Shown here: positions 1 to 64,000 of the stretch, piece by piece
Layout: every line of letters starts with the position of its first letter
Position numbering within the stretch: position 1 is the stretch's first letter
Notes under the pieces: generated by a model
The model's input: the letters and a program-made list of their open reading frames with translations, nothing else
What the model was told of the DNA's origin: nothing
The model's database searches: none
Position numbers and translations under genes: made by a program
Origin: a virus
Length of the DNA: 64,000 nucleotides
Strand: one strand, 5' to 3'
IMG/VR virus record: IMGVR_UViG_3300037451_000035
Span: 10,497 to 74,496 of that record

Positions 1-205
1 TGGCCCGCCGCCGGAGCGGCGCCGGCTTGGCCGGTCACCTTGCAGAAGCGCGCGAGGCGGCCGCGCGTGTGCCGGTCCATCGGGACCGGAACAAGCTCGA
101 TATCCTCGTCGTCTTCATCGGCATCCAAGACCGCCTGCATAATGGGCGGGGGTTTAGACGATTCGAGCGAATCGCAACAGCCCTGCGGGGCGAATTTCCC
201 ACAGG

Positions 206-499
206 TCAATTATCGCTGGGGCGGCGGCTCATGTAGATCGTCGGGAGAAGCGGCCAGTCGGCATCCTTGGGCCAATCCGCACGAATTTTATCCAAAATGT
301 CATCGAGGGTGTGCAGCGCGACCGACTGCCCTTCGGGCGGCGGGCCTTTTTTCAAGTTCTTGAAAAACGAGGATTTTCCATAGAACTGCCGGCTGCAGGT
401 CGAAAGCGATTTGCCCGTCGCCTCCTGATAGACGGCGAGCACGGCAAATAAATTTCGGAGGATTTGACTGGCGAGCGATTCGGAGCGCGGGGCTGGCAT
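206..499 (-). CDS. Putative Cro-like small DNA-binding regulator
   Basis: MPAPRSES...TGKSLSTCSRQFYGKSSFFKNLKKG has an HTH-like pattern; divergent from the + strand early operon. Confidence 0.45.
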   Translation of the reverse strand: MPAPRSESLASQILRNLFAVLAVYQEATGKSLSTCSRQFYGKSSFFKNLKKGPPPEGQSVALHTLDDILDKIRADWPKDADWPLLPTIYMSRRPSDN

Positions 500-609
500 G
501 GGGTGGGACAATAAGCCCGGCCATGGGTATCGCGCAAGCGGGCCTTGCCATCCGGGGAGATTAGCCTTAGTGTCGGCGTTGCGACCTAGGCGAAAGCGAG
601 GTTTGAGCC

Positions 610-771
610 ATGACCAGAATCCAGCCCATCGAAGGTTTCCGCCGCGCGCCTCAGGCATCCTCGCCCGATGCGACGTTCTTCATCACCGCCGCGCTCGCGG
701 GCGGCGCTGGCGTCTTGATCGCAGCGCTCGCGCCTTATATTGCTGCGGTCTTGCTGGTGCTGGCACCATGA
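610..771 (+). CDS. Small membrane protein (53 aa)
   Basis: Hand-translated MTRIQPIEGF...IAAVLLVLAP; hydrophobic C-half; ATGA overlap with next gene. Confidence 0.5.
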   Translation: MTRIQPIEGFRRAPQASSPDATFFITAALAGGAGVLIAALAPYIAAVLLVLAP

Positions 772-1040
772 GCGCGGCGGTCTGGAAATTCCCGATTCCG
801 ATTGCTGACGAGTTCGTGCTGCGGATGCCGCGCGAAGCCGAGCTTTTGTTCGTCGCGACTCAGAATGAGCAGGGCTGTCTTTGGGCGCGAGTCGTGACTG
901 ATGATCGAGCCCGACTCGAAGATCGACGGTTCCGCCTTCGCGGGACCGGGCATTTGGTCGATCTCGATTGCAAGCATATTGGCTCGTTCATTTTGTCGGG
1001 CGGCGCGCTCGTCTTCCATCTATTCGAGGTCATCGAATGA
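768..1040 (+). CDS. Conserved phage hypothetical protein
   Basis: MSAAVWKFPIP...LWARV...GTGH...GGALVFHLFE, a pattern common in phage early genes; ATGA coupling. Confidence 0.75.
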   Translation: MSAAVWKFPIPIADEFVLRMPREAELLFVATQNEQGCLWARVVTDDRARLEDRRFRLRGTGHLVDLDCKHIGSFILSGGALVFHLFEVIE

Positions 1041-1252
1041 CCGCCCGGCCGCCCCCGCCCTACGAGCCGCGCCGCGAGCGCGTCCTGATCCACGTCGTCG
1101 CGAAGCTGACGGGCATTGATTATTGCGATGACCCCGACATCAACGCCCGTGCCATCGTCGCCGCGAACGAGACCTACCACGAGCGCATCAATGATCTGGA
1201 CTGGAGGGCCGCAATCCTGCGGCGGCTCGGATATGAGGGGCCGACGCTATGA
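1037..1252 (+). CDS. Hypothetical protein
   Basis: ATGA-coupled on both sides. Confidence 0.55.
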   Translation: MTARPPPPYEPRRERVLIHVVAKLTGIDYCDDPDINARAIVAANETYHERINDLDWRAAILRRLGYEGPTL

Positions 1253-1545
1253 GCGAGCATACGCCGGGACCGTGGCGCATCGGTCGCCAATCCTATTTTG
1301 TGGCGGCTGGCGCGCGGGGGCGAACATCGATCGCGCACTGCATCTGGACCGGAAGCATTGCCTCCCAGGCGACAAATCCGAGCCTTGAACAAGCTGAGGC
1401 CAACGCGCGCTTGATCGCTGCTGCGCCGGAATTGCTCGCGGCTTGCGAAGAGTTCGTCAGTAAGTATTCAGCGGACGCTTCGATCATGCTGAAGATGAAG
1501 GCCGCCATCGCCAAAGCCAAAGGAGAACCCGATGCCGCTTCCTGA
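1249..1545 (+). CDS. Conserved phage protein (HTPGPW...ANARLIAAAPELL family)
   Basis: Both signature motifs present. Confidence 0.8.
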   Translation: MSEHTPGPWRIGRQSYFVAAGARGRTSIAHCIWTGSIASQATNPSLEQAEANARLIAAAPELLAACEEFVSKYSADASIMLKMKAAIAKAKGEPDAAS

Positions 1546-1987
1546 AGGATACCTGCCCCGCAAGGGCGACATTCTCGTTTTGCACGTCAAGACTCGTTTC
1601 GATGTGCGCGACGACGACCTTGAAGGACGGAAGCTTTACGTCAATGTCCATCCGGTCGGCGAATCCCGTTATCACCATTTTCGCGTCCACCTTGACGAGA
1701 TCGAGCGCATTTGGTGCCGGCATTGGGAGACGGGCGCCAAGATTCAGTTGAAGCGCCGCGAGCCAGCCGAACGTCGGCCCGGCGAAGTGCTGGCGGTCGA
1801 AGGCGAGTTCGTTTGGGTGAAATTCTCCGACAGCGGCGAGCGCTTCATGACGCTGCACGCGAATCAGATTGAGCCCCGGGAAGAACCACCCGAGGCGCAA
1901 CAGCCGGCGTTTGACGTCGCCGGAGCCGCGGTCGAAATGGCCGCAATCCCCGAGCCGGCCCGTACCAACGTCCGGAGCCGATTCTGA
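1532..1987 (+). CDS. Hypothetical protein (SH3-like C-terminal part)
   Basis: AGGAG RBS, operon context. Confidence 0.65.
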   Translation: MPLPEGYLPRKGDILVLHVKTRFDVRDDDLEGRKLYVNVHPVGESRYHHFRVHLDEIERIWCRHWETGAKIQLKRREPAERRPGEVLAVEGEFVWVKFSDSGERFMTLHANQIEPREEPPEAQQPAFDVAGAAVEMAAIPEPARTNVRSRF

Positions 1988-2005
1988 CCCTGAAGGACGA
2001 ATCCG

Positions 2006-2938
2006 ATGGCACAGACTGAAACCTTGGCCCCGATAGGCCATAACAAGCCCCCGACACTCGCCCAGCAGATCGCCGAGGAAGAAGGCGATTTTGCTCAATT
2101 GACGACCGAATATCTCGAGGCCGAATACGCCAAGCAAAAGAAGATCACGGTCGAATTGCTGGCCGAGGCGACCGCGCTGATGCGCGACGAGGCCGGCAAG
2201 ATCAAGGCCATCGACGGCCCGGAAATGAAGTCGAAGGTCGTCTCTCTGATTCGCCGGATGCGCGATCATTGGAAGGCGCTCGATGCTTTCCACACCAAGG
2301 AAAAGCAGCCGTACAAGCGCGGCGGCGAGGCGGGCGATCAATTCTTCTTCGGCGACATGGACAAGCTGGGCAAGCGCACGAAGACGAGTAATCCCGGCGC
2401 CGCCGATATCCTCGGGCAAATCCTGACCGATCACGACAACAAACTGTTGGCTGAGGAACAAGAACGCCGGCGCGTCCAGGCCGAAGAGGACGAGCGCGTT
2501 GCCCGCGAAGCGCAAGCCGAGCGTGACCGACTCCAGCGCGAAGCCGACGAAGCCGCCGAGGCCGCGGCGCGCGCGCGCAATCCCGAGCGCAAGGAGGAAA
2601 AGCAAGAGGTCGCCCAGGAGGCGATGCAAGCCGCTAGCACGGCCGCGGTTACTGCCGCTGTCACCACCGCGCGCGCCGAGGAATCCTATGTCTCCACCCT
2701 CGCCAAGCCTGCCGATATCGTGCGCACGCGCCATGACGACGGCTCTATGTCCACCATGGCCCAAGAGTCCTACGCCGAGATCGTCGATCGCAACAAACTT
2801 CCGATGGCTATTCTCTGGCCGCACATTCCGCTCGACGGCTTGCAAAAGGCGGTGATGGCTTATGCCAAGCTGAATAATTACAATGTCACGCTCGAAGGCG
2901 CGGCAATCGGGCGGCGGAATAAATCGAGAGTGAAATGA
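2006..2938 (+). CDS. Coiled-coil phage protein of the recombination module
   Basis: IGHNKPP N-terminal motif, long E/A/R coiled coil, upstream of ERF/YqaJ. Confidence 0.75.
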   Translation: MAQTETLAPIGHNKPPTLAQQIAEEEGDFAQLTTEYLEAEYAKQKKITVELLAEATALMRDEAGKIKAIDGPEMKSKVVSLIRRMRDHWKALDAFHTKEKQPYKRGGEAGDQFFFGDMDKLGKRTKTSNPGAADILGQILTDHDNKLLAEEQERRRVQAEEDERVAREAQAERDRLQREADEAAEAAARARNPERKEEKQEVAQEAMQAASTAAVTAAVTTARAEESYVSTLAKPADIVRTRHDDGSMSTMAQESYAEIVDRNKLPMAILWPHIPLDGLQKAVMAYAKLNNYNVTLEGAAIGRRNKSRVK

Positions 2939-3239
2939 AAACGCTCGTCGCCCTCGTCGGCACTAAATTCCGCGGCCGGGAAGCAATGGACATGCTGGCG
3001 GCGCTTCCGCAAGGCGAGCCCCTGACACTGATCCGCGAACCGACGAATCAATTCGATCCGCGCTGTGTCCAAGTATGGGCGCGCGGTGTGCACATCGGCT
3101 TCATTAAGAAAAAGAGCAGAACAAGGCGATCTCGGCGAAGATGGATCGGGCGCGCCTCGATTCGTCTGAGGCCGTGTCCTTTCCGGCGAAGCTGGCAATT
3201 GACGGCGGCAAGCAGCCGATGGTGGAGATCGACGAATGA
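2935..3239 (+). CDS. HIRAN domain protein (apparent -1 frameshift near 3110)
   Basis: LVGTKFRG...LTLIREPTNQFDPRCVQVW...HIGFI is the HIRAN motif; the -1 frame C-terminus ends in an ATGA overlap at 3236-3239. Confidence 0.75.
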
Positions 3240-3403
3240 TGAAGGATAGAAGCGACGTTTTCGGCGCGTTCCTTGCAATCGGACTGATCTCGGCGGGCAT
3301 CGCGGCGACCTTTGGAGGATTTTGTCTTTGCTATATCGGAGGCGCTTTGCTTCTGGCCATTCTAACCGACCCACCCTCAAAATGGAGAAGGACTGATGGT
3401 TAA
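3236..3403 (+). CDS. Small membrane protein (55 aa)
   Basis: Hand-translated MMKDRSDVFGAFLAIGLISAGIAATFGGFCLCYIGGALLLAIL...; two hydrophobic segments. Confidence 0.5.
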   Translation: MMKDRSDVFGAFLAIGLISAGIAATFGGFCLCYIGGALLLAILTDPPSKWRRTDG

Positions 3404-4385
3404 GACCACGACCAAACAAAAGACCGCGGCTGACGGCGAACTTCTTTTCAACGCCCAGCCGCAGACAGCCGAGCAAGCCGCGAGCGGGAAAGCCGTCGCG
3501 GTGCGCACGCCCTCGGTTCGTAAGAAATTCCTCGAAAAGGCCGCCGAGCCCGAAAGCCGCGTGGTCCCCATGACCGGCCTCGCCGAAATCCTCGGCGTCT
3601 TCGAGCGGCTGGCGGTGAACAAGGATGTCAATCCCGATTCGCTCGACAAGCTGCTCGCCGTGCAAGAGCGCCTTATCGACCGCAATGCGAAGCTGGCCTT
3701 CGATCAGGCATTCGTCGCCATGACGGCCGAACTTCCTTTGATCCCGAAGCTGGGCCGGATTATCTTTCAAGAAAAAACGACGAGCGGAAGGCGCGACGGC
3801 GATATCGCTCAGAACACGCCGTATCCGAAATGGGAGACGACCGGCGAACTGATAAAGCCGGTTTTGCAAAAGCACGGCTTCGGATTGAGCCATAGAATGA
3901 GTTCGATCATCGAGAACGGCGAGCGGCGCCTTCGCGTCACCGCCCGGCTGATTCATGTTGGCGGCTATACCGACGAGGGTTGCTATTTCGATTTGTTAGC
4001 CGACACGACCGGGAGCAAAAATAATGCCCAGGCCTGGGCGTCTTCCTCGACTTACGCAAAGCGCCATACCGCGTTCGCCGTCCTTGGCCTTCTCACCGAA
4101 GATGACGACGATGATGCAAAAGGCTCCGGCCGCCCCGTCGTCATGGGCGACCCGCTGACCGAGGAAGAACTGGAAAAGATCAAGGAGTTCGGCTCCGCCG
4201 CGCTGTGCAGCGAGCCGGCGCTGGTCTCGCACCTGAATAAGACGCGGCCGAAAGGCCACCCCGAGATCAAAAAGCTCGCCGATCTTCCGCGCTCCCGGTA
4301 CGACGAAGCCGTGCAGGCGATCTCCAGCTACGACGCCAATCGGCGTGCGCGTGAAGCGGATGCCAGCAAGGCCACCCAGAAATGA
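3396..4385 (+). CDS. erf: ERF family single-strand annealing protein
   Basis: AQAWASSSTYAKRHTAFAVLGLLTEDDDDD matches the ERF signature; adjacent exonuclease. Confidence 0.88.
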   Translation: MVKTTTKQKTAADGELLFNAQPQTAEQAASGKAVAVRTPSVRKKFLEKAAEPESRVVPMTGLAEILGVFERLAVNKDVNPDSLDKLLAVQERLIDRNAKLAFDQAFVAMTAELPLIPKLGRIIFQEKTTSGRRDGDIAQNTPYPKWETTGELIKPVLQKHGFGLSHRMSSIIENGERRLRVTARLIHVGGYTDEGCYFDLLADTTGSKNNAQAWASSSTYAKRHTAFAVLGLLTEDDDDDAKGSGRPVVMGDPLTEEELEKIKEFGSAALCSEPALVSHLNKTRPKGHPEIKKLADLPRSRYDEAVQAISSYDANRRAREADASKATQK

Positions 4386-5074
4386 GCCGCGCCGTCGCCA
4401 AGCCAAAGCCGCTCGAAGATATCGTCGAGGTCTTCAGCGCCGAGGATTATCCGCAGGGTTCCGAGGCATGGTTCGGCCTTCGGCTCGGCATGGCGACGGC
4501 ATCCAATTTCCGCACCATCATGGCGGCCGGCGAGGACGGCGACGAAGCCAAGACTCGCCGGCGGCTGCTCTATCGGCTGGCCGGCGAGCATTTCAGCAAG
4601 AAGCCGGCGAACACCTATGAGAACGAGGCCATGCGCCGCGGCCGCGCTATGGAAGCGGCGGCGTTGGAGGATTACGCTTTCACGCGCGGCGTCGAGGTCG
4701 AGCGCGTCGGTTTTGTTCGCCGCACGATCAAGCGGACGCCCTTTGCCGATCTCGTCGTCGGATGCAGCCCCGACGGGCTGGTCGGCAAGAGCAAGGTCGT
4801 CCAGATCAAAACCATGGAGCCCGAACTGATCGTCCAGATGGTCGATCATTCCCGCTTTCCCGCCGAGCATCGCGCGCAATGTCAAGGCGAACTTTGGGTG
4901 ACGGGGCGCGAAAGCTGCGATCTGAAAATCTTTTACGCCGGAATGCCGCTCGGCCGCACGTTCACGCTGCAACGCGACGAGTCCTATATCGCGACGATTC
5001 GGAAAGAGGTCGAGAAATTCGATTACGAACTTCGGATGCTGATCGACAGCATTAAAGCGAAGGGGATGCAATGA
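4382..5074 (+). CDS. YqaJ / lambda-exonuclease family protein
   Basis: QGSEAWFGLRLGMATAS, AMRRG..ME, GCSPDGLVG...QIK, QCQGELWV. Confidence 0.9.
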   Translation: MSRAVAKPKPLEDIVEVFSAEDYPQGSEAWFGLRLGMATASNFRTIMAAGEDGDEAKTRRRLLYRLAGEHFSKKPANTYENEAMRRGRAMEAAALEDYAFTRGVEVERVGFVRRTIKRTPFADLVVGCSPDGLVGKSKVVQIKTMEPELIVQMVDHSRFPAEHRAQCQGELWVTGRESCDLKIFYAGMPLGRTFTLQRDESYIATIRKEVEKFDYELRMLIDSIKAKGMQ

Positions 5075-5679
5075 AGCACCGCATCCTCCCGATCGTTTGT
5101 GTTTGGCGCACGGTCGACGTGCACGACTCCGAAAGCGGCGAGGTTCGCCAGCGGCGCGCCATGGTACCGCTGGAGCGCTACGACAATCTTTCCGCTCGGC
5201 AATACCATGAAGGCGAGGAATATCCGCTCGTCCCGCTGGAGCCGCGGTCGCGCGCGAGCCACAACGCGTATTTCGCCGAGCTCAACGAGGCGTTCGACAA
5301 TCTCCCCGAAGGCAAGCGGCTTGTGGCAATCGCCGAAGAACTCGGCATCACGACTATTCCGCCCGGCGGCTTTATGAACTCCGAGCACTTCCGCGCCTGG
5401 GCGCTCTGTCAAACCGGCTGGTGCGAGACCATGGAGTTTGACTTCGACGAAAAGGCCGACGCCCGAATGGTTGCCAGCAAATTTCGCAAAAAGGACGCCT
5501 ACGCGCAGATCCTCGTGCGCGGCTCTCATGTGACGATCAAGGAAGCAGTATCGCAATCGGCGGCCGCCATGTCGAAAGAGCCCTTCGAGAAATCCAAGCA
5601 TGACGTGTTGGACCTTTTGACGTCGATGGTCGGCGTCTCTCGCGGCGAATTGAAGAAGCAAGCAGGAAGAAGCGCATGA
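5071..5679 (+). CDS. Recombination-associated protein (NinB/DUF1367-like)
   Basis: PRSRASHNAYFA...SEHFRAWAL..TGW; position after the exonuclease. Confidence 0.5.
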   Translation: MKHRILPIVCVWRTVDVHDSESGEVRQRRAMVPLERYDNLSARQYHEGEEYPLVPLEPRSRASHNAYFAELNEAFDNLPEGKRLVAIAEELGITTIPPGGFMNSEHFRAWALCQTGWCETMEFDFDEKADARMVASKFRKKDAYAQILVRGSHVTIKEAVSQSAAAMSKEPFEKSKHDVLDLLTSMVGVSRGELKKQAGRSA

Positions 5680-5996
5680 AGCCGCTGACCGATTTGCCGC
5701 TGTTTCGATACCCCGCGCAGCCCGGCTTCAAGGCTGGCGGTACGTCGCGCGACGCCGCGCGCGCCGTGGCGGCTGGAGCGCCGAATGTCCGCGAAAAGGT
5801 TTTCGACGCCATCGCCGCGTCGGAGCCGCGAGGATTGACCGCCGACGAGGCGGCGAGCGCGGTGGGCCGCAAGCCAGCCTATATCAGACCAAGAATAAGT
5901 GAATTGCGAGCTGCTGGCCGCATAATGCCGAGCGGAGAACTTCGAAAAAACGAAAGCAATTTGTCTGCCAAAGTGTGGAAAATCTCACATGAATAA
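5676..5996 (+). CDS. Winged-helix DNA-binding protein
   Basis: GLTADEAASAVG...IRPRISELRAAGRI..SG.LR.N....AKVW. Confidence 0.7.
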   Translation: MKPLTDLPLFRYPAQPGFKAGGTSRDAARAVAAGAPNVREKVFDAIAASEPRGLTADEAASAVGRKPAYIRPRISELRAAGRIMPSGELRKNESNLSAKVWKISHE

Positions 5997-6558
5997 AATC
6001 AAGCCGACAGACAAAGTGCCGGATCATGCCGAATGGCGTCCGTTTCCCTTAAACCCGGTCTATTTGGTCAGCGAATTTGGGCACATGACCAAAATCAACG
6101 GTCGCGGTTTGTTGCGTCCATATCCCATGAAAAACAAACCCTATTTCACCTATACGCCAACGCTTCAGACTGGCGGCACGCGGACTTTTGGATGCCATGT
6201 AATTGTTGCCCTCACCTTTATAGGGCGGCGTCCATCGAAAAGGCATGAAGTGGCCCACAATGATGGCGACGGCAGCTACTGTCACTTTTCCAATCTTCGA
6301 TGGGCGACTAAGAAAAGCAATTCTGCAGATACGATTCGACATGGGCGAATAGCTACCGGGCTTCGAAACGGACAGCACACCCACCCAGAAAAACGACCGC
6401 GCGGAGAACGCGCTGGCCGAGCCGTTCTGACGGATAATCTAGTCCGCTATATCCGCAAGACCGATAAGTCGATTCGGGCTCTTTCGCGAGAATTGGGCGT
6501 TTCTCGTTTTGCGATCAAATGCGCCAAACGGCGAATATCGTGGACGCACATTCAATGA
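5989..6558 (+). CDS. HNH homing endonuclease (NUMOD4/HNH_3 type)
   Basis: EWRP..YLVSEFG, HVIVALTFIG.RP...EVAHNDGD...NLRWATKKSN; lower GC than neighbours. Confidence 0.88.
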   Translation: MNKIKPTDKVPDHAEWRPFPLNPVYLVSEFGHMTKINGRGLLRPYPMKNKPYFTYTPTLQTGGTRTFGCHVIVALTFIGRRPSKRHEVAHNDGDGSYCHFSNLRWATKKSNSADTIRHGRIATGLRNGQHTHPEKRPRGERAGRAVLTDNLVRYIRKTDKSIRALSRELGVSRFAIKCAKRRISWTHIQ

Positions 6559-6890
6559 CACAAAAATTCAGCGCCGAGCAAAAGCTGGACGTCCTCGCTG
6601 GCGTCATTGGCCGACTTTGCGGAACTGGCGACCGAACCGCGGTACCGACCGTCGATCAAATCGCCGTCTTGCGCTCAATCGAGGTCGAGATACGGTCGCA
6701 ATCAGATCGCCAGATCGGCAAGGTATTAGAAGCGATGACCTTTCAGGTCGAAATGGCGAGGCGCTCGAAGGCGCGGCTGGGTTTCATCGAGCATGGAAAT
6801 ATGCAGACACTTGCTGAGGGAATTTGCGGCGCTTGGTGGACGACAATCAAACATTGCCTCCAGCACGAGAAAGAGGCGGCAAAAACATGA
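6555..6890 (+). CDS. Hypothetical protein
   Basis: ATGA-coupled on both sides. Confidence 0.6.
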   Translation: MTQKFSAEQKLDVLAGVIGRLCGTGDRTAVPTVDQIAVLRSIEVEIRSQSDRQIGKVLEAMTFQVEMARRSKARLGFIEHGNMQTLAEGICGAWWTTIKHCLQHEKEAAKT

Positions 6891-8650
6891 GCGACCTACC
6901 GATTCCCGAAGCCGCGCTCGACAAGCACATCGCTTTCCTCGGCGCCACCGGCTCCGGCAAGACCAGCGCCGACAAGGCGGCCGTGATCGAGCCGGTGCTG
7001 GAGGCGAACGGCCGCGCGCTCATCATCGACCCGAAAGGCGACTGGTGGGGCTTGCGGCTCTCCAAGAGCGGCAAGCGCGAAGGCTATCCAATTCCGATCT
7101 TCGGTGGCCGGCACGCCGACTATCCTTTGCGCGTCAAAGACGCCGCCGCGCTCGCCGAAGCCTACGGCACGTCGCATGGCTCGGCGGTGTTCGATACCAG
7201 CCTGATGTCGGTCGAGGACCGCGCACAGTGGTTTATCAATTTCGCCGAAGCGCTGATGCGCAAGAACCGCGGCCGCGTCCACGTCGTCCTCGACGAGTGC
7301 CATATTTTTGCACCGAAGGCCGGCGCCAAGATTCACGGCCTCGCGCCGCGAATGCTTCATGCGGCGAACAATCTGGCGAGCCTGGGCCGCGGGCTCGGCT
7401 TGCGAATCTCGATGCTCTCCCAGCGCCCCGCCAAGGTGCACAACGATCTGTTGTCGTGCGCGAAGACCATGGTGGCAATGCAAATGGTGCTGCCGCACGA
7501 TCGCGACGCGGTGCGCGATTGGATTGTCGATCAGGCCGACCCGTCGGTCGGCAAGGAAATCGTCGCGTCCCTTCCCTCGCTGAAGCCCGGCGAGGCGTGG
7601 GTCTGGTATCCGCTCGGCGGCTATCTGAAGCGCAAGCGATTCCCTTTGCCGCAGACTTTCGACGCCAGCGCGGCGCCGAGCGACGACCCGGGCGAGGGCC
7701 CGACGCTGGCGCCGATCAATCTCGACAAGCTCCAAGGAAAGCTTGCGAGCATCGAGGAAGAGCGCAAGGCCAACGATCCGGCGGCGCTGAAGAAGCGCGT
7801 CGCCGATCTCGAAGGCGAGGTCCGGCGGCTCGAGACGGCGGCGCCGGTCGCGCCGGCAAAGCCCGACAAGGACGCGCTGGCCGAAGCACAAAGACTCGGC
7901 TTTGCCCAGGCGGAGCGAAAGCTGGCCGCCGCCATGCGCCGGGAATTGGCCCGCAAGCTGAAGGAAGGGCTCGCCGCCATGCGCCGGCACGCCGCCGGAG
8001 CGATCGAGCGCATCGACCACGAATTGCGCAAGATCGACGCCAAGGACGTCGCGCTGGCGGCCGCCTATGAACCGCCGGCCGCCCAGCCCGCCCCGGCGCG
8101 GCCTCCAGCGCGCGCCAACGGCCCAGCGCCCTCGCCAGCGCGGGCGCCCGTAGCGCGCCCCGCCAGCCCGCGCTCCGAGGCCGAGGCCGGCAACGGTGCG
8201 ATCCCCCAGGGTGAGAGAGCCGTCCTGACGGCTATCGCCATGTATCCCGACGGCGCCGAGCGGGAACTTGTCGGCGTGCTCTCCGGCTACAAGCGCTCGA
8301 CTCGGGACCGCTACATTCAATCGGTGACCGGCAAAGGCTACGCCGAAATCCGCGGCAACGATCTCTTCGCCACCCAAGACGGCATCGACGCGCTGGGAGA
8401 TTTCACGCCGCTGCCGACCGGCCGTGCGTTGCAGGAATACTGGCTTCAACGATTGCCGGAAGGCGAGCGCCGAATCCTTGGCTGTCTGATCGAATCGTAT
8501 CCGAATGCGGTCGAGCGCGATCCGCTCGGCGAGGCGGTCGCCTATAAGCGCTCGACGCGCGATCGTTATTTGCAAACGCTGGCGACGCGCAAGCTTGTGA
8601 CCGCCGAGCGTGGCATGGTGCGCGCGGCTGATATTCTTTTCGAGGCATGA
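6887..8650 (+). CDS. HerA/FtsK-like (DUF87-type) ATPase with coiled coil and two C-terminal winged-helix repeats
   Basis: Walker A GATGSGKT, IIDPKGD, Walker B VVLDECH, SLGRGLG, SQRPA; duplicated GER....YKRSTRDRY. Confidence 0.85.
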   Translation: MSDLPIPEAALDKHIAFLGATGSGKTSADKAAVIEPVLEANGRALIIDPKGDWWGLRLSKSGKREGYPIPIFGGRHADYPLRVKDAAALAEAYGTSHGSAVFDTSLMSVEDRAQWFINFAEALMRKNRGRVHVVLDECHIFAPKAGAKIHGLAPRMLHAANNLASLGRGLGLRISMLSQRPAKVHNDLLSCAKTMVAMQMVLPHDRDAVRDWIVDQADPSVGKEIVASLPSLKPGEAWVWYPLGGYLKRKRFPLPQTFDASAAPSDDPGEGPTLAPINLDKLQGKLASIEEERKANDPAALKKRVADLEGEVRRLETAAPVAPAKPDKDALAEAQRLGFAQAERKLAAAMRRELARKLKEGLAAMRRHAAGAIERIDHELRKIDAKDVALAAAYEPPAAQPAPARPPARANGPAPSPARAPVARPASPRSEAEAGNGAIPQGERAVLTAIAMYPDGAERELVGVLSGYKRSTRDRYIQSVTGKGYAEIRGNDLFATQDGIDALGDFTPLPTGRALQEYWLQRLPEGERRILGCLIESYPNAVERDPLGEAVAYKRSTRDRYLQTLATRKLVTAERGMVRAADILFEA

Positions 8651-8874
8651 TGATGACCGCCGCAGAAATTCAAGCCAAGCGCGCCAATCTTCGGGCCATC
8701 GCCAAATCAACAGACGATCCCGGCGAGAAGCATTGGTGCAAAGTCTTTATCGCCAATCTCGACCTGATGGCGTCGGACAACGAGGAAGAACTCGAGCGCG
8801 GCAAGCGGACGTTCGAGCAGAACGTCGATTGGTACACGCGCCTATTTTTGCCAACCCGAAATTCACGGGGTTAA
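8647..8874 (+). CDS. Hypothetical protein
   Basis: ATGA-coupled ORF. Confidence 0.55.
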   Translation: MMMTAAEIQAKRANLRAIAKSTDDPGEKHWCKVFIANLDLMASDNEEELERGKRTFEQNVDWYTRLFLPTRNSRG

Positions 8875-8881
8875 TGCCTAA

Positions 8882-9781
8882 ATGAGCGACACCGCGACCA
8901 TAGACGCTCCCGACCGCCCCGTGCTGCGCTGGCACGGCGGCAAGTGGAAGCTCGCGCCCTGGATCATCGGCCATTTCCCGCCGCACCGGGTCTATGTCGA
9001 GGCGTTTGGCGGGGCGGCTTCCGTGCTCATGCGCAAGCCCCGGTCATACGGCGAGGTTTATAACGACCTGGACCAGGACGTAGTGAACCTCTTTCGGGTG
9101 CTGCAAACGCCCCTCTCGGCCGAGGCGTTGCGATTGAAGCTACGCCTTACGCCGTTCGCGCGGGAGGAATTTGAGACCGGCTACCTCGATTGCGAGGATC
9201 CTATCGAGCGGGCGCGGCGCCTGGTCATCCTATGCTTCATGGGCTTCGGATCCAACGGGCACAACAAGGCGACGCGCACCGGATTCCGGGCCAACTCAAA
9301 CCGCTCCGGGACCACGCCGGCGCACGATTGGGCCAACTATCCTGACCGACTACCGGCCATCATCGAGCGCCTGCGCGGCGTCGTCATCGAGAACCGCGAC
9401 GCCTTAGAGGCCATGGCGCAGCACGATAGCCCCGAGACGCTGCACTACGTTGACCCGCCCTACGTTTGGGAGACCCGATCATCGGCGATGCACCGGAATC
9501 GATGCTACACGCACGAGCTGGACGCCGCTGGCCATGAGCGCCTTCTGGCCTTCCTGGGCGACCTTAAGGGCGCCGTCGTCCTATCCGGCTATCCGCATGA
9601 CACCTACGAGGCCGCGCTTGGATCCTGGCGCCGCGTCGAGATCGATGCCCACGCGGACGGCGCGCGTGACCGGGTCGAAGTGCTTTGGCTCAATCCAAAA
9701 GCCTCGGCCGAGACAAAGGACGCCAAGGCACAGATCGGCCTATTCGACGAACAGGCACTACCAGGACGTCAGTCGCCATGA
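8882..9781 (+). CDS. DNA adenine methyltransferase (D12/Dam class)
   Basis: WHGGK, YVEAFGGAASV, EVYNDLD, catalytic DPPY. Confidence 0.93.
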   Translation: MSDTATIDAPDRPVLRWHGGKWKLAPWIIGHFPPHRVYVEAFGGAASVLMRKPRSYGEVYNDLDQDVVNLFRVLQTPLSAEALRLKLRLTPFAREEFETGYLDCEDPIERARRLVILCFMGFGSNGHNKATRTGFRANSNRSGTTPAHDWANYPDRLPAIIERLRGVVIENRDALEAMAQHDSPETLHYVDPPYVWETRSSAMHRNRCYTHELDAAGHERLLAFLGDLKGAVVLSGYPHDTYEAALGSWRRVEIDAHADGARDRVEVLWLNPKASAETKDAKAQIGLFDEQALPGRQSP

Positions 9782-10116
9782 ACCCGAACAAGGCGTTTCG
9801 CAAATTTGGCCAAGCCTGTAGGGAGGCGCCCGAAGGCGCGTCCCTAAATGTCGGGCTTGTCTGGATCGAAAAGAAGGGCTGGCGGGTCGCTATGAACGTG
9901 CACGAGGCCATGCTGCATCTTGGTGGCAAGGAGGCGCGCGGCTTGGCTGACATCTACGACAAAAATCTGCGAGTGCCGGAATGGGCTGGAAAGACCGGCC
10001 TGGAATGGGTGCCCCCGGAACTAAGAAAACTCGCCGATGAAGCGGACCAAAAGAACAGAGACGGCATCGTTCCGCCGGAAATGTTGAACTATGTCGAGCC
10101 GCAAGGAAGCGGCTAA
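9778..10116 (+). CDS. Hypothetical protein
   Basis: ATGA overlap with the methylase stop. Confidence 0.6.
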   Translation: MNPNKAFRKFGQACREAPEGASLNVGLVWIEKKGWRVAMNVHEAMLHLGGKEARGLADIYDKNLRVPEWAGKTGLEWVPPELRKLADEADQKNRDGIVPPEMLNYVEPQGSG

Positions 10117-10132
10117 CCGCCGAACAACCGCC

Positions 10133-10342
10133 GTGACCGAACAGATAAACGATACCGAGCGAGCCTTAATGCGGGATGTTCTGCTTACGAGCTACGCTCA
10201 ACTGCTTGGGCCGGCCCCAGAAATTTTGACGGGCCTTGTCCGCAAGGGCTTGGTTGAGTGGAAGTGGAACGGCGGCGTTCCCATCTATTTCGTCACGGAA
10301 GCGGGACGTTCCCTGCTTTCTCGTCCAAAGCAGGGAGACTGA
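10133..10342 (+). CDS. Small winged-helix-like protein
   Basis: LTGLVRKGLVEW...YFVTEAGRSLL; start codon uncertain. Confidence 0.45.
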   Translation: MTEQINDTERALMRDVLLTSYAQLLGPAPEILTGLVRKGLVEWKWNGGVPIYFVTEAGRSLLSRPKQGD

Positions 10343-10343
10343 A

Positions 10344-10568
10344 ATGCCATTGAGCCAGGAAGCCAAAGACAGCCAGCGAGCCGCATTCGAAAACGCTCAA
10401 GCCAGAGCTATCGAAACTGCGACCAAAAAAGCCCAAGAGCAAATTCGAAAGGCCCTGTTCGCGCTTGAACATGACACGATGTTGAGCATCGAAAGTGTTG
10501 TGGTTGACACAAGAAACTTTGCTCAGCTCGAAACAGAGATTTTTCTGACGAAGCGTCAACGTCAATAG
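10344..10568 (+). CDS. Hypothetical protein
   Basis: GGGAG RBS then MPLSQEAK. Confidence 0.55.
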   Translation: MPLSQEAKDSQRAAFENAQARAIETATKKAQEQIRKALFALEHDTMLSIESVVVDTRNFAQLETEIFLTKRQRQ

Positions 10569-10591
10569 CGACATATCAGTAGAGAACAGCC

Positions 10592-10777
10592 ATGCCCCTT
10601 AACTCAATCGAGCGCACTTTGGTTGGATGGTTTGAGGTCAACAATTGCCGCGTTGAGCATGACCGGCACGAGTGGTTCGCATGGGTAGGGGAGAGGATGA
10701 TTCCGGTGACGGAGATCGCCATCGCCATCAAACTCGATCTCGAAAAGGCACTCGGTGGCTCTCTACCGGCGCGATAA
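10592..10777 (+). CDS. Hypothetical protein
   Basis: ORF in operon context. Confidence 0.5.
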   Translation: MPLNSIERTLVGWFEVNNCRVEHDRHEWFAWVGERMIPVTEIAIAIKLDLEKALGGSLPAR

Positions 10778-10800
10778 CATCACATAAGTAGGAGACTAAA

Positions 10801-10895
10801 ATGCTCTACGATCCGAAATGGGAAGCGCCGGCAGATACAAAGCCGCAGGAACTATGGAGAAGCCTCTTGCTTCGAGCCGCCGACACCATTGAAAA
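10801..10895 (+). pseudogene. 5' fragment of a phage gene (MLYDPKWEAP...RAADTIEK) cut by the IS
   Basis: Strong AGGAG RBS; the reading frame runs directly into the IS left end at 10896. Confidence 0.6.
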
Positions 10896-10965
10896 GGGAA
10901 TTATATACTTGACTCCATTTCCAATTTGCGCTAGTTTTCGGGCATGAATTGAGGGAAAAACGGCC

Positions 10966-11895
10966 ATGTCCAAGTCCACCATTTCGACGTTTGAACTGTT
11001 CGCCCTGATCCCCGACGCGGAGACGGCGCGGACCTATTTGGAGGCCCGCCTGTGGCCGAACGGGGCAACCTGCCCGGTCTGCGGCCTTGCCGAGCGGGTG
11101 ACGGTTCGGAAGGGCAAGCCCGGCTTCTACCACTGCCAGCAATGCGCAGAGGACTTTACGGTGCGCACCGGCACGATCTTCGAGCGCAGCCACGTTCCGC
11201 TGCACAAGTGGGTTTACGCGATGTATCTGCTCGTGACGGCCCGGAAGGGCATATCCAGCCTTCAACTGGCGAAAGAGATCGGCGTCACCCAAAAGTCGGC
11301 TTGGTTCATGTTGCAGCGGCTCCGCGAAGCCTGCGGCAAAGACCTGACCATGCTGCAAGGGCTGGTCGAGATCGACGAAACTTACGTCGGCGGGATTGAG
11401 GCCAACAAGCACGAAAAGGACAAACTGCGCATGGGGCGCGGCCCCGTCGGCAAGCAGCCCGTTTTGGGCTTGCGGGAAAAGGGCAAAGGTGGTCGCGTCA
11501 AGGCGTTCAAGATCGACAGCACCGACGCCGGAACGATCACCGACGTTATTGTGCAAAATGTCGCGGTCGGTTCGACGCTGCATACCGACGAAGCCCAAGC
11601 CTACGGCGAGATCGGCGGCCTGTTCTTCGATCACGCGACCATCAACCACTCCGCCGGCGAGTACGTCCGCGACGGCATTTCGACCAATTCGATTGAGAGC
11701 GTTTTCGCCGTTCTCAAGCGCGGGCTGATCGGGGTCTATCATCACGCCAGCCCGAAGCACATCGGCCGGTATGTCGATGAATTTGCGTTCCGGTTGAACG
11801 AAGGCAACGTCGCCCGGCACACCCTGGAACGGCTCGATAGCTTCGTCAGCCGCGTTGCCGGAAAGCGCCTGACCTACAAAGCACTTACGGCTTAG
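10966..11895 (+). CDS. IS1595 family DDE transposase
   Basis: Zn ribbon CPVC...CQQC, FTVRTGTIFERS, VEIDETYVGG, LHTDE, INHS, TNSIESVF..LKR, YVDEF.FR.N. Confidence 0.96.
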   Translation: MSKSTISTFELFALIPDAETARTYLEARLWPNGATCPVCGLAERVTVRKGKPGFYHCQQCAEDFTVRTGTIFERSHVPLHKWVYAMYLLVTARKGISSLQLAKEIGVTQKSAWFMLQRLREACGKDLTMLQGLVEIDETYVGGIEANKHEKDKLRMGRGPVGKQPVLGLREKGKGGRVKAFKIDSTDAGTITDVIVQNVAVGSTLHTDEAQAYGEIGGLFFDHATINHSAGEYVRDGISTNSIESVFAVLKRGLIGVYHHASPKHIGRYVDEFAFRLNEGNVARHTLERLDSFVSRVAGKRLTYKALTA

Positions 11896-11907
11896 GAGGA
11901 TTTGACT

Positions 11908-12522
11908 ATGAACAGAAAACCCACCGCATGGCGCATTGCCGATACGTTCCTTGAACTGCGGAAAGAGCGCAGGGAAGAACTCGCGAAATTGATCGAAGCC
12001 GAATTGGACGCCACGGCGGAATTGACGGTGCATTCGCTGCGCAATGAACAGCATGTCTTTTTCTATGAGCGCGATTTTTACGTCCTGTCGAATTTTTCGG
12101 CCTTTACCTTGGATTGGAAAGGATGGCGCTTCGATACATCTGAGGCCGCTTATCAGTGGGAGAAATTTGCTCACAAAAACGAGCAAGATATTATAGGTGG
12201 TCACGAATGCGATATTTGCTACGCGATACGCCGCGCGCCGTCCGCTCACCACGCCTTTAAACTTGCAGAAGCATCGGCGGATCGCCGTAGGCCAGATTGG
12301 AATGCTGTTCGTGTTGAAATTATGCGTGACATTTTGCGAGCCAAAGCTAATCAACACGAATACGTCCGCCGAAAGCTTCTTGCGACCGGCGACCGCCAAC
12401 TGATTGAAGATAGCTGGCGCGACGACTTTTGGGGCTGGGGACCTAATCGCGACGGCCAAAATATGCTGGGCAAGCTTTGGATGGAGGTTCGGAATGAACT
12501 CCGACCCGCAAAAGCCGCCTAG
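11908..12522 (+). CDS. NADAR (YbiA-like) family N-glycosidase, IS passenger
   Basis: LSNF, TSEAAYQWEKF, RPDW...IM...LRAK..QH...LLATGDRQLIEDS..DDFWG.G....GQNMLGKLWMEVR. Confidence 0.92.
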   Translation: MNRKPTAWRIADTFLELRKERREELAKLIEAELDATAELTVHSLRNEQHVFFYERDFYVLSNFSAFTLDWKGWRFDTSEAAYQWEKFAHKNEQDIIGGHECDICYAIRRAPSAHHAFKLAEASADRRRPDWNAVRVEIMRDILRAKANQHEYVRRKLLATGDRQLIEDSWRDDFWGWGPNRDGQNMLGKLWMEVRNELRPAKAA

Positions 12523-12631
12523 CGTTCTCGACGCTATCGCCGACCGGGTGTTGCGGTACCGGCCCAAGCCCAAATCGAAGCCAGCGAAGCGGCGCAAGCG
12601 TCGCGCGGCCAAAATCGAGCGGTCAAAATGA
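12494..12631 (+). CDS. Small basic ORF at the IS right end
   Basis: MNSDPQKPPSVLDAIADRVLRYRPKPKSKPAKRRKRR; GGAGG RBS. Confidence 0.5.
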   Translation: MNSDPQKPPSVLDAIADRVLRYRPKPKSKPAKRRKRRAAKIERSK

Positions 12632-12651
12632 GGGCAGGGAGTCATGTATAT

Positions 12652-13128
12652 CATGCTTATCCGGTTGCCACACACAAACGCTGAGACCTACTAGATATAG
12701 GAGCTAAAAATGGGTCACCACGGTTCGGAAGAAATGTCGTCGGAAATGCAGCAAAAGCTTGAGGATGCCCTGAAGCGCGACAAAGAGGACGGCGTTCTGC
12801 GCAAGCAATTAGCGGCCGAAAGCCCGCAGTTCGGCGCGAGCGGCAAATATCCCATGGGCAAGCTCGACAAATCCGATGAGGGCGAGATTACGTTCGGAAT
12901 TGCCTCGCATTGGGGCAAAGTCATCATCAATTTCGGCAAACCAGTGGCTTGGTTAGGCATGGATGCCGCGCAAGCAATTGCTTTGGCCGCGTCTCTTTTG
13001 GAGCACGCCCACCGCTGCCGCGATATTGGCCGCGAGCATAGGACGGAAAGCAAAGCCACGAGCGGCGAAACCCAGCCGGTGTCATGACCACAAGATGTAG
13101 GGCTGTGTGTCTAAACCGGATAAGCATG
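12652..13128 (+). mobile_element. Non-autonomous IS1595-family (ISSod11-group-like) insertion cassette
   Basis: IRs CATGCTTATCCGGTTgccACACACA / CATGCTTATCCGGTTtagACACACA (22/25); 8-bp duplication ATGTATAT at 12644-12651 and 13129-13136; no transposase. Confidence 0.9.
12710..13087 (+). CDS. Hypothetical passenger protein
   Basis: AGGAG RBS; FGASGKYPMGKL...DEGEI.FGI...VIINFGKPVAWLGM. Confidence 0.75.
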   Translation: MGHHGSEEMSSEMQQKLEDALKRDKEDGVLRKQLAAESPQFGASGKYPMGKLDKSDEGEITFGIASHWGKVIINFGKPVAWLGMDAAQAIALAASLLEHAHRCRDIGREHRTESKATSGETQPVS

Positions 13129-13143
13129 ATGTATATAATTCCC

Positions 13144-13328
13144 TTATTGAGCGCCTAGCTGGCCTCAAAGGAACGTGGCATTGGGGCCATACTAAAATTC
13201 ACCCCTGGATTTACGTAGAGGATCGCGATCTTATCGTGCGGGCGCTGCGAAAACTAATCCAAACCGATGGTGAGGATCAACGGACGCTTATACCGTTCGT
13301 TCACACTCATAGCGGCGGCGACAGTTAA
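13144..13328 (+). pseudogene. 3' fragment of a gene truncated by the IS right end
   Basis: Open frame LIERLAGLK... starts at the IS boundary; the only upstream start lies inside the IR. Confidence 0.4.
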
Positions 13329-13357
13329 GCGATCAGACTGAAACAGGGAGCAAACAA

Positions 13358-13735
13358 ATGACCGACTTACTGGAACGGCTGATCGAGGAAGCGCGGCTGC
13401 ATGGCCGCGCGGCGCTGGAGCGTGAGAATGCAATTGCCGCGCTGGAGAACTCCGGCAGAGGATTGGCCAAGACCGTCGAGGCGCTGGAGAATCTTCGAAT
13501 CGCACACGGCACATTGCTGAAAACCACCGAGGCATTGCGCGACGAACTGCACGAATCGCGCACTCGCGAGCAGGCTGGCATCGTCGCCCTTCGCGATATG
13601 AACGCGAGCATCGAGAAATACATCTGGCGTGTGCAAAAAGAGCACGGCAAAAAATCCGCCCGCGATCGAGTCGGCGAACTCGTCCTTGCCAAAGCCGCGG
13701 CTGACAAAACGATTAAATCATTCGTGCCGTTCTGA
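13358..13735 (+). CDS. Coiled-coil hypothetical protein
   Basis: AAACAGGGAG RBS; MTDLLERL. Confidence 0.65.
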   Translation: MTDLLERLIEEARLHGRAALERENAIAALENSGRGLAKTVEALENLRIAHGTLLKTTEALRDELHESRTREQAGIVALRDMNASIEKYIWRVQKEHGKKSARDRVGELVLAKAAADKTIKSFVPF

Positions 13736-14196
13736 TGCCGCGTCTGCCGCGCCCGAACATTCCGCTCGCCGTCCGCGTCAAGGTGGCGGAACGGCAACTG
13801 CGCGAAGTCCATCCGCTCGCGGCGAGCATTCTTTACGGGTTGGACGAGCCGATGCCGCTCGGCCGGCGCCTTCAGAGATTGTTGGTTGCGATCTTCGGCA
13901 AAGCGAAAATCGAATTGCATCATCGGCCCGCGTTGGTCAATCGCCGCCGATACGTGCGTAGCGGCAAGGTCTTTTACGATCCGCCGGCGAACGACCCGAA
14001 CCATCTGGTCTATTTGCCCGAGGACGATCACGACATCGAGACTCGCGTGCGCGGCTTGCACGGCCAGCACAGCGATCTCGGGCTGGTCCGAAAACGCAAG
14101 CGCAAGGAGCGGAAGGCGAAGCGACCGAAAACCAGATGGCCGTCGCGTCCATTGCAGAGCGCGAGCCGATGGCCGACGAAGAGGAAAATGCGATGA
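13735..14196 (+). CDS. HNH-like protein with basic tail
   Basis: IELHHRPAL...ANDPNHLVYL..DDHDIET. Confidence 0.6.
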   Translation: MPRLPRPNIPLAVRVKVAERQLREVHPLAASILYGLDEPMPLGRRLQRLLVAIFGKAKIELHHRPALVNRRRYVRSGKVFYDPPANDPNHLVYLPEDDHDIETRVRGLHGQHSDLGLVRKRKRKERKAKRPKTRWPSRPLQSASRWPTKRKMR

Positions 14197-14348
14197 GCAA
14201 ACAGACAATAGGCCCGCGAGAATTTGAACTCCGGCGCCAGCGCGAAGCGGACGCGAAAGCCAAGCCGAAGCCGCTGGCGGATATCACGGCGGAATTGCCG
14301 AAGCCGTCAGGGCGAAAGCCGGTCAAGAGAAAGCGGCCGCACAAATAG
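14193..14348 (+). CDS. Small basic protein
   Basis: ATGA-coupled MSKQTIGPREFELRRQRE. Confidence 0.5.
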   Translation: MSKQTIGPREFELRRQREADAKAKPKPLADITAELPKPSGRKPVKRKRPHK

Positions 14349-14355
14349 CCGAGCC

Positions 14356-14660
14356 ATGGACGGCCGCTCGACCCTCGCCGAGATCAGTGCCGCGGTGTCA
14401 CTACGATGCTTGCTCCGCTCGGCGCAAAAACTTGGGACTATCTCGACAAGAGACGCGCGATGGTCCAACGCCAAGGAATCAATCGCGTGCGGCCAGCGAT
14501 GCGTGCGGGCTGGAAAGCAACCTTCGAAGTGATGGTGCTTTTACCAGAGTACATCGATCGCAATATCCTGCGTGAGACTATTGAGGCGGCTGGCCGTCTC
14601 TGCGGCGTCGGTGATTATCGACCGACGTTCGGTCGATTCGGAATTGTTAAGTTCAAATAG
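14356..14660 (+). pseudogene. C-terminal fragment of a putative RAMP/Cas7-like phage protein
   Basis: LAPLG..WDYLDKRRAMVQRQGINRVRPAMRAGWKATFE...AGRLCGVGDYRPTFGRF has a C-terminal Gly-rich loop; no clear RBS; probable 1-nt deletion near 14404. Confidence 0.55.
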
Positions 14661-14789
14661 GCGCGATGAGGCGGGGTGAGCTATGGTGTGGTCCGGCAAG
14701 GTCCGGCGTGGTGGGGTTGGGTCCGGTGCGGTACGATGCGGTTAGGTTGGGCGGGCTTGGGTGGGGCGTGGTAAGGTACGGTCTGGCCT
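14660..14789 (+). repeat. Array of 26 in-phase pentamers GGY-NN (candidate guide ncRNA)
   Basis: 22 units start GGC/GGT, 2 GAT and 2 GCT; the last two bases vary; the array starts at the stop codon of the upstream gene. Confidence 0.92.
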
Positions 14790-15280
14790 TCATTCTCTGA
14801 AGGCGATGGCGCCGCTTACCGGACGACACTGGGTCCGGACGGCGCCATTGTCGTTTCCCGATTCGATCATCCAAGTCCCGGCCGGGCATTCTCCGGCGAC
14901 GATCTCCCCGACGTGGTGCGACCAAACGACGATAACCCCCGAATGAGGGCCAGCGGCGGCGTGACCCCAATGCGCCCAATTCCGCGCCAAATTGTAGGCC
15001 GGGTCTGATTCGTGCCTTTGCTGGCGCATGTACCAACCGCACCACTCGCGCGGACGGCCATCGCCGCGCTCTTCAGGCGCTCGCAGGCTCACGTTCGCCA
15101 GCGCCGCCCCGGAGGCGCGGAAGGAGGCGGCCACGCTATGGGCAAAGCCCTGGAGCGCGCCGCCTATGGCTTCGGCAAGGCTTGGAGGCTCGGGCTTGCG
15201 GTGCCGGGCTTCGGCCGAGCCGGCGAGAATCAGGAGCACGACGCCGGCCGCAAAAATGACCCGGCAATCGAGCCGGGTCA
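14790..15280 (-). CDS. Secreted CHAP/NlpC-like peptidoglycan hydrolase
   Basis: Signal peptide then WCGWYM...YNLARNWAHWG...VIVVWSHHVG...SGND (Cys/His dyad); start uncertain. Confidence 0.6.
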
Positions 15281-15327
15281 GTATGGGGAGGTTCCGCCCA
15301 AGTAGGGCGAGACTGTACGCGAACAGC

Positions 15328-15822
15328 CTACGCCGTATTGCTCGGCTCGGCAAATCCGGTGATGCCGGCGAGCCGAACGTCGCTGGAATGGCGGAGGGGA
15401 TCGTCGCTCGCATCGTCTTCCTCCATATAGCGGCGCCGCGGTAGCGGCTGGAATGCCGGCGGCATCGTCTTGTCCCTGGCCGCATTCCGAAGATGAAGTT
15501 GCCATAGCTCCCGATAGATGATCTCAAAGCGGTCGTCGTCCTCGCGATTGTGCCGGGACATGACATAGCGGAAATCCTTCGCGACGGCGGCGATCGCTTT
15601 CATTATCTCGTCTTTTACGGAATAGGTCAGCGCCCGATTGTTCGATAGCTGGCGCAGGATGAAGATCGTCACGACCGCCGTCAGCGTCGAGGCGGCGACG
15701 ATGGCGCCGGCGAGCCACGCCAACAAGCCCTGAGTGACGGGGATATCAGCGGCCGAGGACGCAGCGGGAGCGAGCGGAGCTGCGGCGGCGATCGTCAAAA
15801 GCAGCATTCCGCCATTCCCCAA
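15328..15822 (-). CDS. Membrane protein (lysis region)
   Basis: TM segment LLAWLAGAIVAASTLTAVVTIFIL. Confidence 0.55.
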   Translation of the reverse strand: MGNGGMLLLTIAAAAPLAPAASSAADIPVTQGLLAWLAGAIVAASTLTAVVTIFILRQLSNNRALTYSVKDEIMKAIAAVAKDFRYVMSRHNREDDDRFEIIYRELWQLHLRNAARDKTMPPAFQPLPRRRYMEEDDASDDPLRHSSDVRLAGITGFAEPSNTA

Positions 15823-15906
15823 CCCATAGCTTTCGACACTTTAGTACCATGACCAAAGTCTCGTCACACTCCTTCGAAAGTCCCGGTACTAAAGTATTGG
15901 AGGCAA

Positions 15907-16395
15907 TCACGTCCTCCGATCCGACAAGATCAAACCTAGTTCAGCGATTCGATCCCTGGCACTTTTCAGAGCAGCAAGCGCCTCGACCGTGGGCTCCGAT
16001 CCGGCGGCTTTTTTCAGCTCGATCAATTCTTGCAGCGCTGCGGCCTCACGAACGGCCGAGCCGTATTCGCCTTGCATCGATGCCGTCAAATTGCTGTTGA
16101 CGAGGCCGTGGATGGTATCGAGCGTCTTCTTGGATTCCTTGGCCGTCTCGGCAACCTCAGCCGTATTGATCGCCAGCAACCTTGCCGCTTCGGCGGCCTT
16201 TCCAGCCGCTGCGTCCTGGCGCTCGACCAGAAGCTCCGCGGCCTCTGCGGCTTGCCTCGCAACTTTGTCCAGACGCTCGTAATCCTCAGCCTTTTCCTTG
16301 CGCCTGTTTCGGCTGTTCAAGGCGGAGAGTAGGAGCGGGGCAACCGTGCTTGAGACTCCGCCCACGATGACTGCCACTAAAACGGTGTCCGGCAT
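15907..16395 (-). CDS. Membrane-anchored coiled-coil protein
   Basis: N-terminal hydrophobic helix, GGAGGG RBS. Confidence 0.6.
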   Translation of the reverse strand: MPDTVLVAVIVGGVSSTVAPLLLSALNSRNRRKEKAEDYERLDKVARQAAEAAELLVERQDAAAGKAAEAARLLAINTAEVAETAKESKKTLDTIHGLVNSNLTASMQGEYGSAVREAAALQELIELKKAAGSEPTVEALAALKSARDRIAELGLILSDRRT

Positions 16396-16475
16396 TGTCG
16401 AATCGGCCCTCCAAAATGCGCTGCGCCCCGGCCGAAAGCCGAGGCGCGATGTTTAACACGAATCGAAGGTTTTCG

Positions 16476-16991
16476 TCAGCCGGTCGCAGCCTCGCGTTCC
16501 GTGGGAATGCGCTCGCCGGCGCGGTCAAGAATCTTCTTCAGCGAGGCGCTTTCCGGGCTTAGCGGTTGCTGCCGCTGCGGACTGCCGCGAAGCTGAGTGA
16601 CCAGCTTGTCGCCCACGGCATCGCGATTGATAATGTTGAGGGCGTGGGCGCCGACCGAAGTCAGATGCCGCGAACTCGTCATCATGGAGCCGACCGCCCG
16701 GGAAAGGACGCTGACGACCTTTTCCTTCGCGCTAAGCTGGCCGCGCAACGCCGCGAGTTCTTCGTCGCGCCGGTCGATCTTGTCTTGGTAATCCTTCGAT
16801 ATGCGCTCGATCTCCGCCGCTTGCATTCTGGCGGTCTCTTGCAGCGAGGCGCAAAGGTTGGCCTGCTCTTCGAATTTGTCGTCGGCGTCGCCCATCTGCT
16901 CGACCAGAAGCAAGGTCTCCGCCCTCAGTGTCTCCAGCACGCTCTCCGCGCCTTGCTGGATTTGCCTTGCGCGTTCGGAAAAGTCGCTCAT
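16476..16991 (-). CDS. Coiled-coil hypothetical protein
   Basis: AAAGGGG RBS then MSDFSERARQ. Confidence 0.6.
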   Translation of the reverse strand: MSDFSERARQIQQGAESVLETLRAETLLLVEQMGDADDKFEEQANLCASLQETARMQAAEIERISKDYQDKIDRRDEELAALRGQLSAKEKVVSVLSRAVGSMMTSSRHLTSVGAHALNIINRDAVGDKLVTQLRGSPQRQQPLSPESASLKKILDRAGERIPTEREAATG

Positions 16992-17014
16992 CGGGTAGCC
17001 CCTTTGTGTTGATA

Positions 17015-17042
17015 AAGCCGCCGCGAATCCACGCGGCGGCTT
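17015..17042 (-). terminator. Hairpin, probable intrinsic terminator after the porin gene
   Basis: Perfect 11-bp stem AAGCCGCCGCG/CGCGGCGGCTT; short U tract. Confidence 0.5.
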
Positions 17043-17070
17043 AGAGGTTAGCGTGCCTTTTCGCGGCGCG

Positions 17071-17886
17071 CTATCGGACAGGCAAGGCGAAATCGATGCC
17101 AGCCAAGTAAGTCTTGTTTCGACTGACACTGGCGACGCCGATCGGCCCGATCTTGCCGAACACGTTGTTAAATTCCAAATCCTTCCCCGACCAGTCCGCC
17201 GACGCCCACACCTTGATGGCGCCGCCGTTCGGCGTGCCGTTGGTGGCCAGAGTCGGGTAGATGAACTGCGTAAGCAGACCACCAGCGATGGCCGTGGTCG
17301 TGCCACCGACGCCGCCGAACTGACCGCCAACGCCATACTCGCGCACTTGGACGCCGAAGCACTGTTTCGGGATACCGACTTGCACGTTGGCCGGCAGTGA
17401 TGGGGTCCACGTCGGCCAGCTAAGGCCGAGGTTGCCGATCACCGAGGTCACGGCCAGCACCACGTCGGCGCCAACGCAAGCGTCCTGGGTCGCCGACCAC
17501 CGGCTCCAGAAACCGGCGCTGCCGCCTGGCACCTGAAAACCGCCCTGGACGTTCTGATAGGCGGCCTTGGCCTCGAGCATGTACCAGTTGCCGAAGCCGA
17601 CCACGTTGGTATTGCCGTGGACGTAGCCGAACCCGACCTCGACGCCGCCCCCTGAAGCGGTGACATTGGAACTGACGAGGCTCGGGATCAGAAGGCTATT
17701 GCCGTTCACACTGGACTGCTCGACGCCGGCATAGGTGCCGACTTCCCAGAAGAGGCCAGAACCGCTCCAGTTGACGAATGGCGAGACCACCGGCGGCGAT
17801 GCCTTGACCGCCATGTCGGCGGCGGCCGCCGGGAGCGAGAGCGCGGCCAGCGCGGCGGCCGCAGCGAAGATCGACTTGCGCATCAT
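17071..17886 (-). CDS. Outer-membrane beta-barrel (rhizobial porin/Omp-like) protein
   Basis: Signal peptide plus ADMAVKASPP...NWSG, alternating beta strands, C-terminal YLAGIDF. Confidence 0.7.
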   Translation of the reverse strand: MMRKSIFAAAAALAALSLPAAAADMAVKASPPVVSPFVNWSGSGLFWEVGTYAGVEQSSVNGNSLLIPSLVSSNVTASGGGVEVGFGYVHGNTNVVGFGNWYMLEAKAAYQNVQGGFQVPGGSAGFWSRWSATQDACVGADVVLAVTSVIGNLGLSWPTWTPSLPANVQVGIPKQCFGVQVREYGVGGQFGGVGGTTTAIAGGLLTQFIYPTLATNGTPNGGAIKVWASADWSGKDLEFNNVFGKIGPIGVASVSRNKTYLAGIDFALPVR

Positions 17887-17976
17887 GGGAATGTCCCCCT
17901 GTTTGATGATTCGGAATTTACCGGATCATCCTAGCCGGGGAGGGTGTGTCGTGCGCGCCACACCTATCGGAAATCG

Positions 17977-18126
17977 TCACGCCTTCGGCTGGACTTCCTG
18001 TGCGGTCTTCGCAATGGCAAGAAAATGCGGGGTCAAGGCGAGCAGGGCTTCGAGGCCGATCTTATCGACGATCGCTTTGATGTCGGTTTGGTTCTTTTCG
18101 AGAATTGCAGCGATAGTCGGATTCAT
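17977..18126 (-). CDS. Small hypothetical protein (49 aa)
   Basis: GGGAG RBS; MNPTIAAILEKNQTDIKAIVDKIG... Confidence 0.55.
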   Translation of the reverse strand: MNPTIAAILEKNQTDIKAIVDKIGLEALLALTPHFLAIAKTAQEVQPKA

Positions 18127-18144
18127 GTCGTTCTCCCTTTTGGG

Positions 18145-18960
18145 TCAAGCCGGGTGGGGCGCGGCGGCCGGATCGGCGGGCGGGGCGGCTTTCGTAGGAT
18201 CGAGAACCGCGGGCGTCGGAACCTTCGGGTCGGCGATCGCCGTCTCGATGCGCGCCTTGATGGCCTCGACCGCGGCGCCGCTGTTCGGGTCGAGGCCGAG
18301 CTGCTTGATTGTATCTGCACCATGCGCCTGGGTGTAGGCGACGGCCTCGGCCACGACAGCATTCTTGATCTCGATTTGTCCTTTGCCCGCCATGTTGGTT
18401 GTCACCACGGCAGCGCCGGAATTGATTCCGTTCAAGAGAATGCGATCCAATTTGTCGCTAAGAAGTTCGGTGCCTTGAATGCCGGCGTTCTTCAAAAGCC
18501 GCCTGATGTACGCCGCCAAAAACGAACTTATCACCGACCCGAAAGCCAGCGTTGCCCATGTCAAAACTTGCCCGGCCAGCGTGCCAACACTGATCGTCGT
18601 CTCGCTCGATACCGGGCCGGACGTTGTGACCGTGTTTTGCGTCACCGGCGGAACGCCGGCTGGCGGCGTGACCGCGGCCGGCGTGGCTGGCGCGACAACC
18701 GGAGGCGGGGGAGGCGGCGGGGGTGGCTCGGTTACAGGCGGCGGCGGTGGCACCTTCACCGGAATTTCCGGCGCGGCGGACTGAGATTGCTTCGCAAGCC
18801 AGTCGTTTAGCCGCTTGGTTTCGGCGGCGGTCGGGCATCCAGGGCACAGTGGCTTCTCCGCAGCCTGAAATGGCGGCGGGACGAGCATCGCGAGCAGGAT
18901 GGTGAATGCGAGAACGCGACCTACAACAGCCGCCGCTATCTTGACACGCCTTGCGAGCAT
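18145..18960 (-). CDS. Membrane protein, holin-like C-terminal domain with Pro-rich linker
   Basis: Two TM regions; immediately downstream of the endolysin. Confidence 0.5.
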   Translation of the reverse strand: MLARRVKIAAAVVGRVLAFTILLAMLVPPPFQAAEKPLCPGCPTAAETKRLNDWLAKQSQSAAPEIPVKVPPPPPVTEPPPPPPPPPVVAPATPAAVTPPAGVPPVTQNTVTTSGPVSSETTISVGTLAGQVLTWATLAFGSVISSFLAAYIRRLLKNAGIQGTELLSDKLDRILLNGINSGAAVVTTNMAGKGQIEIKNAVVAEAVAYTQAHGADTIKQLGLDPNSGAAVEAIKARIETAIADPKVPTPAVLDPTKAAPPADPAAAPHPA

Positions 18961-19012
18961 GGAGCCCCCCTGTTTCAAATTCGCAACGCGATCAGCCTAC
19001 CACCGGCGCCGG

Positions 19013-20047
19013 TTAGGGCGCAAATTGCCAATCCACCGTGGTCATCCCCCATTGCGGATCATGCGGGGCGATGCCGAGCGCGGCAAAGGTGGCTGGCGTC
19101 ATGTCGATGCCGGCAGGATTGGCGGGCACGACGCCGTTCTGTGCCTTCTCGCCGCGCGCGTGCTGCCCTTCGGCCATCGGGCGCGCGCTGGTCGTCCAAT
19201 AACGGTCAGCCGTATTGTGCGGGCCGACGTCGACGATTTCGCAGATCACCGATTTGCCGGAGCGGAACACTTCGACCTTCGGCCGCGGGGCGGGAAAATG
19301 GAACGGCAGCGCGACGCCCGGCTTGTTCGGATCGACGGTCCCGCCATAGGTGCTCGATTCGTGATCGCCGGCGCCGCCGAAGCAAGTCGCGACGATATCG
19401 CTTTGACGCCCGAGCACGGCCGCGACGGTTGGCGGCCCAAGATGCGCCTCGATCGGCGCGGCGACATGATCACCGGGGTGCGCCGCTTGCATGTAGGCGA
19501 CGACACCGGCGACGAGCTCCGGCTTGACCATGTGCCGGCCAGGGCACGACTTGTGCGTCGTGATGGGATCTTCCTTGTGGAAGTGAATCCCGCGGACGCC
19601 GAATTTATAGTCGGCCGGATTGAGGCCGATGCGCGCGTGAAGGATGCCCAGCACGGCGATCAGATTGGCTCGCGACGGGTCAGCGAAAGATTCGATTTCA
19701 AACTCGCCGACCGTCTCGATGCCCCAGGTGATCGCGTTCCAGGCTGGCGAGTGCGTACCGCGCTGAGTGAACGGCGTGAAGAGGCCGACGCCGTCGGGAC
19801 ATACGAAAGCGTGCGGGCCCGAGCTCCAATGGAGCCCGCTGTAATATCCGGCCAGATTCTTCAGCCATTGCTCGGGCGTCCAATTGCCGTGCCGCTCCGG
19901 GTGCGCTCGCCAATCGGCATAATTCGCCAGCGTCGGCGCCGAGGTATTATGAACAACCGTGAACTGCGGCGTCCAGCCAGTGAAGACGAGTCCTTCGACG
20001 TGAGCAGCGAAGCCGGCGAGATCGACGAATTTTCCGACGATGTTCAT
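19013..20047 (-). CDS. Endolysin: Amidase_2 plus C-terminal DPBB/RlpA-like domain
   Basis: VVHNT...GIE...HFHKE...HKSCPG Zn ligands; VALP...IVDVGP...GIDMTPATFAALG. Confidence 0.85.
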   Translation of the reverse strand: MNIVGKFVDLAGFAAHVEGLVFTGWTPQFTVVHNTSAPTLANYADWRAHPERHGNWTPEQWLKNLAGYYSGLHWSSGPHAFVCPDGVGLFTPFTQRGTHSPAWNAITWGIETVGEFEIESFADPSRANLIAVLGILHARIGLNPADYKFGVRGIHFHKEDPITTHKSCPGRHMVKPELVAGVVAYMQAAHPGDHVAAPIEAHLGPPTVAAVLGRQSDIVATCFGGAGDHESSTYGGTVDPNKPGVALPFHFPAPRPKVEVFRSGKSVICEIVDVGPHNTADRYWTTSARPMAEGQHARGEKAQNGVVPANPAGIDMTPATFAALGIAPHDPQWGMTTVDWQFAP

Positions 20048-20226
20048 GGGTGATACCCTGTAAGCTGAAAGAGAACGTAGCCGGCCATCAGCGTGAACGC
20101 GCAGACGTTGTCGAGTAGCGGCGACGTGATCACCCCGACCAGATAAGCGGTGATGAGGGTCAAAGCGAGTGCGGAGTAGCCGCCGATGAAGCCCTTCGTT
20201 CTCGCGGAGATTTTTGCGGTGATCAT
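20044..20226 (-). CDS. Small two-TM protein, holin candidate
   Basis: Two hydrophobic helices; ATGA-coupled to the endolysin. Confidence 0.5.
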   Translation of the reverse strand: MITAKISARTKGFIGGYSALALTLITAYLVGVITSPLLDNVCAFTLMAGYVLFQLTGYHP

Positions 20227-20795
20227 GGGTCGATTATCGGCCGGAGGGCGTCGAGCGTCATTCCCTGGATCGGATTTTCGCTCAATTTCAGATCGCCGCG
20301 CTTGATATGGAAGAGCTTGGCGACCGATACTTCGCTGTCCATCAGCTTTTGAAGATCAGCGTTTAGAGCGATTTGAGCATCGGATAATTCGGCCGCCGTG
20401 ACGACCACTCCATTCGAATTGAGCACGGCTTCCTTTTTTGGCTTCAGCGGGCCGCCATTCAATTTTTCCGCCGCATCGATCGTGGCCCTTTGTTTTTTCT
20501 GGACGGATTCGATCACGGCATTCAGTGCGCCGAGATCGTCAGTCAGAGCCCATCGCGTGTCGGCGCTGATATTGTAGGGCATCGACACTGGGCGCGCGCT
20601 TGCACCTTGGCCGACAGTTTCGTCATGCAAGCCGGTGACGGCGGCGATGGCATTGGCGAGCGCGACGGCCTTGCTGACCACAATCGTTTCGGTTTCGCCG
20701 GCCGGGGGATTCGCCGAGACCTGCGCGGACAGCGCCGGCTCGCTCAGCGCGGCGGCGAAGGCGAGCAGGGCGATGGTTAGATAAAAGCGGATCAT
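20223..20795 (-). CDS. Hypothetical protein with signal peptide
   Basis: MIRFYLTIALLAFAAALSEPALSAQ; AGGA RBS. Confidence 0.65.
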   Translation of the reverse strand: MIRFYLTIALLAFAAALSEPALSAQVSANPPAGETETIVVSKAVALANAIAAVTGLHDETVGQGASARPVSMPYNISADTRWALTDDLGALNAVIESVQKKQRATIDAAEKLNGGPLKPKKEAVLNSNGVVVTAAELSDAQIALNADLQKLMDSEVSVAKLFHIKRGDLKLSENPIQGMTLDALRPIIDP

Positions 20796-20953
20796 GAGGT
20801 TTCCTGACGGGTTATGTGCAGCACGGCGGCGACTCAACCCGTCAGAGGAAAAGCCGCCGCCGCTATCACCGCACGGGATCAGAGTTGAGCTGTTGCCTGA
20901 CGGGCGACGCGGAACATAGCACAGCCGGGGAGCAATTGTCATAGGCGCAGCCA

Positions 20954-23900
20954 TCACGCCCCGACCCACGCGGTTCCGTTATAAAAAACCGGACAGACGG
21001 TTGACCCGCCTCCCGTCAGGGCGGCCAAGAACGTGCAGGCGACGGCATCGGTGACGAACGCGAAATCGCCCTGCGATGGAGACGCCGGCAGGGTCGAGAC
21101 CGTGTAGCCTCCCGTTCCCATCTGCGCTTGGCTTCGGATCGTGCCCTTGGCGAGCAGCGCGCCCTGGCCGGGATCGGTCGCGATGATGCTATTGCCGAGT
21201 GTCAGGCCGCCGCTGTTTTGCAGCCGCATGTTGATTTGTGTCGTCGTCGTCGAGTTCGCGGTTGTCGAGAAGTCAATTTGGAGGCCGTCAGCCCCAGAAG
21301 CCCAAAGCTGTGATGCGGTAAAATTTATCAGTCCTCTCGCGGCAGTATATGCGGTGTCATAACCCCGCGCTTGAATGCCGCCAATAACGCCGCTCGCGGT
21401 CGCGGTCGGAGTACCATTAGGGCCTTCCGAACGTCGAAAAGCGATGAATGATTGCTGCGCAAAGGTGTCGAGGCTCAAGCCTACAGAAGTCGAGTCTTTC
21501 CCAAGCAGGTGAATGAGAGCGTTCCCGGCCGCCGCAGGCGGCGCAGTCGCATTGGCTGAAATGACAAATGCGGCCGCGCTTGAAGAGGGCGAAGTCGTTC
21601 CAAGTGCAATTTGCGGAATACTGTTAAGCGACGCAGATGTCTTTGTTGCGGCTAAGTAAAGCGAGTTCACTAAAGCGTTTTGACTTGTCCCTGTCGATCC
21701 GGCTGGCGCGACCTGGAACTGAATCGCGCCGCCAGCACCGGTGCCCGTACCCTGCGACCCGGCGATGGTCAGCAGCGCGCCAGCCGTGTTGCTGATGCCG
21801 GCGACGACTCCCTGCGCGCCCACGGTCTGCGCAACCGGGGCGGCGGCATCGGCGGCGCCGAGGTGCAACGTGGCGGCACTCGGTCCGGTCAGAATCGCGT
21901 TGCCGGCGACGGCAAAGTTAGTTCCGAACGTCGATGAGTCCGGCATCGTGACCGTGCCGGTGAACGTCGGCGATGCCAGCGGCGCCGCCCCGGTGACCTG
22001 GGCCACCGCGTAGTCCCCGCTGGTCGCGACGACGGCGCCGGTGCGCCCGAACACCGAAGTCACGTCGGACGGATCGGCGGCGAAGGTATAGGTACCGGCG
22101 CCGGTGCGCTTGATGAAGCCGGTGCTAGAAAAGCCGGTGATGTTGTCGAGGCACGTTCCGCTCGCCGCCGAGCAGTTCGTGCCGCCGTTGGCGACCGCAA
22201 GCTGACCGCTGACTGCGGCCGATGATCCCAGCGCGACTTGGCCCCAGGCGGCGAGGCCGCCGCTGACGATCATCACATTGTTCGTCGAGCCGACGCCCAG
22301 CCGCGTGACGACGTTGCTGGAACCGCCGTTCTGATAAATATCGCCCTTGGCGTCGGAGCCGAATGCCGCCGTCACCCCGCCTAGGCTGTTTGTCGATGAG
22401 GTCAGCGTCTTGTTGGTCAGCGCATCCGCCGTCGCTCGGCCGACCAGCGTGTCGGTGGCGGCCTGTACGGTGACCGTGAACGGGCTGGACGTGGAAGCCG
22501 ATACCAGCGTCACGCCGCTTAGCGCGGTCGCGCCGCCCGAGAGCAACACGCCGGTCTGAATGTTGAGGACGCCGCTGCCCGGATCATTACCCGCTAGAGC
22601 GTTGAAAGTTCCATTGCCGATCCCGACGCCGCCGCTGGCGTAAAGATGCACCGCGTTCACGGCGGTAAAGGTGCCGGTCGGCGTGATGAAAAAGAGTAGC
22701 TCGGTCCCCTTGTTCGTATTGCTGGCCCACGTCTCCGTGGCGTTGGCGCTGATCTGCGCGCCGGGCGCGACGTTGTAGGTGGAACCATTGTAGCCGCTGA
22801 ACAGGACAGCCCCGATGGTGTCCCCCGCCACGAGCGCCGTGGGCGACGCGAACGTGCCGTCCGCCCGGCGCAAATTGAAGATTCCTTTATGCGCAAAGCC
22901 GTCGATCAAGACTTCTGGCTCCTGGGTGTTGCTGCCGACCACTTGCAGATACGGCGAGCCCCCCGGAAGCGCTGGGCATCCGGTATTGGCCGTGACGCAG
23001 ACCAGCGTCGAGCCGAATAGCGCCGTGCCGGTGACGGCGAGCGCGTTGCTGCCGATGGTCGCGCCGCCGACGGCAAGCGTTGTCCCGCTGGCGCCGGTCA
23101 GGTCGTTGGTGCCAGCCGTCGTCCAGTTCGTGACGCCGGCGAACGCGCCGCCGTTGTTCCACTGGATCGTGCCCGAGGCGCCGCCGGGAGTTCCGCCGCC
23201 GCTGCCGCACGCCGCGCCCGCGTCGGCAACGCCGCCGGCCGTGCCGGACGCCTGAAGGCAGTGACCGCTGGTGAGTGCGCCGACCTGATAGGCCAGGTTC
23301 GCCGCCGCGCCGGGGAACGTATAGGTGAAGCCGGACGACGGGAACGCCAGCGTCGGCGCGCCGGCGCCGGTCGTGGTCAGCGCGGCCGAGGTTGTCAGCG
23401 TGCCGCCAAGCGAAAGATTGCTGGCCGACACCGGCCCGGCCGCCATCAGGCTATTGTCCTGGTTTATTGTGAGCGCGACGCTGGGAGACGTAGCGCCATT
23501 CGCCGTGACACCGAAAATGATCTTGGTTCCCTCGGCAGAGCTGGACCAGTTCTGTGTCGCGATAAATTCAATATAAGTAGCGCTGGTCGTCCAGGCAGAG
23601 CCGTTGTAGCCATTGCCGAGAATTTGACCAAGGACGTCCCCAGAGTTCAGGGCTGTTAAAGCAGCGAACGTTCCGTGCCCCCCTTGAAGATTGATCGCTG
23701 CCCCAACGCCACCGACCGCTGTGCTCGAGATTTGCAGCATCCCAGGAAAGCCGTTCCCGGCTTGATCGAAGCCATTTATCAGCATCCCGTAATAGTTGGC
23801 CTGCAGGCTCGGGAAAGCGCCGTTCTGCGCGAAGTTAAGATTTAGCCCGAGCGTCACGCTGGAATTGATCCTCAGCAGCGTGGTCAGCGTCGGGCTGATC

Positions 23901-24670
23901 GACAGCACGACGTTGCCGGCACTCCCGGTGACTGGAAGATTCCCTAAAATTCCACCATTGTTGTAGAGAACATCGCCGCCAGTGCCGCTCGTTACGGCCG
24001 TCGTGCCAACCACGATGGACGACGCGGGTGGTGAGCACGTCGAGCCCAGCGTGCAGGTCGCGCCGTTGACGGTGACCGACGGGTTGGCAAGGTCGGCCAC
24101 CGTCACCAGCCCCGTAGCGGTGAACGCCCCGGTGATCGTTGGCGACGTGATGGTTGGCGATGCCGACAGGACGACGCTGCCGGAACCCGTGATAGGGTAT
24201 TCCCCGAGCACCCCCGCGTTGTCGTAAAGCACACGGGTCGTGCTGCCGCTAAGGACCGTCGTAGTGCCAATAGTCATAGATGTCGCGGAGCCGGAGATCG
24301 TGCAGGAGCCGCCAAGCGGGCAACTTACTGAATTGATCGTGGTCGCCTGCGGACCAGCGAGGAACGGGCCAATTGTGGCGCCATTGATTCGCGCGAACAG
24401 TCCTCCGGTGGTCGTCCAGAGATCGCCATTGACCGGAGACGTCGGCGCAACGCCATGAGGAAGATTGAGCCCAGCATGTGCCGCAGTTGACGGCGCCGCA
24501 AGAATTTCGAGACCGCTTATCGGGGTTACCGCATTGCCTTGGACGACCCACGGACTCGGCGGCGGCTGCGGACCTGGACCGCCGCCCGTATTCGGCCCTT
24601 GCGCGAGCGCCGCGACTGACGAGGCAAGAAGCGAGGCCGCGACGAGAGCAAGGCGCGCGATCTTCAGCAT
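20954..24670 (-). CDS. Large Gly/Thr/Ser/Ala-rich tail-fibre/adhesin-like protein (1238 aa)
   Basis: Tail-fibre position; three internal repeats (G....PTAL..GD.IG...GYNG...ATE.W....GT); LA(V)ANGGT fibre motif; N-terminal signal peptide. Confidence 0.75.
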   Translation of the reverse strand: MLKIARLALVAASLLASSVAALAQGPNTGGGPGPQPPPSPWVVQGNAVTPISGLEILAAPSTAAHAGLNLPHGVAPTSPVNGDLWTTTGGLFARINGATIGPFLAGPQATTINSVSCPLGGSCTISGSATSMTIGTTTVLSGSTTRVLYDNAGVLGEYPITGSGSVVLSASPTITSPTITGAFTATGLVTVADLANPSVTVNGATCTLGSTCSPPASSIVVGTTAVTSGTGGDVLYNNGGILGNLPVTGSAGNVVLSISPTLTTLLRINSSVTLGLNLNFAQNGAFPSLQANYYGMLINGFDQAGNGFPGMLQISSTAVGGVGAAINLQGGHGTFAALTALNSGDVLGQILGNGYNGSAWTTSATYIEFIATQNWSSSAEGTKIIFGVTANGATSPSVALTINQDNSLMAAGPVSASNLSLGGTLTTSAALTTTGAGAPTLAFPSSGFTYTFPGAAANLAYQVGALTSGHCLQASGTAGGVADAGAACGSGGGTPGGASGTIQWNNGGAFAGVTNWTTAGTNDLTGASGTTLAVGGATIGSNALAVTGTALFGSTLVCVTANTGCPALPGGSPYLQVVGSNTQEPEVLIDGFAHKGIFNLRRADGTFASPTALVAGDTIGAVLFSGYNGSTYNVAPGAQISANATETWASNTNKGTELLFFITPTGTFTAVNAVHLYASGGVGIGNGTFNALAGNDPGSGVLNIQTGVLLSGGATALSGVTLVSASTSSPFTVTVQAATDTLVGRATADALTNKTLTSSTNSLGGVTAAFGSDAKGDIYQNGGSSNVVTRLGVGSTNNVMIVSGGLAAWGQVALGSSAAVSGQLAVANGGTNCSAASGTCLDNITGFSSTGFIKRTGAGTYTFAADPSDVTSVFGRTGAVVATSGDYAVAQVTGAAPLASPTFTGTVTMPDSSTFGTNFAVAGNAILTGPSAATLHLGAADAAAPVAQTVGAQGVVAGISNTAGALLTIAGSQGTGTGAGGAIQFQVAPAGSTGTSQNALVNSLYLAATKTSASLNSIPQIALGTTSPSSSAAAFVISANATAPPAAAGNALIHLLGKDSTSVGLSLDTFAQQSFIAFRRSEGPNGTPTATASGVIGGIQARGYDTAYTAARGLINFTASQLWASGADGLQIDFSTTANSTTTTQINMRLQNSGGLTLGNSIIATDPGQGALLAKGTIRSQAQMGTGGYTVSTLPASPSQGDFAFVTDAVACTFLAALTGGGSTVCPVFYNGTAWVGA

Positions 24671-24708
24671 TTTCTTTCTTCCAGATATTTGATCCGCCAA
24701 GCGGTTCC

Positions 24709-25029
24709 CTACCACGAGACTCCCGCGATCTTATGTCCGCTGCCCGCGGCATTCATCGAGGTCGGCGTCGTTTGACCAGCGATCACTTCCCAGCTTCCGC
24801 CGGGAGGGATTCGGAAATTAGTGCCGTTGACGCCGCCGGCCACCCCCGGCGCGGCCGCGGTCGTGACAGGATTGACGATCAGATCCTCGGCCGTCGCGAG
24901 GCCCTGGTCGCCGGCGAGAAGGGGATTCTGCAAGAAGCCGCCGTTCGGATTCGGTCCAAACGCATTGACCGCCGTATTGCCAGTGGCGACCTGCGAATTG
25001 AGCGCCGGGATCGGCGTGACGCCTGCCAT
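24709..25029 (-). CDS. Small virion-associated protein
   Basis: Paralogous to the N-terminal domain of 27059-28132. Confidence 0.65.
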   Translation of the reverse strand: MAGVTPIPALNSQVATGNTAVNAFGPNPNGGFLQNPLLAGDQGLATAEDLIVNPVTTAAAPGVAGGVNGTNFRIPPGGSWEVIAGQTTPTSMNAAGSGHKIAGVSW

Positions 25030-25031
25030 TT

Positions 25032-26411
25032 TCAGCCCACCATGCGCAACGGTTCGTTGTCGTTTGCCGCCGGCTCCAGCGCCGACATGATTTCTTCCAC
25101 GATGATGCTGCTCGACGGCGCGTAGGTCGCGGCAATGTCGTTAACCACGATATTGTTGGCCGAGGATTTGCCGAAAATATAATAGGTCAGCGAGCTCGTC
25201 GTGAAAGGCGAGTCGATACCGCGGATCGGCTGAATACAAACCTGGACCGCGCAAGTGAACGATCCCTGATCACCAAACAGAGTCGGCGCCGTTCCCCGCG
25301 AAAGCTGCACGATGCCATTTGAGCCGGAGCCGCCGAGCACATTCACGTTGCTCGATACCTTGATGACATTCGCCGCCGACGTCGGCACGATCGTTGCCGA
25401 GATTCCGGTTTGCGTCTGGGTGGTAAGCAGCGTCGTTTGCGTAGTGTTCGGCGCCGGAGCGACGATCTGCACCGTATCGCCCGGCTTTTTGATACCGGGA
25501 CCGAAAAGCTGCACAAAGGTCGGCCCAGTCGCCCAAGTGCCGGCCGTCACTTCGCTGATTTCGAGGTAGCCGAGGATGCGGATCGCCTTGTTGGTTACCG
25601 ATGTTGTCCCGCAGGCCAGAACTTGCGCAAGGCTACTGCCGTTGTTGTTGGTGTTGCTGGTCCAGAGAATCCCTTCATTGATCGCGGCAACAGAGGTTCC
25701 GCTGAGAGCATTGAACGCGCAGAGCGCGACCGTCCCAGCATTGTTGATAGCGATGATCCAGAGCCGACACATGTTGCCGCTGGTGCACCCCATCGACAGG
25801 GTGGAATTGACCGTGAAGCTTAGAGCGCTTTGAAGCGAGACGATGACGGGATCACCATTGGCAATCGTGGTGTCTCGGAATGGGATCAACACCGGATTGG
25901 TCACGCTCGGGTCGCTGCCATTGTTGCCTTTGATCGCGATGGTCAGGTTGTTGGACCCGACGCTGGCATTGAGTTGCAGATTGACCGGCACCCCGAATTG
26001 GAGCGACGAGTTCGCCAGATTGGCGACTGCCACCGTCGTGCTCGTCACACTGAGTAGAACGAAGACGGTTCCGTTGTACATTAGGAGCGCCGGCTGGCCC
26101 GCTACAAGTTCGGTGCCGGTGAGCGCGACGAGCCCCGCCGATGTCGGTTTGTTGATTGCGATTGGACCGATGGAATTGAGATTTAATGTCGCGGCCGTAG
26201 TATTGCCTGTGGCCGGCGCCGGCGTAAGCTTCACTAGCACGTTCAGCACATCGGCGTAGGAAACCACGTTCGGCAAAGTGCCCGTGATCGTATTCGTTCC
26301 AGCCACAGATTGAATGGCTGTCGCCTGATCAGCGAATTGCGCGCGCGCGGGAAGCATCGCCGCCGCAAAGACGAACAGCGCGACCAGAGCGGCGCCGATT
26401 TTCTTCATCAT
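25032..26411 (-). CDS. Tail-fibre-like protein with signal peptide
   Basis: NTTAATLNLN...YNGTVFVLL and LTIAIKG..GSDPS..NPV fibre-type motifs. Confidence 0.7.
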   Translation of the reverse strand: MMKKIGAALVALFVFAAAMLPARAQFADQATAIQSVAGTNTITGTLPNVVSYADVLNVLVKLTPAPATGNTTAATLNLNSIGPIAINKPTSAGLVALTGTELVAGQPALLMYNGTVFVLLSVTSTTVAVANLANSSLQFGVPVNLQLNASVGSNNLTIAIKGNNGSDPSVTNPVLIPFRDTTIANGDPVIVSLQSALSFTVNSTLSMGCTSGNMCRLWIIAINNAGTVALCAFNALSGTSVAAINEGILWTSNTNNNGSSLAQVLACGTTSVTNKAIRILGYLEISEVTAGTWATGPTFVQLFGPGIKKPGDTVQIVAPAPNTTQTTLLTTQTQTGISATIVPTSAANVIKVSSNVNVLGGSGSNGIVQLSRGTAPTLFGDQGSFTCAVQVCIQPIRGIDSPFTTSSLTYYIFGKSSANNIVVNDIAATYAPSSSIIVEEIMSALEPAANDNEPLRMVG

Positions 26412-27037
26412 GGCTTGAAGCTCCAAAGGCTGGGTGCATAGAACCGGAACTTAGCGCTTTGCCCATTCACGTTCAAAACGGCGGTCGGCTGACCATCCGG
26501 CCCGGTCGTTCCGCCCGGAAAGCTGACCGTGACTGGAAAGGCATTGAAATTCTTGGCGAGGTCTTCGATCCAATAGGTTTGCCCGTCGGATGAAGTCGGA
26601 AGCGTCGTCGAAGACGCCGCGGGAGCGACGAGACGATTGAGGCCGACACCGCCGCCGGCGTCCGATGTCGTCATAGCGAAAGCGCCCGAGGCCGTCACGA
26701 TGCGCGCCGGCGAGAGCGCCGCCGTTTGCTGCATCGCCGCCATCTGGCCCGCCGTGCACAGATTGGCGATCAGATCGCCGGCAAGCCAATTCTGGGCGAC
26801 GGTGCCCTCTTGGGCGCGCACGATGGTGGTAAAGGTGTCCCCGGTGCGGACCGTGCAATAGACGATTTCGGTGAGCAATCCGGTCGCCGCATCGTTCAAG
26901 GTCGCGGCAAATTCCTGCTGTGCACTCGGATTCGGGAACTCGGCGCCTTGGCCCGAGGCGACCGTAAGCGTGGTCGCACTGTTCGAAATCGGCGCTGCCA
27001 GCGTCGACGAGGCGTCATTCGCGAACAGAAAGATCAT
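26408..27037 (-). CDS. Tail fibre anchor / baseplate-associated protein
   Basis: FANDASSTLAAPI...EIVYCT.R.GD...RAQEGT.A..W.AGD. Confidence 0.75.
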   Translation of the reverse strand: MIFLFANDASSTLAAPISNSATTLTVASGQGAEFPNPSAQQEFAATLNDAATGLLTEIVYCTVRTGDTFTTIVRAQEGTVAQNWLAGDLIANLCTAGQMAAMQQTAALSPARIVTASGAFAMTTSDAGGGVGLNRLVAPAASSTTLPTSSDGQTYWIEDLAKNFNAFPVTVSFPGGTTGPDGQPTAVLNVNGQSAKFRFYAPSLWSFKP

Positions 27038-27058
27038 GTGAGCATCCCCTCGCCGCCA

Positions 27059-28132
27059 TTAGAAGTTCGCGGCATACGAATACTGGAACGGAAGCTGCAG
27101 CACCCCGGACTCGATAGCCTGCTTTAACACAGGTTCGAGCGGAAATTGAGTGCCCCCAGGCACAAATTGTGTCAGCAGCCGATTATAGGCCATCCGATTG
27201 AAGCCGAATCGATTGTAGAGCGCGCCGCCCAGGATTGTCCGCACGCCGGGTGTGATGCTGATCGAGATAACCCCGGGCCCGGTGGTGACGCTAATCAGGG
27301 ACGTGTTATCCACATTCGGCGCCGTCCCGTTCGGCCCGGTCAGGAAGCGCATAATCCGCCGCTTCAGCCATCGGATATTGAAGCGATTGCCGTCGCCACG
27401 ATAGAGGTTCCAAGTCAGAATCCGCTTGAAGACGTCGTCGGTCGTAAACGCGATATTGGTCGGGCCGACGATCTTCGAGACGTTGAACGGAATCGTATTG
27501 AACGCCCAGGTGTTGTACGGGCCGCGACGGCGATTGCGCCCGGAGGACAGCGTCGGCCGGACCATGCCGTAGAGCCCGGCCGCCACCCAATCGAGCAGCG
27601 ATCCGGCGATCGACAGGTCGGAATAGACCGGCAAAGGCGTGCCGACGAACCAATCGACATACCCTTGCGCCAGCGAATTGTAGGCCGCAACGAAGGCCGC
27701 GCAGGATTCGTCGTCGTTATATTGCTGGTAGAGATAGGACGGAATGATTTTCGTGAGCGTCGTCGGCTTGGCCGGCGGAAACGAGCCGGCCTGCGGCGTC
27801 GGCGGAAAAGGTGACGGCGGCTGGAGGACGATGCCAGCGATCTTGTGCCCGGCGCTCTTGGCATTGACGCTGACCTTGGTGGCGAGGCCCGCCGGGAAGG
27901 TAAAAAGCGCTCCGGGCTGGATTGCCTGCGTCGTCGCCGTCTCTTCCGCGGCCGCCGGATTGCCGCTGACGTCGACATAGATCGGCTCCGAAGCGGCCAA
28001 GCCCTCATCGGCGGCATTGAATGGATTTTGAATAAATCCGCCCAGCAAAGGACCGAAGGCGACGTCGATCGGATGGCCGCCAGTGCGCACAAAGGTTTGC
28101 GCCAAGGGAAGGACGACGACCGGATTTGCCAT
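27059..28132 (-). CDS. Baseplate wedge subunit with extra N-terminal domain
   Basis: IIPSYLYQQYNDD...LLDWVA.GLYG..RP...DDVFKRILTWNLY; follows baseplate J. Confidence 0.75.
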   Translation of the reverse strand: MANPVVVLPLAQTFVRTGGHPIDVAFGPLLGGFIQNPFNAADEGLAASEPIYVDVSGNPAAAEETATTQAIQPGALFTFPAGLATKVSVNAKSAGHKIAGIVLQPPSPFPPTPQAGSFPPAKPTTLTKIIPSYLYQQYNDDESCAAFVAAYNSLAQGYVDWFVGTPLPVYSDLSIAGSLLDWVAAGLYGMVRPTLSSGRNRRRGPYNTWAFNTIPFNVSKIVGPTNIAFTTDDVFKRILTWNLYRGDGNRFNIRWLKRRIMRFLTGPNGTAPNVDNTSLISVTTGPGVISISITPGVRTILGGALYNRFGFNRMAYNRLLTQFVPGGTQFPLEPVLKQAIESGVLQLPFQYSYAANF

Positions 28133-28136
28133 TGCG

Positions 28137-29579
28137 CTATGCCTGGGTGACCGTCACGCTGCCCGGGGCGGCGAAGAAGAACGACTCCGGGTCGCCGAAG
28201 ATCAGTTGCCCGACCGGCGCGGTGCCGATGCTGTTGATCGAGACGGAAAACGAAAGCGCCGAGATTGTCGTCGGGTCGAGGACCGAGGCCACCGCTTCGA
28301 CGAAAGCGGCGCTGAGTTCCAGCAGACTCATCGGCGCGCCGACCAGTATCGAATTGACGTAGGCGATGATCGCGGGCGCGGCGAGTTGCGACACCGAGGC
28401 TTGGCTGACGAAATTCGCAAGCGTCGTGTTCCAGCTTACCGCAATCGTCACTGTCTGCTGGGGTGGCGAGACAAAGGGAATCGCATACAGATTTGGAGGA
28501 TCGACGATGTTCGGAGTCACATTGCGGGGATTTGGCGAGCAGACGCCGCCGCTGACATAGGGCGCCATCAGCGAAGTATTGACCGGGATGCTGAAGCGTT
28601 TTTCGTCGACGACTGTGATCACGAAAGGCGTGCCATTGATCGGCGGCCCGACAATCCCGCTCATGGTCACGGTTTCGCCGGTCGTATAGCCGTGATTGAG
28701 ATTCGTCGTCACCACGCCGGGATTGGCCGACGAGATATTGGTGATCAGCAACGTCGATCCGACCAGCACCGAGATATCGAGCCCCGAGGCGAAAATGGCA
28801 CCGGCCACCAGATAGGGGTCGCCGCCGCCGACAATGATTTCCCAGCCGCCGCCGGACTGCTGGAGCGTCGAGATCAGCCGCGCTTGGACGCCGGCCACCT
28901 GATTTAAGAGCGTCTTCAGATAGGCCGTGGTGCCGGTTGAGACCGATTGCAGCGCTTGATTGACGCGCGCGCGATATGCCTCTTCCGTCTCGGCATTCGG
29001 ATTGCCGGGAATGCCCGGCGCCGGATTGAAGCACGAGATCGCAAAGCGCGTGGTGTCGTAGGAACTGACGATTTGCGAGACGGCATCGGTCGCAATCGCC
29101 CATGAGCCCGGAATCGTCGCCAAGCAAAAGAGTGCCGGCGACGTGCCACCCGAATCGGTCACCCCGCCGTCTTGGACCACATACTGATAGGTGCCGTCGG
29201 AGACGGTGAATCCGACCGGGATCACATAGCCGGGCACCGGGTTGGTGCTGGCGTCGAGCACGACGAATTGCACAAAAACCGAAGTGTTCGTAGGCACGCC
29301 CGGCGCAGATCCAGGCCCGATGAAAAGTTGCCCCAGCGCCAAGAGCAGGAAGGCGTTGGCGCCCATGGTGGTGAGCGAATTGATCGTCTCGACGCGGGCG
29401 CTGTCGATCTCGGCGATGCCGTAGACCTCGGTGCTCGAGATATCCTCGATCATCGAGCCCGGCAGAATCGCCGTATAGCCGGGGACCGCGGAGGCGACGA
29501 GCGCGATCAGCGCGGCTTGAATGACGGCCGGAGGCGTCGGCTGCGGGCCTGCGGCGGTGATGACGAGAGGAAAGCTCAT
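28137..29579 (-). CDS. Baseplate J-like protein with inserted beta-sandwich (E1-FCCH-like) domain
   Basis: LPGSMIEDI, ETEEAYRARV, ITNISSANPGVVTT..HGY.TG. Confidence 0.85.
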   Translation of the reverse strand: MSFPLVITAAGPQPTPPAVIQAALIALVASAVPGYTAILPGSMIEDISSTEVYGIAEIDSARVETINSLTTMGANAFLLLALGQLFIGPGSAPGVPTNTSVFVQFVVLDASTNPVPGYVIPVGFTVSDGTYQYVVQDGGVTDSGGTSPALFCLATIPGSWAIATDAVSQIVSSYDTTRFAISCFNPAPGIPGNPNAETEEAYRARVNQALQSVSTGTTAYLKTLLNQVAGVQARLISTLQQSGGGWEIIVGGGDPYLVAGAIFASGLDISVLVGSTLLITNISSANPGVVTTNLNHGYTTGETVTMSGIVGPPINGTPFVITVVDEKRFSIPVNTSLMAPYVSGGVCSPNPRNVTPNIVDPPNLYAIPFVSPPQQTVTIAVSWNTTLANFVSQASVSQLAAPAIIAYVNSILVGAPMSLLELSAAFVEAVASVLDPTTISALSFSVSINSIGTAPVGQLIFGDPESFFFAAPGSVTVTQA

Positions 29580-29923
29580 TGCGCCACCGTCGCTGAAATC
29601 TTGACCCCGGTATTCGTGGTCACGTTCACCTTATACGTCGGCTTTTGCGCGCCCGGAACCCGGCTGATAATGAGCGCTGCAAAATAGGGAGCGAACTGCT
29701 GTTGCGTTCGCGCAACGTCATAATCCGGCCAGAGCTGCTGAATCACAGCTTGCTGGGCGGAAATTCCGAACGCTGCGTAAAAGGGGCTTTCCCCAAGATT
29801 CAGTTGAAGGCACTGCAAGAGCGTCGTCAGCCAGATGGCGTCATTGCTCCCGTTCGGGTCGGTCTGAACGACCTTCCACTGATAGGTGCCGTCGGGATTG
29901 TACGTGCGGCCATAGGTGCGAAT
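29576..29923 (-). CDS. Baseplate wedge (gp25/W-like) protein, probable ATT start
   Basis: Frame open from (I/M)RTYGRTY...WLTTLLQCLQLNLGESPFY; AGGGGG RBS upstream of ATT. Confidence 0.7.
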   Translation of the reverse strand: MRTYGRTYNPDGTYQWKVVQTDPNGSNDAIWLTTLLQCLQLNLGESPFYAAFGISAQQAVIQQLWPDYDVARTQQQFAPYFAALIISRVPGAQKPTYKVNVTTNTGVKISATVAQ

Positions 29924-29946
29924 TGGAGCATCCCCCTTGCGAAGCT

Positions 29947-30534
29947 TTATACCACGTTGACGACGTTGCCGTTATTCCAGAGCGAGCCGGGCGGCAGGCC
30001 CGCGGCGGAGACCGGAAGCGTCGTGATTTGCACGCTCTTGCCGAGCGGGACCTTGATCACCGCGCCGGCCGCGGACACGGTGAGCACGCTGGCCTTATCC
30101 ACAGTCCGGAGAATGCAGCCGTCGGGCCCGTAGAGCACATAGGCGCGCGCGTCGTCGGTCGAGCCGAACCCGGTGTTGCCGACCGGAATGAAAATCAGCG
30201 CCGAGAGATTGCCGGGCAGCGAGAGATCGGCATTGCCGCCGCCGAGCCCGGTCACGTTCCCGATATAGGTGTCCATCGACCAGACGACGCCCTTGACGCC
30301 GGCGCCGAGCGGCGCGCGGGCGAATTGCGACGTCGCCACCGCGCATTGGACGTTCGGCAAGGTGAAGAGGCTGGTTTGCACAAGGAAATTCACCGTGGCG
30401 ATGGTTCCGGTCCCGTCGATCGAGACGATTTGCGCCGGCAGCGCCTTGCCGAGAAGCGCAATCGCGTCTTGAACCTTCTTCTGGGCGGCGTTCTGCAGCG
30501 AGATCGCCAGCGGCGTCTTTTGCGCGTTCCTCAA
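29947..30534 (-). CDS. Baseplate spike (gpV/gp138-like) protein
   Basis: LPAQIVSID OB-fold start; TTG start overlapping the upstream TGA. Confidence 0.7.
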   Translation of the reverse strand: MRNAQKTPLAISLQNAAQKKVQDAIALLGKALPAQIVSIDGTGTIATVNFLVQTSLFTLPNVQCAVATSQFARAPLGAGVKGVVWSMDTYIGNVTGLGGGNADLSLPGNLSALIFIPVGNTGFGSTDDARAYVLYGPDGCILRTVDKASVLTVSAAGAVIKVPLGKSVQITTLPVSAAGLPPGSLWNNGNVVNVV

Positions 30535-31535
30535 TTGAAGACTCCCTGCGGCCCGCCGAGCACCTGGGTGGCGTTTGAGCCCGGCACGCTCGCGGCATCG
30601 ATGATCGTGCACCACGACGCGGCGTCGGCTTGGCGGGCGCGGCCGACGTGCCGGATTTGCTGGACCATGTATTTGCCGGCGAACGAGACGCTGTTGCGCG
30701 GCAAGAGCGCGGCTTGCGGCGTGACGATCGCAATGGCTGGCGGAAGCTGAACGAGATCGCCGACCGAGATATCGGCGCGCAGCACCGTCTTCAGATTGAC
30801 GGTAAATCCGAGCCACGTCGGCTGGCCGATCAGGTCTTGATAGGCGATCTGCTTGGTGGTCGACGGCGCCGTGGTTCCGTCATAAGCCATGATCTTGTTG
30901 CCGGCCGTGACAAGCTGGACGCCGAGATAGGTTTTGTCGCCGAGTATCTTCTGCGACATCGAGCGCGCGAATTGCGCGAGTTGCTGGAGCGTGCCGTAGA
31001 CGAACGGCTGGTCGTAATTGAGCACAAGGTTCGGGCTGATTTTGATATCGAGCGTGAAATTGGGGAAGGCCGCGCCGAGCGCCGTCTTCAGCGCCGCCGA
31101 TAATTGCGTCCCCTTCTTCCAATTCGTCGAGATATTGACCGGCGCGTAATTCGAGCCGAGCGGCGGCGCCAGCACGAGGTCGAGCGTGGTGTCGGTCCCG
31201 ATCCAATTGCCCAGGGCCGGGTAGATCGTGCCCTTGGCGAGAAGGCCCGCCTGATTCGCGGCCGCGGTCGCGAGCGGGAAGCCCTTTCCCATGCCGCCGT
31301 AAACCGCCACCGGCTGGCCGTTCAAATTAGTCGCCTGGGCCACGACGGAAAGCGGCACGCCATAGATGCGCACGAAGGAGCGGACGTCCATGCCGCCGCC
31401 GGCCGCGGTCGCATAATTGAAGGCGAAGATATCGAGCTCGACGTCGAGGCAAGCCGGATCGAATACGCCGCCGGGGTGCGACGTATAGACCTTTTGGGCG
31501 GCGCCGGTGCCGATTTCGATGCGATAGAAGCGCAC
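30531..31535 (-). CDS. Baseplate hub protein
   Basis: MRFYRIEI...DLIGQPTW...RADISVGD...GKY.V..IRHVG..R. Confidence 0.75.
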   Translation of the reverse strand: MRFYRIEIGTGAAQKVYTSHPGGVFDPACLDVELDIFAFNYATAAGGGMDVRSFVRIYGVPLSVVAQATNLNGQPVAVYGGMGKGFPLATAAANQAGLLAKGTIYPALGNWIGTDTTLDLVLAPPLGSNYAPVNISTNWKKGTQLSAALKTALGAAFPNFTLDIKISPNLVLNYDQPFVYGTLQQLAQFARSMSQKILGDKTYLGVQLVTAGNKIMAYDGTTAPSTTKQIAYQDLIGQPTWLGFTVNLKTVLRADISVGDLVQLPPAIAIVTPQAALLPRNSVSFAGKYMVQQIRHVGRARQADAASWCTIIDAASVPGSNATQVLGGPQGVFN

Positions 31536-31537
31536 GC

Positions 31538-31861
31538 TTACACTCCGGTGATCTGGCCGTTCGTAATAAAGCCGTGCCACAGGCCGCCCGAACTGCCGTC
31601 AAGAGAAGGCGTCACCGTCATAGTTTCGAAGTTTGCGGCTGCGATTCCTCCAGAAACCGTCCACGCAAAGTCTGGACGGCACCCTTGGATTTTGAAATTC
31701 TCGCCAGCCTCGTCTTCGAAGAGTTGCCATTGCTCGCGCCTTGGGGTGTTTTCCACAAAGCAGCTTTGCCGCCATTCGGGATTTGTCGGCGAGCGAAAGG
31801 TGAAGCCGACGCGCGAGCCTCCCTTTATTAACCATTTCGGATCGAGTTCGATCAGCTTCAC
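31538..31861 (-). CDS. DUF6527-like small protein
   Basis: WTVSG...TMTVTPSLD....WHGFITNG; GTGA overlap. Confidence 0.5.
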   Translation of the reverse strand: MKLIELDPKWLIKGGSRVGFTFRSPTNPEWRQSCFVENTPRREQWQLFEDEAGENFKIQGCRPDFAWTVSGGIAAANFETMTVTPSLDGSSGGLWHGFITNGQITGV

Positions 31862-32346
31862 GGATAGACCTCGAATTGCCGCGCGGGCGTGCGATAGATC
31901 AGGCTCGACGTCGCGAACAGGCCCGACACCAAATTGATATTGTAGCTGACCGAGCCGAGCGCGGTCACGGTTCCCGGGTTCGCGCTGATCGAAAACGTGA
32001 ATGTCGACGGCCCGGTGATCACGCATTGAAAGGTGCCATTGTAGCCGTCCGGGGTTACACCGAAGACCGTCAAGGTTACGACGTTCCCGATTTTCAGCCC
32101 ATGCGGCGCCACGGTCGTCGCCGTCGCCTTCCCCGCCAGCCATGTGAGCGCCTGGAGCGGGATCGAGCCCGGCGAGCCGACGAGCGCGCGCGCCACCACC
32201 AGCACGTTCGAGAGGCTGTAGAGATTGAGGTAATAGCGCTGGCCGAACAGCGACCAAGTGACGATGCCCTGATATTGCTGGCCGTCGAGCGTCGGGCTGA
32301 AGGTGAACGTCGCTTGCGCCGTCGGATTGAAGGGGAAAGGCGTCAT
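31858..32346 (-). CDS. Baseplate plug-type protein with inserted beta-sandwich domain
   Basis: F.PTLDGQ.Y...VTW.LFGQRYY.N...INLV.G.F.TS.L.YR. Confidence 0.7.
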   Translation of the reverse strand: MTPFPFNPTAQATFTFSPTLDGQQYQGIVTWSLFGQRYYLNLYSLSNVLVVARALVGSPGSIPLQALTWLAGKATATTVAPHGLKIGNVVTLTVFGVTPDGYNGTFQCVITGPSTFTFSISANPGTVTALGSVSYNINLVSGLFATSSLIYRTPARQFEVYP

Positions 32347-32349
32347 GGC

Positions 32350-33096
32350 TCACCCCAAGGCCGGCAATGGCGAGGACGTCACCGGCACCAGCGGCGCCAC
32401 GCCTGCGGCGCCGACCGAAGAGGCGGCCGGCACCGTGCTCATGCCGGCGAGGCTCGGGGGCACGTTGACGGTCTGGCCGAGGCCGGTCAGCGCGCCGTCG
32501 GTCGGCAAGCCGCCGGTGATCTTGCTCATGGCGGCGTTCTGGACTTGCTGGGCTTGCTGGAGCGAGATCAGCGGGGCGACGAAATCCCATTGCCAGCGAT
32601 ATTGTGGCTGCTTGCTCTCCGCGCTCGAAATGTCCCGAAGGTCGAGCATCACGCAATCGGTGAAGAAATAGGACGGCGTCGCCACGATGAAGGTGCCGCC
32701 CAGCGCATTGTGCGCTTTGAGCGCCGCGGTGAGCGCCAGCATGGTCGCCAGCTTGACCGCATAGCCACCCGGGGCCTTGGCCGGCACGAGCATGTGCATC
32801 GAGATCGGGAGCGGGTCTGTGATCGCCGCGTTCGCGGCCACCGATTGATTCGCGAACGGGGAAGTCGCAATTTTCTGCGAGATCAGTGCCGTGCCCGGTG
32901 CCGGGTTGAAGTGCGCGAAATACTCGTCGAGCGTGGCCGGACCTCCGCCCGAAAGCACGCCGGCGACAAAATCGACCGATTGCGTCAGTGAAATAATCGG
33001 TAACATTCCGCCGGGCATGAAGGTGGCGATCCCGTTCGTGAGCATGATCGGCGAGATTTCGAACGTCAGCTTGTAGAGATCGCGCGCGGCGCTCAT
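32350..33096 (-). CDS. Tail tube initiator / Dit-like protein
   Basis: Follows the TMP; FEISPI.L, PFANQ.VAANA.I, WQWDF..PL. Confidence 0.65.
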   Translation of the reverse strand: MSAARDLYKLTFEISPIMLTNGIATFMPGGMLPIISLTQSVDFVAGVLSGGGPATLDEYFAHFNPAPGTALISQKIATSPFANQSVAANAAITDPLPISMHMLVPAKAPGGYAVKLATMLALTAALKAHNALGGTFIVATPSYFFTDCVMLDLRDISSAESKQPQYRWQWDFVAPLISLQQAQQVQNAAMSKITGGLPTDGALTGLGQTVNVPPSLAGMSTVPAASSVGAAGVAPLVPVTSSPLPALG

Positions 33097-34742
33097 GGCG
33101 TCCCACCCAGCCCGATCTGCGAGCCGGCGGTAATAGCGCTGGCGCCGGTCGCGTCGTGAATCTCAATTATCACCTTTTGATATCCCGGCATTCCGTGCGC
33201 GCGGTCCAGATAGCCGCGGCCCTCGGGCCCGATTGGGAATTTCCCTGGTTGCTCAACGGCTCCTCGGCCGGAATGATAGGCCAGAAGCACCTTGTCGATG
33301 TCGCCGTGATAGCGGCGCACCAAATCGCGCAAGATCAATTGCGCGGTCTGCTCATTGTAAATCGGGTCGGTCAGGAATTGCGGGTCGCGATTATAGGCGC
33401 GCGCTGTGTCCGGAGTGATCTGATAGCGACCGATCGCGCCCTTCGGGCTGACGGCGGCGTCGCCGCTCCCTTCCAATTTCCGAACGAGGCCAAGGAGATC
33501 GCCTTCGGCCTGGGCGCCTTTGAGAAATGGCGGCGTCTGGAACTTAAATAGCGGGTTGTCGCCGCTGAAGACTCCGGTCGGCAATTTGAAGAGATCGCCG
33601 CGGGAGCCAATTCCAGGCGGCCCGGCCGGGATGGAATCAGCCGGCACGAACGATTTGATCCACCCGGCCGCCGCGCCGACAGCCGAAGCCAGCGCGCCTA
33701 GATTGTCCTTGAATCCGGTGACGTCGCGCTCGAAGTCCGGACTGACGAGATATTTGGCAAAACGCTCGATCGCCTTGCCCATCGGCTCGATCCACTTCTC
33801 GGCGCCGGACAGGAAGGTGTCCGTCGCCTTCGCCACCGAGCCGGCGAGCTTCTCCAGCGGGGCCGTCAGACCGACGAGGTTCTTGACCAGCGTGTTCTCG
33901 ATTCCGAGCCCGGCGCGCTCCAGACCGGTATTGAAGTCCTGCCAGCCGCGCGTGACGTCCTTTTGCAGATTGAGATTTTGCGCGTCGGTCTTGAAGCGCT
34001 CGATCTGGACCCGCCGTTCCTCCTTGCTGGCGCCCAGGAACCGCACGATATCGTCCGGGCTTAGGAATTGGTCGAGCCCGAGCGCCCGGGCCCGGGGGAG
34101 AACGAGGCCCTGTGGCGTGCCCGCAAACAGCCCTGGAAGGCGCTCCAGAAGCTGCGCCGATACGGACGCCGCATTGCCGCCGCCCGCACCAGGATTGATG
34201 CCAGCGGCGCGCAGGCCAATCTGGGCGGGATTGGTGATGTCGAAGAGGGCGTTGCGTGCGGCCGCCAGCACCGCGCCCGGGTCGACGAAGCGCCCGAGAT
34301 TGAGCCCGAAGGCCTGCTGCTGGCCGTAGCTGATGCCCAGGCCGCCCGCGGCGCGCCGGGTGCCCGATACCGATTCGGCCAGCCGGTCGAGGCTTACCGC
34401 GCCGACAATGGCGCCGAGCGCCCCGGTAATGCCTGTCCATTTCGCCAGCGTCAGCGTCATGCGCCCGAGGCTGGCCGCCGTCTCCTTGGCGCGCGTCGAG
34501 ATTCCCGTCCAGGCGCGCTCGCTCCGCTCCGCCTCTTGGGCGACGCGCTTCTCGCCCTCCAGCACCCGGGTGAGCAATTGCGTCTGTGCCGCGATCGCGG
34601 CGACGACGGGCTGCTCGGCCGCGGCGACCTTACCCCATAGGCCGGGCAACTTGCCCATGGTCTGCACATATTTTTCGACGAGCGCGAAATAGGCTTTTGC
34701 CTTCGTATCGTCGAGTTCCACTTCGAAAATCGACTTCGCCAT
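33093..34742 (-). CDS. Tape measure protein with C-terminal lytic transglycosylase domain
   Basis: Helical Ala-rich body; LEGSG...SPKGAIGRYQITP.TA...LLAYHSG. Confidence 0.85.
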   Translation of the reverse strand: MAKSIFEVELDDTKAKAYFALVEKYVQTMGKLPGLWGKVAAAEQPVVAAIAAQTQLLTRVLEGEKRVAQEAERSERAWTGISTRAKETAASLGRMTLTLAKWTGITGALGAIVGAVSLDRLAESVSGTRRAAGGLGISYGQQQAFGLNLGRFVDPGAVLAAARNALFDITNPAQIGLRAAGINPGAGGGNAASVSAQLLERLPGLFAGTPQGLVLPRARALGLDQFLSPDDIVRFLGASKEERRVQIERFKTDAQNLNLQKDVTRGWQDFNTGLERAGLGIENTLVKNLVGLTAPLEKLAGSVAKATDTFLSGAEKWIEPMGKAIERFAKYLVSPDFERDVTGFKDNLGALASAVGAAAGWIKSFVPADSIPAGPPGIGSRGDLFKLPTGVFSGDNPLFKFQTPPFLKGAQAEGDLLGLVRKLEGSGDAAVSPKGAIGRYQITPDTARAYNRDPQFLTDPIYNEQTAQLILRDLVRRYHGDIDKVLLAYHSGRGAVEQPGKFPIGPEGRGYLDRAHGMPGYQKVIIEIHDATGASAITAGSQIGLGGTP

Positions 34743-34753
34743 GCGCGCCCTCG

Positions 34754-35033
34754 TCAGAACCGCCGCAGGCGATTCCGCCACTCGAAGGCGGTACTATACG
34801 GCAAATCGACCGCTTCCATCAGGTCGCGAAAGCCGTTCTCCGCAAGCTCGTTCAGGAGGGAACCGACGACTCCACCTTCGGCCCAGAATTGGCGGTCTCG
34901 ATCGACGTCGGCAAGGAACTCGCGAACTCCGTAGAGGTCAAGGACACGGCGCGCGCCCGCCATAAGCCAATCGTCTCGTAGAGCACCGGAAGATCGGACT
35001 TCTGGTTCATCCACGAGGCCACAGTAAAAAAAA
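34754..35033 (-). CDS. Tail assembly chaperone, frameshift extension (T-like)
   Basis: The -1 frame is open from the T8 run to just before the TMP start. Confidence 0.5.
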
Positions 35034-35445
35034 CGAGGAAGCTTTCAACCTCCGCCGCGGTCTCCGGGTCGATCTTGCCTTGCTGAGTCGCGACGTCGTA
35101 CGGGAGCGTTTGCCAGCCGCCGGCGTCGCCCAGCACCACCACCGACGTCAGCCGCCGGATCTCCGCCAGCAAGCCGCGCTCGACGCCCGGCCGCGTGATC
35201 TCCTTGGTGGTCGGGTCGCGCCGGTCCTCCCATTGCCCGAGCTCGGTCGCTACGTCCTTGAGCGCGAGCGCGGCAATCCGCGGCGCGGCATTGCCGGCAA
35301 CCCCGGACATGCGCACCATGGTGCGCGATATCGGCTCCCAATACCGCTCGAAGATTTCCCGGCTGATCGGCACCGAATGCACCCAGAGGGTAGTGCCGTC
35401 GTCGTCAATCGGGAGCGCGATGTTTAATCTTTTGTCTATACGCAT
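34852..35445 (-). CDS. Tail assembly chaperone (G-like)
   Basis: Lies between tube and TMP; contains GTT TTT TTT slippery run. Confidence 0.75.
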   Translation of the reverse strand: MRIDKRLNIALPIDDDGTTLWVHSVPISREIFERYWEPISRTMVRMSGVAGNAAPRIAALALKDVATELGQWEDRRDPTTKEITRPGVERGLLAEIRRLTSVVVLGDAGGWQTLPYDVATQQGKIDPETAAEVESFLVFFTVASWMNQKSDLPVLYETIGLWRARAVSLTSTEFASSLPTSIETANSGPKVESSVPS

Positions 35446-36221
35446 GATAAAAGCCCCGCTGAGGCGCCGTCGCCCCATTGCGCAAATGCTGACGGAAAAA
35501 CTGGACATTCCCGTTTCCATCTCTTTATAGCATGGCCGACGCTTATATTGCGGCGGTGATCTGCTGAAAGCTGTCTTCCAGTAAGAGCGATGCTGATACT
35601 TTGACAATGAGCATCCGATAATTTCACGCCTCTCCGACGCGTGCTTATGGCTTGGCAAATTTCTTGAGTGCGTTTTCTGCCTTTATTTTTCAGCGTAGTT
35701 TTTTCAACCGCCAATGGATCGCGTTTTTTGTTGAGCTTGGCGAGGCGCATCACTTGTTTGGTTTCATCGCTATGCTTCCGCCCCAAGAAAGGAGGATTTA
35801 ACTTTACTCTCGCACTGCTGGCCGCCCGAAATTCTAGAGAATGAACGGCCCCTCGATGGCCGATGCCATATTTGTTTCCTTTGCTTCTAGCAATCAACGC
35901 ACGGATAGTTTTGGCCGACACTTTTCTCCCAGACACTCCTTCGCCGCCATCAGTCTGATTGACAAGTGGGCCATTCTTTCCTCGGCCGATGGCAGCGATC
36001 AGCGCGATCTCGATTTCAAATGCCTCTGGCTCTGTGAGATTAGACCGAATTATCACTATAGGAATTTCGCCGCCAGCCTTGGCGATGATTCGCTGAAGGT
36101 GTGAGTTGTGGCTTTTTCGCAGATGAACACGCCAACGATCACGTTGGCCCTTGCCGACGTAGCACGGCGAGCCGTCCCAGGGCCGGAAGGCGACGTAAAT
36201 GTAGTATTTCCGTTTCAGCAT
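35436..36221 (-). CDS. GIY-YIG homing endonuclease with NUMOD3-like repeats
   Basis: YIY...YVGKG..R, EIALI, N.TDGGEG, GRKHSDETK. Confidence 0.88.
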   Translation of the reverse strand: MLKRKYYIYVAFRPWDGSPCYVGKGQRDRWRVHLRKSHNSHLQRIIAKAGGEIPIVIIRSNLTEPEAFEIEIALIAAIGRGKNGPLVNQTDGGEGVSGRKVSAKTIRALIARSKGNKYGIGHRGAVHSLEFRAASSARVKLNPPFLGRKHSDETKQVMRLAKLNKKRDPLAVEKTTLKNKGRKRTQEICQAISTRRRGVKLSDAHCQSISIALTGRQLSADHRRNISVGHAIKRWKRECPVFPSAFAQWGDGASAGLLSCV

Positions 36222-36267
36222 GATAGCGATTCCCTGTTTGCGGAAATCACTATAAGCCGACGTCCGG

Positions 36268-36714
36268 CTAAAAGAAAAGCGCGTTTCCGACCACGTAGAA
36301 GCCGGTACAGGTCACTGCAAAAATCGGGGTCGTGCCATTGAAGAGCAAGTCGCCGACGCTTTCGATGGCGCAATTCTGAAGTTGATATGAGCCGAGGCCG
36401 GTCGAGACGTCTGGAAATACCGTGCCGGGGCCGATCACGGCGTTTAATTCCATTTGCGTCTTGTATTGGTCGGCGAGCAATTGCGTCTTCAGCAACGCAA
36501 TTACCACCGAAATCGGCATATAGCATTCCGGCGATTGCACCGTGCCGGTGAGCGTCGGCAATTGCGCCGAGGCTTGCCCGGTGAGCCGGAGATTGATGCC
36601 CTCGCGGTCCAGATAGGGCGCGGTGACGTTGAGCGTCGGGAAATTCGACCAGACGACGGCACCGCGAACGCGATTCAAAATTCCCTGATCGATCAACGGA
36701 TTCCCAGAAGCCAT
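36268..36714 (-). CDS. Tail tube protein
   Basis: 148 aa immediately after the sheath gene. Confidence 0.75.
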   Translation of the reverse strand: MASGNPLIDQGILNRVRGAVVWSNFPTLNVTAPYLDREGINLRLTGQASAQLPTLTGTVQSPECYMPISVVIALLKTQLLADQYKTQMELNAVIGPGTVFPDVSTGLGSYQLQNCAIESVGDLLFNGTTPIFAVTCTGFYVVGNALFF

Positions 36715-36732
36715 GTTCGATTCCTCTTTCGA

Positions 36733-38361
36733 TCAGGTCGACAGCGGGAAGCTGGACACCGTCACATTGAAGACGATTGCCGTGAACCCGCGCAGCGGCA
36801 CGTAGAAGATCGAAAAGCCTTTGTAGATGCCCGCCTTATAGTCGTTCGGATTTTCCGTGACGTAGGCGGCGAACGGATCGGCGTTGATGATCGTGAAGCC
36901 AGCATAGGTCTGCGCCGCGAGCGCCGCCTGGAATTGGGCGGCGTTGAGCGCGAGCGCCTTGATCGGATTGAGCACCAGGCCTGCGGCAATGCCCGCGCCC
37001 ATGGTCGAGATCGCGACCTGCAGAAGCGCGTTGATGCCGGCTTGATTGTAATAGAGCGGATTCGACGGGTTGTTCGATCCCGAGATCAGCGCCGCGGTGA
37101 TCGCCAGCGCGACATTGATCTGGACCCAATCGACCGAATACCAATAATTGAACGGGTTGCCGTCCAGATTATTGCCGCCGAGTAGGATGGCGGCCGAGAT
37201 ACCGCCCGCGGCGCCGGTGCCGACCACGCTGACATTCGCGGCGTTGAGTGTCGAGAGCAGCGCCGCATTGCCGGCCGGCGGATAGGGCGTCACGCCCACC
37301 AGGAACGCCAGATTGAGCGGCGTCACCCGATTCGTCGACGAGGGCGAATAATTGAGCGTGACCCAGAAGACGGCCGCCATCGAGAACTCGGTGGCTTGCA
37401 CCCCGGGCGCCTCGATCAGCAGCAAGGCGCACTTCATCGTCGCGGCATAGCTGGCGTAATTCGCAAGCGTTGTCGTGATGAAGAAATAGGTTTGCGCTGT
37501 CGTTCCATTGAAGCCGGCGAGGAAGGTCAGGAACGACGCCACCGCGTCCCAGGACCTCGGCACCAAATACGAATAGAAGATGCCCGGATTGGCGGTGATA
37601 TAGGCCGACAGCGCGGTCACGCCTTGCGCCGGCGTGCCGGTGCCCAGCTCGAGCACATAGACGCCCTGGCCCGTCCCTTGGGCGAAGAACGTCGTCGCCA
37701 TTTGGAGAAGCTCGGCCGTGGTCGCCGGCGTGAATGTCGGCGTGCCGGTGGCCGGCGAAACGGTCCCCGAGGGCACCGCAAAGGTGAAAGTTTGTGCGCC
37801 GGTGACGGTGGCAAGGAACGTGCCGTTGTAGCCGGCCTGAGCGGCGCCCGCGATCGTGGTGAGGAAGGTCGCGTTCGTAGCGAGCCCGATGGTCGCCTCG
37901 CAAGTCCCGCCGGTGATCGTCATGGTCAAGCCGGCGGCGACGAAGAACGTAATCGTCGCGCCGCTGGTGCCCGCCGCGCACGGCCATGTGCCGTTGATCG
38001 CCGCGAAAGAACCGGTACCGGTAGCGCTCGCCACAAGAACCGGATCGCCCGGATTGAGGCCGATGCCGGCCGAGAGCGTCAGCGTCACAAGTCCAGTGGT
38101 CGTGTTGTAAGTGCCGCTGGAGATATCCGAGGCCGTGCCTTCGAGCGTCGCCGTGGCGAGCCCGGCCGATTGCGTGAGGCTGGCAAGCGGGATTGCGAGC
38201 GCCAGCAATGGCGTCAGATCGGAAAGCTGGGTCAGCAACGCCTTCGAATTGGCGGCGAGGCTGGTACCGCCTTGGCTGATGAGCGCGCCGGTTTTCTGGA
38301 GCGTCGATGGCGTCGGCGCCACCAGAACGTTCACGTTAACTTTGCAAATCGGATTTGCCAT
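36733..38361 (-). CDS. Tail sheath protein with inserted accessory domains
   Basis: Size and position; YWYSVDWVQIN, LYYNQAGINAL, Y.G....YVP.RGF..I.FN. Confidence 0.85.
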   Translation of the reverse strand: MANPICKVNVNVLVAPTPSTLQKTGALISQGGTSLAANSKALLTQLSDLTPLLALAIPLASLTQSAGLATATLEGTASDISSGTYNTTTGLVTLTLSAGIGLNPGDPVLVASATGTGSFAAINGTWPCAAGTSGATITFFVAAGLTMTITGGTCEATIGLATNATFLTTIAGAAQAGYNGTFLATVTGAQTFTFAVPSGTVSPATGTPTFTPATTAELLQMATTFFAQGTGQGVYVLELGTGTPAQGVTALSAYITANPGIFYSYLVPRSWDAVASFLTFLAGFNGTTAQTYFFITTTLANYASYAATMKCALLLIEAPGVQATEFSMAAVFWVTLNYSPSSTNRVTPLNLAFLVGVTPYPPAGNAALLSTLNAANVSVVGTGAAGGISAAILLGGNNLDGNPFNYWYSVDWVQINVALAITAALISGSNNPSNPLYYNQAGINALLQVAISTMGAGIAAGLVLNPIKALALNAAQFQAALAAQTYAGFTIINADPFAAYVTENPNDYKAGIYKGFSIFYVPLRGFTAIVFNVTVSSFPLST

Positions 38362-38402
38362 CGCGGCCTTCCTTCCCAGCCTAGAGGACTAAGGGTCGCG
38401 AA

Positions 38403-38699
38403 TCAGCGGTAGGAGACCGAGACCACCTGTCCGGCGCCGGGCACGACCGTAATGCCGGTAAGGCACGGAAAGCGCAGAACCACTGGCCCGACCGTCGCCG
38501 GGATCACGGCGACCTGATTGCTCGTGTTCGCGGCCGCAGTCGTGGCCGCATCGTTGATTGATCCGGCGGCACCGGCGACTTGCACGTCGACCGTGCCGAT
38601 CATGCCCGGCTGGGCTTTCACCACCGTCGGGACTGAAATCCAAAGCTTGTTGAGCGTCCCGTCGTTGACGTTGATGGTCGCAATGGGATTCTGGGGCAT
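38403..38699 (-). CDS. Small virion protein (paralog of 45604-45900)
   Basis: VKAQPG...PCLTGITVVPG.GQ.VSVSY. Confidence 0.7.
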   Translation of the reverse strand: MPQNPIATINVNDGTLNKLWISVPTVVKAQPGMIGTVDVQVAGAAGSINDAATTAAANTSNQVAVIPATVGPVVLRFPCLTGITVVPGAGQVVSVSYR

Positions 38700-38742
38700 C
38701 GTGCCTTCCTCTGATTTATCGGGCTACAAAGTCGCAAAACAC

Positions 38743-39702
38743 TCAGAGCAACGCTTCGAGAGACTCCTTGTAGGGGCAAAGCCGGAGGACTTCGTCAGCG
38801 ACCTCCGAATCCGAAACCCCGACACCGTCGCCGGCTAGCATAATACGATGCCGCCAATTCCACCAGTGCATAGGTGTGGCCCCGCGCAAGGCAAAGGCGA
38901 CAATCTGGGAGACGGTCAAAACCCGGTCCGATTCGTAGTGCCCCTTGCCTTTCTCGCTGATCTCGGCAATCGCCAGTTCGTCGACGTCGGTCACGACGTG
39001 GATTTCTTCGAATTTGTAGGCTTCGACGAGGTTTAGGTCGACCGAGCCATTGAACGGCAGCGCCCGGTCCTTGACCACGGCCAGCGGGTGAATATGGAAG
39101 CCGCGAAGCACCACGCTCGGGCCGTTGCTGAAATAGACGATTGAGGGGTGCGTGGTCGTCCCCGAGCCCCAGACGAAGTTGCGGGTGATCTTGTGCGGGT
39201 GATCGAAGGCCCAGCGGGCGAGCGCGCGCGCCGGGAGCGGCGGCGGCGCCCAGGTCAGCGGGCCAAGCTGCGTCCTTGTCCCGCCGCACACGACTGCCTT
39301 CTTGCCTTTCCGAAAGCGCTTTTCGACGGCAAGGAACGCCTCCCGCGAGACCATGATGTCGGCATTGAGCATGACGACCCGGTCGCCGGTTCGAGCCACG
39401 TCGATGCCGCGGGCATGGCCCTCGCAGAGCGTACTGAAGATGCGGCTCCGCGGCGGCGCCACCATCGGAACAAGCGTCAGGTCGAAGCCTTCGAGCGCTC
39501 GCGCGACCGCCGAGGTCTGGTCCGTCATCACCACATAGCGGACCTCGATGGTGTTGCGGAGTTCCCGCTTCATTTCCTCGATCGCCGCCAAATGCGAGCG
39601 CAGCACCGGGCCGAGGAAGGTTTTGACGTAGCTGCCCCAGACCGGGACTGTTATCACCATGCGGCGGCGTTCGTGGTCGGCTCCTTTGACGCCATAGGTC
39701 AT
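38743..39702 (-). CDS. Glycosyltransferase-like (GT-A fold) protein
   Basis: TVPVWG.YV..F, YVVMTD, VVMLNADI (xAD acidic motif). Confidence 0.5.
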   Translation of the reverse strand: MTYGVKGADHERRRMVITVPVWGSYVKTFLGPVLRSHLAAIEEMKRELRNTIEVRYVVMTDQTSAVARALEGFDLTLVPMVAPPRSRIFSTLCEGHARGIDVARTGDRVVMLNADIMVSREAFLAVEKRFRKGKKAVVCGGTRTQLGPLTWAPPPLPARALARWAFDHPHKITRNFVWGSGTTTHPSIVYFSNGPSVVLRGFHIHPLAVVKDRALPFNGSVDLNLVEAYKFEEIHVVTDVDELAIAEISEKGKGHYESDRVLTVSQIVAFALRGATPMHWWNWRHRIMLAGDGVGVSDSEVADEVLRLCPYKESLEALL

Positions 39703-39959
39703 CGTGGCGGTCTTTCTAATGCTTCATCTACGCGCTTGCTCCATTCCTCTTTCGGAAACGACCGCGCATAGAGGAAGGCGACCAATTCCCCCACACCAAA
39801 GCCGCCACGGCAGTCTCGTCCCGCAAGATCAACCATCGCCGGTTGAGGGCCGAACACATGGCAATAGACCTCGTAGGCTCGTAGGGTGACGGTCGAAGGC
39901 ATGAAGCCCGCTCCGCGCTGCTTCACGTCGTGAGTCTGGATTGGATGAAATTCGGTCAT
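39699..39959 (-). CDS. Hypothetical protein
   Basis: ATGA-coupled; AYEVY...RGGFGVGEL. Confidence 0.65.
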   Translation of the reverse strand: MTEFHPIQTHDVKQRGAGFMPSTVTLRAYEVYCHVFGPQPAMVDLAGRDCRGGFGVGELVAFLYARSFPKEEWSKRVDEALERPPR

Positions 39960-41722
39960 GTGGCGTTCTCCAGGCGATTTACCGTGGCGTCGTAGCCGGC
40001 GGGCGCCGGCTTCGGCCGGTCGCTGAGATCGAACAGCGCGACGACCGGATGCTTGGTGGCGACCCCGTACGACACGGCGATCAGCTTGTCGTCGATGAAA
40101 GCCTCGACCCGCTCGTCGTCGACCTCAATCCGCAAGCCGAGCGTTTCGCCGGGGACGATATCGCGGTGGTAATCACCGAAGGTTAAAACGCCGTAGCGTA
40201 GAACAAAGCCGAGCCCGCCGTCAGGCAGGCGCGACGGCCGGACCTTGCCCGAGGCGAAGCCGGCGAACATCAGCAACCCCTCGGTGCGGACGAATTTCAG
40301 CTTGACCATGTAGACCTCGACGCCGGCTACGGTCTCCCAATAGAAGCCGCCGAAGTCAGGAACCTCGATCCCAGCCATCGCCATTGCGTCGCGGACTGCC
40401 TGTGCGTCGCCATGCCGCGTCCCGGCGCCCGGATCGCGCGGGTCATCTTTCGGCGCGCCGACGAAGAAGTCGTAGACTTTCCAGAATGAGCCAACCAAAT
40501 CCTCGGGCGGCACGAACCGCCAGTCGGCCGGCTTCGGCCCCCTCGCCTGATAGAAGACGTTGGCGTCCGGATCGTAAAATATCGCCCCGAGCCATGGCGG
40601 CTCCAGCACCCCGGTCGGATCATGAAGCACCACCTTGTCGCCGTAGCCGTCGTCGAGCATTTGGAAGGCCGCCGCCAGCGCGGCCTCGATCTCCGCCTCG
40701 GTCATCAGCGGATTGACCCACGGCCGGTAATCTTCGGGAAATTCGATCCACGTCGGCGTCGCGAGGAAATCGAGCCAGCGCCGGTCCTTGCCGGTCAGTC
40801 GATAAAACCCAACGCAATAGTCCCAGGGCGTCCAGCGCATATTCGGCGCATTGGCCGGCTTCTCCGGCCCCGACAATTCGATATAGACGATGCCGTCGTC
40901 CGGCTTCGGCACGTAATGCTGGGCGCCGATCAGGTCGGGAAGCTGACCGTCGATGGCGACGAGCGGTTTCAATTCCGCGCGGCATAAGAGCGTGTGCGCC
41001 AAATAGAGCGGCGCCATGTGCGGGCTCACGACGCAGGCCTTGTGCTCGGATACGCACAGATAGAGCGTCGAATAAGGGAAGTCGTCGCGGCCGTTCTTTA
41101 TCAGCGCGCGGAATTGCGGGTGCAGCGCGTCCATGCCCCAGGCGTTGAGCATTTTCGGCTCGACCGCGCATTCGACCGAACTCAGCTTGTGCCCGATCGC
41201 ATTGACGTCGGCGCTGATCGCTCCGCCGACGATGACCTGATGGCCCTCGTCGGCGAGGCGCATCAGATTGCGGAAGAAGCCCGTCGCATAGACGTGGTCC
41301 GGCACTAGCATGTGGAAGGCCGCCCCGGCGGAGCGCGCGGCGTGCATTTGAATCGTGGTCGCCGCGCTCACCAGCGCGAAGCGATCGGCTCCGGTGGCCT
41401 TGCCCATGACCTCGTCCGGGATGACATGGACGTCGAATTGCGCGCGCTGATCGAAGCGGCCCAGCACCGTGCGGATCATTTCGGCGTGGGCACCGTCGGT
41501 GTGGATAACAAGGATCGGCTCCGCGATCGCGCCCACATTGCCCGGCGCAAGAAGCGAGGGCACGCAAAACCGCAGGAAGCGCTCGACATGAAGATTGCCG
41601 AACACCACGCATCCCAGAACGATTCGGCCGTCCACGGCCGGCGGCACCGATGTCGCATAATCTTTAAGCCTATCCTCGCGCCACGCGAGGACGGCCTTCT
41701 CGAAGGCTGAATTTTCGGTCAT
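39956..41722 (-). CDS. Glycosyltransferase-like protein with C-terminal beta-rich (lectin-like) domain
   Basis: N-terminal half parallels 38743-39702 (VFG..HVERF...PSLLAPGN, LVIHTD, LVPDHVY). Confidence 0.5.
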   Translation of the reverse strand: MTENSAFEKAVLAWREDRLKDYATSVPPAVDGRIVLGCVVFGNLHVERFLRFCVPSLLAPGNVGAIAEPILVIHTDGAHAEMIRTVLGRFDQRAQFDVHVIPDEVMGKATGADRFALVSAATTIQMHAARSAGAAFHMLVPDHVYATGFFRNLMRLADEGHQVIVGGAISADVNAIGHKLSSVECAVEPKMLNAWGMDALHPQFRALIKNGRDDFPYSTLYLCVSEHKACVVSPHMAPLYLAHTLLCRAELKPLVAIDGQLPDLIGAQHYVPKPDDGIVYIELSGPEKPANAPNMRWTPWDYCVGFYRLTGKDRRWLDFLATPTWIEFPEDYRPWVNPLMTEAEIEAALAAAFQMLDDGYGDKVVLHDPTGVLEPPWLGAIFYDPDANVFYQARGPKPADWRFVPPEDLVGSFWKVYDFFVGAPKDDPRDPGAGTRHGDAQAVRDAMAMAGIEVPDFGGFYWETVAGVEVYMVKLKFVRTEGLLMFAGFASGKVRPSRLPDGGLGFVLRYGVLTFGDYHRDIVPGETLGLRIEVDDERVEAFIDDKLIAVSYGVATKHPVVALFDLSDRPKPAPAGYDATVNRLENAT

Positions 41723-41749
41723 TTGGCAGAACCCTGTTTCGATTGAAAA

Positions 41750-41950
41750 TTATTTAGATTCTCTTGCCGGTAGCCGATTCTGCCGACGCAACATTCTGAT
41801 TTCTTTTCCTTCGCGCATTTCTCTTATAGAAGCGACCGGCAGATGATGCTTGCGCGCGAGATATCGCGAAGACAGCCGCGTAAAAGCTAAATCGTAAAGC
41901 AACTGACCTATTGCTGTTTTTCCGTAGACGATTTCGTTGTAAGGTTTCAT
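41750..41950 (-). CDS. Small basic protein
   Basis: ATGA-coupled; low GC. Confidence 0.45.
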   Translation of the reverse strand: MKPYNEIVYGKTAIGQLLYDLAFTRLSSRYLARKHHLPVASIREMREGKEIRMLRRQNRLPARESK

Positions 41951-42513
41951 GGCCGCAGCACGACCCCGTAGCCCATTTTCGACCCGGGCGTAATGAACTC
42001 GCGAGTCTCAAGTCCCGGCGCCAGCGTTGCCTTCAACTCGCGCCAGAAGCGGCCAACCTCGTTCGGCAGGCCGCTCGATTTCCAGCCGTCCGGCGCGTCG
42101 ACGTCGTGCACCGCAATTGCCTTGCCGAACGTCCAATAATCGTTCCAATCGGAGGCCACGCCGTTGAGCGTGTGGTCGCCGTCGATCAGCACCAGGTCAA
42201 ACGGCGCAAATGCTCGGGCCGCGGCCTTGGCCGCCTCGTAGCGCGACGAGCCGTAGAACAGCGCCGTCTCCATATTCAGGTCGCGCAATTCCATGACTGT
42301 TTCCGTCATGCGCCGCATCGTGAAGATGCTCTCGGGAAGGTCGATCGACATGCCAAACGACCCGGGCATCAGATTCGCCATGACCGCAAAGAACGAATCG
42401 CCGTTGCGGCTCCCGATCTCCAGATAGCGCCGCACGTCGAGATCGACGGCAAACTTCACGAAGGCTTTGAGCTCGTCGATATCCTGGTGCTGATTTGAGT
42501 CGCGAAGTCTCAT
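41947..42513 (-). CDS. Class I SAM-dependent methyltransferase (Methyltransf_24-like)
   Basis: YLEIGSRNGDS, FDLVLIDGDHT..GV..D, IAVHD. Confidence 0.85.
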   Translation of the reverse strand: MRLRDSNQHQDIDELKAFVKFAVDLDVRRYLEIGSRNGDSFFAVMANLMPGSFGMSIDLPESIFTMRRMTETVMELRDLNMETALFYGSSRYEAAKAAARAFAPFDLVLIDGDHTLNGVASDWNDYWTFGKAIAVHDVDAPDGWKSSGLPNEVGRFWRELKATLAPGLETREFITPGSKMGYGVVLRP

Positions 42514-42548
42514 AGGCGGGCCCTGTTTCCCGATTCGCTTTTATTCAA

Positions 42549-43202
42549 TTACAGCAGATTTTGCTGGTGTACTAGAGGCGCTGCCGTCGACGCTTTTCTC
42601 TTGATCCAGCTTTCTCGAATCAAAGCACAGTGGGCTTCGTATTGATCGGGATGCCGTTTGCGCTCTTCCCAAATCGCCTTGTTGGCCTCGCTTATTGCTT
42701 TTCGATGGGTCTCAGATTTTGAACTTTTCGCATGGCGCAGCAGGATTTTAACGGTCTTAGGGTGTGCCGGTTTTCCTCTTTTCGCGCGGCTGATCGCCAG
42801 CCGTCGTTCGGGTGACTGCGGTCCCGTTTTCCGCCCTTTCCTTTTCTCTCCGCCTTTTCCAATGCGCCGCCGAGCATCAGCCGACACAGGTCGCCCAACT
42901 GTGCCTTCCCCGCCGTCCGTCATATTCACCAGCGGGCCCCTATACCCTCGACCGATAGCCGCGATTAGCGCCACTTCCACGGCACAAGCTTCAGCGTTCG
43001 TCAGATTTTCCTGCAATTTTATTTTGGGCAATCTTTTCGGCGCTGCATCTGTAATTATTTTTGCAAGACGCTTGTTCCGATGCTTGGCCCCGTACGCCTC
43101 GGCTTCATGGATGAGCCAGCGTCGGCCGGCGCCCTTGCCGATATAGCAAGGCGAGCCGTCGAGCCGGAAAAGAACATAGACGTAAAATCGCCGTTCGTTC
43201 AT
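42549..43202 (-). CDS. GIY-YIG homing endonuclease (paralog of 35436-36221)
   Basis: YVY...DGSPCYIGKG..RR, EVALIAAIGR..GPLVN.TDGGEG. Confidence 0.88.
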   Translation of the reverse strand: MNERRFYVYVLFRLDGSPCYIGKGAGRRWLIHEAEAYGAKHRNKRLAKIITDAAPKRLPKIKLQENLTNAEACAVEVALIAAIGRGYRGPLVNMTDGGEGTVGRPVSADARRRIGKGGEKRKGRKTGPQSPERRLAISRAKRGKPAHPKTVKILLRHAKSSKSETHRKAISEANKAIWEERKRHPDQYEAHCALIRESWIKRKASTAAPLVHQQNLL

Positions 43203-44218
43203 CCGATGATGAAGGTTGGAATTGCGGCAGTAATCAACTGCCTAGCGATATTTCTCATTGTGGATTGATTGTAGGACACGTCAAAATCTACGGTTTTCTT
43301 TTGGCTCAGCGTCAGAAGCTCGGGCTGGACGCGCTTGTCGTCGCGCGGCACCGGCATGTTCATCACCCCGAGCACGCCCACGTCCGCGCTGTATTGGTAG
43401 AAACAGTCCATGAAATCCATCGCCCGGTCGTTGCTCAATCCCCAGAGCGTGACGCGGACCTTATCCGCGCAAAGCTGGGAATGGCTCCCGTCGGTCGCGA
43501 TTACCGGCGCGCCGCCGAGCGCGCGCGTGCCCTCGGGGACGATGTGCACCGCAGCAAAGGGCGGCTTCAGATTGTCCGGCACCAGATGCGACGGGAAGAG
43601 CGGAAAGCCCGGATTGCCGAAGCCATAGGGCGGGAAGTAGCTGTTGATCGCCAGCCATGCCGGCAAGCTGTTGGAGACGATTTGCGCTCGGCTGAAGCCG
43701 ATCGGTGAGTCGATAATTTGCGTCGCCATGTCGGAATACACCGCAAACCCGACATAGTGGAAAAGATCGGCCTGCCGATAGAACGACGAGCGGCTGGAGA
43801 AGGCGAAGCGCAAGCCGTCGAACTCGCCAATCCAAAGCTGGTCGGGAGCAACCTCGCTGAGATCCTGCACTTCGGTGAGCGAGGTAAAGACGACTCGGTT
43901 TGCCGCATAGGTATTTGGCTCGTCCTGGCGCGTCTCGCTGGAATAATGCAGCGAGCCCTCGACGTCGAAGGTCGGCGCCTCGGTGAGCACCTTCGGCATC
44001 GCATTGTAGCCGAAGCGATTGAGCAGCATCCGGTTATAGATCGCGCTCGGCGAGATGATGCTGGCCTTCACCCAAAATGCGAATCCGTCCAAAGGCAGGA
44101 TCAGCCGATGGTATCTCGTGAAGGTGATCGTCTGGACGTTGGAAAGAACTTCGACGCCGGCGGCGAGCGCTGACGCAAGCGGGTCTTTCGCTGAGACGGC
44201 TTCTTCAGCGGTGGCCAT
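43199..44218 (-). CDS. Head-tail connector / tail completion protein
   Basis: Neck position; ILPLDGFAFWV, GSLHY, IVSNSLP.W. Confidence 0.65.
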   Translation of the reverse strand: MATAEEAVSAKDPLASALAAGVEVLSNVQTITFTRYHRLILPLDGFAFWVKASIISPSAIYNRMLLNRFGYNAMPKVLTEAPTFDVEGSLHYSSETRQDEPNTYAANRVVFTSLTEVQDLSEVAPDQLWIGEFDGLRFAFSSRSSFYRQADLFHYVGFAVYSDMATQIIDSPIGFSRAQIVSNSLPAWLAINSYFPPYGFGNPGFPLFPSHLVPDNLKPPFAAVHIVPEGTRALGGAPVIATDGSHSQLCADKVRVTLWGLSNDRAMDFMDCFYQYSADVGVLGVMNMPVPRDDKRVQPELLTLSQKKTVDFDVSYNQSTMRNIARQLITAAIPTFIIG

Positions 44219-44426
44219 TCAAGTTCCGCCACGAATGGATATTTGCCATCGCGAATGTCCGAGTCGACATGGTCTCCAGATCGACGGCTTCCAAGAGCCA
44301 TTGCGTTTCGGGATGCCATTCGTTGTTTTCAAAGGCCACACGGCCTGTCGGTCGAATACGCCGAACAGCGCGTTCGCCGCGCCAATTTGTGTAGTCAATT
44401 AAGACTTCCTGACGAGGATCAGCCAT
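44205..44426 (-). CDS. Stand-alone WYL-like domain protein
   Basis: IDYTNWRGE...RRIRP...QWLLEAVD....RTFA..NI. Confidence 0.75.
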   Translation of the reverse strand: MADPRQEVLIDYTNWRGERAVRRIRPTGRVAFENNEWHPETQWLLEAVDLETMSTRTFAMANIHSWRNLNGHR

Positions 44427-44763
44427 TTTGCTTCACCGGCCCGACGTATTCCCAGCCGGCGCGCGATAGATGCTCGACGCTCCAGGCCAGCCGATTGCCC
44501 TTGTCTGGCTTGGTCGAGGCCCACGCCGATTCGGCCGCCACCCAGGTCATGACGATATCGGGATGGCCGTTGCCGGGTTTGAGCCAATGCCGCGAGCCGT
44601 TCGCCGAGCCCGCCTTCGGCGCGCAATTCTTCTTGCCCTGGTGGTGGGGCTCGAGATCGGGCGGCCCGCTGTGCGCGAGAAAGCCGACGCTCCGGATGAA
44701 TTGATGGTGCGTCATCTTGCCCATGGCGACGGCGCGGGAGACGAGCGGCGAGGCGGCTGGCAT
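44419..44763 (-). CDS. Hypothetical protein
   Basis: Operon-coupled ORF; start uncertain. Confidence 0.5.
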   Translation of the reverse strand: MPAASPLVSRAVAMGKMTHHQFIRSVGFLAHSGPPDLEPHHQGKKNCAPKAGSANGSRHWLKPGNGHPDIVMTWVAAESAWASTKPDKGNRLAWSVEHLSRAGWEYVGPVKQNG

Positions 44764-45066
44764 TTAGGAAGCCTCCATCGTGGCGATCTGGGAAGATCGC
44801 TCCATGTCCGGTTCCGGCTTCGGCCAGTTCGGATACTTTTCGCGGTCGGCGACCGGGCGGCAACACATCACCGCGTTGCCTCTCTTGTCGCGATAAATAT
44901 GGTAGTCCATCAAAAGATGGAATCCCATGTATTTGCCTTGCTGCTCGCCGTGAAGTTTCCCGACGAGAACGAGCGGGTTGAGTTCGCCGGGATCAATACC
45001 GTCCTCGATGGTGATTTGCCCGTAGCCTTCATATTCGGAAGTGCGGAGGAAAATCTTGTCGGTCAT
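44764..45066 (-). CDS. Hypothetical protein
   Basis: AAACAGGGAG RBS then MTDKIFLR. Confidence 0.55.
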   Translation of the reverse strand: MTDKIFLRTSEYEGYGQITIEDGIDPGELNPLVLVGKLHGEQQGKYMGFHLLMDYHIYRDKRGNAVMCCRPVADREKYPNWPKPEPDMERSSQIATMEAS

Positions 45067-45113
45067 GGTTGCGCTCCCTGTTTCAGTCGCGGAGCATATC
45101 CCTTGCGGGCGGC

Positions 45114-45596
45114 TCAATCCACCCAGGCGGTGATCGAGCCTTCGTACAAGCCGCTATCCACAAAGCTGACCGCCGCCTTGCTCGCGCCCGTCGCGGCCGC
45201 GGTCTTGAAGCGCGCGCCGCGGCGGCGCCCGGCCGCTCGATCTCGGGCCGCTTGCGTCGGCACGCCCGGATAGCCGAGCGTTTCCATCTCGCCGGTGGCG
45301 ATGAATTGCTTCAGCCCGTCGGCGATCTTGGACGTCGCGGTACCGAACGGATTATTCGTCGGCGGCGCGCCGAGCATGATGCTTTCGATGGCGCCTTGCA
45401 GCGAATCGTCGATGGCTGGCGCGACGATATCGTCGACGTGAGTCATATAAAATATCTCGAAAATATGATATTTTGCTTCGAGCCACTCAGCCACATCGCC
45501 TGTTGTCACCTGTCCAGCGCGCGCGCGCTTGCGGCGGCGTTTTGCTGGCGGCTGGCTGTAACTGACGTCAAAAACGCCAAGGTGAAGCGTCGGCAT
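45114..45596 (-). CDS. Neck/tail morphogenesis protein
   Basis: LHLGV.D..Y, TTGDVAE.LE.KY, GVPTQAA, SFVDSGLY. Confidence 0.7.
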   Translation of the reverse strand: MPTLHLGVFDVSYSQPPAKRRRKRARAGQVTTGDVAEWLEAKYHIFEIFYMTHVDDIVAPAIDDSLQGAIESIMLGAPPTNNPFGTATSKIADGLKQFIATGEMETLGYPGVPTQAARDRAAGRRRGARFKTAAATGASKAAVSFVDSGLYEGSITAWVD

Positions 45597-45603
45597 CGCC
45601 GGC

Positions 45604-45900
45604 TCACTGGTACGAGACGGTAATCTGCTGCCCCGGCCCCGGCTTGACCGTGACGCCGACCAAGCACGGAATGCTGATCTCTTGGACGCCCACGGTATTG
45701 AGGATGGGCGCCACCGCATTTGACGTCGAGGCGTCGCCCGTAACGGCGCAATCGTAGACGGCGCCGGCGCCGCTGCCGGCGACCAGAACCGACACCTGAA
45801 GGATTGCCCCAGGCGCGGCCTTGACCGTCGTGATAGCGGAAAGCGCCTTCGAGGTTTGAAGGTTACCGCCCGGAGCATTTGCCAAGGGTCCGCCAGCCAT
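45604..45900 (-). CDS. Small virion protein (paralog of 38403-38699)
   Basis: VKAAPG...PCLVGVTVKPG.GQ.ITVSY. Confidence 0.7.
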   Translation of the reverse strand: MAGGPLANAPGGNLQTSKALSAITTVKAAPGAILQVSVLVAGSGAGAVYDCAVTGDASTSNAVAPILNTVGVQEISIPCLVGVTVKPGPGQQITVSYQ

Positions 45901-45909
45901 TCGATTCTC

Positions 45910-46443
45910 CTACGACAAGCCCCACGTTGTGGGCCCAAAACTCTGCGCCAGCGAAAGATATTGCCTGCCCCAGAGGGTCTTAAGCTGCTGGATGTTCATC
46001 AGTGTAAATTGCTTCGCCGCTTCCTGCACGACAAAACTTTCGCCCGTCGTCTCGTCGTTCGACGATTGAATGACCCCCGGCACAAAACCGTTGATATTCA
46101 ACTCCTTGCGCTGCCATTGGAAGAACGGCAGGCCGGGATCACCGCTGCCTTTGACGGGCTCGGCATTGGGCTGGTCCTGCGCGAAATTGATAATTCGATC
46201 TGCCGCGAAATTATAGACGGCGAACGTGTAGATCGTCAGGCCACCGGAATTGAGCGACACGCCGGCGGCATCGGACGATGGAATCGGCATCGCCTGAAGG
46301 GCCGGGTTGACAATCGCCAGCGCCACGGCAAAGGCGAGCGGAATGCTGGGGTCGTTGTCCGGAAGGATTGTCGAACTGATTCCCATTCCCTCGCGGATAA
46401 AGACCAAAAAGCCGGCGAGCGTCGGTGACGGGGGTGGCGCCAT
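45910..46443 (-). CDS. Head-tail adaptor (DUF4054-like)
   Basis: AVYN, GVIQSSNDE, LKT.WGRQYL. Confidence 0.7.
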   Translation of the reverse strand: MAPPPSPTLAGFLVFIREGMGISSTILPDNDPSIPLAFAVALAIVNPALQAMPIPSSDAAGVSLNSGGLTIYTFAVYNFAADRIINFAQDQPNAEPVKGSGDPGLPFFQWQRKELNINGFVPGVIQSSNDETTGESFVVQEAAKQFTLMNIQQLKTLWGRQYLSLAQSFGPTTWGLS

Positions 46444-46455
46444 CGGGCCTCGCGA

Positions 46456-47064
46456 TCAGGTCTTCGGGCGGCGATGGCTTCCCGGCTTCGGCCCGGGCTT
46501 GCGGCGCTCGGCCGGCGCCTTGCCTTTCGGCGGCGGCGCCGCGGCGCTGACGCGCACGCCTTCCTCGATGCGGCTCTCGCCGGCCTCGCTTTGCTCGAGC
46601 TGCTCGAAATCGACGACCGTCTCGACGGTCTCGGGGATGGCCTCCGGCGGCAATTCCTGCCGGGCGAGTTCCGAGGCAACCGCGTTCACCACCGTCTCGT
46701 TGCTGGCAACGGCGGCGCGCTGGCGGCGGTCCTTGCCCTGGATGATCCGGATGCGCTCATTGTGCTGCATGACTTCGACAATGGCGTTCTTCTTGACCGG
46801 CACGCCGGTGCTGAAGACGATCGGCACGAAATCGGTCGCGCGCGGAATGTCGGTCACGCCCTTCAGCCCGTAAATCTGCAATTGCTCGCAGACGGCCTGA
46901 AGCTGGTCGATGGTGTCGGCCTCGATCTTGACCTGCTGGCCCGGCTCGATTGGCCGTTGCACCGCCGGCCTGAAGGCGCGCTGCGGCCCGTCGATCTGGT
47001 CGAAGTCCAGCCGATAGCAAATGGTCTGCTTTTGTCGCGTGCAGTTCGCGATGAAGAGGTTCAT
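46456..47064 (-). CDS. Conserved phage protein downstream of the capsid gene
   Basis: MNLFIANCTRQ; RBS present. Confidence 0.7.
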   Translation of the reverse strand: MNLFIANCTRQKQTICYRLDFDQIDGPQRAFRPAVQRPIEPGQQVKIEADTIDQLQAVCEQLQIYGLKGVTDIPRATDFVPIVFSTGVPVKKNAIVEVMQHNERIRIIQGKDRRQRAAVASNETVVNAVASELARQELPPEAIPETVETVVDFEQLEQSEAGESRIEEGVRVSAAAPPPKGKAPAERRKPGPKPGSHRRPKT

Positions 47065-47303
47065 GGTTTCCGTTTCCCTGTTTCAGCTTCGAAATCGAAT
47101 GGGCCGGTGCTGTGCACCTTCCCTCGCGTCGTGAGATCTAGGCGTGTTGCTCCGCCGCGACCCGGCCCGCGTTGCCCCATTGCTGGGGAGCGTTGCACTT
47201 ACCTTACGCCGATAGCTACCTCGGCGCCGCGAGTTCGGGGGTGCCAGATAACACCCCGCTGGGGGCCTTGCGAGCCGTACCAAGCCCTCTTGGTGTCTCT
47301 CCC
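47065..47303 (-). ncRNA. Candidate structured RNA in the capsid 3' intergenic region
   Basis: Several consecutive hairpins, including CCCCA-GCAA-TGGGG and a GGGCCGG/CCGGCCC-closed domain. Confidence 0.35.
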
Positions 47304-48323
47304 TTATTGATATTGCATCGATACGACGGTGAGCGCCTGCGAGCGCGGCACCCAGCCCGACGTGATTCGCATTTCCTGTAGGAAGTCGGTTGCGCCGCCA
47401 GCGAGCGGGGAAATGATCTCGCGCGGCGCGGCCATGTCGCCGTATTGCGTGATGCACGTCCGCTGCGCCGGCGTGACCGAGGCGAAGATGTTGGTGTTGA
47501 TCGTCTCGCCGGCCGGCTTCTGGACTTCCGGCATGGCGATGATCACCGCGTCGGTGCCGCCCGCGCCCTTGCCGATCAGCGTATCGTCGTAGGCCCAGAC
47601 CAGCGAATCGCCGTTCGCCATCAAGATTTCCTTGGTGGTGCCGGCGGTCGAAGTCGTGCCCGCGCCCGCGCGCTGGAATTGGACAAGCTGGACGACGTTG
47701 TACTCGAAGGTGCCGAGCGTGCGCTGCGGGCCCAGGATCGTGAAATCGCGCGCGAGGCCAAGCTGGTTCGTCCTCGTCTTGATCTGCATGATCTGATTCG
47801 CGAGGAAGAACGCCATTTGTCCGTTGTCGTAGGTGACGACGGTGGTGTTGCCGAAGGTGTCCGGCGGCAGATTGATCGCGGTGGCGCCCGGCGCGTTCAG
47901 CAAGCCCTCGCCGTTCTGCGGATTGAATCCGTTCAGATTGGCGTCGCGGATAAGCTGGAAATGTGCCTGCCGGCAACCGAGTCGGTAGGCTTCCGGCACC
48001 GCCAGCCCCCAGCGCGAGCCGGCCGCTACGTCGTGATGGTCCCATTCCGCGCGGACGCGCTGGAGATAGGTCGGAGTCGAGAACATCGTCGCCTGGATAT
48101 CGACGCCGGGCAATTCGTTCGCCGCCGATTGGCCCGCCGCCATCTTGGTGCGCAGATTGAGCGCCTTGGCATAGACGACCAGATCGTCCTCGGCGAGCCG
48201 GATGCGAAGCGCTCGATCGGCGAGCGTCTCCAAAAACCCCGAAGCCTGGGAGTATTGAACGTAGAACTCCGGCTCGATGAAGGACGGATTCAGTGTGATA
48301 TAAGCGTGCGCCTGGAGTGACAC
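47304..48323 (-). CDS. Major capsid protein
   Basis: 339 aa after protease and decoration genes; GEGLLNAPGA. Confidence 0.85.
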   Translation of the reverse strand: MSLQAHAYITLNPSFIEPEFYVQYSQASGFLETLADRALRIRLAEDDLVVYAKALNLRTKMAAGQSAANELPGVDIQATMFSTPTYLQRVRAEWDHHDVAAGSRWGLAVPEAYRLGCRQAHFQLIRDANLNGFNPQNGEGLLNAPGATAINLPPDTFGNTTVVTYDNGQMAFFLANQIMQIKTRTNQLGLARDFTILGPQRTLGTFEYNVVQLVQFQRAGAGTTSTAGTTKEILMANGDSLVWAYDDTLIGKGAGGTDAVIIAMPEVQKPAGETINTNIFASVTPAQRTCITQYGDMAAPREIISPLAGGATDFLQEMRITSGWVPRSQALTVVSMQYQ

Positions 48324-48370
48324 TTGTTATGCTCCTGATATTGCAGATATTTCCCGCGTATTTAGCTGCC

Positions 48371-49246
48371 CTATATCTGCAGGACCGCAGCCGCGCCGTT
48401 ATAGGCCCAAGTTGCGAAGCCAGTCACCGGATCATAGACGACGGTCTCGCAATTCGTGGATTGAACGTCGAGCACCTTGCACGGCAAGGCTTGGCTGGCC
48501 GCGCCGCCGACCGTGGCGCTGCCGCCGGTGATCGTCGAGGCGCCGACGCCGACCGGGCCTTGGAGCGTGACGCCGGTGCCGCTCGCGGTGAGCGCCGTCC
48601 AAGTGCCGTCGAGCGACGCAAATGCGCCAGTGCCGGTCAGCGCGGCGAGCGTGACCGAATCGCCTGGGCTGAAGGTGACAGGCGCCGACATGACCAGCGT
48701 AATCACGCCGGTGGTGTTGTTGTAGGTGCCCGAGGAAACCGTCAGCGTGCCGAGGAACGGCACGAGAAGCTGATTGGTGAAATCCCACGACACTTGCGCG
48801 CCGATGGGGCCTTGCCGGAGCGAGACCAGCGACGGGTCGGCCTCGACCACGATGCGCGCCAGCGAGCCCAGCGGATAGACGTTGACCATGCCGTAGGAGC
48901 CGATCAGCGGCACCGGCGATTGCGGGCTGGTGATCATGGCGTAGTCCTGGTCGAAGACCGAGAAGCCAGCGAGAGCCGATGCGCCGGTCAGCGCCAAGGC
49001 GCGGCCGCAAACCGGCCCGAGGCTATAGTTCGGATTGCCGCTGCCACCGGGCACGTTCATAAAGACGCCGACGCCGCCCCACATGGGCAAGGTCTCGGTC
49101 GAGGCCAGCGTGCAGCCGCGGAGCCGGAAGCGGGTCGATGGATCGGGAAAAGCTGTGCCTTGCCGAAGGCCGTCAGCGCTGACATTGAACAGCCCGGCAT
49201 TGCCCGCCGAAGTCTTGTATGGATTGAACGTGACGGTCGCTACCAT
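48371..49246 (-). CDS. Capsid decoration/cement protein with inserted domain
   Basis: Lies between protease and MCP; ETLPMWGGV, SPQSPVP, LGSLARIVV. Confidence 0.7.
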   Translation of the reverse strand: MVATVTFNPYKTSAGNAGLFNVSADGLRQGTAFPDPSTRFRLRGCTLASTETLPMWGGVGVFMNVPGGSGNPNYSLGPVCGRALALTGASALAGFSVFDQDYAMITSPQSPVPLIGSYGMVNVYPLGSLARIVVEADPSLVSLRQGPIGAQVSWDFTNQLLVPFLGTLTVSSGTYNNTTGVITLVMSAPVTFSPGDSVTLAALTGTGAFASLDGTWTALTASGTGVTLQGPVGVGASTITGGSATVGGAASQALPCKVLDVQSTNCETVVYDPVTGFATWAYNGAAAVLQI

Positions 49247-49308
49247 TTGGCTTCGCTCCTAAAAAGTCGTCGGTTTTTCCCTGTTTCAGACCGCCAGCAC
49301 CCGTCCGC

Positions 49309-51243
49309 TTATCGTCGGGTATTGCGCACGCTGGAATCGTCGAAGCGCCCGCTCGCATATTGCCGGGTCGGCCCGGCGAACGGATACATCCAGACGCGCG
49401 AATCGCCGCGATATTCGATAACCGTGTGGCCCGATTCCCCACGCCGTCTGATAGGAAGCAACTCACCATTCGGCGCGGTCGATGGACTTAGGGCATCCTT
49501 GCGCGCGTCTTCGAAAACCTGATCGCGCACTTCGCCGAACGAGGCATCGTCGGCAAATGCCGATGAGACGTCCTTGTCTTTCCAGCGCGGCGAATGGGAT
49601 TTGAGATCGCGAACAATGCGTCGCTCGTAGATTTGGACGGTATCTCCGGCTTGCGGCCGGGGAGCGTATTTCCCAAACAGCGAATAGATTTCGTCGGCTC
49701 GCGCCTGCGAATCCTGTAGCGCGTGGAAGTCGGGATCGCCGAGGCTCTTCGGAATCAGGCCCTCCAGCCGCTTGATCTCATCGCGGAGCGAAGCGGAATC
49801 CTTTTTGGCCTTGTCCTCGCGCTCCTTGCGCTCTTTTTCTTCCTTTTCCTCCGCGTCTTTTTTGGCCTTGTCGGCCGCGGCCTTTTCGGCCTCTTCCTTC
49901 TCCTTAGCGGATTTTTCGTCCGCGTCCTTCTTGGCCGCGTCGTCCCGCTCCTTGTCCTTGCCCTCGACCGCGTCGAGGCGCTTGCCGAACGCGTCCAGCT
50001 TGGTATGCGCGGAATCGACATGCGAGAGGATTTTGTCGAGCTTCTCGCCAACGCTGGCGTCGCCGGCATCCTTCTTCGCCGCGGCGTCATTCTCGGCTTT
50101 TTCCTTGTCCTCAGCATCCTTCTTGGCCTTGGCGTCGGCGGCGGCCTTTTCCTCGGCGTCTTTCTTCGCCTTCGCGTCGGCTGCGGCTTTCTCTTCAGCT
50201 TCAGTCATTGAATCCTCTCTCGATTCGCTTCGGATGCCAGCGGGCTCGCCGCCCTTGTCCCAGACGCCCAACTCGCAAATGGCAATGTGGTCGACGAGGC
50301 TCGGATCGCCTTCGAACAGAACCACTTTGCCATCGTCAAGGGTGATTTTCGTATTGACGGAGAAGTTCGCGAAGTTCACCCCAGGCGATGTTGAAAGCCC
50401 CTCCTTCGCCATCAGGTCCGCGACTTCGTCAATCCAGATTTTGACGATCGCCCAGACCTCATCGCCGGCAACATACGGCAAAAAGACCGTTCCTACAATA
50501 CGCTTAGAAAATTCCTCCGCATTTAGGATCGGCGCCTCTTTCGGGTGCTTGAAGATGACGGGCAGGCCGTTGCAGCGGGCGAGAAATTCCGAGTTTAAAT
50601 AAAGCGTAGGATCCCGGTGCACGAACTCTTCGTGCTTGGGCCGATAGGCGACGTTGGTGCCGGTGATGCGAATCGCGAAAAGCCAAATGTTCTCGTACTT
50701 TTGCGGGCTGGTCAGCCGGCCGTCAGCAATGGCGCGGGCGACCCCCAATTCGTTCATGTCGAGGCGGTCGAGAGCAATCCGGCACCCGGGGTGCAATGGC
50801 TCCGGCGGTGAGTCGATCGGCGCCCAGGCATAGCCATCGTGCTCGGAATTGAGGTCCGGGATAAATTCGTTCGTCACCCGCTGGATGAAGGTCGTGTAAT
50901 CGACATCCGGCATGACGGCCGGCACCAGCGTGGGCGCGGCTTCAGCGGGCGTGGGCGGGACCGGCGAAACAGGGCGTAACTCCGGCCCCGCCGACCCAAC
51001 CCCGACGCCATAGGACGACGGGGAAGCCGTGCGAGTGTGAATGAAGCGCTTGCCTTCGGGCAGGAACCCGATCTCTTCGCGGGTCTCGCGAATGGCGGTA
51101 ATCTCGGCTGTCTCGGTGGCGCCCTCCTGGGCGCCACCGGGAAAATCCCACGCACCAGGAAAATCGGGCGCGCTCTCCGTGCGGCGCAGGAATAGCGCGT
51201 TGCCGTTATTCGAGACGAACAAGATGCCTGCGGCCTTGCTCAT
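49309..51243 (-). CDS. NUDIX + DUF2213 prohead protease/scaffold fusion
   Basis: Nudix box GGAQEGATETAEITAIRETREEIG; RITGT, HP, LSTSP, VDHIAICELGVWDKGG; K/D/A/E-rich scaffold. Confidence 0.85.
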   Translation of the reverse strand: MSKAAGILFVSNNGNALFLRRTESAPDFPGAWDFPGGAQEGATETAEITAIRETREEIGFLPEGKRFIHTRTASPSSYGVGVGSAGPELRPVSPVPPTPAEAAPTLVPAVMPDVDYTTFIQRVTNEFIPDLNSEHDGYAWAPIDSPPEPLHPGCRIALDRLDMNELGVARAIADGRLTSPQKYENIWLFAIRITGTNVAYRPKHEEFVHRDPTLYLNSEFLARCNGLPVIFKHPKEAPILNAEEFSKRIVGTVFLPYVAGDEVWAIVKIWIDEVADLMAKEGLSTSPGVNFANFSVNTKITLDDGKVVLFEGDPSLVDHIAICELGVWDKGGEPAGIRSESREDSMTEAEEKAAADAKAKKDAEEKAAADAKAKKDAEDKEKAENDAAAKKDAGDASVGEKLDKILSHVDSAHTKLDAFGKRLDAVEGKDKERDDAAKKDADEKSAKEKEEAEKAAADKAKKDAEEKEEKERKEREDKAKKDSASLRDEIKRLEGLIPKSLGDPDFHALQDSQARADEIYSLFGKYAPRPQAGDTVQIYERRIVRDLKSHSPRWKDKDVSSAFADDASFGEVRDQVFEDARKDALSPSTAPNGELLPIRRRGESGHTVIEYRGDSRVWMYPFAGPTRQYASGRFDDSSVRNTRR

Positions 51244-51686
51244 CTAGCCGCGGCTTTCGAGTATTCCGCAGCGCGCTCGGCTCGGTTTTCAAGGTTTTCC
51301 GCTGCGTCGCACAATGCGTCCAGCTTGGCGCCAACAACGGAACGCTCATCGTCTCGCACATTCTCGGCGGCTCTTACGGTCGCCGATTTGCCAGCGGCTC
51401 GCAATTCCCGAGCAAGCTTATTCGCTTCGTCGATATTGGAGAAATGGCGGTGCTTCTTGTCGTATAGCAAAACCCAATACCCAGCGCTCGCGTCGCCACG
51501 CTCGAGCGCCGCGCAAGTCTCCAGAATATCCTCGTCGGTGAAAGCGTCCATCCAATTCGCGGTGTCGATGCCGGTGATCGTCCCTTTGTTTTTGCTGGCA
51601 TAGAGGACTTGCTTAGCCTTTTCGGGCCCGTAGGTCTTTTCCATTCCGGCGAGGATTTCGCGTCCCTTCGACGTGAGCGGCATCAT
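51240..51686 (-). CDS. Conserved phage head-region protein
   Basis: MPLTSKG.EI...M.KTYG.EKAKQV.YASKNKGTITG. Confidence 0.65.
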   Translation of the reverse strand: MMPLTSKGREILAGMEKTYGPEKAKQVLYASKNKGTITGIDTANWMDAFTDEDILETCAALERGDASAGYWVLLYDKKHRHFSNIDEANKLARELRAAGKSATVRAAENVRDDERSVVGAKLDALCDAAENLENRAERAAEYSKAAAR

Positions 51687-51976
51687 TGCACCCGATTGGC
51701 TCGCACGGCTTCGATGAAGATGCTCTCGCTGGCGCCCAGGCGCTCGGCGATTTCGGTGTCATGCTCTTGGCTGATCGTCCAGATGCCGTCCGCATCCCGG
51801 GTCACAGTGCACTTGCCGCCGATATTGGGATTGATCGGGAAATAGAACGCGCAATCGAGATCGTCGTCGCCACGCATTGAGGCGCCGGGCGCGAAGCCGG
51901 CCTTGCGCAATCGCTTGCGGAGCGCGGCCCCGATCAGGTCTTGAAGCTCGCGGTCGCCGATCTGGAACGTGCGCAT
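51683..51976 (-). CDS. Hypothetical protein
   Basis: GGAGG RBS then MRTFQIGDREL. Confidence 0.55.
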   Translation of the reverse strand: MRTFQIGDRELQDLIGAALRKRLRKAGFAPGASMRGDDDLDCAFYFPINPNIGGKCTVTRDADGIWTISQEHDTEIAERLGASESIFIEAVRANRVQ

Positions 51977-52064
51977 CCCCGCCTCCGAGTGTGTGCTATA
52001 CCACGGCGGAACCTTGCTCGTCAGCCGGAGTTTTAGAGGCAGGGCCACAATGGCGGAGGAAGCC

Positions 52065-52313
52065 ATGTGCTTTTCATTGGCATGGGTCGAGCAGCTTTGC
52101 ATCTACCTGATTTTCGTGATCGGTATCATCGCCATTATCCGCCTGCTGGTGCCGTGGGCGCTCGCGCAATTGGGCGGTGGAGGCGGAATTATCGCCGGCA
52201 TCATCAATATCGTCTTGTGGATGGTCGTCGCGATCTTCGTCGTCTATCTGGTCTTTGCGCTGCTCGCTTGCGTGGTCGGGGGCGGCGGCCTGCCGCTCTT
52301 CCCGCATCACTAA
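52065..52313 (+). CDS. Two-TM membrane protein inserted against the operon direction
   Basis: GGAGGA RBS; two long hydrophobic helices. Confidence 0.7.
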   Translation: MCFSLAWVEQLCIYLIFVIGIIAIIRLLVPWALAQLGGGGGIIAGIINIVLWMVVAIFVVYLVFALLACVVGGGGLPLFPHH

Positions 52314-52585
52314 TCCGGCAAGTGCATCGAGCAAAACCAGAACGATTCGTCCCGAATCGAAGCGCTTCCTTGCATCGAGCCAAGCACCATTTCGCGCACC
52401 GCTGGCGCACCGCATACGCAACACCGATAGATCAGCCGCCGCGGGCGCGGCGCATTGTCATTGGCGATCTCGGGGAGCCACCAGACCTTCCGATAGCCTT
52501 TGTGGAATTGCACGCCGGCGCCATAGGTCAGCGAGCCCAGCGGCAAATCGCAAATCGTGCGTGTCTCGACGCCGATCAAGTGCAT
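52310..52585 (-). CDS. Hypothetical protein (Cys/His motif)
   Basis: CCVCG...FCSMH. Confidence 0.45.
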   Translation of the reverse strand: MHLIGVETRTICDLPLGSLTYGAGVQFHKGYRKVWWLPEIANDNAPRPRRLIYRCCVCGAPAVREMVLGSMQGSASIRDESFWFCSMHLPD

Positions 52586-52587
52586 CG

Positions 52588-54705
52588 TTAAGCCTCTTCC
52601 AATTGCGCCCGCAACCGCGCCAGCCGCATCGCCATTGCCTGATAGCCGACGGCCGGGCGGGGAATTTCCTCGAGCGCGTCGGCGCGCGCGGCCTCGAAGC
52701 GCTCGCAATGGCCGGCGCGCTGAATAGGCCCAATCACCAGCGTGCACGCGTGGCCGCCCGGCGCATTGGCGTCGGTGCGCACAAACATCGAACACTTCTG
52801 GCATTGGGTGGAGAGATCGCCCCAGAACTCGACGTATTCGACTTCGCCTTTGGACATGGTGGCGGCATCCTTTCGCGCGCTGTCCGCCCGGCCTTTGCGC
52901 GCGGCGCGGACCTCTTCCATTCCTTGCACTGAGGCCAGCGCCTTCTTGCCTTTCGCCGTCAGCATGTCCTCGGGCAAGTCTCTCAAATTGTATTTGTAGA
53001 TGTAATAGCAGTTGTGGGATAGGATGCCGTCAGCGACGTACCACCCTTCCTCAGTTTCGAGATTATAGACATGCCCCGCAAAAAAATTCCGCTGAATGTC
53101 TACGACCTTGCCGAATCGTACCGTAGCGGCGTCGATGCCATGGTGCTTGCAGAGCAATTCCAAATTTCCGACGCTACTATTCGTAGGCGTCTTCGAGAGG
53201 CGGGAGTCGCAATCCGCAACAAATCCGAAGCCAAGATCAATCTCGGCGACACGGTTGATCTTCCCGATGGCGAGATCATCGCGGCTTATCTCAGCGGAAC
53301 TAGTCCTGATGTTCTCGCTGCCGATTACGGCACTTGCGCAGACACCATTCGACGTCGCGTAGAGCGAGCCGGAGTGACATTGCGCGACGGTTCGGCAGCT
53401 CAACGACTTCGCATTCTCAACGAGACCACAGATATCAAAGTTGCGAGAGCAAAACGCATGAGCGCTCTCCATCGCGGCAAGCCAAAGTCGGACGCTATGC
53501 TTGAAAAGCGTGCGCGCGGCAGAACGAGCAAACTCGGCATTGGCGAAATGGAATTGGCGACGGCGCTTCAGGCCGCAGGAATGGCGCCCGACCCGCAACG
53601 TCCGGTCGGTCGATACAATATCGACATCGCTATTGGCGACACCGTCGCCGTGGAATTGTTCACCGGTTCCGACAGCAGCACTAGAACGCCCCGTCTGCTG
53701 AAGAAATTCAAATATCTGCGCGATCTCGGGTATTGCGTCATTTTCATTCAGATGAGCAGACGACTGGACAATCTCGTTAGCACTCTCGACCAAGTCATCG
53801 CCCACATTCAACGCATTGGCGGCGATCCAGCCTTGCACCGCAAGTATTGGGTGATTCGGTGTCAATCTGAGAGATTTACCCGAGGCCGTCGTAATCTGAA
53901 GAAGAACCCCGTGGTACGGCCGCCGATATATTCGACGCACGTTAGCGAATGGAATTTTCGTTGACCCCGGTACGCACCGGCAAAATGGTTCGACCGCAGG
54001 AGCGGTGATGTCGTCGACATAGCCGGGACGCCCAGGCTTCACCAAGCCCGCGCGGTGCGCCCATGAGTCGCGTATCAGATAAATCTTCTCGTCGCGATCT
54101 TTATGGTCGGGTCGGTAATCGTATCCGGGCTGTCGCCAATGACTCCGCCACATACCAGCAATTGCCCCGCCGTCGGATGCGATCACATCGTTGATCGAAG
54201 CAACAAGCTTTGCGCCTTGGTCAATTAAGACCCTGCGTTCTTCGAACGGCAATTGCGCCAGCCCCTTGCGCACGGTCTTGCGAACCTCGGCTTTCGTCTC
54301 CGCCGAAACGCCGCCCGGCGGGACCGACGTGGCCCAGCCCTGGAACCGGCGGAGCGTCGAGTCGATCGCTTCGGCCCGATTGAGCCGAATCAGATTGGAC
54401 GAGGCCATGATGCGGCGGTCGAGTTCGGGGCGGAGCGCCGGCTTCAGCCGCTCGAAGGTAAAGCGCTCGATGCCGGGGTTGAATTTCAAGAGGCCGTTGT
54501 TCTCGACCATCTTGCGATAGATCGAGGCCAGCCCTTCGCGCAGCCGTTCCTCCAGCGACTCGGGGGCGACCAGCGAGCGCTCGGCGGCAATGCGGATCAG
54601 GCGGGCCCACTTTTCGACGCGATCGATGCTGTCAAAGCCGTGCTCGGTCAGATCGTCGACCGCGGCGGAAAGCACGGAATAGAAATCGTCGCCGCTCTTC
54701 GGCAT
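52588..54705 (-). CDS. Head morphogenesis protein (Mu gpF/SPP1 gp7-like) with intein and C-terminal HiPIP-like domain
   Basis: Follows the portal; WRSHW...R.DH..RD, P.VEPFCR|C(YY) motif split by the intein. Confidence 0.88.
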   Translation of the reverse strand: MPKSGDDFYSVLSAAVDDLTEHGFDSIDRVEKWARLIRIAAERSLVAPESLEERLREGLASIYRKMVENNGLLKFNPGIERFTFERLKPALRPELDRRIMASSNLIRLNRAEAIDSTLRRFQGWATSVPPGGVSAETKAEVRKTVRKGLAQLPFEERRVLIDQGAKLVASINDVIASDGGAIAGMWRSHWRQPGYDYRPDHKDRDEKIYLIRDSWAHRAGLVKPGRPGYVDDITAPAVEPFCRCVPGSTKIPFANVRRIYRRPYHGVLLQITTASGKSLRLTPNHPILAVQGWIAANALNVGDDLVESANEIVQSSAHLNENDAIPEIAQIFEFLQQTGRSSAAVGTGEQFHGDGVANSDVDIVSTDRTLRVGRHSCGLKRRRQFHFANAEFARSAARTLFKHSVRLWLAAMESAHAFCSRNFDICGLVENAKSLSCRTVAQCHSGSLYATSNGVCASAVIGSENIRTSSAEISRDDLAIGKINRVAEIDLGFGFVADCDSRLSKTPTNSSVGNLELLCKHHGIDAATVRFGKVVDIQRNFFAGHVYNLETEEGWYVADGILSHNCYYIYKYNLRDLPEDMLTAKGKKALASVQGMEEVRAARKGRADSARKDAATMSKGEVEYVEFWGDLSTQCQKCSMFVRTDANAPGGHACTLVIGPIQRAGHCERFEAARADALEEIPRPAVGYQAMAMRLARLRAQLEEA
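53011..53976 (-). mobile_element. Intein (322 aa)
   Basis: Begins CVPGST; block B LTPNHPIL; block F HVYNLETE; ends SHN followed by Cys+1. Confidence 0.92.
53071..53964 (+). CDS. Tandem-HTH + Vsr/DUF559-like endonuclease encoded antisense within the intein
   Basis: Two HTH repeats (Y.SG....LA..F..S..TIRRRL..AGV..R); GEMELA.AL...G...Q.PVGRYNIDIAI...VAVEL...LRDLGYCVIFI. Confidence 0.8.
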   Translation: MPRKKIPLNVYDLAESYRSGVDAMVLAEQFQISDATIRRRLREAGVAIRNKSEAKINLGDTVDLPDGEIIAAYLSGTSPDVLAADYGTCADTIRRRVERAGVTLRDGSAAQRLRILNETTDIKVARAKRMSALHRGKPKSDAMLEKRARGRTSKLGIGEMELATALQAAGMAPDPQRPVGRYNIDIAIGDTVAVELFTGSDSSTRTPRLLKKFKYLRDLGYCVIFIQMSRRLDNLVSTLDQVIAHIQRIGGDPALHRKYWVIRCQSERFTRGRRNLKKNPVVRPPIYSTHVSEWNFR

Positions 54706-54709
54706 GGGA

Positions 54710-54925
54710 TCAACGATCCTTGGTGACGTATCGCCGCGAGATTTTCGGCGTCAGATGGACGTTGAAATCGGTCTCGATGTCCAAGCCGAAGTTGCGAGCG
54801 TCGGCAATTGCGCGCCCGAGTGCCCGCCATGCCTTGCTGACATTGCTCACATGATCGGCGTCGGTCTTATTGGCCTTTGGTACCTTCGATTTAGGAAAGC
54901 TGACGACTTTCGTGTCTTCGGCCAT
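54710..54925 (-). CDS. Hypothetical protein
   Basis: GGAGG RBS. Confidence 0.55.
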   Translation of the reverse strand: MAEDTKVVSFPKSKVPKANKTDADHVSNVSKAWRALGRAIADARNFGLDIETDFNVHLTPKISRRYVTKDR

Positions 54926-54928
54926 ATC

Positions 54929-55348
54929 TCAATCCTCCGTCTTGCCGATATGCCGGCGGAGCCGCTTGCGCTGGCGCTTGCGCTCCGGCGGCGCTGGGTC
55001 AGCGTATCGCTCGATGCGGATTACCGGAAGCACGATTATGAGGGCGGATTCCTCTTGGCGCACCGCCAGCCGATAGCGCGGCTCGTGGTCCGAGAATCGG
55101 ATGACGTCAGCCATTTTCGCTGACGGCGGGCTGCGCGCGGACTTCGGCGATTTCGGAGCGAGCAGGCCTTGCACGAATTTCCTCGGCGCGTCGCCGTTGA
55201 ACTCGGTCAGCCTCTTGCGGTGAAAATCGAAGGCTTGCGGCTGAGCCGGCTGGAGATAGCCGGTGCCGGGCGCGAAGAGTTCTGGCGCGGTGCTGGATTG
55301 GATGGTACAGCCTTGGCGGAGATCGCGCTTCAATTGGCGGTGATTCAT
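54929..55348 (-). CDS. Hypothetical protein (start uncertain, possibly 55114)
   Basis: ORF between portal and gpF. Confidence 0.35.
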   Translation of the reverse strand: MNHRQLKRDLRQGCTIQSSTAPELFAPGTGYLQPAQPQAFDFHRKRLTEFNGDAPRKFVQGLLAPKSPKSARSPPSAKMADVIRFSDHEPRYRLAVRQEESALIIVLPVIRIERYADPAPPERKRQRKRLRRHIGKTED

Positions 55349-55474
55349 GGTTGCGCCCGAATATCTGTCATCAGTCGGCTAGAGCTTCTGCCCAGCGCGG
55401 CTCGCCTGACGTAAGATAGTTGCGGAGTGCGTAGCAATCGCCGCGCCGGACAATAGGGGCAATTTTACCGGCTA

Positions 55475-57052
55475 TCAAGCCCGCGGAGGATGCGCGCCGT
55501 TACCTTTGCGGTTCAAGGCTTTCGGTGGCCGCTCGCGCGATTGCATCATGGCGACGAGATCGCCCACCGATTCGTCGTAGGCCGCACGCCCGCGCTTCGG
55601 TCGAGTGCGCGCCGAATCGGCCGCCGCAAACGGCTTCGGCATGTTCGGCCCCTCGACCGGCACCGGCGGCTCGTAATCGCGCAGCGCTTCAATGTCGAGA
55701 ATGATCTTGTTTTGAAACAGGAACTCGTTCTCGTTGATCGTATCGCACGCCCATTCGATCAGCGTCGCCTTGTTCTCCGGGTCGAGCTCTGGCGCCAGCA
55801 CTTCGACCCAGGCGATCGCCGCCTTCAGCTTGACGTCGTCGGTCTTGACCTTCTCGCTGTCCGGCTCCTTCAGCAGATTCGGCCATTCCGCCTTGAAGCT
55901 GTTGGCCCAGCGATAGAACGCGTCGTCGAACTCGACGTCGGCATATTCGGGAAATTCGTTTTGCACCGCCTGATAAAATTCCTTCGTCCAGGCGCGGCGC
56001 ATGACGATCGGATCGAAGAAGTCATAGACCGGCTGCAGATCGCGGCGGAACGAATCAATATAGCCGGCGACAAGCTTGGCGTCCTCGGTGCCCTCGCCGA
56101 AGCCTTCCGCGAAAGTCTCTTGCTTCAGGATGATCGCCGGCATGTCGGCCGCGGTCGCGATGTTCTCCAGAATGTTCTCCCGCGCCATACCATAGGCGCC
56201 GTCGATATTCTGCATGTTGAGCGTCTCGATCTTCTCGTCGATGCCGATGCTGATCACGTTGTCATTGACGGCGGTCGCCTGCTTGATGAAAAGCCGCTTC
56301 ATCGCCGCCGAGGCCTGCATGATCTTGTCGATGATTGCGCCGGCCGTCTTCAGCATGGCGACAAAGACGCCCGCCTTCTTGGTGATCAGGTCGTCCGTCA
56401 TCATCGTCTGGATGAAGGATTTGAGCGGGAATAGCGCGCGCTGAAATACCGAGCGGCCGACGAAGCCGAAGGCCGACGCCGTATAGCTGATATAGACCGG
56501 GCGCTCGTGCATTAGCGTCACGGTGCGCGAGCGGTGAAAGACCTTGCCGTTTACCGCAATGCCGACGACCTTCATAAAGTCGATGGACAGCGGATCTTGA
56601 TTGAGCACCAGCGAGCCGGCGGTATTGAGCGGATCGAAGATCGACCATGCGATCGACAAGTCGGGGAGCTTCTTCAGCGGCAGCGGCGTGTCGGGGTCCA
56701 GCTTCTCGGCGACCAGCGCCAGCGAGCCGATGCCATAGGCGCGCGCGACGGACACCAGCGAATAGATCGCGCTGTCGACGCCGTCATTTTTCCATTGCTC
56801 GCGGAATTTATCCCGCACGCGCTCTTCGGGACTGTTGGGAATTGAAATTGTTCGCTCTTGGCTTTGGGCCGTCTTGATCGGCCCTTCCACCATTTTGCGC
56901 CCCAGTGGGTGGTATAACCACAAGGTCTTACAGGTTTCATAGGACGGCGGATCGCCCGGCTCGATATCGGGCGCGATCAGCAAATCGGTCAGCGCGTTGC
57001 CGAGGCCCGAGCCGTTGACGTTGACGGTGCTGCTGCGGAGAAATCCGAGCAC
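55475..57052 (-). CDS. Portal protein (DUF1073-like)
   Basis: Follows terL; ARAYG, GRSVFQR, IATAADMP...L...GFGEGTED. Confidence 0.88.
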   Translation of the reverse strand: MLGFLRSSTVNVNGSGLGNALTDLLIAPDIEPGDPPSYETCKTLWLYHPLGRKMVEGPIKTAQSQERTISIPNSPEERVRDKFREQWKNDGVDSAIYSLVSVARAYGIGSLALVAEKLDPDTPLPLKKLPDLSIAWSIFDPLNTAGSLVLNQDPLSIDFMKVVGIAVNGKVFHRSRTVTLMHERPVYISYTASAFGFVGRSVFQRALFPLKSFIQTMMTDDLITKKAGVFVAMLKTAGAIIDKIMQASAAMKRLFIKQATAVNDNVISIGIDEKIETLNMQNIDGAYGMARENILENIATAADMPAIILKQETFAEGFGEGTEDAKLVAGYIDSFRRDLQPVYDFFDPIVMRRAWTKEFYQAVQNEFPEYADVEFDDAFYRWANSFKAEWPNLLKEPDSEKVKTDDVKLKAAIAWVEVLAPELDPENKATLIEWACDTINENEFLFQNKIILDIEALRDYEPPVPVEGPNMPKPFAAADSARTRPKRGRAAYDESVGDLVAMMQSRERPPKALNRKGNGAHPPRA

Positions 57053-57055
57053 GGA

Positions 57056-57517
57056 TTATCCTTGCTGCTGCTGGCGAAAGGCTGGACGCGCCGGGGGCGG
57101 CGCCGGCTTGACCGGCTGGGCTTTGAGCGCGGTGAGGAACGTTTCCTTAATCGTCGCGCGCGCCTTGAAGACGGGGACGATATCGCCGGCCATGGCCTCG
57201 CCGATCAGCTTGGCGAAGACCCGCGCATAGGACCGCAAGATCACGTCGGGCGGCAATCCGCCGGTCGATACCATCAGGCCGCGCAGCCCGATGCCCACGA
57301 ATTGCAAGAGCGTGGCGTCAAGGAAGGCTTCGGCTTTCTCTTGGCCCATCGTTCCGACCGCGGCGGCCGTGAAGTCGGCTCGGGATTTTTCGAGCGCGGC
57401 GTTCGTGCGCTCGATTTCTTCGATCTCTTCGCGCGTCAGGCCGGGAAGCGGCTCGCTCGCCGTATCGAGCATATTGCCGTTCACGGCGGCATTGTCGGCT
57501 TTGTCGTCGTCGGTCAT
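57056..57517 (-). CDS. Hypothetical protein
   Basis: AAACAGGGG RBS. Confidence 0.6.
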   Translation of the reverse strand: MTDDDKADNAAVNGNMLDTASEPLPGLTREEIEEIERTNAALEKSRADFTAAAVGTMGQEKAEAFLDATLLQFVGIGLRGLMVSTGGLPPDVILRSYARVFAKLIGEAMAGDIVPVFKARATIKETFLTALKAQPVKPAPPPARPAFRQQQQG

Positions 57518-57533
57518 TTTGGTTTCCCCTGTT

Positions 57534-57701
57534 TCAGAATGCGCGCCGCCGCGGCGGTGCCGGAGGCGGCGGGTGGATATGGCTGGTATGCCGGGCGATC
57601 AGCGCCCGAATCGTTCCCCAGGCCGCCAGAAACGCGATGAGGAACAGCACCGCGAACAATGCCGCCGCAAGCATCCCGCCGACCCATGTCATAGCGCTCA
57701 T
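57534..57701 (-). CDS. Small membrane protein (55 aa)
   Basis: Hand-translated MSAMTWVGGMLAAALFAVLFLIAFLAAWG...; TGATG coupling to terL. Confidence 0.5.
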   Translation of the reverse strand: MSAMTWVGGMLAAALFAVLFLIAFLAAWGTIRALIARHTSHIHPPPPAPPRRRAF

Positions 57702-59068
57702 CAGAAGCCCTCGGCATTTCCAAGCGCGATAGCGATCGCATAGACCGCAGCATCCAGCGCGTCATCCTGCCTTGTAGCATCTTTGTCGCCGACCCGAAAA
57801 CCCGTCAATTGGCTCATCAGGTGGTTTCGGCTGGTGCCCTTGTAGTTTGTGACCTTCTCATAGGCCGGGCGGCAAATCTTAACCATTTCCCTATAGACGT
57901 ATCCGCTCACCGAAATGCACCGCTCGTCCTTGCCGACCTTGGTCAGCGGCGATTCGATTGGGAAAGCCGGCCAGCCGCGCCGCGCCGCTTGCTGCAGCAA
58001 GATCATCCCCGACGACGCGTCCTCGATAAAGACGCCGAGGCTTCCGCGCACGGCACAACATTTCGCGGCCAGCGCTTCGAGGTTTTGGAAAACCGTCGGC
58101 AACCAGGTCTCCAGCAAAGCGCCCTCGATCTGGACGAGATCCCAATCGAGGAAGATCAGGCGATAGGGCGGCCCGACGATGCCGTCGGGCCCGACCGGCC
58201 GAACATGGTTGCGAATCAGCGCGACAAGGACGACCGCCGTGCCGTCGTTGGCTTTGCCGGTCTTGGTGGCCGAATCGATCACGCCATAGACCGCCTCGCA
58301 GCGAATCGGCATGTCGACCGGCTGGCCGTCGACCAGGAATTTCTCGCGAGCGAAGAAGGCGTCCCCCGAAAAGTCCACAAATTCCGCGAGGTATTCCTGC
58401 TGATAGACCAGTGGGTGATTGTCTCGCGCCAGCGACTCGACGTCGGCCCGCGGCAAATAGGGATTTGATCGCGTCGGCGCATGGAACTGGATGAAGCCGT
58501 GATCTGGGTTGTGGCAGATATCGTAGAGGAAATTCTCCGGGTCGATGCCGTTGGTGTTCGACATGACCAGCGCTCGGCCGGCATAATCGAGCAGCGTCGG
58601 CTTGATCGACTTCGTCCAGATATCAATGGTCTTTGGCTTTGAGAACGCCGCCTCGTCGATGATGACCCGGTGATATTTACGGCCTCGGCCGGCGTATTCG
58701 TCCTCCAGCGACCAAAAATCTATCACGCCTCCGGTAATGGTCCGGATGACGTGCTCGGTCTTTGACGTGCCGCTCTTTTCGATTGGGCTGAGCATTTCGC
58801 GGATGGCGTTAAAGGATTCGGCTGCACGCCGGTTTTCGGGCGCGAACCAGCCGACATACCGGCCCTTGGTGGCATCGTCGGCGGCGACAGCTTCACCGAT
58901 CACGTTCTTGCCCCAGCGCCGCCCGCAGCGGGCCGCTACAAAGCGGGCTTGCGACATGAGCCATCGAAGCTTTGCTTGCGCCGGAAAGAATGTCGGCAGG
59001 CGCACCCTCGCCGTCTGCGCCTCGAAGGGGACGACGTCGGCAAGGGGCGAACGGCTGGGGAAAGGCAT
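57701..59068 (-). CDS. terL: Terminase large subunit
   Basis: CGRRWGK Walker A, VIIDEAAF Walker B, QQEYLAEF, RNase H-like D...D, DDALDA. Confidence 0.95.
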   Translation of the reverse strand: MPFPSRSPLADVVPFEAQTARVRLPTFFPAQAKLRWLMSQARFVAARCGRRWGKNVIGEAVAADDATKGRYVGWFAPENRRAAESFNAIREMLSPIEKSGTSKTEHVIRTITGGVIDFWSLEDEYAGRGRKYHRVIIDEAAFSKPKTIDIWTKSIKPTLLDYAGRALVMSNTNGIDPENFLYDICHNPDHGFIQFHAPTRSNPYLPRADVESLARDNHPLVYQQEYLAEFVDFSGDAFFAREKFLVDGQPVDMPIRCEAVYGVIDSATKTGKANDGTAVVLVALIRNHVRPVGPDGIVGPPYRLIFLDWDLVQIEGALLETWLPTVFQNLEALAAKCCAVRGSLGVFIEDASSGMILLQQAARRGWPAFPIESPLTKVGKDERCISVSGYVYREMVKICRPAYEKVTNYKGTSRNHLMSQLTGFRVGDKDATRQDDALDAAVYAIAIALGNAEGF

Positions 59069-59677
59069 CTATTCGCCGACGGCTTTCGGAAGAATCGCCG
59101 GCGGCTGTTCTTCTTCGGCTTTGATGACGCCCTCCATCCCGGCCTTCAATTCAAGGATTTCGCCCTTCGGCGCTGGCGCTGTGAAATCGTCGGCCATGCC
59201 GCCCTCGATCACCACCTTCGTCACCACCGAGGCGCCGACCACCATCGCCGAATAGCGCGGGCTCTGATAGGCGGCTGCGGCGATTGCGGTGTCCTTTGCC
59301 AGCACGCCATATTCTTTGAACTTGGCCTCGTTGAAATTCGGATTGGCGTTCCGAAGCGCACCGTTCTCGTCGCGCACCCAATCCGGCCACGGCTGATAAT
59401 AGGCCGCCAGCCCCGCGAACAGGGAGGCGAAGTCGAAGGCGATGTCCTTCATCAGCCTTTGGCCGGTGATCGCCGCGCGCTGGACGTCATCCTTCGCTCC
59501 AGCCGCCAGCCGTTCGAGCTCGGCCACCTTGGCAAGGTCCGCAGCCGCCCTAGCCTCGCGCTCCAGCGTCGCTTTGTTCTTGGAGCCCTTCCTACGGCCA
59601 GCCGGCCGAGTGCCCTTGGGCGGGCCCGGCTTGCGGCGTGGCGGGGCTTCTGACGGGGTTTTGTCGGGATCGGACAT
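59069..59677 (-). CDS. terS: Probable terminase small subunit
   Basis: Directly upstream of terL; GRRKGSKNKAT, AAAYQSPR. Confidence 0.6.
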   Translation of the reverse strand: MSDPDKTPSEAPPRRKPGPPKGTRPAGRRKGSKNKATLEREARAAADLAKVAELERLAAGAKDDVQRAAITGQRLMKDIAFDFASLFAGLAAYYQPWPDWVRDENGALRNANPNFNEAKFKEYGVLAKDTAIAAAAYQSPRYSAMVVGASVVTKVVIEGGMADDFTAPAPKGEILELKAGMEGVIKAEEEQPPAILPKAVGE

Positions 59678-59854
59678 GTGCCCGATCATAGAATAGGTTC
59701 GAATAGGATAGCGAGAGGCGCTCGGCTTAGGGAACCGTTAAACATTCGGTGCGAAAGTGTCCTCGTGCATGAAACGGGGTTCCGATGAATAAATTGCGGC
59801 TGATCTGGATGTTGCTGGGGCCGGAGGAATTGGTGGCTCTGGCGGCTTTTCTCG

Positions 59855-60136
59855 CTACGCTGGCGTTATGGGCGGCGACCCTATCGCTGCTTTTCGGCTA
59901 GGCTCTTTTCCCGAACAGCACGGCCCGAGCCATAGGCGTCCGCGGGCGCCGCCGTCGCGCTCCAGCCAGCCGGCGCCCATTGCCAGCTTGTGGCAACCGA
60001 CGAAGCCTTCGGGATGCCGGAAGATCGCGACATCGGCCGGGAACATGCCGTGCCCGTCGCCATCACAAACCAGAAACACGCTGATCGGCCGAGGGGGTGC
60101 CGCGGATTCGTCGTCGCATTGAATCCTGATGCCCAT
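59855..60136 (-). CDS. Hypothetical protein
   Basis: TGATG-coupled; CD...AGW...GPCC. Confidence 0.5.
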   Translation of the reverse strand: MGIRIQCDDESAAPPRPISVFLVCDGDGHGMFPADVAIFRHPEGFVGCHKLAMGAGWLERDGGARGRLWLGPCCSGKEPSRKAAIGSPPITPA

Positions 60137-60318
60137 CAGACTTTCACGCCGATCTTATCGGCCAGCGAGCGCTCGGCCTCGATTTGCGTCTGTCCCCAAT
60201 CGCGCGGGCTTTTCTCGTCATGCTCGGCGCCTTCGAGATAGGCCATCCAGTGGAAGAAATGTTGCCCGGTCCAGCGGATGCCGGGCTCGACGAAGATCGT
60301 TTTGATTTTTGCGGCCAT
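60136..60318 (-). CDS. Hypothetical protein
   Basis: GAGG RBS; WGQT..EA...L. Confidence 0.5.
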   Translation of the reverse strand: MAAKIKTIFVEPGIRWTGQHFFHWMAYLEGAEHDEKSPRDWGQTQIEAERSLADKIGVKV

Positions 60319-60861
60319 CAGGCTCTACCTCTATTTAGCAAGCGCCGCGATACCCATAAAGGCGGCGGCACTCGCAAGAAAACGGGACGCCGTGCTCCGC
60401 TTGCCAGACGCATTGATTGTAGGTCTGCCACACTGACCAAGCGCAGGCGACGCTAGGATAAAGCCCAGCGCCCGCGAGCAAGAGTGCGCCCAAAAATAGT
60501 TTGACCATCTTCATTCTCCCGCCGTTTCACGTGAAACCTGAAGGCAACCGGGGACCGCCTCGAAAAATCCTTCGGTGAGTGACCAGCCGAAGGTGGGCGG
60601 TGATTGAGCGCGGCCCCCAGCCCCGTCGAAATAGTGCCACGCTTTGCACCGTGGCGGGATGGCCCAGAATGCCCGGCGATGGTCTCCGTGTGCAAATCGG
60701 CCGGGGTTTTCAACGGCCGTGCTTCGTGGTGAGGGTGTCGAGACCGCGTGCTGGGCGAACCAAGCGAATCAGAGATTAGAGAAAATCGCCGCGGACGGCT
60801 ATAGCCACGCGGCGCAACTTACAATAATCTATTCAGCCTTGGGGATAAGGGCTGGATTTCA

Positions 60862-61512
60862 GTGGCAAATCGCACCGATCTTTTCCTTGCAAAAATCACC
60901 GTCGACCCGGAGCGCGGCTGTTGGTTGTGGACGGCGCACGTCAACAAGGTCCATGGCTACGGCCAATTCTGGGACGGCGAGCGCGTCGTCGGAGCGCATG
61001 TCTATTCCTTCCGCCGCTTCAACGGGCCATTGCCCGAGGGCCATGAGCCCGACCACCTTTGCCGTGTTCGGCGCTGCGTCCATCCCGATCATTTGGAGGG
61101 CGTGACGCGGCGCGAAAATCTGTTGCGCGGCGATACCATCCCAGCGCGCAAGGCGGCGCAATTGACGTGCGAGCGCGGCCACCCGCTGGCCGGCGACAAT
61201 CTCTACCGCAATAGGAACGGAACGCGCGCTTGCCGGCTTTGCCGCGCGGCATGGAATCGAGCGTGGGCCGACGACAATCGGGCTCGTCGCCGCGAAATTG
61301 ATCGTGAATCTTATCGCCGCAGACGCGGCAAAACAGGGAGCAAGCGAAATGTCAAAGTCAGGAAATCCGATAGATCGGCACGTCGGCGCCCGGGTCCGGA
61401 TGCGAAGAATGATGCTCGGAATGAGTCAGGAAAAGGTCGGCGACGCGCTGGGCGTCACCTTTCAACAACTGCAGAAAAACGAACGGGGCGACAACAGGAT
61501 AGGCGCCAGTAG
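60862..61512 (+). CDS. HNH endonuclease with C-terminal Zn-binding module
   Basis: GCWLW...GYG, AH, DHLCRVRRCVHPDHLE.VT..EN, C.RGH...CRLC. Confidence 0.88.
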   Translation: MANRTDLFLAKITVDPERGCWLWTAHVNKVHGYGQFWDGERVVGAHVYSFRRFNGPLPEGHEPDHLCRVRRCVHPDHLEGVTRRENLLRGDTIPARKAAQLTCERGHPLAGDNLYRNRNGTRACRLCRAAWNRAWADDNRARRREIDRESYRRRRGKTGSKRNVKVRKSDRSARRRPGPDAKNDARNESGKGRRRAGRHLSTTAEKRTGRQQDRRQ

Positions 61513-61765
61513 GCTACAGCAACTTTCGAACATTCTTCAGGTGCCGGTCTCGTTCTTCTTCGAGGGCGCGCCTGGAGCAGCGGCAATCGGCAAGCCCACG
61601 GCGCCGGATATCACGACGACGTTTTTCTCGCTTTCGCACGCCCGCGATCTCGCCGAGCATTTCGTCGCGATCGAGAATATCACCGAGCGGCGCATCCTGG
61701 TCGACGTCGCCAAGGCAATCGCCGACGGGCATCGGCTGGCGAGCAACGCGCGCAAGCGCGCATAA
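61349..61765 (+). CDS. XRE-family HTH transcriptional regulator
   Basis: PIDRHVGARVRMRR..LGMSQEK.GDALGVTFQQ.QK.ERG.NRIGASRL. Confidence 0.92.
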   Translation: MSKSGNPIDRHVGARVRMRRMMLGMSQEKVGDALGVTFQQLQKNERGDNRIGASRLQQLSNILQVPVSFFFEGAPGAAAIGKPTAPDITTTFFSLSHARDLAEHFVAIENITERRILVDVAKAIADGHRLASNARKRA

Positions 61766-61768
61766 GCC

Positions 61769-62182
61769 GTGTCCTCGACGGCTCCGAAATTCGAGCGCGT
61801 CGTCCGCGACGTGCTGATCGAGCACATCGACGGCGGCGCGGTTCCTTTCTCCGCGCCGCCGCATTCCCGTCGCCGCCATGCGTTCCGCGTGCTGATCCTC
61901 GCCGGCTATCTGACCGCCGAAGGTCCGGACATGGCGCCGACCAGGACCACGATCACCGATCGCGGCCGCAATTATCTCGCCAAGCTGATCGCGGCCGAGG
62001 CGCACGCCATTGCGCCGGCCATGGAAAACCTCGTCCAGCGGGCAATCGAGATCACGCGGCTGGCCGCCGCCTTGGCTCCTTTCCTGCAGCAATGGGCAGA
62101 GATCGAATTACCGACGATTCCGCGGCGCGGCTGGCGGAAGGGCCGCAAAAGACCGAAAAAGCATGGTCTTTCCGAGGGTTAA
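61769..62182 (+). CDS. Hypothetical (winged-helix-like) protein
   Basis: LILAGYL...TITDRGR.YL. Confidence 0.5.
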   Translation: MSSTAPKFERVVRDVLIEHIDGGAVPFSAPPHSRRRHAFRVLILAGYLTAEGPDMAPTRTTITDRGRNYLAKLIAAEAHAIAPAMENLVQRAIEITRLAAALAPFLQQWAEIELPTIPRRGWRKGRKRPKKHGLSEG

Positions 62183-62273
62183 ACCTCGGTCTTTTCCCTT
62201 GAACTTTGGCGCGGTCTGCGGGTGACTGCCCTACCGGCTCGGGAATCGAGCCGCGAAACAGGGGATTTTACCA

Positions 62274-62465
62274 ATGATCGCGAAACGCCATATTCTCGCT
62301 AACGCCCTTCGTGTTGCTGCTGAGCAATACGCCAATGACGCTAAAACCACCGCAGCGGTTCCGGGCCATGATCGGCTCGCTTTGCAATTCAAGGCGCAAG
62401 CCGGCGACGCACTTTCGCTCGCCGATCAGATCGAACAAGCCGACACGATTGCGCTGGAGGATTAA
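62274..62465 (+). CDS. Hypothetical protein
   Basis: AAACAGGGG RBS. Confidence 0.6.
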   Translation: MIAKRHILANALRVAAEQYANDAKTTAAVPGHDRLALQFKAQAGDALSLADQIEQADTIALED

Positions 62466-62542
62466 GTCATGGCCGCACCATACGCCTCAATCGACGCGCT
62501 GATCTCGCACGAGAACTGGCGCCGGCAATCGGAGCTAGACCG

Positions 62543-62878
62543 ATGAGCGCCGGGCACAAGTGGAAGCCGCTGGAGCGGGCGCGCATGATCGCGCCCACTC
62601 CGGCAATGGTCCAAGCATGGGCCGAGAGCTACGGCCTCGATATGGTGACCGCGCTCCAGCGCGCCGCCGGCCACGCCGCCAATCTCGAAGATGCCGGCAA
62701 GGCAATTCTGAAGGAAGTCAAAAAGGCGGAACGCGACAAGAAAGCCGAGCGCCTTGCGCGTCTTCGCAAACTGAAGGAGAGCACCGTGACCATAGGCCCG
62801 AAAGAAACGGCCTTCCGCGCTCAGCGCGCGGCGGCGCCACCGAAAAAGCCGCACGCTCTTTCACGACGGAGCGTTTGA
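62543..62878 (+). CDS. Hypothetical protein
   Basis: ORF in context. Confidence 0.45.
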   Translation: MSAGHKWKPLERARMIAPTPAMVQAWAESYGLDMVTALQRAAGHAANLEDAGKAILKEVKKAERDKKAERLARLRKLKESTVTIGPKETAFRAQRAAAPPKKPHALSRRSV

Positions 62879-63053
62879 AAAGCACGACCTTCCGACGCTG
62901 GCCGAGGCCAAGCGGAAGGGCGAAGAAATGGAGGCTGACCAAATCCTCCAGAAGAAGCCGCACCGCGGCTATCTCGTCTACGCGGTCCTGAAGGACGGGC
63001 GCTCCGTTCCGGTCTCGCGTTCCTATCAACCCGCGCCCGCACAGGAGTCTGCT

Positions 63054-63417
63054 ATGGCGAAAGCCATCACAAAGAAAACGCCGAAGCCGGCGGCGAAGAA
63101 GCCGGCCAGCGCCCGCGCCAAGTCCAAGGCGTCGAGCGAGAACGCCCGCAAGGCGGTCGGGAAGAACGCCCGCTACGACTGGAACGGTGCCGCCGAGAAA
63201 GCGGCGAACGGCACCTTTGCCGGCCAAGCTGGACTTCTCGGCGGAGACGCACGCGCGCTTCCGTCCCCGGCTGGCGGAGGTCGAAAAGCTGGCCGCCGAC
63301 AAGGACATCGCCGGCTTGAAGAAATGGAAATACGATGGCTTTGCCGGCACCAGCGTCAAGTCGATCCTGCGCTGGCGCGATCTGGCCGTCACCGCGCTGG
63401 AGGCGAAGGCGGCTTAG
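63054..63417 (+). pseudogene. Lys/Ala-rich protein split by a one-base insertion near 63217
   Basis: AGGAG RBS MAKAITKK...AANGT joins LPAKLDFSAETHARF...RDLAVTALEAKAA if one T is removed. Confidence 0.6.
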
Positions 63418-63878
63418 GCGCCGCCGCCGCCACGTTCCAGAAGAGGATGCGGCCGGGCCCATGCCCGGCCGTAGCCGTTTCCCAGGCTTTCGCTTCGTAG
63501 TGCGGGTCGGCCGGGAACGGCGGGACGCTCAAAGCCTCGGCACCGAAGGCCCGCTTGTGCACATGGATTGTCGCGCCAGCGACGTCAGCGGGCTCGAGCG
63601 TGCGGCCGACTTGGACAACATGCCGGCGGGCCTTGGGCCACGCCAGCGCCAGCCCGCGGGCCAGCACGCCCGATCCTGATGCGCACCAGACCTCGTCGGG
63701 CTTCTCGCCGGTCGCCAAGGCCGCCTGCCGAATGATGTCGATGGCCTCGGGAAGATCGGCGCCGAAGGGCACCAGATAGGCGCCAGCCGCCGCCGCATAG
63801 GTCTTTGCCCGCGCCTGGATCACGTTGAGATAGCCGGGCGAGATTTGTACCACGCGGCCGCCGAGCGCTTTGACCTGG
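63389..63878 (-). pseudogene. C-terminal part of a PLP-dependent (TrpB-like fold II) phage protein
   Basis: ALGGRVV, LVPFG, DEVWCASGSGVLARGL, PHYEAKAW, LFWNVA; N-terminus missing. Confidence 0.55.
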
Positions 63879-63949
63879 AACGCTCCGCTCGGCGACAAGA
63901 AGCGCTCGGCGGCGCCGCCCATGCAGGCCCCGGCCAGCGTGCAAGGCGA

Positions 63950-64000
63950 GTGATCGTTCTCGGCATCGACCCGGGCCTATCTGGCGCCCTCGCCTTCGTC
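63950..64000 (+). CDS. RuvC-like Holliday junction resolvase, 5' end only
   Basis: GTG ATC GTT CTC GGC ATC GAC CCG GGC... translates to MIVLGIDPGLSGALAFV. Confidence 0.65.
   Translation, partial: MIVLGIDPGLSGALAFV

What the first reader, a model, noticed from the sequence alone, without database searches (positions are those of the whole stretch)
14356..14789. GGY-NN pentamer array fused to a RAMP/Cas7-like gene: candidate RNA-guided system with a gapped code
Seen: from the stop codon at 14660 there are 26 perfectly phased 5-mers. Position 1 is always G, the first three bases are GGY in 22 of 26 (GAT x2, GCT x2), and the last two bases vary freely: GC GA GG GA AT GT CC AA CC GT GG TG CC GC AC GC TA TG GG TG GG GT AA AC CT CT. 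Fixed 3 nt plus variable 2 nt with no indels is not microsatellite behaviour, and a period of 5 is not coding. The upstream ORF ends in a Gly-rich loop (GVGDYRPTFGRF) reminiscent of RAMP/Cas7 proteins. Inference: the array is an RNA coated by one protein subunit per pentamer, with GGY as the handle and NN reading a target non-contiguously (e.g. NNxNNx), perhaps against competing phages. I recall recently reported viral systems of this type (VIPR) but cannot verify that here. This protein copy looks 5'-truncated and frameshifted, so the array may be an orphan or used in trans.
Basis: partly seen in the sequence, partly recalled or inferred. Interest (0 to 1): 0.9.

Follow-up and report, generated by a model that had tools for sequence, protein, structure and literature searches.

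The report
Orphaned VIPR guide array, decapitated vipr
A soil phage carries a genuine VIPR guide-RNA array (26 GGY-NN pentamers), but the Cas7-like Vipr gene beside it has lost its front half, so this is a broken or "solo-guide" copy of an RNA-guided system first described in 2026, not a new kind of system.

Summary
Window 14660-14789 holds 26 phased pentamers, with G at position 1 in all 26, GGY in 22, and variable NN. It is the only such run in the 74.5-kb phage, and shuffled windows come nowhere near it.

The 84-aa ORF is the C-terminal ~88 residues of a ~200-aa family. A profile of that family matches the solved SUSP1 Vipr protein (PDB 36pp, E 8.5e-10). A model of a full-length member resembles only Cas7/Csm3 RAMPs.

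Of 101 dereplicated homologous loci, 93 carry GGY-NN arrays on the gene's strand and 1 on the opposite strand. NN strings differ between loci. This is therefore a VIPR locus (bioRxiv 10.64898/2026.04.26.720920).

The N-terminal ~114 codons are absent from the whole phage. Two soil-metagenome assemblies give the identical junction. The array is as intact as arrays beside complete vipr genes.

No target was found by the published 1-nt-skip rule in any collection searched.

Best reading: an orphaned vrRNA next to a vipr pseudogene. It is either a recent relic or a solo guide that borrows Vipr in trans; solo guides are already described for enterobacterial phages (10.64898/2026.10.15.759431).

It is a new member of a known kind. 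This scan has noted VIPR-type loci on other DNA many times (431 notes).

The parts
14660..14789 (+). vrRNA guide region: 26 tandem GGY-NN units (52 informative NN bases), starting on the last base of the vipr stop codon
   Evidence: Perfect-GGY fraction is 0.85, against a median of 0.77 for arrays of 15 or more units beside intact vipr genes. No predicted structure of its own (z -0.07).
14786..14804 (+). Predicted 3' tail hairpin 1: 7-bp stem and 5-nt loop, beginning inside the last unit
   Evidence: 41-nt fold, z -2.36. Close relatives L072, L074, L104, L111 and L101 also end their arrays in a small GC hairpin. Its function as a tail is inferred.
14805..14849 (+). Predicted hairpin 2 (10 + 6 bp) followed by a weak U-rich stretch. 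Possibly a terminator or second tail element. It lies inside the 3' end of the convergent gene.
   Evidence: the two hairpins together give -40.1 kcal/mol, z -4.07, matched by 0 of 200 shuffles. The consensus terminator scan did not call it.
14397..14660 (+). vipr remnant: homologous to residues ~115-202 of ~200-aa Vipr proteins (thumb, beta3, alpha2, G-loop, beta4). The longest ORF is 14406-14660 (84 aa), with no Shine-Dalgarno sequence visible upstream.
   Evidence: It keeps the equivalents of SUSP1 R138, C173, D177, W178 (here Y) and R179. It lacks the regions holding H17, K33 and E71/M72.
14349..14396 (+). Junction zone between the upstream small gene and the vipr remnant. Faint, non-significant resemblance to the SAMDLFKAG segment in frame +1.
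   Evidence: No repeat or IS end at the junction. The junction is identical in contigs of runs X1 and X2.
14193..14348 (+). Small basic protein gene (51 aa from the ATG that overlaps the upstream stop as ATGA). A similar small gene lies in the vipr neighbourhood of L078.
   Evidence: No family match.
13735..14196 (+). 153-aa gene with an HNH-like motif (a lead only). Homologues lie beside vipr in L072, L074 and L078.
   Evidence: Protein-atlas lead to PF01844 at 0.92. No Pfam, NCBIfam or PHROG hit.
14790..15566 (-). Convergent 258-aa gene with a weak TIGR02594-like C-terminal domain. Its stop codon overlaps tail hairpin 1. It is not part of the system and marks the end of the locus.
   Evidence: No relatives in viral contigs.

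Best explanation
This is a VIPR (Viral Interference Programmable Repeat) locus whose protein gene has been decapitated.

What the parts are. The 26-unit GGY-NN tract plus its 3' hairpins is a vrRNA gene. In intact systems one Vipr protomer binds each pentamer, locks the GGY bases away and presents NN. The NN bases pair with double-stranded DNA while every third target base is skipped, and this silences transcription. That mechanism is published for SUSP1, not shown here. The 84-aa ORF is the C-terminal remnant of vipr: thumb, G-loop and the last strands. The first ~114 codons were lost in a deletion or rearrangement. Those codons encode RRM strand 1, the helical bundle and helix 1, which hold G1, Y3 and the skipped target base.

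Consequence. The phage cannot build its own filament, so the vrRNA is an orphan. It would be transcribed, if at all, by read-through of the upstream + strand genes. It can act only if a compatible Vipr is supplied in trans by a co-resident VIPR-positive phage or prophage.

Shown here: homology, truncation, the array-gene association across the family, an intact array, and no self-target.

Inferred: transcription, loading in trans, and silencing. I put about 55-60% on a recent, still undecayed relic and about 30-35% on a selected solo guide.
For: Identity of the protein:
- The family profile matches PDB 36pp 'SUSP1 Vipr protein' at E 8.5e-10 over 142 positions, with the G-loop motif aligned.
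- tblastn of a full-length member hits the vipr position of 100+ Felixounavirus-type phages.
- The ORF matches phrog_4652.
- The family model's Foldseek hits are all Cas7/Csm3/Cmr.

Truncation:
- More than 485 homologues are ~200 aa.
- One protein and two profiles find only positions ~115-202 anywhere in the complete phage genome.
- DNA homology to three relatives starts at 14397.
- The junction is identical in a 7.3-kb contig (depth 39) and a 72.9-kb contig from two soil runs.

Array-gene association:
- 93 of 101 dereplicated loci have arrays on the gene's strand and 1 on the opposite strand. In 86 the array lies within 400 nt of the gene.
- The first downstream array starts a median of 10 nt after the stop.
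- Across arrays, GGY is conserved (G 98%, G 89%, Y 94%) while NN is near-uniform.

No decay:
- The array's GGY fraction is 0.85, against a family median of 0.77.
- The remnant keeps every family-invariant residue. It is as close to the family consensus as its nearest intact relative, 81.8% each.

Other:
- No self-target: 28/52, against a null of 28.7.
- Published mechanism and published solo vrRNAs.
Against: - No RNA data: no listed run is RNA, so transcription is unproven. No sigma-70-like promoter was called in 12500-15600.
- No target was found anywhere searched, so a guide function is not demonstrated.
- No VIPR-positive partner phage for the same host is known, and the host itself is unknown.
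- The 3' tail is only a prediction. Array ends in the family as a whole fold no better than random 40-mers from the same loci (p 0.96).
- X1 and X2 may be the source samples of this record, so the two assemblies may not be fully independent support for the junction.
Confidence: 0.85

Rival explanations
1. Selected solo vrRNA. The phage lost vipr but keeps the guide because it exploits Vipr made by a co-infecting or resident VIPR-positive element. It could redirect that Vipr to a rival, to the rival's own VIPR locus or to a decoy, as described for VIPR-null Felixounavirus-type phages and SUSP1 satellites.
For: - Solo vrRNAs are documented in 346 dereplicated VIPR-null enterobacterial phages and in satellites.
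- The array here shows no GGY decay and does not match its own genome.
- Compatible Vipr proteins are abundant in metagenomes (485+ homologues, the nearest 87% identical over the remnant).
- The cassette sits on unrelated phage backbones, so donors of the same Vipr clade may well meet this phage.
Against: - No match to the vipr genes, arrays or flanks of 141 relatives: best 31/52, and 12-unit sub-guides scored 18/24 against a null of 18.5.
- No target in IMG/VR seeds, one metagenome seed, or 401 Pseudomonadota genomes.
- The same guide is not seen in any other IMG/VR contig.
- The remnant ORF is equally undecayed, which fits a recent accident as well as it fits selection.
Confidence: 0.32
2. 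The 84-aa C-terminal fragment is itself made and functional. It could be a mini-Vipr, or a dominant-negative cap that binds GGY units or Vipr protomers and poisons a competitor's filament.
For: - The frame is open for 103 codons, with an ATG at the start of the homologous part.
- It retains the thumb arginine and the G-loop D-aromatic-R triad that contact G1 and G2 in SUSP1.
- A few other ~85-aa forms start at the same position, two of them on contigs of about 20 kb (P0124, P0128).
Against: - No Shine-Dalgarno sequence before the ATG.
- It lacks RRM strand 1 (H17), the helical bundle (K33, essential in SUSP1) and helix 1 (the Y3 pocket), so half of the fold is missing.
- Short forms are about 18 against 485+ full-length ones, and most sit on contigs of about 1 kb, so they are probably fragments.
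- Among 141 loci only one other internal truncation exists, L113, and it has a different breakpoint.
Confidence: 0.06
3. Assembly artefact. The real phage has an intact vipr, and the record joins two molecules at about 14397.
For: Metagenome-assembled record. IS- or MITE-like repeats lie 1.2 kb upstream, with many alternative contexts in the reads' contigs (loose ends at 13083-13141).
Against: - Contigs assembled separately from two runs cross 13099-16000 with zero differences, at depths 39 and 17. No loose end or alternative joint lies near 14397.
- No repeat at the junction.
- The missing N-terminal half is nowhere in the 74.5-kb circularly closed record.
Confidence: 0.03
4. The tract is not a guide RNA gene. 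It would be a G-rich structural DNA element (for example G-quadruplex-prone, or a recombination or packaging signal) that only happens to lie by the gene.
For: GG every 5 nt could in principle form two-tetrad quadruplexes. No transcript evidence is available here.
Against: - Strict strand and position coupling to vipr in 93 of 101 loci, across many phyla.
- The fixed-3, free-2 grammar is identical to RNAs shown to co-purify with Vipr and to be reprogrammable.
- Pyrimidine at position 3 in 26/26 units has a structural explanation in the Vipr pocket.
Confidence: 0.02

Closest known systems
VIPR systems (Vipr protein + vrRNA). Experimental exemplar: type II system of Escherichia phage SUSP1. Sources: bioRxiv 10.64898/2026.04.26.720920, 10.64898/2026.04.26.720927, and PDB 36pp.
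   Same: Same protein family by sequence profile, including the G-loop motif and the thumb arginine. Same GGY-NN pentamer grammar. The array lies on the gene's strand and starts at its stop codon. Viral location. The array is followed by a structured 3' end.
   Different: - The vipr gene here lacks its first ~114 codons.
- One array of 26 units, against 9-16 units per vrRNA and four vrRNAs in SUSP1.
- The tail is a pair of simple hairpins, not the SUSP1 pseudoknot (prediction only).
- No vap1-like partner gene was recognised.
- Only about 26-40% identity to SUSP1-type Vipr.
- The type (I-VII) could not be assigned, because the paper's tables are not held.
VIPR-null phages and satellites with solo (orphan) vrRNAs (bioRxiv 10.64898/2026.10.15.759431)
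   Same: A phage without a working vipr that still carries a well-formed GGY-NN array. It has no self-match. It must borrow Vipr in trans to act.
   Different: - The published cases are Felixounavirus-type enterobacterial phages with a clean deletion of about 1.1-1.4 kb removing vipr and vap1, mostly one inherited event. Here an unrelated soil myovirus keeps the 3' two-fifths of vipr, so this is an independent and partial loss.
- Published solo guides often match vipr, rival vrRNAs or satellites. No such match was found here.
Class 1 CRISPR-Cas backbone subunits (Cas7/Csm3/Cmr4 RAMPs) on crRNA
   Same: RRM-thumb-G-loop fold. The family model's best structural matches are Csm3 and type VII Cas7. 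One subunit per fixed-length RNA segment, with periodic base flipping.
   Different: No CRISPR repeat-spacer array and no other cas genes. Period is 5 nt with 3 flipped guide bases, instead of 6 nt with 1. The target is read with gaps.

Membership tests
VIPR system | A protein homologous to experimentally defined Vipr (stand-alone RAMP: RRM core, thumb, G-loop) | tested here: met
   The profile of 31 family members matches PDB 36pp_D SUSP1 Vipr at E 8.5e-10. The window ORF matches phrog_4652 at 5e-14. tblastn hits Felixounavirus vipr. The family model's Foldseek top hits are all Cas7/Csm3 (model pLDDT is only 61.5).
VIPR system | A complete vipr gene able to form the filament (beta1/H17, helical bundle/K33, helix 1, thumb, G-loop) | tested here: not met
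   Only positions ~115-202 of 202 are present in the whole phage genome. The residues needed for G1, Y3 and skip-base contacts in SUSP1 lie in the missing part.
VIPR system | Tandem GGY-NN (YNNGG) units, at least 4, next to vipr on the same strand | tested here: met
   26 units beginning at the stop codon. The same arrangement occurs in 93 of 101 relatives' loci, and 1 has an array on the opposite strand.
VIPR system | GGY conserved and NN hypervariable between loci | tested here: met
   3,568 units from relatives: G 98%, G 89%, Y 94%, then near-uniform NN with all 16 dinucleotides at 3.5-9.6%. Arrays of close relatives differ. This guide occurs in no other IMG/VR contig.
VIPR system | Invariant structured 3' tail after the repeat tract | tested here: inconclusive
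   Two hairpins are predicted directly after the last unit (z -4.07), and close relatives have small hairpins there. No tail is conserved across the family, and array ends fold no better than controls overall.
VIPR system | Accessory vap gene in the operon | tested here: inconclusive
   No neighbour gene is conserved across the 116 loci clustered. An HNH-like gene lies beside vipr here and in 3 relatives, but this is a lead only. The paper's vap definitions are in tables not held.
VIPR system | Viral or proviral location | tested here: met
   74,496-bp IMG/VR record with terminal repeat, rated complete by CheckV. Portal, large terminase, head and tail-sheath genes are present.
VIPR system | vrRNA transcribed and bound by Vipr | not testable with these tools
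   No RNA run is listed for this DNA. This needs sRNA-seq and a pull-down.
VIPR system | Natural target with at least 80% NN match under the 1-nt-skip rule, and no self-target | tested here: inconclusive
   No self-target: 28/52, null 28.7 +/- 1.0. No target was found in relatives' loci, IMG/VR (three 8-unit seeds), JGI metagenomes (one 10-unit seed) or 401 genomes. These searches are seed-limited, so a target with scattered mismatches would be missed.
Solo/orphan vrRNA of VIPR-null phages | Phage genome without a functional vipr but with a well-formed vrRNA | tested here: met
   The difference is that a 3' vipr remnant is still present.
Solo/orphan vrRNA of VIPR-null phages | The guide matches vipr, vrRNAs or satellites of competitors, and a VIPR-positive partner shares the host | tested here: not met
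   No match above the shuffled-guide null in 141 vipr loci. Partner and host are unknown, and finding them is not testable here.
CRISPR-Cas (class 1) | CRISPR repeat-spacer array and multi-gene cas operon | tested here: not met
   No repeat of CRISPR-like period in the window. No Rfam family in 13000-16000. The flanking genes are not cas genes.

The most novel reading that the evidence does not exclude
This would be an independent, non-enterobacterial origin of the 'VIPR-null solo guide' strategy. A soil myovirus deleted the front of vipr but keeps a long 26-unit vrRNA (77-bp footprint) to commandeer Vipr proteins made by rival VIPR-positive phages or prophages of the same host. The retained thumb and G-loop fragment might help as a filament poison. 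That would make guide-only parasitism of VIPR a general feature of phage-phage conflict rather than a peculiarity of one Felixounavirus lineage.
Probability: 0.3. Interest if true: 0.5.

Novelty: new member of a known kind. Interest (0 to 1): 0.3.

Why it matters
VIPR was described only in 2026, and its natural history outside E. coli and Pseudomonas phages is barely charted.

This locus adds a clear member from a soil phage clade. That clade has hundreds of relatives in Phycisphaerae, Beta- and Gammaproteobacteria and other MAGs, and its arrays run from about 10 to 137 units.

The locus also shows a partial gene loss that leaves the guide intact. If the guide is still used, it extends the 'solo vrRNA borrows Vipr in trans' idea to a second, unrelated phage lineage.

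If it is a relic, it is a dated snapshot of how VIPR-null phages arise.

Either way it does not change the concept. The kind of system, its code and the orphan state are already in print.

Tried and rejected
- Pfam and NCBIfam give nothing for the ORF or its neighbours.
- Rfam at E<=1 finds nothing relevant in 13000-16000, so no hammerhead or known RNA.
The contigs of the nearest full-length relatives (P0001, P0003; 85-87% identical) and of the short forms P0124 and P0128 could not be fetched, so the ancestral state of this exact locus could not be reconstructed.
- Target searches by the 1-nt-skip rule all gave nothing above chance:
  - own genome at skips 0-3 (only the trivial self-hit at skip 3);
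  - 116 and then 141 relatives' loci, with the full guide and with 12-unit sub-guides;
  - IMG/VR with three non-overlapping 8-unit seeds: 62 seed hits, none extending beyond 32/52;
  - JGI metagenomes with units 6-15: 2 seed hits, 28-29/52;
  - 401 Pseudomonadota genomes with units 1-13 at up to 3 mismatches.
- Reverse test: 155 guides from relatives against this phage. Best was 20/24, from a 137-unit array, against a per-guide null of 16.8 +/- 0.8 with a maximum of 19.
- The same guide was sought elsewhere in IMG/VR and not found.
- Host identification failed. The porin-like gene has no hit at 1e-10 in 301 Alphaproteobacteria. The IS region has no plasmid hit.
- The downstream gene has no relatives in viral contigs.
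- The carriers of the closest IMG/VR vipr genes lack this phage's portal, so no backbone relative with an intact locus was found.
- No RNA holder is listed for this DNA. Runs X3 and X4 have no cover over 14414-14817. Neither is used as evidence.
- An extension of homology upstream of 14397 in frame +1 (the 'frameshift') is not above dinucleotide-shuffled controls.
- A general enrichment of hairpins at array ends is not supported.

Full report
**Observation.** Reading the window and counting in a script confirm the finding to the base. From 14660, the last base of the TAG stop of the upstream ORF, to 14789 there are 26 in-phase pentamers.
- Position 1 is G in all 26.
- Position 2 is G in 22, A in 2 and C in 2.
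- Position 3 is always a pyrimidine (T 19, C 7).
- Positions 4 and 5 use all four bases.

A simple run-scorer gives this tract 20. Nothing else in the window or in the whole 74,496-bp genome reaches 4 on either strand. One hundred shuffled windows never exceeded 4.5.

**What the protein is.** The 84-aa ORF has more than 485 homologues of about 200-202 aa, and it aligns only to their last ~88 residues.
- A profile of 31 members matches one solved structure in the PDB sequence set, 36pp 'SUSP1 Vipr protein'. The E-value is 8.5e-10 over 142 positions, with the G-loop aligned residue for residue.
- A full-length member finds the vipr position of more than 100 Felixounavirus-type phages by tblastn.
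- The window ORF matches phrog_4652.
- An AlphaFold model of a full-length member is only moderately confident (pLDDT 61.5). Even so, all its best Foldseek matches are Cas7-type RAMPs: Csm3, type VII Cas7 and Cmr.

They define Vipr as a stand-alone RAMP and vrRNAs as GGY/NN repeats with a 3' tail. They also give a 1-nt-skip pairing rule and a one-protomer-per-repeat filament.

**Truncation.** A protein query, the family profile and phrog_4652 each find only positions ~115-202 in the complete phage genome. blastn to three relatives starts at window 14397.

Gapped alignments hint at a further weak resemblance back to the ATG at 14356 in another frame. There is no repeat or IS end at the junction.

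Contigs assembled from two soil runs cross the junction with no differences (7.3 kb at depth 39, and 72.9 kb at depth 17), and there is no alternative joint. These runs may be the record's own sources.

Using the alignment to SUSP1 and the cryo-EM paper:
- The remnant keeps the equivalents of R138 (thumb) and of C173, D177, W178 (here Tyr) and R179 (G-loop).
- It lacks the parts that carry H17, K33 and E71/M72.
- Alone it therefore cannot form the RRM or the pockets for G1, Y3 and the skipped target base. This is an inference.
- No Shine-Dalgarno sequence precedes its ATG.

**Is the array a family trait?** I fetched 116 loci encoding relatives from genomes and IMG/VR.
- Among 101 dereplicated loci, 93 have GGY-NN arrays on the gene's strand and 1 on the other strand. 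In 86 the array lies within 400 nt of the gene.
- The first downstream array starts a median of 10 nt after the stop.
- Over 3,568 units, the fixed positions are G 98%, G 89% and Y 94%. NN is close to uniform.
- NN strings differ even between close relatives, some of which share array ends but differ by blocks of whole units.
- Array length has a median of 15 units (quartiles 11-21) and a maximum of 137. The 26 units here are long but not unusual for this clade, although above the 9-16 reported for type II.

**Array anatomy here.** The repeat tract has no structure of its own (z -0.07). It is followed at once by a 7-bp hairpin that begins in the last unit (14786-14804) and a 16-bp hairpin (14805-14849). 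Together these give z -4.07.

Close relatives also end arrays in small GC hairpins or in a shared AT-rich motif. There is no family-wide tail, and a crude test of all array ends shows no excess folding.

No promoter or canonical terminator is called. The array lies at the end of a run of + strand genes, convergent with a - strand gene whose stop overlaps hairpin 1. Read-through transcription is therefore plausible but unshown. No RNA run is listed.

**Context.** The record is a complete tailed phage with portal, large terminase, head and sheath genes from soil metagenomes. It has a single array and no second Vipr.

The phages that carry the nearest IMG/VR vipr genes do not share its portal. 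The cassette therefore moves between backbones. An HNH-like gene and a small basic gene upstream recur near vipr in three relatives, in a different order. No neighbour is conserved family-wide.

**Targets.** I applied the published rule (NN joined by one wildcard, both strands) and found nothing above shuffled-guide nulls in:
- the phage itself (28/52, null 28.7);
- 141 relatives' loci, with the full guide and with 12-unit sub-guides;
- IMG/VR, through three 8-unit seeds;
- JGI metagenomes, through one 10-unit seed;
- 401 Pseudomonadota genomes.

Guides of relatives do not hit this phage either. The absence of a self-match agrees with the papers' controls. The seed searches would miss targets with scattered mismatches, and the host is unknown.

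**Functional state.** The array's GGY integrity (0.85) is above the median of arrays beside intact genes (0.77). The remnant keeps all family-invariant residues and is as close to the consensus as its nearest intact relative. Either the loss is recent or both pieces are constrained.

Internal truncations are rare. One other was found in 141 loci (L113, at a different breakpoint). Short database forms are few and mostly sit on tiny contigs.

The October 2026 preprint already documents hundreds of VIPR-null phages and satellites with solo vrRNAs that must borrow Vipr in trans. I therefore read this as an orphaned vrRNA next to a vipr pseudogene. My odds are roughly 55-60% for an undecayed relic, about 30-35% for a selected solo guide, and about 6% for a functional C-terminal fragment.

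**Comparison and verdict.** The locus works like, and descends from, a VIPR system. It meets the membership features for protein homology, repeat grammar, NN variability and viral location. It fails the complete-gene feature. It is inconclusive for tail, vap and target.

It is not CRISPR-Cas, because there is no repeat-spacer array and there are no cas genes. The type (I-VII) cannot be assigned without the paper's tables.

It is a new member of a known kind, with the modest twist of an independent, partial vipr loss in a soil phage. This scan has flagged VIPR-type loci on other DNA many times (431 notes in at least 329 genomes).

Noticed in passing
L063:3579-4263; L093:2234-2813, 2823-2972 and 3640-4059; L090:2446-2940: Some relatives carry uninterrupted GGY-NN tracts of 84-137 units beside vipr. 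These are far longer than any single vrRNA described in the main text of the papers. They imply processing, or the 'staggered' architecture.
   Followed up: no
L113:3022-3429: A second internally 5'-truncated vipr (residues ~63-202, 135-aa ORF), with arrays just downstream, inside a 15-kb viral contig. It is an independent breakpoint from the one in the window.
   Followed up: partly
L046 and L107: 2353-2868 (- strand): The only locus type with a large array (about 100 units in four blocks) on the strand opposite to vipr, directly upstream of the gene. Smaller same-strand arrays lie downstream.
   Followed up: no
L072:3600-3819, L074:965-1089, L078:3600-3644: Close relatives share the first and last units and the terminal hairpin of an array but differ by insertions or deletions of whole blocks of units. 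This suggests unit-wise recombination or turnover of guides.
   Followed up: no
window 13083-13141: In all four soil runs this short segment is also found in several other contigs that continue into unrelated sequence on both sides. It behaves as the end of a multi-copy mobile element, consistent with the first-stage IS1595/MITE notes.
   Followed up: partly
window 13409-14057 (run X4): A low-depth contig from another soil sample joins 13409 to 14057 with 27 other letters between. This is a variant lacking most of the 125-aa and HNH-like genes upstream of the locus.
   Followed up: no
L013, L016, L018, L019, L026 (array 3' ends): Phycisphaerae prophage arrays end in a conserved unit followed by a 12-13-bp hairpin with a GAAA or GAGA loop. 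This looks like a clade-specific vrRNA tail or terminator.
   Followed up: no
L012-L035 and similar loci, flanks of vipr: In planctomycete prophages vipr sits in the early replication and recombination module, between a DUF669-like gene and RusA-like and helicase genes. No recognisable dedicated partner gene is present.
   Followed up: partly
window 14653-15045 (-) and 14666-14800 (+): ORFs listed across the array are artefacts of the repeat. Equivalent spurious ORFs 'cluster' across 95 relatives' loci only because they overlap arrays or vipr.
   Followed up: yes

What the first reader, a model, noticed from the sequence alone, without database searches (positions are those of the whole stretch)
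53011..53976. Intein whose endonuclease is encoded on the opposite strand
Seen: the gpF gene holds a 322-aa intein with intact splicing motifs (C1, TPNH, VYNL, HN/C). Its central ~200 aa show no LAGLIDADG or HNH motif. The antisense strand has a 297-aa ORF (53071-53964), wholly inside the intein and in codon register with it. That ORF encodes two HTH repeats plus a Vsr/DUF559-like nuclease domain and overlaps both Hint halves. Established: intein homing endonucleases are normally in-frame parts of the intein polypeptide. Inference: this is a dual-coding selfish element, with splicing from one strand and homing from the other, which would uncouple nuclease expression from late transcription. 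The usual DG..H catalytic motif reads ELFTG here, so activity is uncertain.
Basis: partly seen in the sequence, partly recalled or inferred. Interest (0 to 1): 0.85.

Follow-up and report, generated by a model that had tools for sequence, protein, structure and literature searches.

The report
Intein with antisense-encoded nuclease gene
A soil phage's head-assembly gene carries a self-splicing intein, and the opposite DNA strand of that intein encodes a conserved DNA-cutting-type protein; this is real and widespread, but was first described in a 2025 preprint.

Summary
Window 52588-54705 (-) encodes a 705-aa MuF/gpF-like head protein. It contains a 322-aa class-1 intein (53011-53976) with C1, TPNH, VYNL and HN|C.

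In this GC-rich phage the open frame alone is not significant (P about 0.16). Other evidence carries the case:
- 27 intein loci from phages of 42-68% GC share the arrangement and register, and 26 have the ORF intact.
- In three independent clades, dN/dS in the central region is 0.04-0.29 for the antisense frame and 0.6-2.0 for the intein frame. The pattern reverses over the Hint blocks.
- Intein-less alleles exist (86% identical extein; EPFCRCYY), interleaved with intein-bearing ones on the extein tree.

Cleavage, homing and expression are untested. This copy lacks the His and second Asp of EDxHD and has a weak ribosome-binding site.

Gosselin et al. (bioRxiv 2025) already described antisense VSR-like endonucleases in actinophage minor-capsid inteins. 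This is therefore a new member of a known kind.

The parts
52588..54705 (-). MuF/gpF-like head morphogenesis precursor gene (705 aa, stop codon included). N-extein is 53977-54705; C-extein is 52588-53010.
   Evidence: ORF list. PHROG 324 and PHROG 15127. Relatives carry PF04233 Phage_Mu_F. An intein-less allele, P0190 (382 aa), is 86% and 76% identical over the two exteins.
53011..53976 (-). Class-1 intein, 322 aa (protein residues 244-565). Motifs: C1, TPNH (block B), VYNL (block F), HN + Cys+1.
53776..53976 (-). Hint N-lobe (intein residues 1-67, blocks A and B). This is antisense to the last helix and strand and the disordered tail of the + ORF.
   Evidence: pLDDT 73-91. The intein frame drives conservation here: syn(-) 169-245 against syn(+) 50-90 per 15 columns. 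Intein-frame dN/dS is 0.03-0.42.
53590..53745 (-). Intein residues 78-129. A moderately confident helix plus strands that include the conserved intein-frame motif QFHGDG...VDIV. This stretch is antisense to the nuclease core.
   Evidence: pLDDT 59-78. F351, H352 and D354 are invariant in A3.
53170..53589 (-). Mirror-coded linker of the intein polypeptide (intein residues 130-269). It has no recognisable domain and is probably largely unstructured.
   Evidence: pLDDT 26-58. No Pfam family. Intein-frame mean BLOSUM is about 0 or below, and dN/dS is 0.6-2.0.
53011..53169 (-). Hint C-lobe (intein residues 270-322, blocks F and G).
   Evidence: pLDDT 64-91. The intein frame drives conservation.
53071..53964 (+). 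Antisense, codon-register ORF of 297 aa: a putative homing endonuclease with HTH x2, a helical linker and a Vsr/EDxHD-fold nuclease.
   Evidence: ORF list. tblastn finds 122 phage records, and in all 14 loci fetched the match is antisense to a MuF/minor-capsid-type gene. phmmer finds 916 cluster representatives at E <= 1e-10. AF2 pLDDT 88.5. Antisense-frame dN/dS 0.04-0.43.
53098..53367 (+). Two helix-turn-helix modules (aa 10-43 and 66-99), the presumed DNA-recognition part.
53527..53865 (+). Vsr/EDxHD-type nuclease domain (aa 153-265). E159, D185 and E195 are present. The His (S202 here) and the second Asp (L209 here) of EDxHD are absent.
53644..53655 (.). 12-mer GTCGCCGTGGAA. It encodes + V-A-V-E (nuclease acidic core) and - F-H-G-D (a conserved intein-frame motif), and both frames constrain it.
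   Evidence: A single codon is used in 10-12 of 12 diverse loci at each of the four codons. Other conserved Ala, Gly and Val columns use 3-4 codons.
53848..53862 (.). + W-V-I-R-C is the mirror of intein block B, P-H-N-P-T (TPNHP read backwards).
   Evidence: Family variation at these + positions ([RWG][VM][IV][RWG][GCSR]) equals the antisense codon sets of P, H, N, P and T.
53056..53073 (+). Translation start region of the + ORF, embedded in intein block F. The ATG mirrors the His codon of GHVYNL. The upstream GAGAT mirrors N-L.
   Evidence: The ATG sits at the same column in most loci. An SD-like GAGGT or GGAGG lies 8-9 nt upstream in many homologs (duplex -7 to -10.5 kcal/mol) but only GAGAT here (-3.0).

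Best explanation
The phage's MuF/gpF head-morphogenesis gene is interrupted by a class-1 intein that carries a second, real gene on its complementary strand.

The - strand is translated with the late genes into a precursor. The two Hint lobes (intein residues 1 to about 129, and 270-322) excise the intein and join ...EPFCR to CYY.... The roughly 140 residues between the lobes are not a domain. They are the mirror image of the other gene and only need to stay free of stop codons.

The + strand ORF (297 aa) encodes two HTH DNA-binding modules, a helical linker and a Vsr/EDxHD-type nuclease domain related to the homing endonuclease I-Bth0305I. The most likely role, which is inferred and not shown, is a homing endonuclease. 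It would cut intein-less MuF alleles near the FCR|C codons during co-infection, so that repair copies the intein and nuclease gene together.

The two genes sit in the one antisense phase where each frame only has to avoid TTA, CTA and TCA. They truly overlap at both ends. The nuclease's start codon and ribosome-binding site lie in block F. Its last helix and strand lie over block B and the N-lobe. Its acidic core (VAVE) shares fixed codons with an intein-frame FHGD motif.

Shown: both frames are open, the fold, homology, frame-specific selection in relatives, and a sporadic intein distribution with natural empty sites. Inferred: translation of this particular copy, nuclease activity, target site and homing.
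For: Anatomy and register.

Conservation:
- 122 phage records by tblastn. In all 14 loci fetched the match is antisense to a MuF/minor-capsid-type gene, with both frames open in register 0, across GC 42-68%.
- P(open by chance) is about 1e-5 in each of four low-GC phages.
- 2273 cluster representatives at E <= 1e-3 and 916 at E <= 1e-10.

Selection:
- Codon-position switch in the Gordonia trio.
- The 12-locus column table shows + residues conserved with free synonymous codons at +12-228, and the reverse at the ends.
- Gordonia: dN/dS in the central region is 0.20-0.29 for the antisense frame against 0.62-0.71 for the intein frame.
- Jersey-like phages: 0.04-0.15 against 1.0-2.0.
- Soil relatives: 0.19-0.28 against 1.0-1.3.
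- Window against those soil relatives: 0.31-0.43 against 0.69-0.95.

Mobility signature:
- Intein GC is 51-57% against 62-67% in the flanks.
- An intein-less allele has 86% identical extein, and there is a natural EPFCRCYY site.
- 12 of 80 related IMG/VR MuF loci carry the intein.
- On the extein tree the 13 intein-bearing rows (those 12 plus the window) are interleaved with 10 intein-less rows in one clade. This needs at least 5 gains or losses, with at least 3 forced by well-supported branches.

Literature: the same architecture is reported in actinophage minor-capsid inteins.
Against: - No expression evidence. No RNA run holds the sequence.
- No sigma-70-like promoter was found on the + strand in 52500-54300. 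The SD of this copy is weak (GAGAT, -3.0 kcal/mol).
- Active site. The Vsr His69 / I-Bth0305I His213 equivalent is Ser here (His in only 25 of 63 relatives). The Asp222 equivalent is not conserved in the family. Catalysis, if any, must differ from that of Vsr.
- In this GC-rich phage the open antisense frame is not significant by itself (P about 0.16).
- No relative close enough to measure selection on this lineage alone was found. dS against the nearest loci is near saturation.
- One relative (L027) has a stop in the antisense ORF while its intein frame stays open. The intein can therefore persist without the nuclease.
- dN/dS values in overlapping frames are not independent of each other.
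Confidence: 0.8

Rival explanations
1. The + ORF encodes a real, selected protein that is no longer, or never was, a nuclease. It could be a DNA-binding regulator or a decaying homing endonuclease that survives only because its codons are locked to the intein.
For: The His and second Asp of the EDxHD motif are missing in this copy and in most relatives. The SD is weak here. One relative has a premature stop after the AVE motif. The preprint notes that some VSR-like groups look vertically inherited.
Against: E159, Y182 and D185 are invariant and N183 and E195 nearly invariant across 63 diverse representatives; R/K212 is retained in all 63. Purifying selection extends over the whole nuclease domain. 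The intein is sporadically distributed among close relatives.
Confidence: 0.15
2. The + ORF is a non-coding shadow frame. Long antisense in-register ORFs arise for free in GC-rich genes because TTA, CTA and TCA codons are rare.
For: P(open) is about 0.16 in this phage. Other long antisense ORFs occur in the window, e.g. 55490-56434 + (314 aa) and 49772-50602 + (276 aa).
Against: The frame is open in low-GC phages at P about 1e-5 each. The + frame aligns full-length with higher scores than the - frame. Synonymous variation follows the + frame in the centre. The fold is confident and nuclease-like.
Confidence: 0.02
3. The canonical arrangement holds: the intein-frame centre is itself a novel in-frame endonuclease or DNA-binding domain, and the + ORF conservation is its shadow.
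For: PHROG 15127 aligns across the whole intein. The intein-frame motif QFHGDG...VDIV is invariant and moderately confident in AF2.
Against: Intein residues 130-269 have pLDDT 26-58 and no family match. Intein-frame dN/dS there is about 0.6-2.0. Its residues vary exactly as the antisense codon sets of conserved + residues, e.g. + G220 as GGN gives - P/A/T/S.
Confidence: 0.03

Closest known systems
Anti-sense VSR-like HEN inteins of actinobacteriophage minor capsid (MuF-like) proteins (Gosselin, Arsenault & Gogarten, bioRxiv 10.1101/2025.01.02.630785)
   Different: The window is an uncultivated soil phage of unknown host. Its intein sits two codons downstream of the usual N|CRC or F|CRC site. 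The preprint surveyed PhagesDB only, and the word 'synonymous' does not occur in its main text. The data here add frame-specific selection, the mirror motifs and occurrence in Salmonella, Escherichia, Klebsiella, Pseudomonas, Vibrio, Haemophilus and other phages.
I-Bth0305I and the EDxHD (Vsr-like) homing endonuclease family (Taylor et al. 2011, PMC3239194; Dassa et al. 2009, PMC2677866)
   Different: Known members are intron-encoded, free-standing, or lie between split-intein halves on fractured genes, and are not reported as antisense. This clade lacks a conserved His213 and Asp222 equivalent. Activity is untested.
Antisense LAGLIDADG ORFs in inteins (Gorbalenya 1998 and Gogarten et al. 2002, as cited in the preprint)
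   Same: A contiguous intein with the endonuclease ORF on the complementary strand.
   Different: A different nuclease family. I did not examine those sequences here.
Canonical bifunctional inteins (e.g. PI-SceI, PI-PfuI)
   Same: A Hint splicing domain interrupted at the same topological position by endonuclease-coding DNA. The element behaves as a unit.
   Different: In those, the endonuclease is an in-frame domain of the intein polypeptide and is made in 1:1 ratio with the host protein. Here the two are separate polypeptides from opposite strands.

Membership tests
Class-1 intein (Hint domain) | N-terminal Cys/Ser nucleophile and block B T-x-x-H | tested here: met
   C244 (intein residue 1) and T282-P-N-H285 are invariant in 30 relatives.
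Class-1 intein (Hint domain) | Block G penultimate His and terminal Asn, followed by Cys/Ser/Thr +1 | tested here: met
   ...SHN|C. N565 and C566 are invariant.
Class-1 intein (Hint domain) | Hint fold | tested here: met
Class-1 intein (Hint domain) | Protein splicing activity | not testable with these tools
   Inferred only, from intact motifs and the essential host gene.
EDxHD / Vsr-like homing endonucleases (I-Bth0305I type) | Vsr-type nuclease fold and sequence relatedness | tested here: met
EDxHD / Vsr-like homing endonucleases (I-Bth0305I type) | Motif residues E (E170), D (D196) and the extra acidic residue | tested here: met
   E159, D185 and E195. E159 and D185 are invariant and E195 is in 62 of 63 relatives.
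EDxHD / Vsr-like homing endonucleases (I-Bth0305I type) | Motif His (H213; Vsr H69) and second Asp (D222; Vsr D97) | tested here: not met
   These align to S202 and L209 in the window ORF. His occurs in 25 of 63 relatives. There is no conserved Asp at the D222 column.
EDxHD / Vsr-like homing endonucleases (I-Bth0305I type) | Site-specific cleavage at the empty allele | not testable with these tools
Natural empty sites were identified.
Antisense VSR-like HEN intein (Gosselin et al. 2025) | A contiguous intein in a MuF/minor capsid gene with a Vsr-like ORF on the complementary strand | tested here: met
   Homologous ORFs lie antisense to the MuF-like genes of Gordonia phages Fosterous, Vivi2 and Angelicage.
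Homing (mobile) genetic element | Sporadic presence or absence among closely related host genes | tested here: met
   12 of 80 related IMG/VR loci carry the intein. At least 5 changes are needed on the extein tree. The sister pair L030/L049 (without) against L082 has 100/100 support. P0190 is an intein-less allele at 86% identity.
Homing (mobile) genetic element | Super-Mendelian inheritance in crosses | not testable with these tools
   Needs mixed infections.
MuF / SPP1 gp7 head morphogenesis protein | Family profile match and position next to the portal gene | tested here: met
   phrog_324 at E 1.8e-15. The portal (phrog_146) lies two small ORFs upstream at 55475-57052. Pfam PF04233 does not hit this protein directly but labels aligned relatives.

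The most novel reading that the evidence does not exclude
The nuclease family may exist only as the mirror image of this intein family, with the two genes interlocked.

- At least 97 of 152 database representatives carry the exact antisense image of block B. Most of the rest carry one-residue variants of it.
- The nuclease's acidic core (VAVE) and an intein-frame FHGD motif share fixed codons.
- The nuclease's start codon and SD are built from block F.

Such an interlock would slow the usual decay of homing endonuclease genes. Antisense placement could also make late MuF transcription silence the nuclease, restricting it to early infection.
Probability: 0.25. Interest if true: 0.7.

Novelty: new member of a known kind. 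Interest (0 to 1): 0.5.

Why it matters
It confirms that inteins can carry their endonuclease as a separate gene on the other strand. That supports the 'splicing domain first, free-standing endonuclease invades later' view of intein evolution.

The evidence here goes beyond the survey that first described the arrangement:
- frame-by-frame selection evidence that the antisense gene is translated;
- its presence well outside actinophages, including well-studied Salmonella, E. coli, Klebsiella, Pseudomonas and Aggregatibacter phages. Its annotation status was not checked: in the records fetched, only the host gene is listed under the match;
- short stretches where both strands are constrained at once.

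In practice, gene callers miss these ORFs, so they are under-represented in protein databases. The cultivable carriers make expression, cleavage and homing directly testable.

Tried and rejected
- Single-sequence locus searches in genome contigs and viral contigs found no relative.
- Alignment A1 was too diverse for pattern search.
The genomic context of P0001-P0003 and of the 150 representatives could therefore not be read. Their intein nesting was inferred from the mirror motif instead.
- Sequencing runs: no RNA holder was listed. Laying contigs of four soil runs showed only the same intein-bearing phage: short identical contigs cross both junctions, with no intein-less joint. The one joint listed (52707 to 53766, side 21, at 80% likeness) is not at the intein borders and was disregarded.
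- The promoter scan found nothing on either strand in 52500-54300. This is not evidence of absence for a phage of unknown host.
- Foldseek alone gave no hit at E <= 0.001 for the full-length + ORF model, because the nuclease domain is only a third of it. VIA alignment and a domain profile resolved this.
- A literature search for 'intein' + 'MuF' returned nothing relevant.
- I considered whether the intein-frame FHGD motif is a mere shadow of + VAVE. I rejected that because all four codons are fixed at their + synonymous positions. Its role remains unexplained.
Full report
**What is there**

The window is part of a complete 74.5-kb IMG/VR virus record with terminal repeats. It also occurs in several soil metagenomes.

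On the - strand, 52588-54705 encodes a 705-aa protein in a late-operon-like block. The portal gene (phrog_146) lies at 55475-57052, two small ORFs upstream. The protein matches PHROG 324 'head morphogenesis' in its N-extein. It matches Pfam Intein_splicing above the curated cut-off.

The intein is residues 244-565, i.e. window 53011-53976 and 322 aa. It has CVPGST at the start, TPNH (block B), VYNL (block F) and SHN|C at the end. These residues are invariant in 30 aligned relatives. No LAGLIDADG or HNH family matches it.

On the + strand, 53071-53964 is a 297-aa ORF in exact codon register with the intein frame.

**Is it more than chance?**

Not on openness alone. In this 60% GC phage the three codons whose complements are stops (TTA, CTA, TCA) are rare. 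A 298-codon open mirror frame has P about 0.16, and other long antisense ORFs occur nearby.

The decisive evidence comes from relatives:
- tblastn of the + ORF against 50,697 phage records hits 122 of them at 25-31% identity, many over 80-95% of the length.
- In all 14 loci I fetched, the match is antisense to a MuF/minor-capsid-type gene (several are annotated only 'hypothetical protein'). Both frames are open and in register 0. These include Gordonia, Aaphi23, Idiomarinaceae, Klebsiella, Vibrio, Pseudomonas, Salmonella and Escherichia phages and an enrichment-culture virus, with GC 42-68%.
- In the four low-GC phages the chance of an open mirror frame is about 1e-5 each.
- A full HMMER scan of 1.84 billion cluster representatives finds 2273 relatives at E <= 1e-3 and 916 at E <= 1e-10, most about 280-300 aa.

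**What the + ORF encodes**

With a 63-sequence alignment, AlphaFold gives mean pLDDT 88.5. Residues 1-267 are confident and 268-297 are disordered. The model contains two three-helix HTH units (10-43 and 66-99), a helical linker and an alpha/beta domain (153-265).

By sequence:
- A domain-only profile hits 3r3p at E 1e-8 and 3hrl at E 1e-5.
- The full-length profile hits the two-HTH protein 2lvs at E 7.6e-9.
- Pfam alone gives only sub-threshold HTH and PF18741 matches.

Mapping onto I-Bth0305I (residue roles from PMC3239194):

| I-Bth0305I | Window + ORF | Status in the 63-sequence family alignment |
|---|---|---|
| E170 | E159 | invariant |
| D196 | D185 | invariant |
| extra acidic residue | E195 | 62 of 63 |
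| H213 | S202 | His in only 25 of 63 |
| D222 | L209 | not conserved |

R/K212 is retained in all 63 (Arg in 56, Lys in 7). This clade is related to EDxHD enzymes but does not meet the full motif, so nuclease activity is open.

**Which strand is under selection?**

Because the frames are in register, + codon position 3 is - position 1. Substitutions between three Gordonia phages were counted by MuF-frame codon position, pos1/2/3:

| Region | pos1/2/3 |
|---|---|
| N-extein | 2/0/39 |
| Hint blocks A-B | 1/0/9 |
| Intein residues 81-290 | 40/11/26, 49/8/28 and 51/13/37 (three pairs) |

A 12-locus codon alignment shows the same switch. From + residue 12 to about 228, + residues are conserved while their synonymous codons vary and the intein-frame residue drifts accordingly. 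For example, + G76 as GGA, GGC or GGG gives - S, A or P. At both ends the reverse holds: - N41 as AAT or AAC gives + I or V, and - H42 as CAC or CAT gives + V or M.

Nei-Gojobori dN/dS in the central region:

| Clade | Antisense frame | Intein frame |
|---|---|---|
| Gordonia | 0.20-0.29 | 0.62-0.71 |
| Jersey-like Salmonella/E. coli phages | 0.04-0.15 | 1.0-2.0 |
| Soil IMG/VR relatives of this MuF | 0.19-0.28 | 1.0-1.3 |
| Window against those soil relatives | 0.31-0.43 | 0.69-0.95 |

Over the Hint ends the intein frame has dN/dS of 0.0-0.4. These estimates are not independent between overlapping frames, but the contrast is consistent.

**True overlaps**

1. The + motif (Y)WVIRC at + residues 260-264 is the mirror of block B, TPNHP. 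Family variation there, [RWG][VM][IV][RWG][GCSR], is exactly the antisense codon sets of P, H, N, P and T. At least 97 of 152 database representatives carry this strict signature at the right distance from the nuclease core, against a chance rate of about 0.5% each. Most of the rest carry one-residue variants matching known block-B variants such as TVNHP. Hence most of the family, and perhaps nearly all of it, is intein-nested.

2. The + ATG mirrors the His codon of block F (GHVYNL). The N-L codons give an SD-like GAGGT 8-9 nt upstream in many homologs, but GAGAT here.

3. The 12-mer GTCGCCGTGGAA (53644-53655) encodes + VAVE and - FHGD. Each of the four codons is a single codon in 10-12 of 12 diverse loci, whereas other conserved Ala, Gly and Val columns use three or four codons. 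Both frames appear constrained there. What FHGD does in the intein is unexplained.

**Mobility signature**

- The intein is lower in GC than its exteins.
- Intein-less alleles are the majority. Searching shorter proteins finds 1409 relatives, including P0190 (382 aa, 86% and 76% identical over the exteins, from a 73.7-kb contig). P0191 reads EPFCRCYY at the site, exactly the predicted ligated junction.
- Of 80 related IMG/VR MuF loci, 12 carry an intein. Eleven of those have an intact antisense ORF. L027 has a stop right after AVELM while its intein frame stays open.
- On an extein tree all 13 intein-bearing rows fall in one 23-row clade (support 99/94), interleaved with 10 intein-less rows. 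This needs at least 5 gains or losses, with at least 3 forced by well-supported branches.
- This fits homing with occasional nuclease decay, though repeated precise loss is not excluded.

**What is known**

The window's ORF is 31% identical over 95% of its length to an antisense ORF in the MuF-like minor-capsid gene of Gordonia phage Fosterous, an actinobacteriophage of the kind that preprint surveyed. It is therefore a new member of a known, recently described kind.

What this analysis adds:
- frame-specific selection;
- the mirror motifs and the doubly constrained core;
- the start site embedded in block F;
- the wide host range of carriers;
- natural empty sites;
- a second insertion point.

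**Not shown**

Transcription and translation of the + ORF, nuclease activity, target, homing and splicing are all untested. No RNA data exist for this phage. The idea that antisense placement uncouples or times nuclease expression is plausible but untested.

Noticed in passing
window 53008-53013 and 53974-53982; alignment A3; loci L027-L093: Homologous inteins occupy two insertion points two codons apart in orthologous MuF genes. The window type is ...FCR|C-intein-HN|CYY. Most others are ...F|C-intein-HN|CRCY (or N|CRC). The ligated exteins are colinear (EPFCRCY...). This suggests that the element slid by 6 bp between two Cys codons, or re-homed.
   Followed up: partly
window 53644-53655: The intein-frame motif F-H-G-D (QFHGDG...VDIV) is fixed together with the nuclease's V-A-V-E through identical codons in phages from 42 to 68% GC. 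Its role in the intein is unknown. AF2 places it in a moderately confident strand/turn after the N-lobe.
   Followed up: partly
L027:2203-3069: One IMG/VR relative keeps an open intein frame but has a stop in the antisense ORF immediately after the AVELM core motif. This is an apparent example of endonuclease decay inside a still-intact intein.
   Followed up: partly
L012, L013, L014 (Salmonella phage LP31, Escherichia phage Snoke, Salmonella phage W5), L002 (Aaphi23), L009, L011: Public phage records list only the host gene under the match ('head morphogenesis', 'intein-containing capsid morphogenesis protein' or 'hypothetical protein'). Each holds an intact antisense HTH-nuclease ORF of 233-303 aa inside it; that ORF does not appear among the annotated features.
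   Followed up: partly
window 52050-52313 (+): A small + strand ORF (about 88 aa from ATGGCGGAGG...) with two or three hydrophobic helices and Gly runs sits between - strand genes, about 750 bp upstream of the antisense ORF. It has no PHROG match. If it is transcribed, read-through could supply + strand RNA over the intein.
   Followed up: no
window 49309-51243 (-): A 644-aa protein has an N-terminal NUDIX domain (phrog_1198), a phrog_6216 core and a long Lys/Glu/Ala-rich repeat region (AEEKAAADAKAKKDAE...). Some MuF relatives in the database are fused to NUDIX (PF00293).
   Followed up: no
window 52310-52582 (-): A 91-aa Cys-rich ORF (MHLIGVE...CCVCG...FWFCSMH) starts just beside the MuF stop codon. 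No function was assigned.
   Followed up: no
window 52640-52860 (-), C-extein: The C-extein's Cys/His cluster (QCQKCSMF...HACTLV...GHCERFE) is conserved in the intein-less allele P0190. It therefore belongs to the host protein, not to the intein.
   Followed up: no
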